In this document: in pieces, positions 1 to 64,000 of the stretch
How the letters are laid out: the number at the start of each line of letters is the position of its first letter
Position numbering within the stretch: position 1 is the first letter of the stretch
DNA from: Pocillopora damicornis
Taxonomy: Eukaryota
Direction: 5' to 3'
NCBI RefSeq assembly: GCF_003704095.1
Contig: NW_020847034.1
Location: 62,001-126,000, forward strand
Length of the DNA: 64,000 nt
Notes under the pieces: generated by a model
What the model saw: only the letters and a program-made list of their open reading frames with translations
Database searches by the model: none
What the model was told of the DNA's origin: nothing
Made by a program: the position numbers and the translations under genes

Positions 1-3000
1 CATTGTCCATGGTTTTAAGTTGCAGATTTTTCCATCTGTTTTCCAGAGTATTTATCTCTGTTTCGTAGCTTTCAGCTCTTTCAGGATCTACGATCCTTTC
101 GGTCAGCAGCCTATCGCTGATTCCTATTGCGTTCTTGAACGTCGGCTCAAATGAAGAAATTTCTTCCTTCAACTCCTGTTCAAAAAAATAACCAAATAGG
201 TAATAAAAAAGCAATCAACGGAAAGATAGACAAATCGCGAAAATTTTAATCTAAAATATCAACCTTCCAACCGGACGAGAATGGACGATAACCTATCACG
301 ATAAAAAGAAAATGATACCGAATGTTGCGAGGTAAACAAGACACTCAAATAAGTAGAAAGTCATACCCTGTGCCTGCCATACTCTTCCATGACTGAACCA
401 ATGTCATCCTCATTCACAACTATAGAATCTGCTTGTTTCTCAGCATCACTCAGCCAATCATAGACCTCTTCCATTAATTCTTCATGACGAACTATCAGCG
501 CTTGATTTAACCTACAAAACCAGGTGAATAAAAGTTATCAACTGCGCAAGTATTTACTTCAAATTACGGCATACTCCCGGCGTTTCCCGTCACTTAGTTA
601 GTTAGCCGATCAGTCGGTCTTTTAGTCAGGCAGTCAATCATAGTCAGCCGATGGGTCCATATGTCGCTCAGTGGACTTTTGTTCCATATTATGTGCCGAA
701 ATCTCAAACGCAGAAAATCGGCTTACTTTTCATGATTGGCATCATGGTTTTTGTTCAGTTCTGCCCACTTCTCATCAAGTGCTCCTATTCTTCTCTGGAT
801 TCTCACTCGGTCTTCATCTCTGAGTAAATCTGTTTCCTTACAGTTCACAAACTGGTCTTTGATGTCATTAAATTTTGCTTCTTCTTTATCTAGGTCGTTT
901 TCAAATTCCTTTTAAGATGAAGAATAACACACTGGTAAGCGTTTCAAAATGACTATTTAGAACCCTGAAAAGAACGATCGAGCGAACGAGCGAACGAGCA
1001 CACGAGCGCTCAACCGAAGGAACGGACGAGGGAAAGAGCGAATGAGCGAACAAGTGAATAATCGAACACAATTGAGCAAACAAAGTAAAAAACGAACTGT
1101 TGAACGAATGAGCGAACAAATGAGCAAGAGAGCCAAAAGAAGAAACGAACATTTGAGCCAGACAGTTCTTCAGGACAGAAAACATGTTTGCGAAATGGCA
1201 GGTGATGCACTCTTTAAACTTTTCTATAACTTAGAGATATCGCATGTCATGGCTTTCACGTTCATGAAGTCTCACCTGCAACTCTTCCAACTGTTTTCCG
1301 ACCTCCTCGATATCAGAGCCAATATCAGTAAAATTGTTCACGGACTCCTCTTCAAGTCTCTCGACGGCTTCTTCACAATCGGCCAATGAGCGGCCAAAGT
1401 ACTTCAAAGAGGCTTCTTTTATCCTGTTCAATACATTTGATTAAATCACATTCGGTTAACGAATAAATGGATACACAAACTCTGTCTTCATTATAAAATA
1501 ACGAATGAAACACGAAAGGAAATTGTGCCACAGAAATAAAATTTCTCCGATGCAGTTTCAAAACTACCAACGCACTAGATCCAAAAATACCAATAACGCA
1601 TTCTAAAGGCACTCATTCTCAGTCTTTTTGGATAAGACTGAGAATGAAACTTTTATCTGTAGTAAGTGAGCTTTAAATCCCAGATGTAATCGAGTGCTGT
1701 AACCTCTACTTAGTGTAACAGGTATCCCACAGGCGATTAGAATACAAAAAACTTAGTGGTAGGGTTCTATCTTAAATACTTGGAGAAGCATTATGTAGGA
1801 GCCAAAGGGAGGCATTTTAAACAAGATTTTGGGGGTTCCAGGACTCATAGTTTCCTTACTTGTCCCTTTTCTCTCTTGTTCCTTTTTCAAGCTCAGAAAC
1901 TTGTCTGTTAAGTTCGTCTATTTTCTTTCCTATCTCATGTTTGTCGTCGGGCTGTGTCTCCTCCTTTTCGATGACATGATGACCATCATTCGTTACTTCA
2001 AGCAGCTCCCTACTGAGGTCCTCGTTGAGCGAATTTTCGACTTCCTATTAAAAAGATGAAGACCAAATTTTCATCTCTGTACAGATTTTTTCGAACTGAG
2101 CGATGAAAGATAGCTTTCCTTTAATATGGTCACTGTCTTTGCTTGACCGTTACAATGACTACGGAAACTTCATTCTATTCTAAAAAAATGACGATTAGCG
2201 CTGGATCTCATCTCTGACGTGAATCGTTGCGATCTACAATCTCTAATCTTCGCGACACCTCTAATCTATGGAGGCAATAGTCTGCTTTGAAAGTAATATA
2301 AATCCTCGAGTTAGCACCTCCCCGCGAAAACGCCCCTCTTCGAATAGATGTGCCTTTAATTGGCAGAGATGTTTAATGCACAAAATGGCGCGCGTGTGAT
2401 CGAACCTTTTTCAATGCAGTTTTAGTTTTGCACATGTGTACCTTTCTTGAGTGAAAGACTGGCAAATTGCTTCAAGTGAAGACTTGTTTGGCAGATAGAA
2501 TGAAAAATAATTGATAAATGTCAGTGCTCGTATTAAAAAGTATTTTACCCACCTGGAGTTGCACTGCACTTTCTTGAATATCTTTAAAATCTGTATCGTC
2601 AACATCATCATCAATTTTCCTTTTAGCTTCCGTAACAAGCAAACCAAGAGCTATCGATTGCTCTCTCCATCGGCCAAGCCTGCCATCTGAATCCTTCTTT
2701 AGTATGTCCAGGAGAGCAGAGTCTAGCCTATATTGCATAAAGTAAGAAAATTGCTGAGAGGGTTAAACGCCCACAATTAAAGAATCCTAAGACGAGGGAT
2801 AGCATCTAAATGCCTAAAAGATATGGGTAAGGGAGAGAGGATATAATGAATGCACCATGCGTCAGCCGATGAAAGGCACGGTGCTGGTTTCAAGTATCAA
2901 CTCACAAGTTAAAGTTTTTTTAAGGATTGTACTTAATATAGGAAAGAACACCGAATACTAATCTTAGTCCCCGAATTATTGGTGATCAGGTGATCTTCAA

Positions 3001-6000
3001 CAAAAACTTCCGCTATACTGAGTTCAAAGTTCATGTGTGTACGCCCTTGATTCTAAGGCCCAAACAACCCAAAGTGACATAACGCAATACTCAGCAACGC
3101 CTTTCACACAAGCAGGTAAGCGGCACCGAGAATTCTGGTACTGATCTCAGTAGTTAGAGTCACTGTATCAACTTGTGAGAAACCCATCACCTCTCTGCAC
3201 CAATGAGTTTACAATTTGTAACTGAATACCGAAAACAATCAGTAAAAGCTGACGAAAAAAATGGGGTGCTTGTATAAACTATACTTTTACCCTTGGATGC
3301 CCCAAGAATGAAATGGAATGGGATTCTGAAAGTCAGCACTGGTATTTTCTCGATAATCAACCCACGAAGACCTTACGAAGAGAGTATGAAAAACATGTGA
3401 CAGATCGAAAATCGTAGACGGGTCATTGTCACTCAATGTTGTTGAAAATTTGCAGTTCGTGGCATTAGCAAACGGTTGAGTCACTTACTTTCGTTGCCTC
3501 TCATTAAGGTGATCATTGACAGCCTTCCATCTCGAATTGAGAGCATTTTTAGTTTTGTCAACCCCATCAATGTCTGTTTTATCCAGTCTGCTGCTCTCTA
3601 CAAGTTCTTTGCTTTCCTCGACCATGGCGTCTACTTTCGGTTCATAGGCCTTTATTTCTTTAATAAAGAGCTGCACAAACCGCGTAACAAACATTAAAGT
3701 CACATAGATAACTGAAGAAGAGCTCTTCAAAAATAGGAATAATGCAATTGTAATTCGTAGTCAGTGGCGTATCTACTGGAGATCCTGAGATATGACACGG
3801 GGGGAGGGGGAAGGGGGTAAGAAACTAAGGTCTGTAGTCACTGCGCTACAAAAAAGCAAAAACGGGTTATCTGCTAGTTTTCATAAGCCGACTCAAATCG
3901 TTATTTCTAAGCGGCAAAGAAGATTCAAAACGATATGATGTCATATTTAATACTGGAATATTTAAGCGCTTAAAAGGATCTTACTTGATTATCTTTGATT
4001 TGCTCTTGAAGGACTCCAATATCTGATCCAATCTTCTCCTCGTTCTTAATGAGCTTTTCTGACTCTGACAGCCACTGATTCATGTTATCGCATTTTTCAC
4101 GCCAGGAGTCGAATCTCTTGTATTCGCTTTCAATGTCTTCGGCTAATTTCTCAAGCCTAGAAAGGGGGGAAAATGATTAAACTTTTTTAAACTGTAGTTG
4201 ACGATAATGTGCTCTCATCTTGATACTTTGATGATGACAACCCATGGTCTATCAAAAAATGCTATATTTTTCCTGCAAAGACCTCCCAGGAAAGGAAATC
4301 GAATGCTATTTCGTATCAAGAGCTCTCGGCTAACTTAGAAGTCTTACCAATAAGAACACTTGAAGAGAGTCAGTAAAAAATATATTTATAAACAATACGA
4401 CACGATAAAATAACACTCCAGAGAAGTTGGTTTTATGACAAATGTGATTTGGTTTCGATGCAAAAAACATTTATGGCAATAAACATTCACGAACCATGAT
4501 AAATTGCTGACTCTGTTTTCATTGACTAGCAAACGTCATTAATTTAAGAGACGGAGGATTTGGCGCTTTTTAGGAGGTCAGTCTATTGTTTGTCACTCAT
4601 TTTAGCAGTATCAATACAGTTAGAACTCTTTTTGTTTCAGCGTAAGCGTATCTGCGATAATCAAACATATCATGCATGTTAGAAATATATCATAGGTGCT
4701 CCTGTATTCCTCCTCTGTATTCCTTGCCACAAAGTAATAGAGCAAGCTTAGTACCACATTTTAAATATTTCATAACCTTAATCGTTAGTTTGGAAGAGGG
4801 TTATAACTAATGAGAAGAACACAATAGATGCTTTCTTCTAAGTATTCATTGGGGAGTCTTAGCCCATTTGATGAGCGCAATAAGCTTTAAGACATAAGGA
4901 ATTGCTCGATCAATTTTGGTCTGAAATTGAATTCCTCAATGAGATACACATTTTGTCCTTTAACTTTTGATGTCCACTGTGTCAAGTGTTTTTAATGCTG
5001 TTCGCCGTTGGTCGAGTTAGTTTATACTACACTTACTTAACCAAGCATAATCATTGAAAAGTATACCTGCTCTGCATTAAGTCAACTGTTTCGAAGGCTA
5101 AAGCCAATGATTTTTCAAAATAGTCATCGCCTGTATCCATGCTTTGGTTAAAACCTAAAATCTTGTTAGAACTTGTTTACGCCAAAACGCTCTTTTGGCA
5201 ACTTAGGAATCTGATCTTAATGCGTATTTTCATCTTGAATTGCCGTTGTCACGGAAAAGCAAACAAACGTCACATTTAAGGTAATACACTACTAATATTT
5301 GACGTTCACACTTCTGTTTACGAATAAACCAAGTTAATTTACATAGACGACTTCGTGATTTTCCGTGTAACTGTGAATTTATCAAACGGCGAAAGAGTAA
5401 AGAAATGTACAAGTGGAGTCATTCTTTAATTGATTACTCGTCTTTAAAATCAATGATTATGATTGTTAAATAAGAACGTCTTGAAGGCCTCAACGCAGGA
5501 ACAATAGAAAAGTTATTTCCAAAGAGAAAAGTTTAGATGGTACCAAGATGAGGTTCTCCGTTTTGATGTTTTCAACTTCCCCATCTGTTTTAATCTAAAA
5601 GCAGCTTCTACGTAGAGGTGAATGCAGTATTTTTTTTTCCAGTTGAATGTTCCATGAATAATGCTCTTACTATGACACAGAAGTTTACGCCTTTGGTGCT
5701 GTACTAGAACGTGAGTCGTTTGCTTTTATTATAGTGCTACCTAGTTAAACAAGTGCAAAGACTAATTTTGAGTTGAGTGTCGGAAATGAAACAGGATGGC
5801 CTTGGTTCTTGTTAGTTAACACTGCTCCGTGATCGGCAGATCGGATAGAGAATTTTCGCCTCCCTTTAAAAGCTGAGCTTTGAAAGATGGAAATAAATAA
5901 ATGAAAATGATTGGACAAAATATATTTTAAAAAAAGAATGACGACCCAATTAAATCTGCAGCTCTAAAATAGACGCACGTAACATGCTCGAGGCCGAGAA

Positions 6001-9000
6001 CATCGCAAACACCAACCTTTTCTCGCGCTCAATGACATCAATGTTCAACCCATTCCATCGATGATTCAAGTCCGTCATTTGATCGTGTACTTCATTAGCT
6101 TGTTCGTTTTCCAGCAAACCACTGTCAATGGCGCTCCTACCCAAGGTGAAAACTTCATCTGCATCTTTTTGCCTGGTTGATGCATCGGTCATTATGTCCT
6201 GAAAACAAAATAGGGAAGTAAGCTTGTGAAGAACACCTGTAACCCTTTGAAATCAGTCCACTGGGATAAACTATCGTCGGTTAAGTGATTTTGCTGCCCA
6301 GCGAGGTATACTAATGACTCGAGCATTTCAAGAGTTATTTGTTTATGATTAATCGCTGCTTATCCAGAAAATCAGCCGAAAATAGTTTGTTTTTATCCAG
6401 AACAGAACACGAGGCAACTCAGTAAAAATTTGACTACCAAATGCAGCCACTAACAAAATTAAATTGTGTCAAAATTTAGCGGCTCCAATTTTGCACTAAA
6501 AAGGCTAGTCACAAACGTATAATTATTGGAACAGAAGTCGTAGTTCTCTTTACCTCATGATCTTCCAAGAGGTCGACAACTTTGTCTAAATTGACCCCAT
6601 GTTCAGCTCCGACTCTGGAATTTCCACGAAATCTGGCGGTGATTGAATGTACAGCATCTTTTAAAGCCTCGAGAATCGACCACTTTCGGTTTTTCTTAGC
6701 TCGCTGAATATCTTGCAGCCTTTCTCTGACCCTGAAAAATCAAGCGCCACTCTGTGTCAAAAAGCAAACAAACAAACCAACAAAAAAATCATCACAAAGG
6801 AAGAATGAATTAGTCTACAAAAGAAGTGGGAATAGGTAGGATTTTTCATAGGATAACGGGTGTCATTTTGTGTACCGTCAAGAAAAGGGGCTGGGAGGGG
6901 GGAGGGCTGTTAAAGGGCCCTGCTTTACTGGTAAACAAGGGATAATTCTGCTGGAAAAGACCGCAAACTTTGTAAGCCGAAAAGGAATAGTTATTTGTAC
7001 TTACATTCTAAGGTTCGCGTTGCACTCATCTACGGTGGGTTTCCACTCATTGTTGTTTTCTCCTCGTTTCTTTGTCAGTTCTGGTGACCTGATCTCCGGG
7101 AGCCGCCTCTCAAAGCCAATCTGTGTCACAAGAGAGGAAATCCGGAGTAGAACAAATTATTAGCCTGGAAACTCACTTTCATCCCAATGTGGAGTGATAT
7201 ATGGTCTTCCCACCCGTCGAAACGTTTAAACCTTCATAGCCTAAAATTATCGCAATTTTCATGTCACCTGTGTCTACCACAACTTCACGCCACATTTTCT
7301 CTGGGACTTATTAACCGAATACTCATGCAGTTGCCGTAAAACGCTCACTCGTTGAGGACAAACTATTTCTCTTTCGAAAATCATAACAGGCCAAGATGCT
7401 GATCACTAGCTTGGACATTTGCTTTTAAGATATCGATACTCTTATTGCGGCTCTCATAAAAACCAAAGCATCGCTAGCGCTCTCACCTCCTTCCCAATAG
7501 CTTCTTGTTCTTTCAGTTTATCTTCTGCTTTTTTCAAAGATTTTTCAAATCGAGCAGATCTGTCATTCCATTCGTCGACTATTTCCTTTTGGTCTTTTTG
7601 AAGCTTGGGAATCTTCTTCACGATCCTGAGAAGACAAATTATAATTTAGAAACGTTGGTGGTACGCAATATTTACACTGAAAAACTGGAAATTTTATATA
7701 GTTAGAACTGTTTTATTTGGAGGGTTAGGAAATAATATGTCTTTTTGATGTGCGATACACTTCTTGTATTCTCTTGAGAGGTTTTTTTAGATTGCCAATC
7801 AATAACCCCCTTTTCTTCCACTACAAAACTAATGACACATCTGAAATGAGTGGGCATGAAATTTCGAGCCGGTTGGTTCAGATCAATTATAAGAACCCTT
7901 AGAAAAACGTTTTTGATTTATTTGCATGCGGTTGACTCTCGACTACGCTAGTGAAATTCATTATCAACTGACTAGAAATTTTAAAAGATTGAGATACTCT
8001 TAGTTCACCTCTGAGGAGGAAGAAGAGAAGGCTGGCTTAGGAATCGATACCAATTTCCGCTGCTAATTGCTTCCAAGTTAATTGTACCATTAATATGAAC
8101 TGAGTGTTAACTGCCAACTATTAAAAGCGTGTCTCTGGCGTGAGATAACCGAAATAAGTTACTAATTTACCGGTCCATACGATCTGTGGCTTTTTCCAAC
8201 ACGTCATCCCACTGTTTTTCGCAGTCCTCTGCGTCTTGTCGAAGAGCTTTGCTTTGCTCATTCGAAAAGTATGGGTCCTTAGATAATCTGTACGCTGTAT
8301 CCGTTGCTTCAGTGAATCGTGGCTCGTAATCATGTAGTCGTTTGGTTAATAGCTGTGGAAACGTTAAAGACTCTGTGAAAGAATATCTGAAGAGAATACA
8401 CACCTACCCCTCCCATAACCAAACATTTATCCAAGATGTAGTCAGTTGACTGTTGTGAAAAGTCGACCGACAGACACTTTCATTGATCCGAATACTAATT
8501 TGTACCTATCTCGTTTTCTTGGTTTGTATTGTAAGTTACAGCTCGAGTTTTAGCGCGTGCGCTTAGGCCACAAACAAAAGGAAAACGTTTTTTTTTTTTA
8601 AATCAATTTTAGGGGCAAGAAAAAAAATGGAAGTGAAAATGATCAACATATGAATAATTCAAATGACATGATGTTTTCTATAATAGATATCTGTATATTT
8701 ACCTTCATGTCTTCTTTCTGTCGTTGTAAAGTTTTCGGATCGTTTCCTATGGGATCCATAGTCTCAATTTCTTTATCCCGAAGTCCAATCCAGTCCTTCA
8801 CTGCTTGTAAGTTAACCCTGCACCCGGTAAGCTCGCCGGCTTTCTGTTGTTCTTTATCCCAAAGCTTCCTTTTTATTCTAGCATCAGATAATTCATAGAT
8901 ATTTTAATCACTAAATCAAGACCTGCTAAGGGCACAACAGGTTAATACGGCTTCAAAACGTGAGTTGACTGCCGCGTCGTCTTCTTTCAGCTTAAAAATT

Positions 9001-9742
9001 AACGAATCGTGGTATTTAATGGTTGGTTTAGAAGTAATGCTCAATTATGCTGATATCTGGACCAAAGCACATACTTCAATTCTGCAGTTCTTTTTTAAAG
9101 TCAGTTATTGCGAGGATCAATTTACCATTTATAATCTACAGTTCAAAAATTTGTCAATTCTTATATCCTTTAAGTTATTCCTTTACCGGTTTTTCTTGAC
9201 ATCTCTATCCGTGTTGAAAGAGCGCCACTGGCCCCTCAACTTATCCATATCTTCGCTGACGTCTTCATGCTGCTTTTCAGATATATGTTTGTCCTTTATC
9301 AGCGCTTCATAGTCTTTCTCAAGATTATCGAACTTTCTTTCGTAGTCAGGAATTTCTTTTTCGAGGCTCTAGAATTATCAAAGAATGAAGATTTCTTACA
9401 CCTCTAATCGCAATTCCTCTTTCGAAAACAGCAATAACAAATTCAAGACATGTTTTACTGATATCAATAACAGAGGAGCAAATTTTGTTGATGACGTTGA
9501 TAATTTAATAACATCGTTAACAAGAATGACTTCGTTAAGTAATCGCGTCAAGTCAAAAAAAATACGATTTAGGGTATAGTGCAAGGTTAGCACTTATTCA
9601 AATTTGCAAATTCATTTAATCTGACTTTGCAATTAGTAAAAGCTCAAAACTCACCACAAAATGGCTTTCTTTGTCTTTAAGAGAAGCAATGGTGTCATCG
9701 TTAGTTTCGTCGGGTAGTTTTTCGTCTTGATCCTTAAGCCAG
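1..9742 (-). CDS. Rod exons: spectrin-type repeats ~19-26; last exon cut by window edge
   Basis: Exons 9655-9742, 9187-9368, 8703-8877, 8171-8352, 7487-7625, 7005-7120, 6554-6731, 6017-6198, 3985-4156, 3489-3670, 2553-2727, 1860-2044, 1276-1423, 727-908, 367-511, 1-175. All in phase. Confidence 0.88.
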
Positions 9743-12700
9743 CTGTGAGAATTGAGTTTGTATATCATTTTTCAAACGTCAACGCTTTTGAAGTCTTTCA
9801 GAACCGTAAAGCAAACTAAACCTAAAAAGTTAAGCCTATTCTTCTCAGTAATTAGCTCTATTCCATGCTTAATTTACCCCCTTTCATCTCATTATCCCGT
9901 CGTCTCGAAACCTTCTAACTTTTAACAAGTCAACTCTCGTGGCACTTTTTAGCACGTAAGGACATATCTAATAAGAACTATTGTGAGAATTTGTGAAGAT
10001 CACAACGGTTTTCCATTGAGATGATTAGTTCGTTGATTCTCGTGCCCTTGACTTCAAATGTAGAGTTTAGGTGTTGGTTATCCTTGGAGCTTAAATGGTT
10101 AAAACCCTATAATCTATATCCAGGTGTAGTACTTACACGCTTATATCGTTTGCGTCGTTTTTCCAATCCTGCAGCCTTCCATCAAAAACAAACGTATCAG
10201 GTTCGGCAGCAGCCTCGACGATGTCTTCGTCGACAGACACGACTACCTCGTCCACGGGAGTGGCCAAAAGGCTGGTTTCCTCTTCCACCTTTGGAATGTG
10301 AGGTAACGGCCCGAGGCTAAACCCGAACCCTTTATTCTACGAGAGAGAAAGAAAAATTAAAGATATTAGTAAGGAAAAAGGTGTTTGAATATAACATACT
10401 AAAAAGATAACGATATAAAAGTAGAGTCGATATTAGATAATAATATCGATATTAGATAAACATTAGATAGAATCTAATGTTTCGTATCCGAAACATTAGA
10501 AGAAAATGTTTGGTTTTTTTTATCCATAATGATAGATCACTCGTGCAAAGGTGCGCTGTGCACTATATAAAAGTAGAGTCGATATAGCTAGGACGTATCC
10601 GAAACATTAGAATAAAACGTTTGGTGTTTTTCATCCATAATGATAGATCATTCGTGCAAAGGTGCGCTGTGCTGTTGTGACCTTTTTCCTGTTGATATTG
10701 TCTTCTTCAGCTTCCGGGACTGATGCAACCTCTTCCATCTTTGGAAGGTGAGGTAACGGCCCGAGGCTAAACCCGAACCCTTTATTCTACGAGAGAGAAA
10801 GAAAAATAAACAATATCAGTCAGGAAAAAGGTGCTTGAATATAACATACTAGTAAGAAAACTATATAATAGTAGAATCGATTGAACTAGGACGTATTCGA
10901 AACATTAGAAGAAAGTTTGTGGTGTTTTTCATCCATAATGATAGATCATTCGTGCAAACGTGCGCTGTGCTGTTGTGACCTTTTTCCTGTTGATATTGTC
11001 TCCTTCAGCTTCTGGGACTGACACAACCTCGTCCATCTTTGGGCTGGCATTTAGTGTAGTTTCCTGTTTCACCATCGGGATGTGAGGTAAAGATCCAAAG
11101 TTTATGAGGAAGCCTTTTTTCTACACGGGAAAGAGTTGCTATATAAAAGGTGTTTTGATAGACGATCGTTAAGAAATAAAGTGGACAGAACTGTGTCTTA
11201 AACATGACAAACAAACGGTGAGTAATTCTCATCAATAGTGACATATCAATAGTAAGAGGATGCGTTGTGTTGCTCTAGCGCTAATGTAAGCTGTTTTCGA
11301 GTCATCTCCGATGCAAATTGCTGAAACTTCAAAAATAGTCTATGACCCTTTTATGACAATTTCCTTAACAGGCGCAGGCCAGTTCAGGCTCTAAAAAAAA
11401 AAAAAGAAACACTTGGCGAGTAATACAAGTAGAAAGAACAAAACGGGCGTAAAACGACCAACCTTTTGTTTTTCTTCCTCCTTCCTTTTCTTTTCGTCTT
11501 CCTCCAGTCGCTTCTTTTCCTCTCTTTCTTTCTTCTTTTTCTCTTCTTCCTCACGTTTTTTCCTTCTCTCTTCCTCCCTTTTCTTTCTCTCCTCCTCCTC
11601 CTTTTTCCTGCGCTCCTCTTGCTCTTTCCTCCGTCTTTCTTGTTCCTCCTTCCGCTTTCTGTTCTCATCTTCTCTCTTCTTCCGTTCCTCTTCTTCTCTC
11701 TGTTTTCTTTCTTCTTCCCTTTTCTTCCGGTCTTCTTCTTCTTTTCTTTTTCTCTCCTCCTGTTCCAACTTCCTCTTTTGTTCTTCTTCTCGTCTTTCTC
11801 TCTCTTCCTCTTCTCTCCTCTGCCTTGCTTCTTCCTCTCGTCTCCTTTTCTCTTCTTCCTCCTTTCGTTTCCGTTTGTCTTCTTCCTCTTTCCTTATCCT
11901 TTCCTCTTCTTCCCTCCGTTTCCGTTCTTCTTCTTCCTTGCGTTTCCTTGCCTCCTCTTCCCTTCTCCTTCTCTCCTCTGCCTCTTTCTTTCTTCTCTCT
12001 TCCTCTTCCTTTCGCCTCCTTTCCATGTCGATTTGCCTCTGTACTTCTTCCTCTTCCAGCATTTTTCTTTCATCTGCCAGTCGTTTTTGTTCGTCTTCTA
12101 ATATTTTTAGCCTGTCTTGGATCCTAAGAACGTCAAATACAACTGTGAGAACACTTTTCTAGAAGAGGATATATTTCAAACTTCCAAGAATTTCAATAAT
12201 TCAAAGACTGAAACCAAACACTATGTTTACCACCTTAACATGATTTTAGGCATAGGAAGTCAGTCACATACAAGCCGATGAATGAAGGGGGTAAGTTTCA
12301 AAAGAAACCGTTGTACTGCGTCGGTGGAAGCTGAAGCGTTAGCCCTTCATCTTCGGCTAACTCGAAACATCTGCTCAGAAACCCTTCACGGTGGCCAATT
12401 TCCGTTATCAACTCATATACAAGGTAAGTTTGCTTAGAATTTTCTCATGCGAGAGTTTTTGGTATTATTTACCCAGGAACCGTTTCCCCTAAATAGAAAT
12501 TTTTTGTAGCTTCTTTAGTTTCTGTAGGATTCTGTAAATCATATTTTTAAGGTTTCAAATATTACTGAAGCCTTAGGTCTTCCTACTGTTACTTAGAAGG
12601 TCAAAAACAAATGCAATTTTTACGAAAACAATACTGTTGATTCAAAGAAGTGGCTGGTACCTGTCATGTCTTGAAGTGGCTGACTCATACAGCCCGTCCC

Positions 12701-15700
12701 ATCTCTCGTGGAGACTTTGCATGTCTTTCTGAATCTTTACCCTCTCTTCTAATCCTACACAAGGCTCCGTTGTCAGCTTATTCCCAAAGTCCGTCATCTC
12801 AGCGAATTTTGGCTGCTCTTGAAGAAGTTCAGTGATCATTGCCTATTAAAAAGAAATAGACCCGATGAGATCCAGTATCTAGTCCCAAAAGCCCTTAATT
12901 CACCATCTCTTCCTCTCTCAGCCACTGTTAGAACAACATAGACTTTTAAGCTCTTCTTTAGAAAAAACATCGTTTACCTTCCGGACAGAGTACAGGAGCT
13001 ATAGTGAAGTTAAATTTTAAACATAACCTGTTTAAAACATTGATAACGCTGTTTTCCATTTAATTTCATTAACTAGTGAACTTGTTCTCACACCAAACAA
13101 TTAGAAAATGCCCCAACCTGTGCGTCTTTTTCTTGTGTTTTTACATAGCTGATGTCGTATCCGATTGGCTCGTGGGACTGAACAGTTGTCTCATTCTTTA
13201 TCAGCCATTTATCAAGGGGATCCGTTTTTTCTGGCCAGAGCTTCATCTTTTCTCCTTGCTCTTTCTCCATTTGCTTAATTTGATCATCCAATCTAGAACA
13301 GAAGCACAACAACATGCTTATTTCTACGGGACATGACAAAAAATGCATCTTCTCCCTAGAGGGGGTCTAAGTAGAAACTCATTCTTTCAAGATCATTGGA
13401 TATTTCTCGGACTTACCCCTCGGGCTAATATCCAAATCGAATACTTTTTTATGGAAAAAAATGCGCACCAGTGAAAGCAATCATCTCTCAAAAAGTGTGG
13501 CTTTATGGTGATTCTCATGAGTACAAATGATAATAGAAAATCTTGAGTTTGTTGTTAGGTTTTCAGTTTAAGTACTTTATTTGGAAAGAGGGAATTTGTT
13601 TGGATATAGCACGATGACATTCCTCATATCAAGTATTTCTCACTACAAGTACATATTAACAGCAACGAACCTGTTTTTTGCAGCCTCCGTTGATGCAAGA
13701 AGTCCTTTATAGCGTTCGATAATGGTAGCTTTTTCATTGTTAACCAAGTTCCTCTCCAAGTCACGCATACTCGGGTCGTTAGTAATCTTGTCTCCAAGTT
13801 GATCTAGCTTGTCCATCTGATTGTCGTGCCGTTTTATTTCTCGCAAAATGTCCTAAAGTGATTTGGAGAAAAAGAAAGATGATCTTTTTATCAAACGAAA
13901 GGCAACACCTAGCACACTAAAATCGTGAACACTACTTAGCAAAAAGATGGGCATTCACAGACCTCAATTTCCTGTCTTTGAGCCCGCGCGTGATCGAGAT
14001 CCGGAGGAGTTACATCTTGAGCTTGCACACGCGCAGAGGTGTCAGATAACCACTTAAGAGTAGAGTTACAAGAGTTCTTCCACTGCCCTAACAAATCTTT
14101 TTGACGTTGTTGTAGGCTGAGATGCTTATCTTCGATTCTGGAAAAGAAATAAACAGAGCTCTTCCATATATAGTTGTCTATTAAATGGACCATTTCACAA
14201 CATTCCTAGTTTTATTTCCCTTACAAACCTCTGTTGTCTCGCGTCAAGATCGAACTTTACTTTATTCCAACGTTTTTTGAAGACTTCAGCCTCATGCTCC
14301 ACAGTCTCCAAATCCTTTTCGGGGACGTCACTTTGGTCGATCAACCAGTCAGAGTTCTTGAGAAAGTCGTCAACTTGTGGATCCAGTACGTTTACAGTTT
14401 TCTTCAGTCTCTGCAAAAATAAGCAAGCTCCATTCACATCGTGGAAACTGAACAACATCTCAAATAATTTGTCCGTAAACAGCACACAACGTATTCTCGT
14501 TTGACCCACCTGAACTTCAGTCTTCTGTTTCTCCAGCGCGTCGAAATCTGGAGCAATTTCCTGCTCACAGACGCTTTCAACTTTCGCAGCCTCCACCTGG
14601 ATTATGTCAAATTGGTCATTCCATCTCGAAAGTTCACCCTCAGTTTTCTCCAAGTTTGTCAGTTGTTCTTCCAATCTGCAAATAAGGATAGAGAAGCTTT
14701 CAAACATTTTGCTAAGTTTTTAGTTATTCTCAGGTGTCTGATATTGAACAGTTGATGCTATTGCTATTCTTTTTAAATAGGGACTATTTACAAATAACTT
14801 CGAATACTCGCTCAGTTTTCCTTCTGAAAAAACATGTTGTGTTGCACCGCTTTGAACTTTTTTGGATCATAACGCAGACGCTCTAAAAGTCCAAAAGATA
14901 AGTCATAAAGTTTCGCTCGAAACATCGCGATAATTTTTCGGAAAACAAGAAACGAGTTCTGACGATGTTTGCTTGCATGCTGTTTAAACGTCAGTGCAGT
15001 TACCCATGCTGGTGGTCATTAATCTTTTCGACGACCCTTTCCCATCTTTCAAGGCGGTCGTCTTTATCGTGCTCCATGCTCTGTTTTGATCTCTCGTCAA
15101 TTACAGGGTCTGCTAGTAATTCGACGGTGAAAGTTTCGAAGTCATCTACTTTCTTCTGCTGTCCAATAAGCTGATTCGTTTTCTAAACATAATAAAAGGC
15201 ATGCTTCGAGAACTCGTCAAAAAGAATGTACTTTTATTAGAATTTTAGTTTGAAGAACATGGAAACTAGGTGTTGTTGTTGTTGTTTTTTTTTCTTATCA
15301 GTAACGCTGTTGAGGGAAATCCGAACTTAATCAGTACAGTTTTGAGTTGCACAGGGTGCAAGAGCCGTGCAGAGGTTGCCTCCCTTTATGAGGGCGTCTT
15401 TGGGGTCTTCCGCTCGTAGATTTGTTTTTGTGATAATAAGGATGCCTGGATCAGGATATCCACCCCCGAGATTGCAGACTCGGTTTATAGCTTGGCGACC
15501 TCTCTCACCAACTCTTCAGCCAGTCAACTACGCCAATGGCACAAACTACATTTTTTTTTAATTAAATCCTCAGTTGATAACAAAACTCATTCGATTCTTT
15601 ATTTTCGATATCGTACCTGGAAATCGTCATATTGTCTTTGAACAGTCTCCAGGTCATCTGCTATTGGCTCTAGCCTCTCTGTTTCTCTCTCTGCCTTTCG

Positions 15701-18700
15701 TAAAAAACTATCGAAGTGATTAACCTTTTCTTCCCACTCATCGAGCTTCTTCCGTCTGTCCCTCTGCATCCTCTTGGAAGCTTCATCAAGTCTTAGATAG
15801 AGAGAAAATGGTAGAAAAAATAGCTAGTCGAAACCATATTTCGGTTATTTTTGAAAACATATGGAAATAGAGATTAAGGAGATCAGTACTGCAATTTTTG
15901 AAGGAAGAATAAAATTTTTAGCAAGGTCTTGAGTTTGATAAACAAGAATAATTTTCAAACTATTTACCAATTCCAACCCAGCCATGTCAGGTAGCTTAGT
16001 ATGGAATACCAGTAAGCCATGCATGTCATTATGAAACAAATAGTAAAGATACATTTGAAAATGTCGTTATAACCTTGAGATATGGACCTACACCTGTATG
16101 CGTCGCATACCTTTCTTTTCTCAAGGCAACAAAATCCTTTATTCGGTCCCAGCGTGCTGTCAAAGAATTGAGATGTTCCACCACCTCATCTTTCCTTTTC
16201 TGGGTAAGCTTGGGATCCTTTTTAACTTTCTCTCCCAAGGCAAGAGTGTCAAGCATTTGAGTTGTGTTCAGTTCCATTTCATTGGAAAATATCTGCAGGG
16301 TAAAGAAACCAGATAAAAATAAATTCTTTCACATTGAAGAAAACAGTTTGGTCACTTGAACAAAACGTATGTGGGCAGTGCTTACAACATAGGCCTTATC
16401 GATTTGAATCAAATTGAAGATGTTCTCCATCTCCAGAGACAACATCTGCTCAATGGCAATCTAGACCGAACAAGACCACGGGACAGCGAAGTCATGTATA
16501 TGAAGAGTTAATCTCTTAAGTGAGTAGAAGTGGAGGTAAATGATTAATGAATGGTTAAAAGCCGACCCTTATGTACCAAACATGTCATGTGTTGCTTTTC
16601 AACAAAACAGTTGTTAGTTGCAGTAAAAATATGAATGTGCTGACCTCAAACGCGTCCTCCTGTCTCCTGACAGTCTCTATGTCATTCCCTATAGGGTCAT
16701 CAATAACAGATATCTGACCCTCCAGTTTATCTAATGCAAGACCCGCTCTTTCTGAGCGAATCCTCCATCGCTCTAAAGCGTCCTGTTCTTGTCGTTCCAA
16801 TTTGTTGAGGTTTTCTTCCATTCTAAAACAAGAAGAAAAAAGAATGCAAGATTTCAACATGTGGTCAATAAATAGCCGCATTCAAATGATCTTCTTCTAA
16901 AGTGCAATATCGTCTAACTGTGTTTAGATGTAGATAAAATTATGCTCCCAACATAATAAACCCTCCGAAGTTCCAGATTGTAACCCTCTACCTTGGGTCA
17001 AGCGAGCCACCAAGTCAGGTGCTAAAGAGTATTATATACAAACATTCAGTTACCTGGCCTGCTTAGCATTAGCGAGATTAACCAGATCGTTCCAATTTTC
17101 ATTACAGATGACAGTTTCCTCGCGGACACCTCGCCTCTCTTCTTCCCCAAGACATGGGTCAGTAACGAGGTTGCCACTGAACTCGTTTAGGTGAGTTACC
17201 TTTTCTTGATAACCTGGAGCGTCTTTGATGATTTCCTTAATTGAAATCAAAACATAGAGTATCAGCACATTCGTTGCTTCAAGTCGCTCATTCTTAGAAT
17301 CATTCGCAAAATTACTCAATCTTAGAATCGTAAGGCCACAGGATTACAGCAAAGAAATTGATGGACAATAAGAGCCTTACGTGAAGAAAGAACCCTAAAA
17401 AGGAAATATTTGAGACAAAACAACAACAACGAGGAGATTAAAAACAACAGCAAACCTGAAAGTCATCTATTTGTTCCAAAGCAGCGTCCACATCGGTAGC
17501 CAGTCTCTGTTGGGCTTCAACCTTAACTCTTGTCTTCACTACCCATCCACTGACCTCATCAAGTCCCTCATGCCATTTCTGGAGCTTGTCCTCTTGCTGC
17601 ATCTTGAGTTTTGAGATAGTGTCGTCAATTCTGTTTGTAAGAGGTTGGCAGAGTGAGAAGAGCTGTCTTATAAAACGTTGAGGAGTCAAGAATTATCTTG
17701 GACCGGTTGCTCCAAGCATACTTTCCGGTGATTTAGANNNNNNNNNNNNNNNNNNNNNNNNNNNNNNNNNNNNNNNNNNNNNNNNNNNNNNNNNNNNNNN
17801 NNNNNNNNNNNNNNNNNNNNNNNNNNNNNNNNNNNNNTTTTAAAAGTCCAACCGGTGTTTTGTTACTCTCAGTTCCTCTGACAATCATTTACGAACCAAA
17901 ATGCATATTACCGTACTGACGAAAAGTGTCTTCAGTTGTCTCAACGGCTCTGAGGTGCTGGGGGGGGACAGTTCTCAAAGACCCCATTGTCAAGTGTTGT
18001 CTGTATTTGATGCTGTTCTCTCGTGGTATGTTTTACTTATTTTCTTATTAATTTTGTTGAATGTTCTTTCGTAGGATCTCTCAGCAGATCTTGTGCAAAC
18101 TGAACCGGAAATGATAAAGACTTTAGACTTCGGAAGAGAGTTAGCATCAAATAAAAATTTGAGCTCTGATAGCCGTCAAAAAGTGGCTGACGATGTGAGT
18201 GATGTGGAAAAAAGATGGAAGACTCTTATGAAAGAGTCTCAAGATGAATACGCTAGGTAATGTTGTTGGCTTGATATGCATTGCCTTTGTGGGTAATATA
18301 AATAGAGTAAAATGAGCGAAAAGGAGAAGAATAAATTGAAAGGCAAGAAAGGATGGATAGTAACATTTTTCTCGAGGGTGGAATAGTGTGTCACAAGCTT
18401 ATCTCGTGAGAATTCGGATGGCGACGTCTTATTATAAAAACCGGACTACAAGTTGCTCTAAAGCTTACAAGGTGAGAGAATCTTGTGAGCAAGTATTGAT
18501 TGACCATAAACATTTACACAGATGCAAGAACGTGTTCATTACTAGAGCCGGTGCTTTTTTTATACAAAATATTTGAAAAGGATACACGATTCATGACTAA
18601 ACGTCTGCTTGTGCTTGTTTCGAAGCGAAAATCAGCGCGACACTGTAGCAAATAAAACCATCACCTCTGGCGAGATTGAATAAGAGATACAGTTCAATGG

Positions 18701-21700
18701 CCATGTTCCATTCTTTCTTTTTTTGCTATTTTAGGCTTGGTGTTGAACTAGGAGCTTCACAAGCTCGACAAAGAAACTTGGAGACCTGGCACGAGCGATG
18801 CGATGATCTTCATGGTTGGGTGACCGACAGATATACAAGGTTACGTTCCCGACCGACTTCTCCTGAAGCATCTTTTGGGGGAATAAAAAGACAACAGAGT
18901 GTTATTGAGGTAAAAATTTTTAGAACGTAGCGTCTCATTTTTCCAGATCTTATGTCGGTTTTTGAAGATGAACCGACAAAAAAATATTTCTACCCCTCCT
19001 GAAAATGATTGTTTCATCTCAAGCAACCTTCCACCCTCAGCACTTTAGAAGATCTCCCCCTCCTCCAATTTTTAGGCACTGGTTAGGGAGGGAGGCTTTT
19101 TCCGTTAAGCTGACCTTAATTTGGTGTTATCGACTGTGCGTTTTCAGGATCTCGTCAAGGACTTAACTTCCAAACAAGGTGAAGTAAACGAAGTTATTGA
19201 CGAAGGAAATCAAGTCATCGACGATCATACTTATGCAGAAAAAGAAAGGAAACTTGTTCATGAGAAGATGACCGCACTTCACGATGATTGGAATAAACTA
19301 GCCACGTTGACTTCCGGTAAACAGCAAAGGTAAGTGTTGAGATTTGTAAGGGTCAGATATCTGTTATTGAGTGATCAGTAAGATTTCGATTCATTTATTG
19401 CTCTTCATCAAATTCAGTGTTTTATAAAAGCCCATAAGGATTGGTGAAAAAGTTTGCTTTACATCCCAGTTCATCAATCGCACTTTACCACCGACATAAA
19501 TACGAGATGGCTTCCGGAAACAACCACTTGTTTTCGTTATCAACTAATCATTCCCACCTTTNNNNNNNNNNNNNNNNNNNNNNNNNNNNNNNNNNNNNNN
19601 NNNNNNNNNNNNNNNNNNNNNNNNNNNNNNNNNNNNNNNNNNNNNNNNNNNNNNNNNNNNNTGCGATCTAATGACTCGGTGACTAGTGGAATATTCCATG
19701 GTATACAACTCAAAGCAATGAATAACTTCCTAGTTCTTACATATACCTACAAGTCTGTGAAATTTATGATTTAATTACCTTGAGCAGGATGTAAGAGCTT
19801 TCAACGTCCTCATTGCTCTCTGCGTTCTTCCCATTCTGAATTTTTTCATCAGCAGCATCCATATAAGATGTCAAGCTGGCACATCTATCACGCCAATCTT
19901 TCATCACCGCTTCCTCTTTCTGTAATGCGTCTAAGCGCTCTCGAATCCTGCAAGAAAAGATCAGGAAACAAAAGTAAAATCTTTAGTTTGGTTTCGTGAC
20001 CGTTCTTTTGAGCACTTAAAAAACCGTTCAATACAACGTTTTTCACCCTTCTCGAACGATGATTGTCGAGGATCCCTTACGTAACCTTGAAACATTAAAG
20101 AATGTGGAAAAAAGGATAACTGGTGCGGTAGGCGTTTACTAAAGTCTTTAAAATGTTATCAACACTCACAAGAGAGTGCGAAACGGCGAAAGGGGTTAGA
20201 TTTCCGCTGGCAATCCTTCATCTTCAAGGGCCGTTTGCATAAACTATTGTTTAGCGTTTAAGTGTGTTTAAAGGTACGTGAGACATATTTAAAACACTTC
20301 CTTTGCCGGGCCAAGGACCGTTTCAAGGGCCGTTTCAAGGGCCGTTTGCATAAACTACAGTTTAGCGTTTAAGTGTGTTTAAAGGTACTTGAGACATATT
20401 TAAAACACTGCCTTTGCTTTGTAAACGAATACATGTACTTCGGACCTAGGAAAGGCTTTTACATTCAGGTTTAATTTGAGACTAAAAGATAATTTACCTG
20501 CGTTCTTGTTCATCGTTGGCTCGCTCCAGTCTCTCCATGTCTCCTCCTAGCTCATTTAAGTCTTGCTTGATGTTAGCCTTGTTTACGTAACTAATGTAAT
20601 CATCCTCCAATAGTTCTTTTCCAAATGCCAGACCGGCATTTATCTCGGGTTTTGATGCCTGTAGTTTGTGACTGCATTCCTGTAATTAAATAGAATGAGA
20701 TGAAAAAAAAATTCATACAAATGGTTAGGAAAAAATTTAGACCTCTGCCAAACTCAGCTGAAATAAGAACCAAACATTTTCTCTCAACAAAGAAAAACTT
20801 AAGGCAAATCCTCAGTACCTTTGACAAAGTGATTTGCTCTTCGGTATCCCCGCGGTCCTTCGGATTCCCCTTAGCTTGTAGTTCAGCCATTTTGTCACCA
20901 CAATCCTTTATCAAAATGTGGATGCGTGTGGTCCGGTTCTTCCACTCTGTGACTTTTTGCTCTTCACCTTTCTGATAAAGAATATCTTCAAGCCTGAAAG
21001 GACATCAGTGAGACTCCATAAGTAATAAATGTGACACGATATTAAGCTCATACGAACTGATAGCGGACCCTGCACAAACAAATAGAGTACATAGAACGTT
21101 AATTGATAAAAAAGGACGTCAACGGTGTGAGGAAAATCACTTACCTTTTTACAAAGTGAATCTCTGTGATGAAAACTCATGAATACCGAAAAACAGCCCA
21201 CTGTATTATATATCATGGAAAGTTTGAACCCGGGAATCAAGATCTGAAACACGGGGCTCTAAACCGCTTGTTGAGCTGCCTCCACCAAAAATACGGTTGA
21301 ATAATTAAAGTGCCATACATTATCGCACCAGGCCTTTATGTAGAAGACGACTTGCTACACTGTATTTATTATAGTTGAAAATTTCGGCCCCAAATATCTC
21401 AAATCCTTTTCGTTGTCGTATAATTAGGTTTTGCAAAGTCGCCTGAAATTGTTATAGATTTTTACCTTTTCTGCTCATCGCCATTAGCTTTTTCTAATTC
21501 TTTTAGATCCTCTTCGATGTGATCCAGGTCCTGTTTGACTTTTGCCTTGTTGTCTTCGTCAACGATATCATCATTTAGAAGCAGCGACCCATATGCAGTA
21601 CCTTCATCGATCACCGGTTTGGCTGATTGCAACTCCTCCTCGAATTCCTACAAAAGTTGAATACACCTTACTGAAAAAGACGCATACAAGTCTCAAAATA

Positions 21701-24700
21701 CATTTTTCTAAATGAACTTGGTCTCTCGATAAATTCTTTAAGCAAACTTTTCTCGTGTTTTCCTTTCATGCCAGGTGAGTCATTACGCTGGTAAACCGAT
21801 AGAACGTACAGGTTTTCGCTAACAGACAAAAAAACTCACCTTAGCTAGAACAATCTGCTCTTCCAAGTCCTTCTTATCATGAGGATCTCCTTTAGACTTC
21901 AAATCTTTCACTTTTTCCTGACATTCGCCCTGTAGTTTGTTTATACGAATAACCCATATCTCCCACTGTTTCAGTTTTTTCTCCTTTTCTTCGTTTTGTT
22001 GGAAATATATTTGCTGCAACCTGGTAACAATATTACCAGTTAAAGAAAAGTTAGGTGTTGTGCATTTTAGGTGCATAGTCCGTTATATATTACATTTTTA
22101 GACTTTGCATACACAGCATCCTTGAAAAGCAGTCTCAGGAAAGGACAGGCTTTGTCTTATTTCATTAGCTAGATTAGCTGAGTACAATTAGATGCTCTTC
22201 TTGTAAATTATGCTAAATGAATTTACTACCTTTTATCAATCAATCGATCGATCAACCAAACAAGTACACATGTACGGACCTGAAGGCCATACAGTTATGT
22301 ATGCGAACTAGCGGAATCAAAAAGTCAGAGTACAATCCTGACAAGTCTTAGACAAAATACCTTAGTTTCTCTTTAGCGGTATCTTCCTTCAGGTCTTTCA
22401 GAGTTCGTTCCATTTCTACCACATCATCATGGATCTTTTGCTTTTCATCAGGATCAGTCAGATCGTCATCCACGAGTTGCTCACCATAATCTAAAGCAAA
22501 CTTGATCTCCGGTTCTGTATTGGTCAGGCTATCCTCGCAATCCTAATGGTCACAAAGAAAATCAGACCTGATAATCACATGGTGTTCAAAAGTTTTAAGT
22601 CAAGGAGAGAGGTCAGCAAATGTAAAAGCAGAGGTTCGAAATCGTCCTTCTGGTTAAATAAATTTTTTGACTCTGCGTGTACTTTGGTATATCGTTTATT
22701 ATCTTCTTGTCCTTTTGTTTTTCAACTGAACCTCGCAAAACATAAACCAAAGCAATCTCAGTAATCACAACAGCCGAGAAGAGGAAAAGCAAGTGTCACA
22801 AGGAGGCATTGAGAGATTAAAAATGCTATCTCCGAAGCGCGGCAAAACGGGCGCGACCAATTCGCGATTGGTTTCGGTTTTGTTCCCGATTGGTGAAGCG
22901 GGTGGCGCGAGCTTTCTCGACCAATCACCGAGTGTTGAGAGGTAAAACCAACACAATCCCAGATTACCTGCGAAACTCGCCTGAAAATTGCTTCAAAAGC
23001 CTACCTTTGCTTTCGCTAATAATTCCTCCACGTTCCGGTTCGTGGGATCGTCGGCCTTGACCTCGTCAAGGTGGTTTCGTTTCAAAGCAAGAATTGATCT
23101 CAATTTCACCTTCCAAGTTTCCCATTTTACTAATTTGTCCTTTTTATCGGTGTCGAACTGGATGGCTAGAATTTCCAACCTACGTAGATATCAAGTAAGA
23201 CATAGGCAAATATGCAGACATCTAGATTACTTCAATTGTTAGTAAATTAAGTATTTTATGAAAAAAAATGCAACAGCCACTCGGTTTACAAAGACCAATG
23301 GAGTTCGATTTTTTTTATTAATTACTCTCTTTTAAAGGACAATGCTCAGTTTTTGTGTGTGTGGGTCATCTTATCTAAGACATTTTACCAGGCAAAGATA
23401 CAAATCCATTATATTTTCAAAGCTCATCATTTTTTCAAGTAGTTACCGAAATAGAATCGTGTTCGATATAAATGAAGGGAAAATATGGACCACAGATAAA
23501 ACTAATGATATTCCACACGTTTACAAAAGCCTTAATCTAGATTTTTTTAACCGTTTGTTACCTGCCCTGTTCGTCAGCGTTGTCTTTCTCCATTTTGTCC
23601 AGATTATATTCCATATCGTTCACGTCCTTCTTGATTGAAGCCTTAACCTCATCATCAAGTATTTCATCATCTATCAAGAGCTTCCCGTAGTCAATACCTT
23701 CGTGAATCACCGGTTTAGCGGCCTCCAGCTCCTCCTTACACTCCTACATTTAAGTACCAAAAAAATATGATATGCAAAACTTTCGCAAAAGTTTGCCTTA
23801 CAAGGGCTGTCTTTGACGAAAACTTTGTGACCATGTATCGATGACTGACGTTTCGTAAACCTGAACGATGCACCACACGTGTGATCGCATTACACTTCCA
23901 TTGCAATCCTACCACCGAAATATTAGGGAAACATGATTGGGTTTTGTGCCCAATTGTGGATTGCATTTAACTATATGCAGCCTGGTATGTTACTTGTGTT
24001 TGTTCCGACCAGTTTGTTATTTCTCAAATCATTCATATTTGATGCAAACATTTACAACCAACCTTTTACTTCACAAGTCCCGAAGCAGTAAAAGGAACTG
24101 TAAAGATTTCAATAAATGTACTGCAGCTATAGATAGAAAGCGAAGTTCAAATTCCCAGTGCACAATCTAATTAACTCAAGCTAAGAAACTAGTTCTGACC
24201 TTCACAAGGACCATTTGTTCTTCGACTTCTTTCTTATTTTGTGGCTCATTTGCTTCCTTGAGTTCATTTGTCTTCGCTTGACACTTATCCTGTAACTTCC
24301 TCATTCGAATGATCCATGTTTGCCATGTTGTAATCTTCTCCGATTTCTCTTTATCTTGTTGAAGGCCTAAGTCTTCTAATCTGTGGAGAAAACCGCCGGA
24401 GTAAAATCACTACAAGTGAGCCAAAGAAATCTTCAAAGCCGCCTTCCTACCCCAGAAAAAACAACCGTGGCAGTTCCCTTGGCTGTTTGAAGAAGCCAGA
24501 TTAGACGAGTTCATAAGTTCTGAGGAACTAGAAGAGCTCCTTTAATTGCCTTCGTCGGAGTAAGGCCAATGTGTTTTATGACTCCAATCAAGAATTAAAA
24601 GCAATTAATTTAGCCTAATCAAACTTACTCCTTCTCGTAGTCATTCAGTTCAAGCTTCAGGCTCTTAAATCCTTCCCCAATTTCATTTCTTTCTTTCTTT

Positions 24701-26264
24701 ATTGACTCTCTATCTCTAGTGTCAACACTTTTGTCACTGATCAGATCTTCGGCGCACTTAAACGCCTGCTGGATCTCTGGCACTGAATCAGCGATCTCGG
24801 ACGAGCATTCCTGAGGGAAAAGAAATATGGATTCTAATTACTTTCTAAAGAAAAATGCTTCAAAAATCACATCGTGCATTGCAAGAGAATCCATTGACAC
24901 AAAGCAAGAAACAGTGACATTCATGTCACTCATCTCACCCGGGTAAGTTCTAGTTGTTCTTGCACTTTCTTCGGGTCCTTGGGAATTCCTTGACCTTTGA
25001 CTTTGTTGAACTTGCCCCTGGTCTTCTTATATTTGGAGTTTAACTTGTCTTTACCATCTTGCCACTTTTTCAATTTATCTTGAGCTCGAGCATCCTCAGC
25101 TACCTTTTCTGACAACAAGTTATTCAGCCTATAAAAAGGCAACGATTAAGGAACAAGGGACGAACACGCGAGCGAACGAACAAAGAACGAACATAAGAGC
25201 GAGAGAACGAACAAAAGAATGATTAAAACTACGAGCGATTGACGAGTGAATGAAAGAACGAATGAACGAGAAAACGAACGAAGACTTAACAAAAGCAGCG
25301 AATGTTCAAGCAAAAGCAAGCATGGACGAACGAACAAGCTACGAGGCAAATAAATTAAGGAACAAACGAACCGATGAAGAAACATACGCACGAAATAGCG
25401 AATAATGAACGAAAGAAATTGCGGTGGGCGACCAAAAGCGAAAAACTGAGGTAAGAAATGATATGCTGACCTGTCTTGTTCGGCATTTATGTCTTGCTGA
25501 AGAGCTTTGAAATCCTCTCCAATGTTGTTCATTTCCTTCTCGATCTTGTCTCTATCCTCATCACTAAGTTGATTATCAGCCAAGAGATCGTTGCCGTAAT
25601 CATAACCAGATTGAATTTCAGGAAACACAGACATAACGTCGTTTGTACATTTCTAAGGAGAATATAAGTACAAATTGCTGATAGATATCTTGTATTTACC
25701 CAAAACTCGCAATCTGGCTTCAAAGATGCGAGCTTTGGACCGACGACTTCAATAAAAAAGAACCATAAAAAGGCTGACCTATTCCATCCATCGATCGAGT
25801 GATAGTGGCAAAAGATAGCGAGCGTAAGCTAGTTCGCAAGGAGACGAGCAAGGAAAGAACGACCTCAACAGTGATCCTTAACGAATAAGGTGTACCAAGA
25901 CCAGCGAAATGCAGAAAGAAAAAAAGGAAAAAATAACTAAATAAAAGAATCCAACGCACAAAATAGACAAAAAAATTAAAACAAAGTAGGAAAATGAGAA
26001 TGCTACAACGTTTCTTTCTTTCAATTATTGTGCCATGAAGATTTTTACCTGTATCGCCTCGAGCTGTTCCTGTATTTCAGTGGTGGTGTGGGGATTCTTT
26101 TCCTTGATGTTTCGTAATTTTGTACGGGTATCAACATTAATCACTGATATTCTTTCAGTAACCTCCTGCCATTTTTCAAGCTTCTCCCTCTTTTCAGATT
26201 CTCTCTGAGAAATTGCGTCCTCCAGTCTGCGATAAAAATTCGAAAGCTTGTTGAGAAAAAGTAG

Positions 26265-26332
<68 letters not shown>

Positions 26333-29300
26333 ATTAAATAAATCAGTTAAAAACCTCCAGTATTTATCCCTTAACTATGTGGAAAAGATCCCAAAGACTT
26401 GGTTAAAAGAGGAGTTACACTCTAGAAATTATTGAATTTTATCCCAGCCATAAAAAAGTATTCGCACAAGTTTGACAACGAGCCCGTTTTCAGCTTTAAA
26501 ATCCTTCCCAATTTGTCGAAATTCTTCCGACGGTGACACTAATTCTTGACATTCAATCGTGACAATGATGTAGCATCAACAGTTTCCTGTGAGAAGGATA
26601 GAAATGCACAGATTTGTTATTATGTGAAACACAGTACCTTTTTACGTCAGCGCTGCTGCTCTTTTTAAGTTTCTCGTATCTTTCTTCGATATCGTTTATG
26701 TCTTGGACCAATTTTTCTTCCAAGTCACCCCCAATGTTCTCACTTTTTACGAGTTTAATTCCATCGTCTGTAACTCTTGCTACTTCAGGATCAAGATCGG
26801 AGATTTCCTTCGATAAATTCTGCGAGAAAGCCAGAGAGCAACGAAGTATCGAATTATCGTTAACTGTGGCTGATACACGGTCTAATCTCATTGAAAAAAT
26901 ATATATTTATATCTACCTTTGCTGCAGCCAAGATTTCTTCACCGGGTGCGAGTTCTTCTCTTAGCTGATCCTGAATTTGAAGGCGTAACTTATCCTCGCA
27001 GCGGGATAGCTTCTCATTTAATTCATCGCGTTTTCTTTCCCAGTCGCGGATCTTGTTTCGTTTCTCCAATTCATTACGCAGCTCACTGAGACTAGAAAAG
27101 AAATAGTAATTATGGTGCCCATTGGAAACTACCTCCTTTTTTGCCTCACTTTTTCAGTTTCTTAAAAAATCATCGAGGCAAAAAAAATGCAACGAAAAAT
27201 AATTAGAGAACTAAGATAACGTTATTCAAAACTTGCTTTATATTCATTTAATCTATTCTCGTCGATACACAATAAACTGGAATGGTTAGGGTTAAGGCTG
27301 CGACAGATGCTGTTCAAAATTCTAGCAGGAAGACGTTCATTTAGACGACATTCACCAGATTTTGGGCCAAGTTGAGGACAAACTACTTAGAAATAAATCC
27401 AAGTATGCCATGTGAGGCATCCGAACCTAGGAGGTCCTTCTAACATGGGGGTGTTTCAAATCTGAGTTCTACGTTGAATAAAAAGCAAAAGTGTAAAAAC
27501 ACAAACCCCTCTTGTTCGTCGTCAATAAAGTTTCTCAGTTCATCGTAGTGCTCTTGTAGTTGAGCCATGTTACGTGTGATCTCCTCCTTCTCGTTATCAT
27601 CAAACAGATCGTCTCGTGAGAGCTCTCTTCCGTACAAAATGACATCTTGCAAGAGTGGCTCCCCTTCCTTTAGTTCAGAATCACAATCCTATGACGGAAA
27701 TACGCAAAAGTTTGATTAAGAGCGAATTCCTTTATATTCACTCACTTGTTTTTTCTTTTTTTAAATCATGGGAATAAACTAGGAATAAAACATGCAAGTA
27801 ACAAGAAACTCACAATGAACTGAGCATTCACTCATGCATTACAAAACCATTGCTGAACGTTTCCAAATAGAAAATGCTGTTATGTCTAGCAATTACTTTA
27901 AGCCCCTACAAGTTGAAAAGTCAATTTTGTACGTTTTGCAGACGTATAATTTTATCAAGTCCATCTGAAGCACTTGGCCTTATTTCACTTCTTTGTTCTT
28001 TGATCTGTCCTAGTCTGTATTTCACGTCTCTTAAAGACTCTCTGTAGCTGAATATGCACAAATGAGGTTAATTGGTCTTGCAGTAATTCCCCATTCGAAA
28101 TGTTTTATCTTGCGTGGAAATGACGTAATTCACGCCAAAAAACCAATTTAACTTTTGACAAAGTAATCCAAGAAAGATAACATGACACATTTTGATAAAG
28201 GACTTCGCATGAAGTTATATTGATTAAACACTGGTCATGAGGGGGTCCTTAATCTTTCGATACCAGTACCTTCACCATGTTTTGCTGTTCCTTGACCCCC
28301 GGCAAATCATTCGGGGCACCAGAAGATTTCAAGTTCTCCAACTTTCCTGAGCATCTCTCCAACACCAACTGAACTGCGTTCATTTTATCCCGTAATGTGT
28401 CGAGTTTAGCGTCCCTCTCGGCCTCTCTGCCGTGGCTGACGAAGAAACAGTTAACGTTATATTTTTCCTAATTATTGGAGACAAGATGGCAACGACTAGG
28501 CTAACGTGCTCGGTATCGAAGAGTCTGGGTTCGAGACCTGAGCGCGTCATTGTTTTGCACTTTGGTGCCACTACCACAATGCCTCTCTCCAGCCAAGAGT
28601 ATAAATGGGTATCGGTGAACTGTCTGGAAAGAATGATGAAATGCCGATGTGAAAACCAGCGATCAACTAGCAAACCACCCGCACTTTACCTAAAATCATA
28701 ATTAATTCAGTAAGAAGTATAATACGAATGATCAAACCTGTCAATCTGATCTGCGCCATCAACGTGATCATCTTCGAAATCAATGAGATAGTGAACATTG
28801 GGTTGCGATTCAACAGTATGTTGAATGTTTGGCTGCAACATAAGAGTCACTGTGTATTAAGATGGGGCTATAAAATCCGATCTTCTAAATAAATTTTGAG
28901 AAATGTGTCAACCGTACAACTATCATAGAGCTAGTTCTTGGTAAACCCATAAAATCCTGGTTTTTGCCGTTAAGTAATTTATATAAGTCAACTTCGAAAT
29001 TTGATATTTCCAATAGAATAATAGAAGAATTCAGTGATTGAAAAGTTTGAAGGCTATCTAATCTTTACTGTTTTTCATTTATCACCATCGCCTAGCTCAA
29101 CCATCTCACAAAGAATCTTTGGAAATAAGTAAAAACTGCACGCACGGGGCATTACGGTCATATGATAAAAGCTTAGCAGAAAATGACTCATCAATAATCT
29201 GAACTATCTTTAAATCACACGTGGTAATGAAGATCGCGTGTATCTAAGAACTGCAGTTGAAGAGTTTATTAATGCTTACTTGTATCTCAAATGTACTAAA

Positions 29301-32300
29301 CTCTGAAGGTGTTGACTGAACACTGTCTTGAGAAACTTGTACAAGCAGTTCCGTTTCTCTGTTTTCCTCTGCTGAAGAAGACGGGGACAACTTGTCCTTC
29401 AATCTGCAAACAGAGATGCAAATCACAGTTTTAAGCAAAAACTTGGCGACAACTCCATGATTTTGGATACGTTTCTTTTCATGCATGAATATGTTTTATT
29501 ATCATTATTGTTATCAATTTTTTTCATTCAATCCGGAAAAGAGTCTTTTCACATGCTTTATAAATAGTTTTGTCAGGCATACTTGTGAAAAATATGGAAT
29601 CACGCATGCGCTTTAGACTCGTGATAGAAGAAGAACGGCCTGAATGAAAACTTGTCAATTTGTTTTTAATGTTCTATGGCATTGTATCAAAATAAGTCAA
29701 AGCGGAAGTAACAAACGAACTGCAAAACGCATTGTTTGCTGTAAATGTTCAAAGCTGAATTCTAGCCTAATCTTTCATTATGTTCAGTATCAAATTTTTG
29801 CAAGCTCGTAATTCTCTCATTTGTCGGTTTGAAAATCAAAGGGGATAGTCTGCTCCATTTGTCAACAATGTGCTTTCTTTTCCTATCATGTCTGTCGCTC
29901 TTGTTAACATCTCTATCTGAGTCCAACAGTGACCATTTCGAGTCACATCTTACTCTTTGCTCTTTTGATGAGCCTCTGTTGTCATTGTGTCCCAGTTGAT
30001 GTTTAAATCTTTCTGCTTTCCTCGTAATATCTCACGATCTTCTTCGTCGACGTAAGGCTCCAGACAGAGTTCGTTAACTTCACTGATAACGCGATCGACT
30101 TCCTTCTTTTTATAATCGATCCGTACCATAGATCCCTACACAAACAAGCAGATAAAAAAGGCCAACATTATTATCACTACACAACGAACGATAACTAACA
30201 AACCTTGAATATGAACCCATTGTAAGGTATAGCTTCGTTGCAGAGCAACAGTGATGCAGTCCGTTGGTGATGTCGGCCCTTTTCTTCGGTACCCTAGTTT
30301 TGTCCTTTTCTCTTGTTTTTTTAATCTTTTATGATACCACGACAAAGCATAACATTTATCATCTTTCCTGCTCGATTTCTACGCAGGAAAGACGACATCA
30401 TAAATCTAATTCTGCAGGGGACGCTAGCCATGAGAGGCCAACATTTTAACTTAAGCATTGGCCTCATTTGAGCAATGAGGCTATCTACAACTCGTTTACG
30501 ATCGGTTAAGGAATTCAATAACTGTTCAACAGCTGAAATTCAAATACAGGAATTCAATATCCAGATTTGCAATTCAATAACCTCGTGTTCATCGATCTCT
30601 CTTCTGATCTCTGTTTGGCTTTGAGATCTTCCTCTTTTTGATATCTCACTTCTCATTTGTTGTATCCACGAGTTGTAGATGTCAATCTGTTGCTCCCGGG
30701 GTGAAACGAGAGCCCCCCGACATCTAAAAGAGTAAAGGAGCATAATTAAGATCGTAATTAAATTCAATTGGCAAGGTAACAAGAAACACACCACCAGGCT
30801 CCCTGTTCTATCTTTGCATTTCACATTGGTTAGAAAAGTGGCTCTCTTGTGTTCCCCTTTGAGTTGGAAGTGGACTTGCGCGTCGAGACAAAAAGAGGCT
30901 GAAATGTTCACAATTTCTGTAAGCACTATTCGTAAACGAAAGGAAGTTCTTGTGGCACTTTACAATTTTAGTAGCTATACATCATATAAATATCAATATT
31001 TTCACAAACGTCTTTTTGGTTTTCCGAAAAAAATCTCGTTCTGTGTGTGTAAACCAATGACTTAAACAAACTAAAACCAGCTTTCCCTAATTTAAAATTG
31101 CTTTCTATTACCGTTTATGAAGTCTCTGTGAGAGTTTTTCCAATTTTTCCCATCGATCGTGGAGCAGCAGTAGCTGGTTCTTGATCTCTGTTCGGTGGAT
31201 CTCGTCTGTCTTGTCATTCATTATCAAAGCCTGGCCCATATCCTCTACATTTCCCACGTCCTGGCGATGATTTTTGATGTCATCCATCAAAGACTGGAAA
31301 GGACAGGGAAAAAGGAAAACATGAGGTGAGTGAATTTCTTGTCTTAGTTCCAGCTATTGTTATTGAAGAAAATAGAAGCTCGGGTGATTTCTTACTTCGT
31401 ATCCTCCCATCAGATGGAAGCCTTCATACAAATAAGTTGTGCTTAGGCCTATCCTAGGACTAATCAAGGGAATTTAAAACTTCGCGAAAGGAAAAAAAAA
31501 ACACGTTTGTGTGCATACATCAACAGTGCAAAGACCAAGCGATTCATTTCAGGTTTGCATATTGATGCAAGAGCCTTCAGCCTGCAGGATTTTGTTTTTC
31601 TTGGTTGTCCATGGTTACCTTTGATTTGTTGTAGTCTTCTAAAGGATTGCCAAAACGGCCAGTCGATTCCAGCTTGTTGGATACCAGGGTTTCTTCTTGT
31701 GTGATATAAGCATTCAGGTCTCTCAATGATGCTCGGTAAGCTTCAAGGCCCGCCAAATCCTAAAAAAAGGAGAAGACACGTTTGCTACAAAAAAAGCTGA
31801 GCCATTTTGAACTGAGTGACGAAACTAAAGAAATCCGTAATTGCACCAGTCGGCTTTAATTTCAAGCGCTTTCCGTTTGAGTTTCGTGAAATCACAACCA
31901 AAGCCAACGAGAACTCAAAGAAAAAACAAGCCAACCGCCTAGATCGCGGGAAAACGCTCGTGATCAAAACCAGTCACCCTTTTTGTCGCTTGCACTTTCT
32001 CTCGTTCGAGGCAAGTTGGAAGATTTTATTTCGGTCATCCCTGCTCCCTCTGATTTATACTTTTGTTCTGATTGGTCAGTACCTTTTTCTTTTTGACTTC
32101 TAATTTGTTCACTCTTTTTTTTCGCTTAACTAAGCTCAATGGAAATGCGTTTCAAGTCTTTTTTACAATACAATACATTACCGTATCAGAAAAAAGGCTT
32201 TTCGTATCTAATTTACAACAAGATTTATATTTCTGCTTCGTATAAAAAAGCCTTTCGATCGAATGGCGAGCCTTCGTGAGCATTGTCACCAAAAACTGTT

Positions 32301-35300
32301 GCTCACAACAGCAATTGCTCCTTGTTTCTGTGACGTCATTTTAATTATGCCTGTAACTTGTATTTGAAATATGATAAAAAATAATTAAAAAAAAAAAAAA
32401 AGGATGACAGGCCTTTCATAATTTCTAGGAAAGTCACGGCGAGCTAATGATAGTCAACTACGACAATAAAATAGCAACACTTACGTCAAGTTTTCTTCTC
32501 TTCTTTCCTCCCTGTGGTGAGTATTCTCTCAAGCCGTGAAATAAGCTGGTCAAGTACATCATGATCAACTTTTTATCTGGCTTGTCCACGTCAATATCTG
32601 CACGGAAATAAAAATAGAATTTAACGAATAACTAACAATTCGAAAAACCGGCAAATCACATACTGGCTATAAATTCGAAACCATACGAAAGAGTGAAGTT
32701 ACTTAGCATATTTGGGTTCTTCGCATCCCCTGTTCCACAGTAGAACCAAACAAATTGTTGGTGTCTCTGTGTAATTGACCGTAATGTCGTGGACCACTTG
32801 AATGGCATGTTTTATAACAATGCAAAAAAAGGAGATCTGAGGAAAGCTACGGCAACATACAGGTAGAGCTTTGAATGGATTCCAGGCTACTAAACTGAGT
32901 ATTACTTTCAAAATATGGCGACAAAATCGAAAAAAACGTGTTTCCACCATTACACAATGACGCCCTCAGATCTCAGTTTACATTGCTTCTCAAAATCACG
33001 AGGAGATAACAACTGTGCTCCGAAAAATAATTTTAAAAAAATGAAGGGCTGGTTCACAGGGGAAGCTTGACAAATCCAAACTAGTCTACGTTTTATTATA
33101 CGAGAATGACAGTTAGTTTTCGACATTTCCATTTGTTGGTTTTAGTTAATCAAAATATCGGAACTTCCATCTTAAAACGAGTTATTTTCGATGGACTCGA
33201 CTTATGATATGAACGAAATATTTCAAGAAAATTGCAAAAAATTCTTTCCATTTTTCTGTTTTCGCAGTGGGTTAAAAATGAAGCTTTCAATAAGTAAACT
33301 GAACTGACAACATATTCACTACGCTGTAGAAATCCCCTAAATTAACTTAGCATTGAAAACCTGAAACTATAGAAAATAAAACTGTGTTTCAAAAAAATTC
33401 GCAAGTGCCAAAATTTTATTAATTAACTTTCTTCGTTATTTTCCGCACACTGAAATAGGTGTTTCAATTAAAAGTTTGTTAGATATGACATTTTTTGAGG
33501 AAATGTCACAATGTGAATTTAAAAAAAGTTGTTCTCTGCCTCTTAAGTGATGACAGTGTTTGCTTGTAAATTAAAAAGGTGCTGGAGAAAAATCTTTATA
33601 TTTTTCTAATTAGCAATTTTTTTTAATAAGAAATAAGAAAAATTTAATAAAATAGTCTTTCTTCAATGTTAATATACATGGTCAGTTTTGCTAATATATA
33701 TTTTTTCTTCTTCAAGAGTGGTGCAATGGATTTGTTTAGTATTAGACAAAAACTTCGCTTAATTTTTTTTCCTGATGCACCCGCGCTGATGATTAAGGCT
33801 TAAACAGGAAACCAGCATTTCAAATAATTTCGGAAAGATAGCCGCACCTTAACACAAATTCATTTAGTATTCAGTGGAAAAAAAATCAAATCAGTCCAAC
33901 TGAAGAGATCTTTAGAATGCGAAAAAAGCTTGAAAAAGCTCAGAAGTTCTGCCTCTGACGGAGAAAAAGTAGGTTTCTTTGTTTTTTTTTTAACTCATTA
34001 GATATTTTTACTACATCAAGTGAGAAAAGCTCTCTAATTGTACACTTAAAATGTCTTGCTGAAAATTGAGACGCACATCACACGCTGACATATAAAGTGA
34101 AGGGAAGAGCTGTCGTACACAAGTGTAGTTGTTCTTCAATTCCAAATCGAAATGCTATGATATGGTTATTGCCGGCATACTTTGACGAAAATGTACATCT
34201 TATTTAAATGAAGAGTGTAAGAGTTTCAAAATTGAAAAACGGCTGACAACCAAAGGAGGCTTAAAATGTGCTTCATGCGAACAAGAACGGGGCCAAGTGA
34301 GGAAAGTAAAATTTACAACTTAGTCTTTGATTAAAAATCTGTGAAATTGAAATTGGGCCAAAACAGAAAAACAGGGAGACTTTTAAACTAACATCAACTC
34401 ACCTGCTGGGTCCAACAGCTTCGGAACTGAAAACTCTTCGTTCGCCACGTTAAAGGCGTGATCAAGATTTGTCTTGTTATCATTTTTTAAAAGGCTCTCA
34501 AATCGAAACAGCTCTGGCCTGGAAAAAAAAAGAAAATCAAGTAAAAATTAAGGAGAAAGGAGTATGAGAAACAGAGAGCTATACAAACATTCTTAGAGTT
34601 GTCACAAGGGATTGGACTGCTTTAATTACTGAGGGAATTTCTGGCTAGAAGGAATACATGTTATGGCGCAGAACCAAGGAAATCGTTTATATTAGACTTT
34701 CCGCTTTCTAATTTCAATTTTTTCTGACTGTTTGGTGATAATATAGGAAGGAAGCAAAATGCAAAGAAAGGCAACTCCGTGTGGAGGGGTAATAGTGGTC
34801 TTTGATAGTAAATTATTGGGGTGGGGTTAGGAGCCGAATGCTATATCCAGGCTTCGCTTGCCATTGAAATCAAGATGGCGGTCTCGATTAAACTGTATCC
34901 TCGACTCTTACTTCCCTTCACACGGTGATTAACCTCTCAGCCTTTTCAGAAACTTTTATACATATCAAAACCTCATTTCTTCAATTACATTACCGTAAAT
35001 ACATAATTATCCTTCCCCTCGATCAAAAAATCAGGAGACGACACCAGAAGTACTTCTCTAATCTGTGCCGCAATTGCTAATTCAACAAACCTCTCACGGC
35101 TTACGGAGAGTTATTAAATAACTGAAAATAGTAACCACAGAGAAATGACACGGATTACTTACTTGTGAGTATGGATGATGGCGTTGAAAGCTAGACCATC
35201 TCTCCAACTTGTTGTGAAGTCTTTCAATTTAACGGAATCCTCGTACCTAACGGGAATTTTTAGAAATCAAAATTCATCAGAAGTAAAGATGATACGAGAT

Positions 35301-38300
35301 GATACTCTACCTCAGAAAAGGAAAGTAGAATAAAAGGAATACCCAGATATTTTAACTATCGAAATAAGAAAATTCAGGAGCAAATGTAGTTTATAACTGA
35401 CGAAATTTAACGGGTGAGCCTGTTGGAAGTTAGTCTCGGTTGGTGATAATACAAACGGCTACATTCTCCTCCCGTTGGTCACTTTGTGACATTTTATTTG
35501 CTCTGATTACATCCGTTTGTTCTTGACCTTGGCTTTTGACCTTTCACCTTGGGTTATCAAATGCACATCATTTTGGGCCTCACCCTTCAAGCGATGTCTT
35601 ACACCAAGAAAGCAGTTTTTTCTCGACTTGAAAATCTTTGACGCTGGAATCTCCAGAGTCATCTCCAGTCATTACGCCTTGCACCTAAGGGGACGTTGAG
35701 ATATAGTAAAGAAAACAAAATCCACATCAACGTTTGGGTGTTTAGAAATCTTCAAGTAGGTCTCTATTTGTGACACCGAGTTACAGTTGGCCTGAACTTA
35801 ATTTTTTCAGTTTTTTTGTAAAGTTTTTGCAAAGTCACTGGTAACACTTCGGTTATAAGTCAAAAGGGGAAAGTGAGAAACCGTAGCTTACAGCATAGAT
35901 TGAAAAGACGAATTCAGTACGATAATAACTAAAATCTACTATAACAGATGGGTTTGGAAACTTTTTAGGGTCTAGAAATTTATAGATAGTGAAAGACTCA
36001 AACTTTCACTCGTCTGCAATTAACCCTTCAGCTCCCAAGATCGGATTGTTAATTCTACCCTCCTACACATTTCCTTCTAAATTAGTTACAAGAATTTATT
36101 GTTAGATCAACATAACACCTTCTACCTGATAATTTTGAGTATTCTCATTACCTGTTTGCTGAATAACATAGATATTACAAGGATAAATTACATGTTAATC
36201 ACTTTTAGGAGTTAAAGGATTATGGGTTACATACCTGGAATCGTAGAATAATACTCCATATCAGTCCAAGAATGGTCGTGCTCTTTCCATCGACAATGTC
36301 GTAATTGCTGATCCCAACAAGTTTGACCTAAAAATAAATTTCAGCAGAAGGTGAAAATAGCGCCGTCTTCCCAGTTAAAACAAGTTTTGATTGTGTGTTA
36401 ATAAAAGACAAAATCAATTTCATGTCGAAAGGTTTGCATTTAAATATACCCTGGATCGCTTAACAGAGCAGAAGTTTTGGGTATCTATCAAACGACCTCT
36501 TAAAAAGCTAAAAGTGCAGAATCACCACCAACAACAACAGTATATAAAAGAATAAAAAAACCCTCGAAGAATGAAGAAAAAGATATTTAGAGGTAGACAA
36601 TGGCCACATTCGTTGCAGAAAGTCTACCAAGGAACCATTTGTAGCAAATTGGAACAATCATTAAAAACTAAACACTTGGGAGCAAAGAGGCCTTTTTTAA
36701 AAAAAATGGAGTCAGCTCGCGTGTTATGTACATGTATTTTCTGTGGTTGATTTTTATTAATGTTTTCACCTTCGATAAAAAAAACATGACAACTGAACTA
36801 AAACAAGGTAGCACAACACATTATTGCCGCGTTATATCTTTAAAAAAGGACATAAATAGCAGAGAGAGTTATTTCTTCAAACTGTCTATGTCTATGTTAC
36901 TGTCACTGTCTTTCTCCGTGTTTCACAAGTTTGACACAAATTGATGCGACGATCAATTCGAAGCTTCAGCATCCCTCACCGGGAAAACCCCGAGAATGGA
37001 CGACGTTCAAATGCCTGTGGGTTGCCTGACATTTAAATGCTCGTGGGTTGACTTGAGGGGCTTCAAGCATCAAATTGATCGACACATTAGTTACAAAAAT
37101 GCAAATTTACCTTGTTTTTTTCCAACACCTTCAGTGCTGTTGTCACATTGGTGAGTTTATGGACGCGCATTCGGCCTTTCTCTCTTTTCTGTCGAAAAAA
37201 CGTGCGAATTTTTTAACGTTATCACTAACTTTTTTTTTAGTGGTAGAGAAGCAGGTATGGCAATTATTGTAAGTCTTAAGAAGAGTTTGTAAATTATAAG
37301 TCAAAGACAAGTAATTCGCAAACTCTCCGCTGTCCTTACAACCGACATTTTGTTCCGTGGCCTGTGGCATTACATAGAAATAAAGAAGTTCTGAACCCTC
37401 CTTCGCGGTTGTTATAAGACGCATTCTTAGCCTACATACGTGACGACACCAAATAGGGGCTGCGAAACCAGACGACTCAGAATTTTATCGAATCCCAGCT
37501 GCTATAATAATACTTAATTGTAAATCTAGTACTCATTGATATGCGAGGATTCACTGGTTGGGAATTGTGGTATATTTTGCCATAATCACCTCTCGATAGA
37601 AGGTGAAAGAAAGTTACTATACTGTAGCTCATTAAGATCAGCTACTTGAGATCATCTGCCTTACAGTCCCGTTTGTTAGCATGGTCCTCGGCCAGCAGTG
37701 CAATGTTTTAAACTATTAGCAATCCTATATGAAGACAAGCATCAAGTAAGCAACAGAACGTCAACAAAAAAGGTCTCAAAAAATCAAACGGGACAACGGT
37801 TTCTGTTGCCAACTGTTAGATACATTCATGACGTCACCAAACGTTACTACAACCAGACTTACCAGTGTTGTTCCCAAGAGGACCTCCAGCAGAGAAAGGA
37901 ACACATGTCCATCTCGGACTTCCTCGATAAGATCCTTCACCTCTAAAGGTGGCACGGCCTACGAGACATTTGAGAAAAAACGTAATATTTCGTCAGCAAG
38001 ACTGTTTAATCAATAACACGTATAACTAAGGAGGTAATGGAATATGATAATATACATGTGATGTATAATGTACTGCGCATGTATGTATCCACTGATGCCA
38101 AATGAAGAAAAAAGTGCGATTTTTCCAAAGGAAAGCATCAAGGTTGCTAGGCAATAATTAAAATGGCGGCGACCTTCCCAAAATGCGTTCCTAATTAAAC
38201 CACACCTTTTTCGATGGCAGAGATAAAAACTCACTGCCTTTTTCTTTTCTTTTTTTGTCCCCTAATACGTTTTATTGTAGATAAATAAAGTCAACCAACG

Positions 38301-41300
38301 ACGTCCAATACGCCCTTAGCTTACCATTGCAAGCTTTGAATTGATCCATTTTTGGAAGGTCTTCTTATGAATTTCCTCTCTCTCTCCTAGATATTAAGAA
38401 AAACAAATATCAAGCCAAAGCCACGTGAGCCAACCATTGAGCATTTGAACAGCTCCCTCCACCTTTCTAGCGTTGACGCACATCGTTACAAAACGTCACA
38501 AACTGCTCCTTAAGTTTCCGTTTTCTCCCTTGTATGTTCCCTACATTGGCTTTCATATTTAATGAGAATTTTCTGGTAGATCAACACAATAGCGTCGAGA
38601 AAAGTTAGCCGTTTGCTTAATCACGGACTATAAAAAATTCAAGTTGCTTTGACACTACTTCCTCCCAAACATAGATATCTTCGATCTTCTAGAATAATCT
38701 TAAAATCCACGACTAGAATAAGCTACGTTTATTTAAAACTGTAAAAAAAAACTACCACTAAAAGGTAACTTGGTACAGAAAGTCTGCAAAATTAAGGTCT
38801 GACAGCAAACAAAATTCGGGATACAAAACTTTTTCGTCAGAAAGGATCATGACCGAAAATTACCTCTTCCTACGCAAACCAAATCATCGCCGGCGGATCC
38901 GAACATCTTCAATTGATTTTGTTCTTTAGTTTAATCACGTCGTTATGTAGATCATCCGAAAAGAACAATATTGTTTTTCATTCCATGTTGGTCTTAACAT
39001 CCGTCTTCCGCGACAGGATTTGCAAACAAATAACTTGAGCTGAATTATTTTATTCAATACAGAAAGAACAACACATCCAAGAAAACCAGGTGGTTCTCAT
39101 CTGTTGCATCAGAAAATGACGATTTCCTGACAACCGCCTCTTACCATTAACGTTTTAACTCAACTGGCTGACAATTATTGCAAAGTCAATATTGTTTTAA
39201 ATCAACTTCACATTACATAAACATGTCTTGAACAAAATACGAAATAACTGTTTTAGGTTTAATAAGCCTAGAAACCCACCGGAGTAGGAAGAATTTGTTT
39301 TCCGACAGATATATCGTGATAGTAATTGAATAATCACCTAGGTATCTGCGATTTTCATATATCAATTTCTAGAGGATCTAACAAGAAATCGCTCACAAAA
39401 CTAAACATACGCACTTAAAAGCATGCACATTCTGTGGGGTGTAGACTTGAGGCCGAAAAACTGTAATATGACCTACCTTGCTGCATTTTTTTCAGCGCTG
39501 TCAGGTTATATCCTGGTTTCAAATTTTAAGTTTTATGCAGTAAAAATAGAACACTACTTAAATATCTTTGCATGTGCCTTCCGCTTCTGGGGTAAGCGAC
39601 TAATGCATCAGTAAGTTGATATAAAAAGCGACGTGTGATATGTATGATGTAAATTAAGAGATGGAAAACAAAGTTCACGGAATATAGCCTAAATGTACTT
39701 CTAGCGTCGCCTTAGTCTTTTTTCATATTCATTCAAAAATTGAAATGTTTGTGGCGCACAATTCCTACAAGTCATCTGTCTTTAAGAACAGAAATTATTT
39801 GCTGAATACAATTTGAGAAAATTCATTTAGATTTCGATCGCACAAATATCGTGTGGTGGGTGATAAGGAGAGTTGTGTTAAACGATAGGGGGTTAAAATA
39901 ACTATTTTTGATCCACGTCTGAAACTCAAGGCAAACTTTCTTATAAACCAAACTAATAATTCCTATTACTTTCTCAAGTCTATGCTGCAGAACTCTGGGT
40001 TATACTATCACCACATCGACGTTTGATAACGCAATTTCTCGCGGCGTAAAACGTAAATTATGATAAAATATGCAGCGGAAAAGTTTCCCTCTTTCGATGT
40101 CTGTCTGTCAAACCAATAGAGAACAAAAATATGCCGCAAGCAAGTTCCAGATTGTTAACGCTTAGCATACAGTAAGAATAACATTTTGCCCAAAATACAG
40201 AATCAGCCGCACGCAATACGGAGTCGAAAACTTCTAAGCAGTAATTAAATGAAAAGGAAAACCTTTTTTAGATGAGGCTGATTACATTCAAATTTTTGCA
40301 AGTAAAATGATAAAGCGATATATCAGTTTTGACGTGAGAGAGGTAACTTAAGTAAATGCATCTTAATCATTCAAGTCAGTCTTTGTTGATCTGCAATTTT
40401 GAATAGTGTAGCAACTATACTACAACTTTGTCGTGATATATTTGTCGACATCTTTACTTTCTACTCTGGTCCCTGGTATCGATGAGAGAGCAGAGCTCTA
40501 TTTCAGAGGTGTGTTCAAAATCGGCAGCGGCTCAGGTATACTTAAATGAGAGCACTGACGGTAGACTTCAGGGGAACTAGCTGAAGGATGCTGTTTTACA
40601 GAATATATTCACAAAAAATTGAGGAAAGGAAAAAATAAGTTTAAATAGTAAATCTAACAGCACCTGGAACTTTTTTTTTCAAAGGAAGGATATTCAATTG
40701 TTTGCTCCATGTCCATCGATCCTTCACTCAACGAGCTGTGTCTTTTTTCCCACTGAAGTTAATTTTTCATAGTTCCTTATTAGATATTCAGTCTGCAATT
40801 CGTCTACAGCTGTGTCTGTTGTTGTAGTTTTCCTCAGACTTTATTGTGGGTTAGTTTTTAACGACAAAATATTCACTCTTGGCCTTTTGCGAAAGCTGGT
40901 TATATTTCCTGGTCGGAAACGACGACACAGGCACACCACAAAAAAGAAAAATAGGTTTTCCTAGCATGAGTCAAACCTGCGGTTGTTTCGCGTTCCTATT
41001 GGCACTTCAATTTTTAGCCACAGGAAGCTCCTAATAACCAGAGTTGGTCATAGCACTTTAGTAAGTCTATATGATTAGGAATATCATTCTATTTTTATTT
41101 TGACAAAAAAAAATTAAAAGAAAAGAAAGAAAAAGAAAACGAAAGAAAGCAGTTTACTACATTTTCAACCGTGAAGTATCTGCCTGACGTGCGAGCATTG
41201 TGGCTAGCGGAAATATTAATGCTTAGCCAAAGTACGTCATGTATGGGGAATTATTATCTACTCAATAAATATTATGTCCTATACTTTACATACATATAGT

Positions 41301-43734
41301 AATGTCCATAATAATTCCTCATGCATGACGTACTTACGATGCTTAGACTCCTTACTGACCGGCGATTATCGACTGTTGCAGGCTCAAATATTCGCTGCAC
41401 AATCAGTTACTTGAAAACTTTTGCGATCAATTATTGATATAAACAAACGAAAATTAAAAACAGCATGATTAATAGCAATTTAAGTTTCATTAAGGACTGT
41501 AATTTTAATTGTCTAACGGGTATGGGAGGAGACAATCAAAGAGTCGAGATTCTTATGGCTGCTGGTCAATAATTCATATTTAACGTTTAGTAAGAGTGTT
41601 CGATAAAAGAAGTCAAATTTCGCATATTTGAGACACAGAGAGCAAAGTTTCTTGGAAAAATATTTGGCCCAGAGAAGAATATTTTGTATTTGTGTGTACT
41701 ACCGAGTATTTCTTTGAAAAATAGGGACTGAAGGTCTTGCAGAGCTTAAATTACAGGAGAAAACTCGTCAAGTCGTTTTTATAATCGACGCATTTTAATA
41801 AGTAAATGGAGGCCCCCAAAATGGAAAAAAGCTAGAAGAATCGACACTCTTTTATTTCTTTTGTTTTGTTTTGCTTTGTTTTTCCGCAGAAAAGCGTTTC
41901 GATGAATAACCTCGTCTTCCGAACTGAACACGGACACAAAATGTGTTTTTTTTTTGAGTGGGGCAAAATCGCAACTTTTTTAAATCAAGAGGCGATACTC
42001 GTCTGAAACCACAGAAGTCAATATCATCCTGTTCAAAACTTAAAAAGTAGTTCTCGTGTTGAGTGTATTTTCTACACTAGTTAAACCTTGCCCGAGGGTT
42101 TAAAGGCATCAAAGTAATTTTCATCAAGTGCCATGTTTTAAAATACAGTTTTGTTGTTCTGCATGTTTACCAGGTAAAACATTTAACAGAGCATACTGTC
42201 TCCAAATCTGTTTTTATAACTTAATCACTTGTTTATTTACACAAATGTGGTACAATCGGTACATCTTTCTGGAAAATTGAATACGTCACCGCTGTCATCC
42301 GAAATATTTGTTTTTATTTTTTTCTCAGAGGGTACGATAACAAATCCTGAAATCTGATTGGTTCTTAGTACGGTCCGTCTATTCCTATCTCTGCCCGCGG
42401 GCAGGGTAACATTTCAGTGAGTCGCCGAGTACATCCCACCTTCGTCACCAATTTTCATAAATTTATCTCGTTTTTCCGGCTGGGCAGTATTTTTAGACAA
42501 AGACGTCGTTCACTACCTCGAGCCGATAAATAACTTATTAAACATCTCTTTCACCTCCTTCATATCACTTTGGTTGACAGAAAATAACATATATTTAAGT
42601 ACATCAACACAGACTTGGATTACTTGACGATGATACACAATTCTAACTTTTGCTACCAATTTTGTTATTCATATTTTTGCAAAAATAAAAGCTTTTGAGG
42701 TTGAGAAATAAAAACATTTTCGTGAAGATTGTCAGTTGGAAAACACCGTAAGGTGGCCGAATCATCTCGAAAACAGCTGAATAAGGGTTGTCTGGCTAAG
42801 AAATGTTACTTGAAGGTCAAATTTCCCTTTTAAAATAAGATCTGTGTCTGAAAGCGCCAAGAGTTTGCAAGGAAACCATTCAGTTGTCTCCAGGGAGTCA
42901 AAATATGAAAACAACTGATTCGATAAGATAAAGAACCCTTTTGAGCTGGCATCACCGAGCAACTGTCACCGCCAACTCTGTTTCGTCATCAGTGAAGAAC
43001 GAGAAGCATTTAAATTCGAAACAAGGAAATGTTAACAATTGATTTACTTGAGAGAATGCAGCAAGCAGGAGATAATTCTCAACGTGTTGCTCTTTCAAGG
43101 AAAAGTGTACATAGCATAAAAATTATCAAGTTTCGATGATCTTCTCTTCAATTTCCAAGGGAACATTGCTGACAAGGCACTTAACACTTGGTGCTTCAGA
43201 ACACTACAATTAATTTACCAACAAAACTATGTAAATTATTTCACAATCTGCGACTTTTACGATTGTTAGTTAATACCACAGGGGAAATCTCGGTTCGAAC
43301 GATTCATAATCGAACTATCGATCAGAAGTAGCCGACGCCTTGAAGCTACGGCCTAATAAAGTTAATTTCATATCTAGACGTTTGACCTTACAAGAGTTGA
43401 CGACAAATGACAAAATTTGGACCAAACACGAATTAATATCGTGTACATAAGAAAAACATTCCGATAGGAGCTGCAGTAACTCTTACTTTAAAAAGCTCCA
43501 CAGCAGTTTACTCGCTCGTTAGGCAGATAAATTTGGGGTACCGCATATGAAACAGCATTCAAATGAAACATGCATACAAATGTTTGTTCAATTATTTAAA
43601 GGCGCAATCAGCGAACACGTAACAACATTTTAAACGGCACAGCTTTAAATACCTGTCCGCTCTCGAATGGTTTGCGTGAAGATAGCTGACTCTCGGGTTT
43701 CGCTTTGCCTCCGAAGCGACTCGTTCGCCGCCAT
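1..43734 (-). CDS. DMD: Giant dystrophin/utrophin-like protein (CH1-CH2 plus >=26 spectrin-type repeats plus ER/K SAH); multi-exon, 3' end outside window
   Basis: 67 exons joined by hand with GT..AG ends and consistent phase. CH2 (EKKLLSWCK...[23 protein letters not shown]...KLLDPADIDVDKPDKKLIMMYLTSLF) and repeat 1 (LEAYRASL...MDDIKNHRQDVGNVEDMGQALI...TEIKNQLLLLHDRWE) resemble dystrophin/utrophin. The C-terminus is not visible, so nesprin or spectraplakin affinity is not excluded and the symbol is tentative. Confidence 0.8.
968..1152. repeat. Degenerate (GAAC/GAGC)n simple repeat in an intron
   Basis: gaacgatcgagcgaacgagcgaacgagc...; a similar tract lies at 25145-25412. Confidence 0.7.
10137..11120 (-). 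CDS. Three tandemly duplicated linker exons (KGF...G.LPH[IL]P motif)
   Basis: 10980-11120 (KKGFLINFGSLPHIPMVKQ...EAEGDNINRKK), 10682-10786 (NKGFGFSLGPLPHLPKMEEV...EAEEDNINRKK), 10137-10336 (NKGFGFSLGPLPHIPKVEEE...GRLQDWKNDANDIS). The intervening introns are near-copies of each other. Confidence 0.8.
11463..12123 (-). CDS. 661-nt exon encoding an E/R/K-rich single alpha-helix (SAH) segment
   Basis: Acceptor ttag|G ATC CAA (phase 2), donor AAG|gttgg (phase 0). The open frame reads IQDRLKILEDEQKRL... then about 190 aa of EEE/RRK-type blocks with no Pro or Gly. Confidence 0.88.
12661..17630 (-). CDS. Rod exons: spectrin-type repeats 13-18
   Basis: Exons 17456-17630, 17054-17235, 16645-16822, 16111-16292, 15617-15791, 15004-15182, 14510-14675, 14229-14410, 13963-14137, 13671-13852, 13118-13292, 12661-12842. 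Motifs such as EPIGYDI, DPIGNDI and ERWD. Confidence 0.9.
18075..19329 (+). CDS. Three spectrin-repeat exons of the same gene on an inverted, gap-bounded contig (repeats 11b, 12a, 12b)
   Basis: Plus-strand exons 18075-18256 (182 nt), 18735-18909 (175 nt), 19148-19329 (182 nt). Sizes and phases match the minus-strand module, and the contig is flanked by 100-N gaps. Confidence 0.88.
19779..31759 (-). CDS. Rod exons: spectrin-type repeats 1-11a plus a two-exon hinge
   Basis: Exons 31619-31759, 31112-31293, 30582-30723, 29954-30135, hinge 29280-29403 and 28738-28832, 28270-28435, 27507-27688, 26917-27091, 26638-26819, 26049-26226, 25471-25652, 24939-25128, 24629-24810, 24200-24380, 23562-23743, 23005-23179, 22361-22542, 21840-22020, 21466-21647, 20819-20993, 20498-20679, 19779-19947. 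Phase 2/0 boundaries alternate; heptad and Trp pattern fits spectrin repeats. Confidence 0.88.
20224..20417. repeat. Direct tandem duplication (~83 bp, 111-bp period) in an intron
   Basis: tcaagggccgtttgcataaacta...aaacact(t/g)cctttgc at 20224-20306 and 20335-20417. Confidence 0.85.
22735..22992. repeat. Interspersed CCAATCA/GATTGG-rich non-autonomous repeat
   Basis: Shares aaaccaaag..atcaca, gcgcgggaaaac, gattgg and ccaatca blocks with ~31865-32152, ~51570-51705, ~61908-62038 and ~62353-62490. Confidence 0.5.
25145..25412. repeat. Degenerate (GAAC)n simple repeat in an intron
   Basis: cgaacacgcgagcgaacgaacaaagaacgaac... Confidence 0.7.
26268..26332. repeat. (TA)n microsatellite
   Basis: Directly visible, with interruptions. 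Confidence 0.9.
28480..28690 (+). mobile_element. Degenerate tRNA-derived SINE
   Basis: B-box-like GGTTCGAGAC followed by the core tgcctctctccagccaagagtataaatgggta, resembling cnidarian tRNA-SINE bodies (from memory). A reverse relative lies at ~47735-47860. Confidence 0.55.
32485..38386 (-). CDS. Exons encoding the tandem calponin-homology (CH1-CH2) actin-binding domain
   Basis: Exons 38325-38386 (EREEIHKKTFQKWINSKLAM), 37863-37958 (AVPPLEVKDLIEEVRDGHVFLSLLEVLLGTTL), 37111-37188 (KREKGRMRVHKLTNVTTALKVLEKNK), 36235-36327 (VKLVGISNYDIVDGKSTTILGLIWSIILRFQ), 35584-35684, 35163-35246, 34403-34518, 32485-32597. All in phase. Confidence 0.92.
36020..36222. mobile_element. piggyBac-like MITE, degenerate copy
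   Basis: ttaacccttcagctcccaagatc...taggagttaaaggatta; internal similarity to 48043-48255. Confidence 0.55.
38864..38906 (-). CDS. Candidate alternative first coding exon 1b (MFGSAGDDLVCVGR-G)
   Basis: aagATG with an upstream in-frame TAA; 43 nt; donor G|gtaatt in phase 1, compatible with exon 2. Confidence 0.5.
41230..41335. repeat. 28-bp imperfect inverted repeat (hairpin or mini-MITE)
   Basis: aagtacgtcatgtatggggaattattat (41230-41257) versus ataataattcctcatgcatgacgtactt (41308-41335); 2 mismatches. Confidence 0.75.
43653..43734 (-). CDS. First coding exon 1a of the dystrophin-like gene (MAANESLRRQSETRESAIFTQTIRERT-G)
   Basis: aagATGGCGGCG start context; 82 nt open frame; donor G|gtattt in phase 1, matching the exon 2 acceptor (G+GA-EREEIHKKTF). 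Confidence 0.7.
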
Positions 43735-46700
43735 CTTTGCGAAGTCCTCGTCAAGAGTGGAATTTTGCAGTATCCAAAATTATAGAAACCTGCCTGCAAA
43801 GTCTATTGATCAGCGCAGCTCTCTTCACAGGTTACGCGTGGATTCCTCGAATACTAGTAATATGTAAATTTTGCATTTGAAAGGCGCCCTACGAGTTTAG
43901 CAAATATGTTTGAATAACAAAAGCGTTAAAACAAAAATAAACAAAAGAAAATCAAAGGCGGGAAACGCGTCACTAAACAAGGACAAATAACAAATTCCCA
44001 AACGTCTTGGACACGTCATCTTTGAATGTCATTGAGCAACCTGGAATGCAATCAAAGTCAATTGTGCTGATTAAAACCTGAAATAGAAAGATACTCAAAA
44101 TGTGACATACTTATGGGCGCGTTGCTTCATTTCGATGTCGAGCATTTAAATTAGGTTAACACTCAAAGTTTGCGTTGTGTGACAAACATCACGCAATCTC
44201 ACACAGGTTGCATTAAATGACAGTTCGAAACCGACGTTCTCGATGAAAACAAGAAAACACACCGGAGACTTCCTTTACATTTCGCAACAAATGGCCGAAA
44301 AATACATTAAAATGATGCCCTTGTTTTTAATTTATCTCCAGTGAAAGCCATGACATAAATGCACTTTATTTTATCCTGTATCCAGTGTTCCTTCCGGACG
44401 CGAGAGACTTTCCTTCCTGTTCTTCAGATAATTATTATGGTCAATGATACAGGTTCACACCACTTAATTGTGGACAAGCGATATCGATGAAATATTTCGA
44501 CTCTGTGCATTTAGTAAATATTAATAAATAAACTTTGACCTCTGGTAAAAACGTACAAGTAAAATATATTAAAGTTCACACGGCAACCAGGTGGACAATC
44601 AGACATAGTTTGATGCTACTCTGGTTTGCAGATTGAATGAACAACGTACAAACAAGTCCCCCTCCCACCCTCAATAAAAAACGCATATACACTTTCCCCA
44701 TTCTCACCCACACCTCTTGGTGACAAGGCTTTTTTGTAACATGCAACTATCTTTAGAACGAGATGCTAAGCTAAATTTCCCGTTAAAAATAACAAAACAA
44801 AGAAAAATGAGTCATCACATTTACGAAAAATAATGGGAAATTTTTCAGAAATTCAAAGTTCTTCCTTCTAATTTTTACAAAAGAAAAACTGATCTTGATA
44901 TAGTCACAAGTTTAAAAGCTAGATATTTCCTATCCGAGGAGAAAAAATATATTTCATATAAGTCTAGATATTTTCGTCTGTTCACAGGCAAGATGCTAAC
45001 TTTGTTAGGTCTGTTATTCAGAATCCAGGAGTCCATCCCTTTTATTTTTCCACCAAGCGTTACTATTGCGTCATCTGTCTCCAATGTCACTCTGCCAAAA
45101 CTACGTAGCATTACAATATTTTTTCCTCGTGGACAGTCTCAGATTATCTACGAATTTTTTCAGCCGCTTTCGGACATCGAACAAGTCATCAAGGTAAGAG
45201 TGACTTAATCGTATGAAGTATGTTGGAAATATTCAAGAGAGTTAGCCTGAAGAAGTCTGGTCAAAATCTTTGCGCCTCCGGCCTAGCGAGACGCCTTGAA
45301 ATAGCAATAACATAATTTTTTCAAGGAGCTGCGGGCGAACATCTGAGATTTTCCAACAGAGACAAAATATTGCCAACAAAAACGATATCATAATACGTTT
45401 ATTATAGAGCTTTCTTTAAAGAAAGAAGTCTGTATTTAATTGAATGTTATTCTTAAGGAATTAAATCACGATTTAACGAGAATCCAGTTTTAAACAACTA
45501 AAATTTTGAGACGTGCATTGCACAAGTTCAGTTTTCAGAAGGAATCGCATTGATTAAGCTCTCGTAATGTTTCAGGAGTGAAAATTGGATTTTAACGTGA
45601 GAGGAAAGCATACAATTTAGGTCTGAAGACTGAAACTTTTTCACACCGGTCCTATTTCAATAACAGCTCGCCACATCTTAAGTATGTCAGTCTCACTTGA
45701 GAGTTAATCTGTTAACATACGTTTTCCTTTGGCTGGTTTGAACCTAATTAAACCCACCAGTTTAGGAAGCCTTTTCGTTTCGGTTTCGGTACAAGATATA
45801 TTTTTAAAATATATTTTTTTTCAAAGACATTTCATGCAGCGACTGAAAGCACACTTTTCACCTGCTTCTGTTTGTCAAATATAGATAACACTTCATAATT
45901 TTTTTGCAAAAAAAAAAACTAAAACCGTGCGTTTTTGCGTGAATTTTCCCAAAATGATTTATCGTAGTATAGGTACTCACTGAACAATGGAGAAGAAAGG
46001 TTTTGTACAGAAATTCATTGGTAATGCTAAAGGAAGTCTTATTCATATTCAAAAATTTAAATTTTAACAATTGTTCAGGAAAATAAGTTTCCCCTCATAA
46101 CAGACACTGAGCAACATGAAACTTTATCCTTGCCAAAGCAGCAAAAATGTTAAAGAGCAGTCACATGTAAATGCAAAGTTTTGCTATACATTGCCACCTT
46201 AATCTCGAAGCAATATATGCAGCAGCTGTTGTTAGCTAAAGTTTTCACCTTCTGTGAAGCCAAAGGAGCCATTTGATTCATGTGGATAATTGAATTTTCT
46301 CAGAGAGCTTAATTTCCTGTGAGCCTTCAGATGCAATCAATATGTCACTGCACACAAAAGTTATTTTGATTATGTATTTCTACCTTGCAAAATTCTCATG
46401 CAAATTTTGCAAGAAGAAATAAGAAAATTAAGTCAAGGTTTTTTTTTTCTCCTTTAAATGGCTTTTGAGATGTGCAAATTAATTGAATGTTTCTGAACAT
46501 GATGATGCTGTGCATGAACTCCACTGCTAAAGGTAAATTTAAGGCTCTAGAATTGAAATTATCTTTTTTTATTATCCATGGATAAAATTCTGACATGAGC
46601 TCACCAAGAGCAGAAGTAATTCAACCATGTCAAGGTGACTCACTTGAAAATTTAAGCTTAATTGCTTTATCTTTCACCTCAATTTTGTCTTTTCCTTCTC

Positions 46701-47088
46701 AGATTTAATGGATGCATTAGTGATTTTCAAGGTCAAGGGTTTGATCACCCAATTGGGCAGGAAAATATTATTACTACCTTTAGAGAGCAGAAACACAAAT
46801 AAGTTTGAATATACCTTGGAGTAGTGTTACTCAAAATTTGAATGTGGTTGACATTGTTTTCCACTGAATGCATGTGATGATCTGGTTGCTGCTGTTAATG
46901 AGTAACTTCTGCTTACTTATTACATATAAATTTAAGATGACAAAAACTGTACTTAAGCTTGATGTTTCTTTTGTAGCTATCACACCATTTTGATGGGTAC
47001 AAGACAGATTCTTCTAAACTTGCTTTTACGGATCCAAACCATGGCTTCCATTTTCCAATAAAAAAGAAACAGCACAGATAGGTTTAAA

Positions 47089-50000
47089 ATGGAGGATAAA
47101 GAGCAAATCCTTGATGAAGACAATGATACTGTGGAATCAGAACAGGAGCAGAGTGAAAAGCCTGATGGAGGGTGGGGTTGGGTGGTTTGCTGTGGTACCT
47201 TCAGTGTCAACTTTATAGTGTTTGGTATTCATAACTCATTTGGTGTTGTGTACGAGTATTTGGTAGATGAACAACACATGGGAGAAGCTGAGACAGGTAA
47301 GAACAATAACTAGCTGGTAAACCTGCATGTGAGGTCTGCACTGTAAATTATAGACTGAGTTTTATCCATGTTCATGTTTGTGCCTTAAATCCAAGAGGGG
47401 AACACAATGTTGTATAACTTGTAGTACAGATCATAAAGACAAGGTTAGGGAGGTCTTGAATTTCCCTCTTCTCACATAGAGTTGCTTGGAGTGTCGAGTG
47501 ATGCAGAACAAGTCAGATCCAAATCATTGTCCAGTTTTATTATGATTTTCTTAATCCTTATACTCCAATGAGTGACCAAGACAGATCTTCCCTTACAATA
47601 TGAATACAAGATCAAGCAGACAATTAATGGTAATATGGAAAATTGTCGTTAAGGGGATTGATTTTTTTTTTTCAATCGCTTTTACCATGATGGCGCAAAA
47701 CACATAACAGAGCAAGGCTCCAAATTAAGTCAGTGCCCTTATGAGAGGTACTGTGAGAATGAAATGGCCTGCCCAAGAACGCAATGTATTGTCCAAGCCA
47801 GGTCTTGAACCCAGGCCTCTCAACCCAGAGTCCAGTTCATTGACCACTGGACCTCCCATAAGGAGGGTTGATCAACTTGAAATCCTCCAGATGAAAGGAA
47901 AGTCTTCAATCTATCAATTTTATCAAACTGCATTGTTCACTGTGACAGGATTCATCTCAGTCTATAATTTTTTCTTCCAATGGTCTAATTTGGCATAGTT
48001 TTTAACTTACCACATGGGTGTAATATTTTATTGTCAAGTTTCTTAACCCTTTAACTCCCAAGATCTCATTAGTAATTCTCCTTACTGTCTGCTATACAGT
48101 TCTAGTGATGTTTGTTTGGAGAATTTGGTCATGGATCAACTTATATTCCCTTAATTTCTATTTTTTCTTTATTCTCATTACTTGTCTGCTTGATATTGTA
48201 TTGATATTGTAAAGAGAAATTCTGTCTTGGTCACTCATGGGAGTTAGAGGGTTAGCTTAATTTGGGATGAATTTATTAAGTATTTAAACCCTTCATGATT
48301 TGCCAGTGTCAATATATTTACCAGATATGGCCATTTAAACATTTAAAAGTAATGTTTCCTTGTTTTGTTTAAATTTAGGTTATAAGAGTAACATTTCTTA
48401 GGCCATAGATTGATGGCATGTTAAGTTAACTGCTCTTAAAGCATTACCTGTAGTTTTCCAGTATAACTGATCTTTTCTGCATATAATTTACATAGAAACT
48501 GCTCAGGTTGTACATCACTTAGCAGCAGCCATCAGGTAACATTTTAGGACACTTTCATAATAGGTGTATTTATTCATAAATGTAACCGCTGACATGGTAG
48601 CATTGCATTTTATGTTCCTTATTTCTCCTTAGCCTGGGTTGGTGCAATGGCCGGTTCCCTCAACTTCTTGTGTGGTCCGCTGTGCAGTATTTTGTGTGAT
48701 CGCTTTGGATGTCGTCGAGTAGCGTTTGTTGGCGCCCTTCTATCTGTAACTGGACTTTTTCTTACGTCGCTTGTGACTCGCTTGCATTACATGTACCTTA
48801 CCTATGGACTTCTTTGGGGGGTGGGGTCGAGTTTTTCCTTTGTACCTTCCATCGTGATGTTAGGTGAATACTTTGATAAAAGATTAGCACTAGCAAATGG
48901 ATTAGGTACCAGCGGAAGTGGAGTGGGTTCATTGGTCGCCTCGCCTGCCATCAATTACTTACTCTGGGTCGTCGGATGGAGTAATTCTCTGCGCATACTC
49001 AGTGGAGTCGCAGCGTTTCTTGTTGTGGCGTGCTTTCTCTATAAACCGCTGAAAACAAGACAGCGTGACAGAGCCGTGACAAAACAGTGTAGCCAGTTGT
49101 GTGACGTTTCAATTTGGAGGAACCGGGCTTACGTAGCCTGGGTACTAACAGTAGCGTTATTTCAGTTCGGATATCCGGTCCCTTTCGTCCATTTGGTAAG
49201 TTAGGAGACCTTCATGTGCTGTTTGTGACGTTGTGCCATGGTGACTATTTGCTAACGTAATAATTCTTTGGCAGTTTGCGCGCAAGGTATAGGAAAACAT
49301 TGCATGGCACACAGAAAAGAAAAAAAGAAAATCCAAGCGGAAAAAAAAATAATAATAATTATAATTGAACAATTTGAGGGAACCAAAGTTAGGTTGCGCA
49401 ACGTAGTGTCATCTTCACTGAATATTTCTTCTGCTGTCGACGATTGAGGAAGATTGTAAGCAGCGTTGTGAACATTGTAAAAGTTACCAATGGCGTAGGT
49501 CCATTTTCTGCATATAAACCCACACAAAACCCAAATTAAAACTCCTTCAATCGCTCTGACGAAGGGCTAACGCTCAAAACGACAGCCTTTAAAATCTTTA
49601 CGGTGACCAATTTGCGTTATCAACTCAGTTGATAACACTGAATTACCCTGTTACATTTACTATTTCCTTTGCTCCTGGCGTTCTCTTCTTCATCTGACGC
49701 TCAAAAGAAAAAAACAAAACCAGCTGCACTTAAAACATCCTTCTAACGTGGTCTGGAAAAAAGAGTTTTCTTAATAATTGGCACAAATGATTGGGACAAG
49801 CTTCAAAATTGCAACACAATGACTGCTTTAATTCTTCGTTCCTTTACTTACTCGTTTATTTTTTTGTTGCAATGCTTATTTGAAGGCTGTCATTCGCGAG
49901 TAAATCATATCTTGCCTTATTATTTTTTTTACTTTCAGTTCTCTTTGAATTTTCCAGAAAACATGACAAAAGCATAATTTAATCTTAAAGCGATGTAGCA

Positions 50001-51480
50001 AATTTGGCATACAAGTTACAGAAATAACGCCAAATCACTAGAAACGTGAATAGAAAATCATTGACAAACACTGTACGACAGCAGCCCATTTGTGGCTCAT
50101 ACTTTGCAAATAATTCTGAGTAAGCGCTCCATTAAAGGTGGATATGGCGCTTGCTGGTCAATATTTTGCTTCAAAGTGCATCACTGTTTGACGGTTGGCA
50201 CTCTCTCAACCTTACACAGAAGCTTGCTTTAGTCATGTCAATAAGTGTGTGTTGTTTACTAACCTTCCTCTAGGTGAAATACGCCAATGATCTTGGTATC
50301 CCGACTTCCAAGGGAGCATGGCTGGTCGGTTTCCTTTCGATCATGTCTACTTTGGGGCGTGTGATATTCGGGAAGATCTGTGAACAACGATGGGTCAACA
50401 AAGTTTACGTCTATCAGTTTTCAGTGTTTATCATAGGACTTAGCACGATGATCTGTCCAATCACAGAAGGCTACGCGGGTCTCTTGACTTACTCTCTTGT
50501 GTTTGGTTTTTTCGATGGATGCTTTGTAGGGCAAGTGGCTGTAATCACTGGAGAAATTGCTGGAAAGAACAGGCTCTCACAAGCAGTGGGAAATATGTTT
50601 GGGGTGTTGGCCATCCCCATGAGTTTTGGACCACCGGTCGCTGGTAAGAAGAGAATTATGTGGCACATTTTGAAAATTTCTGCCTTTTAAGCTTAAAATA
50701 AACGAACGGGGGAAAATAAATTATTAAACACTTCTAATTTCTTCAGCTGATTTTTCAAACTTTTGTCGTTCTCTTGCTCTCTATCAAGACAGCATAGTTT
50801 ATTTTCAAGGGGATAAATAGGTTTTGGGCCCGACTCAAGTCAATTAAGCCCGAGCCGCTAGGCGAAGGTTAAAATGACTTGAAAAAGGGTACAAGACATA
50901 TTTATGCTCGAGAACATAAATTGTATTACAATTATTATCACTTTGAGAGGGCATCGAGAAAATAAAAACAGAAGAAAAAAAATGACCAAACGAAAAACAG
51001 CCTAAATGATCACGCGAGCGTACGAGGGGGCTAACATACAATTCAACCTTTTAATCTCCATTTCGGCCCACAAAGTGCGCCACAGCGCTTAACAAAGTGA
51101 TGATGATAGAAAAAAATATGCATTTTTTTCTTTCCAAAGGACCCAAACATGTAAGATATATGTAAGAATCTGGGCCTATATTTTTTCCTCTACATACAGG
51201 CTGGCTTTACGAAGCTACAGGTTCTTACCACCAGGCATTCTTTGTGTGTGGAAGTGTGGGCATCATGGCTTCTCTGTTTGTCTTTGTCGTGTCTCGTTTG
51301 CATCGAAATCAAAGACAATATTACATCTCCAGCAGGAGAGGAAGCAAAAATACGGACTCAAATAAAGACTGTAGGTATGGAGGGAGTTTGGAAACTGAAA
51401 GTGAAATGTCTAACATGATAAGGGGAGAGACGACATCTCGTGAAGTCCTCATCGTCGCAGATAAAGAAACTGTTCTGTAG
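47089..51480 (+). CDS. SLC16A10: MFS monocarboxylate/aromatic amino acid transporter, MCT10/MCT8-like, copy 1 (complete, 4 coding exons)
   Basis: Exons 47089-47296, 48633-49195, 50274-50643, 51200-51480. Motifs PDGGWGW, FGIHNSFG, DRFGCR, LGEYFDKRLALANG, PFVHL, LGRVIFG, FFDGCF, GPPVAG; ends DKETVL*. The symbol denotes the MCT8/MCT10 subfamily, not one-to-one orthology. Confidence 0.9.
47735..47860 (-). mobile_element. Degenerate tRNA-derived SINE (reverse)
   Basis: Reverse strand reads ...ctgggttcaagacctggc...gttcttgggcaggcca.ttcattctcacagtacctctc..., the same family as 28480-28690. Confidence 0.5.
48043..48255. mobile_element. piggyBac-like MITE (TTAA-CCCT...AGGG-TTAG)
   Basis: ttaaccctttaactccca...tgggagttagagggttag imperfect TIRs at a TTAA-type site. 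Related copies at ~36020-36222, ~47551-47657 (reverse) and ~59600-59698. Confidence 0.65.
49550..49652 (+). mobile_element. Penelope-like/retrozyme terminal repeat remnant with a degenerate minimal hammerhead motif
   Basis: gct-CTGACGA-a-gggc-taac-gctc-aAAAC-gac-agc followed by ...tacggtgaccaatttgcgttatcaactcagttgataa. Related decayed copies at ~12329-12415, ~57326-57433, ~60761-60862. Confidence 0.55.
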
Positions 51481-52992
51481 TTGCTTGTTTTGTGCGTCAC
51501 GCAACTTCTTGAGTACGTTGCGTGACCATGTTGTAGGTTTGGTTTTTTTTTTTTTTTTTAATGACTACAGCGCGTTTCGATCGTGTGTCGTTAAACGAAA
51601 ACCAAAGTTATCACAACAGCCAATTAGAAAAAAAGGAAAATATCTCAAGGAGCCAATGAGGACATAGAATATCATGAGCAAACTGCTTGAAGCGCGGGAA
51701 AACAGGCATTTTTTAAATTCATTTTGCCGGTGTAATGTTGTAGAAGTTTTCTTCTCCTTCTTCCCACGTGAAATTGGTATAACTTTCCTCAAAGAAAATA
51801 AGTTTACCCGAACTTAAAGCAGTGGTGTATAGATATATATGACCTTCAGGCTAATGAGGAAATTTGGATTCTGAGCATTTTCTTAAGGTGTTATTTAACT
51901 TTTCCTACGTGTGACGTGGATCGTGGATCATATCACCACGTAAGATCTTTGCTGTGAAATTATATATATACATATATATATATGGGTTGGGTTTGTGTGT
52001 GTGTGTATATATATTTTTAATTGGAATTAATGTGAGTGATTACGCATTTTTAAGGGAGCCTTCGGTAGCTTCCTTTTCTGATCGTTGTTTTTTTGTTTTG
52101 TTTTTTCGCGTCGTCAAATTTAAGCGTGGGTTTTATTTATGTTGAGTGCACACTTTCTCTGAAGATATTTAACGCGGAAAAGCCTGTTTTACTATGGGTT
52201 ACTTGTGCAAACATTTCTGGAAATTTTTTAAGTACTTTGGAGAAATGCTTGATAAACTCTTGCGAGAGGAACAGAACTAGGAAATTATAACGAAATAATT
52301 ATTTATGCAGACATTATTTACATTTCTATCTACAAGTCGCTTATTTAAATAAACGCCAGTGTTCTATGTGTTTCTCAAGCAAAGGGTTGTGGAAATATTT
52401 TACTTACTGTGAGAGAATGTTTTTTATTTTAAATTATTTCAAAATTAATATAAAAATTTCGGCAGAGCGTAAATACGAAATTATACTTTACGAGAAAAAT
52501 TTGTTTTCTTGAAATGTTATTCACATTTCTAGCCACAGGTCGCGTATCTATTTGCACTTCGATTGTATTTAAATGTGAGAAAAAAAAGGGTGTACTTCAG
52601 ATAATTTATTTTTGGAAGAGGCTATTTATTGCTATCAAGCAATCATTATTTAATTAGACTGATATGAAATAAAGCTTCAGTTCTATGCAGGGAATTGTTT
52701 ATTGCCAGATCTTGTTGTATTGTTGTTGTTGTTGTTGCTGTTTTTTGTTTGTTTGTCTGTTTCTTCTGTTTTTGATCAGTGAGAGATAGAGAGCAGGGAA
52801 GGGGATGAAGAGGCCCGCGGTCAGTTACTGTATGCGGTAGAATCTGGGTACGAGATTAAGGGGCCGTGTCTGCGTTTGAAGTAGAAATAACTACTTGCGA
52901 GGAGGAATCTTGTATTTTAGCAAGTGACCAAAGTAAAGCGAAAGCTCGCACCCATTCACCCTTGGATAGTGCTGACAAGGTTATGTAATTAA

Positions 52993-53394
52993 GGCCCAGT
53001 TCAGACGTAGTACCTCTGTTAGCCGACCGAAGTTACTGCAATTACGTTCGACTTAAACACAGCAGAAACACGACTCTGATTAAGACATCGGGCTAAAGTC
53101 GTACGGAATTCAGCTTTTAATGAAGCAAAATAACAATTTAGTATTGTTAACTTCCCGCAAGAACGCAATCCCGCCAAAATACATCAGCATAATTTGTGAA
53201 TATTTTTTAGCTCGGCGGAGGCACGGCTTGAACCGCGCCAGAGTCATTTAGCAGGGCAGGGCTTATAGCACCTAATTTCTTGTCGAACTTGTTAAAAAAA
53301 TTTACTTCAGACACCTTGCTTCTGTCGTGCTCTACTCGAACTTAGTTTCTGAATTGACTTCGACACAGCAGGAGCACGAAATCTGAACTGGGCC
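52993..53394. mobile_element. PIF/Harbinger-type (Tourist-like) MITE, 402 bp
   Basis: Perfect 13-bp TIR GGCCCAGTTCAGA...TCTGAACTGGGCC with further imperfect pairing inward; TAA on both flanks (52990-52992, 53395-53397); no ORF. Confidence 0.8.
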
Positions 53395-53454
53395 TAATTC
53401 AAGGGACGGTTTTCAGTCCCACTGTCATTTTCAAAGCAAGGTATAGCAGTCTAT

Positions 53455-54800
53455 GTCAGTGTTCATAATCCATCAAATAATTTTTCCTTGACACGATGAG
53501 TCTAAACGCATCGCGTGATCTAATATACCCTAGGAAGAGATTATAATCTCTTACCATCAATTAAAACTGGAGACTATCCCCGTGATAAACCTCAAATATT
53601 ATTCTCCGATTTTCGAACATTTCGTCTACCATAACGAAAGTGTTGTTTTAAATTCAATTCAAGATGATAGATCATTAATCCATTGCTGCAGAATAAGGGA
53701 CGCCAGACTGGAGAAAACTGAAAAATAAACATCCACGCAGCAAAATGAAAGCTGTTCGTAAACATTTTGCCTGCGCGTTGAAAGATAATAAATATTATAG
53801 CCTCGAGTTGGCGCGAGAATAATCATGCATATTTTTCATTGGACATGATCTGTTCTTCAACCTCACAGATTTCCAAGAGCTTCGCTCTCTGAAAACTTTT
53901 CGCATCTTGGACAGGTAACATCCGCGTAACTATATGAGTACCCATATGAGGACTATCGTTTATATATCATATGTCATACTGGCGTGCGTGCTTTAGAGTT
54001 TAGTAGCAGCGGCGGGGCACAGTGATATTGACAGAGGACAAGGTTAACAGCTACATTCTTTACGAGACTATCATCTGTATCATGGATATTTCACTAAGAA
54101 TTAAAAAACATCACGTGACTTGACAAGGTCAAGGAACACGGAGTTAAGTATTGACCGATCACTTAGGCGTAAATGCATGTTACAAAACGTAGGTAAAAGA
54201 GAATCTGCGCTTACAGACCAGCAATTCTTTATCGCCCTTTATACATTGTGTACGCTGTTGCCGATGACTGACCCCNNNNNNNNNNNNNNNNNNNNNNNNN
54301 NNNNNNNNNNNNNNNNNNNNNNNNNNNNNNNNNNNNNNNNNNNNNNNNNNNNNNNNNNNAAGTAACGACAGGTTTAATCCGTAGTTGGCGCGTACAGTTG
54401 GTAAACAAAGTAGAGCCTTCGAGTTCTTTCCGAACATCTGTCCAAAAGTGTCTGGCTGGTTTGTTATTCGTATCTTGATAAGCACAAAAGCAAAAAGAGT
54501 TTCGCACGCTAGGTTCGGTTGTAAATCAATTTTCTGTGGTCGAGAAATGAAAGGCGAAAACCGATCCGATAATGGACTTACAACGAAATCGATAAGTCGA
54601 GACGGCGGCTATGGCTGGATAGTCTGCTGTGGGACTTTCATCGTAAGTTTTGTGGTATTCGGAATTCACAACTCATTCGGTGTTCTGTATGTTAACCTGC
54701 TCGATGAGTTAAAACTTGGTGCGATGCAAACAGGTTAGTAATGCAAAGAATTAATTTAACGGCGCGCCACGTGTCGGTACGCAAATTACTGATCCTAAAT
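53455..54800 (+). repeat. Upstream plus exon-1 block duplicated at ~62500-63740 (MCT tandem duplication unit)
   Basis: Colinear blocks, e.g. tgacttgacaaggtcaaggaacacg and agcacaaaagcaaaaagagtttc. Intron 55577-56600 is likewise copied at 58047-60040. Confidence 0.8.
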
Positions 54801-57800
54801 TTTTGATGGGTTCGAATGTTAACGTAGGTGTGCTTGCATTCGATGATATCATTGTAAATACGAGAGCCTTTGAAGCTGACTTGGTAAGTATGTACAATTT
54901 CAACATCGAACGGAGAATTAGCTCTTTTTCATCGTTAACGGAGTGGATTTAACAACAAACGTTAGGATGAAACACTTATCAAACTTAATTGAAACATGAA
55001 TGCTGTTATAATTCACAACTCTGAAAGATTACAAGAGAGTTGATGTCGCAGTGCTGTCTTTCATAAAGAACTATCTGTGTTTCTTGGCTTGTGCTCTACT
55101 TGTAAGTAACAATATTGAGGACATGAGCGACATTAGTTCATGTGATAACCTAACTCACGCCATATAAATAAGAATTTTACTATTTCCCTTCGAGCTAAAA
55201 TTCCATTTCCGTTTTTCACACAATAATTTCTCGGCAATAATTTATGTCCGAAAAGGGTGGATATCAGCACCTGAATTAAGTTTTGTGCATATCGTCTCAA
55301 GTTTCGAGTAAAGCTTCGAAAAAAACACTGGTCTCCTGATTAGAGCACGTGAACTTTCTCTCTCCAAGATCTTTACTGCATTCAATCAAAACAACAAACA
55401 AATACGTCAACGTCTTCGTGCCTAAAAAATTGCAACCTTACCTCTATCGATGATCGCGACATGAGCAAGTAATTACTTCCAAATTTTTTCAGCAGGAACA
55501 AGCTGTTCCTTTGCTGTTTGAAATCATTTTTTTTTTTAGTGTTAGGCTACCAGTTAGCGAAGCAACCGGAAAGTGGCTTCTGTACTGCATATTTCACATT
55601 TTGTCTGCATCACTGATTACAGTCAAAGTTTCTCTGATTTTCCACTTCGCACGTTAGTTGGTACTTTGCAATTTACGGTGTGCCATTAAGAAGGCAACAT
55701 CCTTTCTCTCTAAACGTGATCAACATGGTCACGAGTTGTTGTTTGTTATTTCACTTCTTGCTCAGCCATTACAGGTAGTAACTTTCTTTAACTTAAGTTT
55801 GGAAATATTGGAATACTGTACATTGGCTCACTTTATTTGGAATCGTTTACGGTTGGGATCAGAGCGGATAGAACATAGATTTATTATAACTTTTTCTTCT
55901 TTTTGATGCAAGACAAAATGCTTTTTTTTTTTGTAAAAGGGTTGCATGATCTCGTGGGACCTCAAGTATGGACTCTTTATTGTAGGGTCCCAATGCCGTA
56001 GGTACGGAAGTGATGGTTCTCACGCCTAACGGTTGGTCATTTTCCGGCTCACAGTTAATTTCCGTCCTTTACGATTAAAAGACAAATTTTAACGGCTAAC
56101 CATTTTTGCAAAGAATGGTTAAAATTTGTCAATTTTTACAGCTAACGGCTAAATTTTTTTTGGCCAGTTTACGGCTGACGCAGCCCAAGCACGTGCATAA
56201 TTTGTTTATCATCATAGCGTCAGGGATTGACAGCAAGTTTGGCAGAAGTTTCAACGTCACACGTTTTCGCCTAAATTTTTTTTGATACTGGCTTATACTG
56301 AAACTGTAGAATTTGTGAACCAGGTTTCAGAACTCTGATGCCGGAATGAGTCAATCAGTGCCGGTAGAGAGCGGATTGGCCTGTTTCAAAATTTTTCAAG
56401 AAAAGCGTTATTGGCGTAATTATATGCCCAAAAATCGCAAGACTCGTCCTTGTTTTTTTCTTCAAAATGATGCTCTCTGTTAATAACTGGCAACTATACA
56501 TGGATGTAAAACAGTCGTTGCCGCATTTAACAAATTTGCCTCTGCTTCACGCCCGTGACAAAAAGAATGACATGTTTCTTTATACATGGAGATCATATTA
56601 TTGATTTCTTTTCACAGCGTGGATTGGCGCCATGGCCATGGGTTTGAACTTCTTTTTTGGTCCTATATCAAGTGCATTGTGTGATCGTCTTGGTTGCCGT
56701 GTTGTGTCCTTTGCTGGTGCGTTACTATCCGTCTCAGGGTTGTTCCTAACCTCCTTCATACAAGAAGCTCCTAAAATGTATGTGACCTACGGACTTGTAT
56801 GGGGAGTGGGTTCTAGTTTCTCCTATGTGTCGTCTATCGTTGTCCTGGGTGAATACTTTGATAGACGATTGGCGCTTGCCAATGGGATTGCATCATGTGG
56901 AGGTGGCGTAGGCTCTCTTGTTACCGGGCCGGTCATAAATTACCTACTGGCATCTGTCGGATGGAAACACTCCATGCGCATTTTGAGTGCGTTTGCTGGA
57001 CTTTTATGGATTGCAACTTTGATCTTTAAACCAAAGGAAAATCTTCAATCTACCAGGCAGAGGAGAGAATGTACCAAGTTATTTGATACTTCAATATGGA
57101 AGAGTAAAGCGTACGTTTTGTGGGTTACTACTGTAGCTGTGTTTCAATTTGGTTATCTTGTTCCATTTATTCACCTGGTAAGTTGTATCGTTGTGTGTTT
57201 GATACTCAACAAAACTTCTCATTCCTGATTGGTCAATGAAAAACGCATAAATAGCTTATAGACCGCCGTTCGGGATCTCATAAGAAAATCATCGTTTAAA
57301 TATAAGTTAGGCGGATAAATTCTAAAGCTGACGTTAAAAGCGTATGCCTTATGAAGAATTAAGGGCCACCGCTCAAAACTCTAGCCTTAGAAACTCTCTT
57401 CGCTGGACAATTTACGTTATCCACTCAGTTGATCATTGATCATAAACAAAATTATTTTAAAATTCCCTCCACCGACTCGACACCACAGTTCTTTGTAGAA
57501 TCTTATCACCTTTATTCGTTTCGTTTTTATCTGCAGGTGAGGTATGCCGAAGATTTGGGAGTTCCAAAATCTAAAGGCGCTTGGCTGGTTGGTTTTCTAT
57601 CCATCACCTCAACGCTTGGTCGAGTGGTATTTGGCAAGATTTCTGACTTGAAATTCGTCAACAGGCTCTACCTATACCAATTTTCGATATTTTGCATTGG
57701 AGTGACCACTCTCTTGTGTCCTCTGGTCAAAAACTATGCAGGACTTGTGGGTTATGCTTTAATATTTGGATTTTTTGACGGATGTTTTGTGGGCCAAGTG

Positions 57801-57906
57801 GCGGTGATAACGGCTGATGTGGTCGGACGCGATAAGCTTTCTCAAGCAGTGGGAAACATGTTTGGAACTATGGCGATACCACTGAGTCTTGGACCTCCAC
57901 TTGCAG
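54547..57906 (+). CDS. SLC16A10: MCT10/MCT8-like transporter copy 2 (exons 1-3; last exon lost at gap)
   Basis: Exons 54547-54733, 56618-57177, 57537-57906, with the same intron positions as copy 1; RDGGYGW, FGIHNSFG, YFDRRLALANG, GPPLAG. Confidence 0.88.
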
Positions 57907-60043
57907 GTAATCAGCTGTGTAAAAGATGGTGAATACGCTCCAACCCNNNNNNNNNNNNNNNNNNNNNNNNNNNNNNNNNNNNNNNNNNNNNNNNNNNNNN
58001 NNNNNNNNNNNNNNNNNNNNNNNNNNNNNNNNNNNNNNNNNNNNNNGGCTTCTGTACTGCATATTTTACATTTTGTCTGCATCACTGATCACAGTCAAAG
58101 TTTCTCTGACCTTCCACTTCGAACATTACTTGGTACTTTACAATTAACGAAATCTCTGATTTGCTTCGAAATAATCCCAATTACCAGTCTTTTTTTTTAC
58201 TTCCCCCCCGGTGTGCCATTAAAGGCAACATCTTTTATTCTCTATAAACATGGTCACGAGTTGTTGTTTGTTATTTCACTTCTTGCTCAGCTATTACAGG
58301 TAGTAACTTATCTCTAACCTAAGTTTGGAAATATCGGAATACTGTACATTGGCTCGCTTTATTTAGAATCTTTTTCAGTTGGATCAGAGCGGATAGAACG
58401 TTGATTTGTGATAATTTTCTCTTCTTTTTATGCAGCACAGAATACTTTTTGTTTTTGATAAGTGAGTTGCATGATCTCGTGGCGCCACAAGTATGGACTA
58501 ATTATAGAAGGGTGACAATGTCATAGGTACGTAAGTAATGGTTCTCACGGCTAACAGTTTGGCATTTTGCGGCTAACGTTTAATTTCCTTCCTTTGTGAT
58601 TAAAAGAAAAATTTCAAAGGTTAACTTTTTTTCAAATACCGTTTAATGGCTGACGGTTAACTCCACTAAGAGTCTCTAATTGAAGACCTTTGATACGCAG
58701 CCCAAGCACGTGCATAATTTGTTTATCATCGAGGCGTCAGGGATTGACAGCACGTTTGGCAGAAGTTTTCAAAGCCACACATTGACTAATACTGAAACAG
58801 TAGAATTTGTGAACCAGGTTTCAAAACTCTGATGCCGGAATGAGTCAATCAGTGCCGGTAGAGGGCGGATTGGCCTGTTTCAGAATTTATCAAGTTAGGC
58901 GTTGTTGATCCAGCGTGAAGTTCACAAAACATTTGTTAAAAAACATTAACAGCGGCATCTTGACAGTGCATGCTTATTCATGTAAGACTAACTAACGCCG
59001 GGAAAATAATATCCTATGGATTTCTCATCGGTATACCAATAAGCCCGAAAGGGAAATGATATGCCCAAAAATGGCGAAACTCGTCCTTTTTTTTCCTTAA
59101 AAAATTTGATCTCTGTTTTTGGCAACTACATGGATGTAAAAACAGTCGTTGCCGCATATTTTCTTTTCTTCAACTTCTTAAAAAAAAAACATTGGACGTG
59201 ATGACGACTTTGATCAAGCTAAAGGTATTTATTTTTCTCCGTTTTGTTGTCAAGAACAAAGTGAGCAAGCCTTGGCTGGCAAGATGTGCCCTTGTAGCAA
59301 GTTTAAGTAGCCAGCCAGAACCGCTGTATCTCGCTTACGAAGCAGCGCAAGTAAATACCTTTCCTTTGCGCGAACAAACAAATCACTTTTCAAAACAGTT
59401 CAACTTCGTCATGAAGAAGAAAAGATTTTTTTGTCGTTTGGTGCCGATTGCATTCAAAGGGATTGAGACAGATTTGAAATATGAGGGTTAACTCTTTCAT
59501 TCCCAGGCTGCTAAAGAATAAATATCTTCTAACAATGTCAACACGTAGAAAGTTTAGGAGACGCAACAAAAATATCAACTATGGAATATATTATATTGCT
59601 GAAGAACCAATTTTTCAGATATATAAAATTGCATGTACAAGAAATGGAAGGTTAACAATGAGGAGATTTGTTTTTTTAATCTTGGGAGTGAAAGGATGAA
59701 AGAGGGTAGACTCCTCAATTTTCTTGGGTGTTAGTTCGCGCCTTTCCCTTCAAGGTTCTTATTTTACTTATTCCTTGATATCCTGTATATAGTGTTCCTC
59801 CAATTCTTGTCCAGTGTAGATTTAAAGACTTTTAAGGATAAGAACGTGAAGATTTTGGAGGCAAAGATACATAAAGTTTACATTGAAATGCTTTTTGAGT
59901 GTGAAGTAATGGACGATGGTATGCGTAAGGTCTGGGATCGATTCAGCGTGGAGGAACACAGAAATTTCCCTCCGCTCCACGTCCGTGACTAAAACATTTA
60001 CATATTTACACATGGAGATTATGTTTTTGATTTCTCCTCACAG

Positions 60044-61878
60044 CATGGATTGGCGCCATGGCCATGGGTCTAAACTTCTTTTTTGGTCCTATATCAAGTG
60101 CATTGTGTGATCGTTTTGGATGCCGTGTTGTGTCCTTTGCTGGTGCGTTACTATCCGTCTCAGGGTTGTTCCTAACCTCCTTCATACAGGAAGTTCATAA
60201 GATGTATGTGACCTACGGACTTGTATGGGGAATAGGTTCTAGTTTCTCCTTTGTGTCGTCCATCGTTGTCCTGGGTCAATACTTTGATAGAAGATTGGCG
60301 CTTGCCAATGGGATTGCAACATCCGGAAGTGGGGTAGGCTCTCTTGTTGCCGGGCCGGTCATAAATTACCTATTGGCATCAGTCGGATGGAAACACTCCA
60401 TGCGCATTTTGAGCGCGTTTGCTGGACTGTTATGGATTGCAGCTATGATCTTTAAACCAAGGAAAAATCTTCAGTCTACCAAGGAAAGAAGATGTACCAA
60501 GTTATTTGATACTTCAATATGGAAGAGTAAAGCGTACGTTTTGTGGGTCACTACTGTAGCTGTGTTTCAATTTGGTTATCTCATTCCATTTATTCACCTG
60601 GTAAGTTGTATCGCTATTTGTTTAATACGCAACAAAATTTCTCTTTCCTGATTGGTCGGTGACAAATACATAAAAGGTTATAGACTGCCCTTCGGGATCT
60701 TCCTAATTCAATCTCATTACTAAATCATCGTTTAAAGATAAGTTAGGTGGATAATTTCTAAAGCTGAAAGCCTCATGAAGAATTAAGGGCCACCGTTCGA
60801 AACCCCAGCTTTAGAAACTCTCTTCGGTGGACTATTTACATTATCGACTGAGTAGATAAGACCAAGTTATTTTAAAATGCCCTCTACCGACGCGGCACCA
60901 CAGTTTTTTGTAGAAACTTATCACCCTTATTCGTTTCGTTATTATCTGCAGGTTAGGTATGCCGAAGATTTAGGAGTTCTAAAATCTAAAGGCGCTTGGC
61001 TGATTGGTTTTCTATCCATCACCTCAACGCTTGGTCGAGTAGTATTTGGCAAGATTTCCGACTTGACATTCGTCAACAGGCTCTACTTGTACCAATTTTC
61101 GATATTTTCCATTGGATTGAGCACTCTCTTGTGTCCTCTGCTCAAAAACTATGCAGGACTTGTGGGTTATGCTTTGATATTTGGATTCTTTGACGGATGT
61201 TTTGTGGGCCAAGTGGCGGTGATTACGGTTGATGTGGTCGGACGCGATAAGCTTTCTCAAGCAGTGGGAAACATGTTTGGAACTCTGGCGATACCAATGA
61301 GTCTTGGTCCTCCGCTTGCAGGTAATCAGCTGTGTGAAAGATAGTGAAATTTTCAATCAAATTTCTATTGTAATCCGGGATTGCCCTTATAGGGTCCGTA
61401 ATTGATCTAAAGAATTTGCTCCACCCTCTTACTTAATTAGATGCGAAGCAAACCGAGTTCTTTATCTTTGTTTCAGTTGCTAAGACTGATCAGTCGATTC
61501 AGCCGTTCAAATGAAAAGGGTCGAGACTAACCTGAAGTTTGCACTCTGTTTTCAGGTTGGCTGCATGAAGTATTCGGTACCTATGATGAAGCATTTTATA
61601 TAGCCGGTTCTGTGGCGTTATTTTCTTCGCTCATGATTTTTGGGGTGAACTGTATGATTCGAAAGCAGTCTATAGCAAGGAGGCAATTGGGATTTAAAAA
61701 CGACACTTCTTTGAATATTTCTGAAGCTGAAACGGCATCTGACTCTGTTTACAAAAATACAGAATCACAGCCGATGCTGGAAGAGGAGCACATTGTCACT
61801 AATAAACTTTGCAAGCTTCACTGCGCATCAAGAACAAGCAAGGAACTTCTGGTGTTTGAGAGAGAAACTGTTTTATAG
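60044..61878 (+). CDS. SLC16A10: MCT10/MCT8-like transporter copy 3 (exons 2-4; first exon not on this contig)
   Basis: Exons 60044-60600, 60952-61321, 61556-61878; close paralog of copy 2; ends FERETVL*. Confidence 0.88.
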
Positions 61879-62138
61879 TATTTTTAGAGATTCTTCGATT
61901 ACTGATAATGCAATTTTCAACAGAGTGTAGAAACTTGTCCAGGACTGCTTTGGTTTTGCTTTGCTTCGCTGTGTCCTTGGTCTAAAAAACTCGGCCTCTT
62001 TTCCAACCAATCAGATGCAAATCTTAAACCAACAGCGANNNNNNNNNNNNNNNNNNNNNNNNNNNNNNNNNNNNNNNNNNNNNNNNNNNNNNNNNNNNNN
62101 NNNNNNNNNNNNNNNNNNNNNNNNNNNNNNNNNNNNNN

Positions 62139-62324
62139 TTTAAAAACGACTCTTCGTTGAGTATCTCTGAAGCTGAAACGGCATCTGACTCTGCTTACAA
62201 AAATACAGAATCACAGCCGATGCTGGAAGAGGAGCACATTTTCACCAATAAACTTTGCAAGTTTCACTGCGCTTTAAGAACAAACAAGAAACTTCTTTTG
62301 GTTGAGAGAGAAACTGTCTTATAG
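62139..62324 (+). CDS. 3' part of a terminal exon of another MCT-like copy (...LLLVERETVL*)
   Basis: Near-copy of 61693-61878 with an open frame; begins at the gap edge. Confidence 0.8.
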   Translation, partial: FKNDSSLSISEAETASDSAYKNTESQPMLEEEHIFTNKLCKFHCALRTNKKLLLVERETVL

Positions 62325-63482
62325 TATTTTTAAAGATTCTTAGATTACTGATAGAGCAATTTTCAACTGAGTGTAGAAACTTGTCAAGGATTGCTTTGTT
62401 TTGCTATATTCCGCTGTGTCCTTGGTCCTAAAAACTCGGCCTCTTTTCCAACCAATCAGATGCAAATCTTAAACCAACAGCGACTTCGTCATTCGCGAAG
62501 TGTGTCCATGAAATAATTTTGCTCTGACACGGTGGATCTAAACACATAGTGTTATCGAATATGCCCCAGCAACCAACTAAAACTAGAAAATATCCCCATG
62601 ATAAACCTCAAGGGACATTCCCCAATTTTTGAACGTTTTGTCTACCACAACGAAAGTGTTGTTTTAGATTCAATTCAAGATGCAGAAGAAGGGACATCGA
62701 ACCGGAGAACACTGAAAAGTAAACATCCCAAGCAAAATGACAGCTGTTAGTAAACATTTTCCTGCGCGTTGCTAAATTATTTGAAAGATAATAAATACAA
62801 CGGCCTCCAGTTAACGTTAAAATATGCATGCATATTTATCCGTAAAAATGATCTGTTCTTCAGCCTTGCAGTTTTCCTGGAGCTTCGCTCTCTGAAAACT
62901 GCTCACGACTTGGGAACTTGATATCTGTACGTATTTTCGCGCCTTAAGAAAGCTATAGTTTATTAAATATCATATATCACGTGGACGTACGTGTTTCAGA
63001 GTTTAGTGGCAGCAATGGGGCTCAGGGATATTTTCAGAAGCAAAGGTTAACTACTGCATTGTTTACGTGAATATCATCGATATTTCATCATGATTTCACA
63101 TACATCGCGTGACCTGACAAGGTCAAGGAACACGAAGTTAAGTTCAGACCAATTACTTTATGCGATAACAAAAAAAAGCATGTTAAAAAACGTTACTGAA
63201 ACGTAAAAGATCTGCGCTAACAAGGGATAAAAGTCGACTCAAGTCACACAGCGTGTAACTAGCGTGACGTCACGGGACGTGACGTACGCACAAGTTGAGG
63301 TAGGTTCATTTCGTAATTAGCGCGCCCGGTTGGTAAACAAACAAGTAGAGCAACCAAGTTCTTTCCGAGAAACTTCGCAAAAGTGTTTGGCTGGTTTGTT
63401 ATTTGTATCTTGAGAAGCACAAAAGCAAAAAGAGTTTCACAAGCTAGGTTCGGGTTGCTAATCAATATTCTGTGATCGAGAA

Positions 63483-63669
63483 ATGAAAAGCGAAAACCGA
63501 GCAGATGATGGACTTACAGGGAAATCGACAAGTCGAGACGGCGGCTATGGCTGGATAGTCTGCTGTGGGACTTTCATCGTAAATTTTGTGGTATTCGGAA
63601 TTCACAACTCATTTGGTGTTGTGTACGTTAACCTGCTCGATGAGTTAAAACTTGGTGCGATGCAAACAG
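63483..63669 (+). CDS. First coding exon of a further MCT-like copy (MKSENRADDGLTGKSTSRDGGYGW...)
   Basis: 187-nt paralog of 54547-54733; donor G|gtaagc. Confidence 0.85.
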
Positions 63670-64000
63670 GTAAGCAAAGAGTTCATTTAGCTGAGCGCCC
63701 GTGCCGGTATGCAGAAGTTACTGATCCATAACTTTTGATGGGTTACTAGTGTCTCTTGGCTTGAGGCTTATGAATTCTCTATTGATACTGAATAGTTATA
63801 AGTAAGATTCAGGATTTATTATATAGATACTGATGAAATACCAGGATAATTCTTTTTGCTAAAAAATCATATCTTCATCGCGTGCGGTGAAGATACTATT
63901 TGTTATCTTTCCCGTGTAATGATATTGGTGTCGCCATGGTTACTAACCTGATTAGCCAATTACAAGATAATTATGGCGCCTGAGCTTCCCGCTCAGGCGC

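Follow-up and report, generated by a model that had tools for sequence, protein, structure and literature searches.

Non-repeat insertions in spectrin-like rods occur in dystrophin and utrophin, whose hinges H1-H4 interrupt the rod as short, proline-rich and flexible segments. The insertion analysed here also interrupts a spectrin-like rod, in a gene of a stony coral, while it differs from these hinges in that a long predicted helix precedes a short acidic stretch containing Pro and Gly. In addition, the C-terminal region of dystrophin is absent from the contig that carries the coral gene. Another long charged alpha-helix next to spectrin repeats is the central rod of plectin, desmoplakin and BPAG1e. 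That rod is a heptad-based dimeric coiled coil, whereas the coral segment shows a charge period of 8 residues and has almost no hydrophobic residues.

The other close relatives are the ER/K single alpha-helices (SAHs). The central helix of caldesmon is an ER/K tether between two ends of the protein, and it shares with the SAH of INCENP and with the coral segment both a comparable length (150-200 residues) and the ER/K composition. The SAH of INCENP is likewise reported to tether two protein ends (PMC4571873). The host proteins of these two helices are without spectrin repeats, while the coral helix lies in a spectrin rod. The SAHs of myosin-10, myosin-6 and myosin-7a resemble the coral segment in that they are rich in E, R and K, have dense opposite-charge pairs at i,i+4 and i,i+3, and are free of a hydrophobic seam. 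Placed between two functional parts, they serve as constant-force springs or semi-rigid levers (PMC4183817, PMC5378345). On the other hand, these myosin helices span ~40-100 residues after the IQ motifs of a motor, while the coral helix has ~200 residues, continues from a spectrin-repeat helix and is located in the middle of a rod of ~30 repeats.

Among elastic protein linkers, the two kinds studied best are spectrin-repeat rods and ER/K single helices, and so far they have been treated as separate solutions. Among the searchable papers we have found none that joins an SAH domain with dystrophin or with spectrin repeats, the sole CSAH/spectrin match being unrelated. While the ER/K motif and the spectrin rod are each known, their combination and the conservation of its length appear to be new.

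The ER/K exon and its neighbours

The window is the whole stretch of 64,000 nucleotides that was analysed (C3669:62001-126000), and positions are given in it unless a contig is named. On its minus strand, an exon of 661 nt is found at 12123-11463, bordered upstream by ...ttcttAG and downstream by GTtggt. It consists of one base plus 220 codons, of which the first ~15 encode residues like those of a normal first-half repeat exon and the rest make up ~20 blocks of the form E4(R/K)4. The first base completes an AG|G Arg codon, as the preceding exon ends with ...SATSRHD + AG at 12661, and the final base closes a full codon. The peptide begins with IQDRLKILEDEQKRL, after which the E/R/K blocks follow. 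This start resembles those of other first-half repeat exons of the gene, for example LDDQIKQMEKEQGEK at 13292. The initial annotation had described an exon with ER/K blocks and no Pro or Gly in a spectrin rod, starting like a normal first-half exon in phase 2. Its coordinates proved to be exact, and the AG/GT borders, the 220 codons, the absence of Pro and Gly, the comparable starts IQDRLKILEDEQKRL and LDDQIKQMEKEQGEK and the phase 2 end of the upstream exon all agree with that description.

In the rod, first-half exons measure 166-175 nt (1 mod 3) and second-half exons 179 nt (2 mod 3). Since the length of the ER/K exon is also 1 mod 3, it falls into the same phase class as a complete first-half exon, and skipping it alone would shift the frame. 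Within the window, the two remaining sense frames of the exon contain 3 stops each. The peptide of 220 residues contains E85 R55 K43 Q11 D8, so that E+R+K amount to 83%, and it has no Pro, Gly or aromatic residue. Its charge totals are 93 for E+D and 98 for R+K, giving a net charge near zero.

Statistics of the charge pattern were calculated on a piece of 189 residues (query 11556-12122), with the pairs counted in its core of 169 residues. The charges are anticorrelated at lag 4 (autocorrelation -0.83) and correlated at lag 8 (+0.81), which gives a period of 8 residues. Opposite charges occupy 126 of the i/i+4 pairs, and like charges only 5, compared with 64.6 +/- 5.6 in 2000 shuffles of the same residues; the charge pattern is far from random. 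Written in rows of eight, the sequence appears as ~20 E4(R/K)4 units with two single-residue shifts of register. Hydrophobic residues number 10 in the 169 of the core and form no heptad seam, the period being 8 and not 7. A composition dominated by E, R and K, alternating blocks of ~4 acidic and ~4 basic residues, and the absence of both helix breakers and a heptad seam are the marks by which an SAH is recognised, and all of them are found here. Overall, the sequence supports the view that the exon is real coding sequence and that its peptide has all the sequence features typical of an ER/K single alpha-helix.

At the DNA level, a period of 24 nt is detected by TRF with matches of only 63-76%, similarity among the 8-codon units is 56%, and the tract uses a mixture of GAA/GAG, AAA/AAG and AGA/AGG/CGN codons. 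Judged by this degree of divergence, the tract is not a young DNA repeat.

The ER/K exon stands between the halves of ordinary repeats. Upstream lies the second-half exon of the preceding repeat (…EQPKFAEMTD…SATSRHD + AG) at 12661-12839 on the minus strand. It has 179 nt, ag/gt borders and a phase 2 end; it matches Pfam Spectrin (E 4e-5) and ten clusters of exon-sized ORFs that are 85-100% identical. Downstream, three tandem copies of a linker exon follow on the same strand. Copy 1 (KKGFLINFGSLPHIP…NINRKK) lies at 10980-11120 and is a candidate 141-nt phase 0-to-0 cassette exon with the acceptor tag| and an in-phase AAG|GTCACA donor; counterparts of it were not found in the orthologous loci L015, L016 and L021. 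Copy 2 (NKGFGFSLGPLPHLP…NINRKK) lies at 10682-10786 and is a candidate 105-nt cassette exon, also phase 0-to-0. Compared with the orthologous locus L012, it shows seven substitutions in 105 nt and an indel of 111 nt just downstream. Both copies are without the resumed repeat, and because of their acceptors and the in-phase AAG|GTCACA donor they could be in-frame cassette exons. A word search with the linker exon for spliced fragments preceding 'NKGFGF' has returned genomic ORFs only.

Copy 3, at 10137-10336 (minus strand, 200 nt, ag / GTAAGT), contains an acidic stretch of ~50 residues with Pro and Gly (…VDEVVVSVDEDIVEAAAEPD…), after which the repeat resumes with helix A, GRLQDWKNDANDIS. The resumed repeat, GRLQDWKNDANDISV and then WLK..., is spread over 10336-10137 and 9742-9658, the latter being an 85-nt ag/gt exon on the minus strand that holds the rest of the interrupted first half-repeat (WLKDQDEKLPDE…DKESHF). 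Together these two exons have 285 nt, or 0 mod 3. The second-half exon of the interrupted repeat follows at 9187-9365 (minus strand, 179 nt, Pfam Spectrin E 2e-5). From this anatomy of the resumed repeat (10336-10137, 9742-9658, 9365-9187), the insertion is located after ~15 residues of a repeat-linking helix. The earlier claim that the tract is inserted inside a spectrin repeat is thus borne out, with ~15 normal first-half residues before the blocks and the resumption downstream. It had further been stated that the repeat resumes three exons later. The resumption itself stands (10336-10137, 9742-9658), while the count of three exons is doubtful, because the orthologues of the two other lineages (five loci, among them L015, L016 and L021) have a single linker exon and the three tandem copies are found in Pocillopora (the window and L012).

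Conservation, selection and traces in RNA

Orthologous loci were reached via exon-sized ORFs called on coral genomic contigs in protein libraries. A large HMMER search with the ORF at 14198-14719 returned exon-sized genomic ORFs only, and no full-length models. The more distant exon matches P0024 and P0034 were left out, as their contigs end short of the ER/K position. In six orthologous loci, which represent three deeply diverged coral lineages, an ER/K exon is found at the same place and in the same phase. It has 661 nt in L012, a Tara Pacific scaffold ~98% identical to the window, as in the window itself; 697 nt in L015 and L022 (L023 is nearly the same as L022), both from ENA metagenome assemblies, and in L026 from a Logan assembly; and 676 nt in L016 and L021, again from ENA metagenome assemblies. 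A comparison of the presence and length of the exon across Anthozoa had been proposed at the outset as a check, and its outcome for corals is positive: the exon occurs in three coral lineages at 661, 697 and 676 nt, with no indels within a group.

In all six loci the exon comes directly after the conserved '…SATSRHDR' exon and has preserved its AG and GT borders, and the intron between the two measures 450-540 nt in L012, L015 and L016. The three lengths are all 1 mod 3. The ER/K frame is the only stop-free one in all six loci, the other sense frames having 2-9 stops, and Pro and Gly are absent from all six peptides of 220-232 residues. The autocorrelation at lags 4 and 8 was computed for L012, L015 and L016, and is the same there. 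The six peptides can be aligned almost gap-free over the first 195 columns; among the ungapped columns, 117/218 are identical and 169/218 keep the same charge class. A search of the own genome has found no paralogue of the exon at E 1e-5. A word search with the 189-residue piece returned low-complexity look-alikes only, and such a blank means little for ER/K sequence, because the near-identical 231-residue ORF of L012 went unlisted as well.

Between the lineage groups, synonymous sites are saturated and the amino-acid identity is 67-73%. Between L016 and L021, the ER/K exon shows a dS of 1.4, a dN of 0.047 and a dN/dS of 0.034; all 225/225 codons are aligned with no indel, and the differences at the three codon positions are 15/11/75. 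Similarly, L015, L022 and L026 give dN/dS values of 0.05-0.07 and no indel in 232 codons. For comparison, the flanking spectrin exons have dN/dS values of 0.02-0.11, and the linker exon reaches 0.29 (L016 vs L021). Between the window and L012, the ER/K exon differs at 13/617 sites, approximately the rate of the upstream intron (12/521), so that constraint is visible only at longer distances and at the amino-acid level. Considering the exact length within groups and the variation of only 12 codons between groups, selection acts on the length of the tract besides its sequence. By the same codon-level measures, the exon is not a chance purine tract.

Traces of the locus were also looked for in sequencing runs. 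We have found 22 runs that hold part of the window at 9000-14800, ten of them recorded as RNA. Expected shares were calculated as the 31-letter words of 9000-14800 that are present in spliced mRNA, with exon borders set by ag/gt. The expected share is 0.325 for a model with the ER/K exon, 0.216 without it, and 0.358 with the ER/K exon and two extra linker copies. Nine runs from four studies (five recorded as RNA and four guessed to be RNA) show a share of sampled words of 0.32-0.33, a total that does not tell which words a run holds. These shares give an indirect hint in favour of the inclusion of the ER/K exon, and leaving out linker copies 1 and 2 improves the fit slightly.

A predicted single-helix spacer and its alternatives

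With the single-exon piece of 189 residues as input, AF2 predicts one helix over residues 2-188 with a mean pLDDT of 93.9, although AF2 tends toward helices on a single highly charged sequence, and does not separate a monomer, a dimer and a fluctuating helix. The predicted helix takes in the 'normal' first 15 residues, which agrees with a continuation of the helix of the preceding repeat. With a rise of 0.15 nm for each residue, the 220-232 residues correspond to a predicted helix length of 33-35 nm. A sequence search of the PDB with the ER/K piece has found only two unrelated charged helices.

Based on the above analyses, the most probable reading (probability roughly 0.72) is that stony corals have a giant actin-binding rod protein built of spectrin repeats, and that this exon is an obligatory coding part of its gene, encoding a predicted, length-constrained single-helix spacer or spring. 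On this evidence and the single-exon fold, the last helix of one repeat would run unbroken into ~200 residues of E4(R/K)4 blocks, and these blocks would fold alone as a single alpha-helix of ~30-35 nm stabilised by salt bridges. The acidic Pro/Gly stretch of ~50 residues behind the helix may be a flexible joint, after which the next repeat starts. The stability of SAHs arises from i,i+3 and i,i+4 Glu-Arg/Lys pairs, and the 97-residue SAH of myosin-10 unfolds at forces under 30 pN, shows no peak in doing so and then refolds, as a constant-force spring does (PMC4183817). By analogy, the coral segment, placed in series with the spectrin repeats, would be both a fixed-length spacer and an element that extends at low force: at rest, the helix of 33-35 nm would set a fixed reach, and under load it could extend toward ~80 nm before or alongside the unfolding of repeats. 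Its length and charge register would be maintained by strong purifying selection. Here we infer translation in vivo, a monomeric state of the helix in solution and a mechanical role of the segment, whereas the anatomy of the exon, its charge pattern, its conservation, the selection on it and the predicted helix are direct results of the analyses.

The conservation data also suit a different function, in which the segment, while still helical, would serve mainly as a charged binding surface for microtubules, nucleic acid or another polyelectrolyte. This main rival is unlikely in our estimation. It draws on the fact that the sequence itself is conserved, with 54% identical columns and an invariant register over ~195 columns, and that dN/dS is as low as in the folded repeats. 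Precedents exist as well, since binding to microtubules is reported for the SAH of INCENP (PMC4571873) and binding to DNA for the KER helix of CAF-1 (PMC10335832). Yet the net charge of the coral segment is near zero (93 E+D and 98 R+K), unlike that of basic microtubule- or DNA-binding helices, and the strict conservation of length suits a ruler at least as well.

It is considerably less probable that the segment is an intrinsically disordered polyampholyte that works as an entropic linker. Very low complexity and the near absence of hydrophobic residues would fit such a linker, and the AF2 model is based on one sequence. Against this, blocks of four with strict opposite pairing at i/i+4 are the very pattern that stabilises SAHs (PMC4183817, PMC5347031), none of the six orthologues has a Pro or Gly in its 220-232 residues, and a segment that were only a disordered spacer would not be expected to keep its register from lineage to lineage. 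We give still less credit to a two-stranded coiled coil that would dimerise the rod in the manner of the central rod of plectin or desmoplakin. A long uninterrupted helix does adjoin spectrin repeats here, and SAHs are reported to have often been mis-predicted as coiled coils (PMC4571873), but 10/169 hydrophobic residues, the missing heptad seam and a period of 8 rather than 7 argue against it. Finally, that the stretch is purine-rich non-coding or rarely used DNA, its open frame being a by-product of composition, is close to refuted: purine-rich DNA is poor in stops (only 3 in each of the other two sense frames) and the divergence from L012 equals that of the intron, but six loci of three lineages, with synonymous sites saturated, have retained the frame, the phase, the splice sites and the length class, the codon-position differences are 15/11/75 with dN/dS at 0.03-0.07, and skipping of the exon would shift the frame.

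If the reading as a single-helix spacer is right, an ER/K helix of 30-35 nm in series with ~30 repeats, codon-exact within lineages, would be a test case for the tuning of tether reach and force response. Such a case would further demonstrate purifying selection on a sequence of very low complexity that matches in strength the selection on folded domains. As for genome annotation, such ER/K exons should not be masked or dropped.

The host gene

The initial annotation had pointed to dystrophin as the host gene, an identity that the evidence does not show. CH-domain exons lie at 38393-32461 of the window, and a tandem-CH head followed by a spectrin-like rod, the N-terminal arrangement of dystrophin and utrophin, is indeed present. 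In PDB matches, however, these CH exons show about equal resemblance to the actin-binding domains of alpha-actinin, beta-spectrin, plectin, utrophin and dystrophin. The half-repeat exons continue to the start of the window and on to C3669:58246, where the last spectrin-like ORF is found, and an unrelated, tandemly triplicated gene comes after it. In total, the rod comprises ~30 spectrin repeats, roughly 16-18 before the insert and ~12 after it.

The C-terminal WW / EF-hand / ZZ region of dystrophin and utrophin was looked for through the dystrophin-type EF-hand_3 (PF09069), WW and ZZ not being searched separately. PF09069 has no match on C3669, and its matches in the genome are confined to C203 and C2884, of which C203 carries a CH exon besides its EF-hand_3 exons. 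As for spectraplakins (MACF1 / dystonin / Shot), their C-terminal GAS2/GAR domain (PF02187) is absent from C3669 and matches only C2697, C2744, C3822 and C3883. SYNE1-type repeats (PF25034) have matches on C1766, C2697 and C203, and none on C3669. The KASH domain (PF10541) gives no match in the genome, where the controls are also silent, and a regular expression for a PPPX-stop tail finds none on C3669, its controls being silent too.

Since the CH matches are about equal and the matches of the dystrophin EF-hand, of GAS2 and of SYNE1-type repeats lie off C3669, the gene would best be called an unclassified giant tandem-CH spectrin-repeat protein. The label is corrected in this sense, and the gene is not to be called dystrophin on present evidence. 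A further-reaching proposal, which we consider conceivable but somewhat doubtful, is that stony corals possess a fourth giant actin-binding spectrin-repeat protein, which is neither dystrophin nor nesprin nor spectraplakin and would contain a built-in ER/K spring whose length (220-232 residues) would be fixed and, together with the charge register, selected as a ruler or force buffer. Such a hybrid mechanical linker would be without a described counterpart among spectrin-family proteins. The look-alikes in the atlas are generic spectrin clusters and MSP300/SYNE1-type clusters, and the best outside match of a flanking repeat exon is located on C203, with 35% identity and an E value of 5e-4.

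Probable duplication of repeats and a triplicated linker exon

We have observed that four consecutive spectrin repeats of the rod gene, at 24837-20497 of the window (minus strand), are encoded by clearly related exon pairs, with second-half exons that start with, for example, ECKEELEAAKP, DCEDSLTNTEP, EFEEELQSAKP and LQECSHKLQASKP. As the exon pairs of successive repeats are so clearly related, their sequences suggest that repeats in this part of the rod were duplicated locally, in tandem.

In Pocillopora, the linker exon 3' of the ER/K exon, together with part of its upstream intron, forms a tandem triplication (window 11120-10136, minus strand; 13500-14500 of L012, the Tara Pacific scaffold ~98% identical to the window), while each of the orthologous coral loci L015, L016 and L021 has only one copy. 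Copy 2 differs from L012 by 7 substitutions over its 105 nt; immediately downstream of it there is an indel of 111 nt. Judging from the sequences, the substitutions and the adjoining indel may reflect gene conversion among the linker copies.

Linker motif, ER/K frame and a simple tract

The linker after the ER/K helix has a conserved acidic-hydrophobic motif, VDE-V/M-V/I-V/L-S-V/I/F-DE-D/N (window 10250-10200; L015:11850-11900; L016:11690-11730; L021:14720-14770), which resembles short motifs of the SUMO- or LC3-interaction type.

In L012, a 231-residue ER/K ORF (12685-13380) is recorded as a called gene in the sequence collection. It was absent from the word-search matches though the 189-residue query is nearly identical to it, that is, the word search has a blind spot for low-complexity proteins. 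In the orthologous gene of L021, an intron contains a simple tract of ~650 nt (18262-18944), probably a microsatellite-like expansion, in which one reading frame gives runs of Met/Arg and another gives runs of Glu/Asp/Gly.

Other genes and repeated DNA

Another contig of the same genome, C203, has on its plus strand a CH exon at 73.8 kb, SYNE1/dystrophin-like repeats between 83 and 103 kb and, at 114.8-115.4 kb, exons encoding EF-hand_3. This region (C203:73784-115440) is likely the true dystrophin orthologue of Pocillopora damicornis.

Immediately downstream of the rod gene, three paralogous units are arranged in tandem (C3669:56003-44583, minus strand), each with ORFs containing '...YHAALCGGCSFDGL...' and '...RYGQSN.F...' motifs. 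Repeated or duplicated DNA occupies 62200-64000 and 54300-54900 of the window and recurs on many contigs: an element of ~150-180 nt at 63815-64000 has dozens of genome-wide copies (80-93% identical), and the window also contains longer duplicated segments, whose copies share 86-91% identity.
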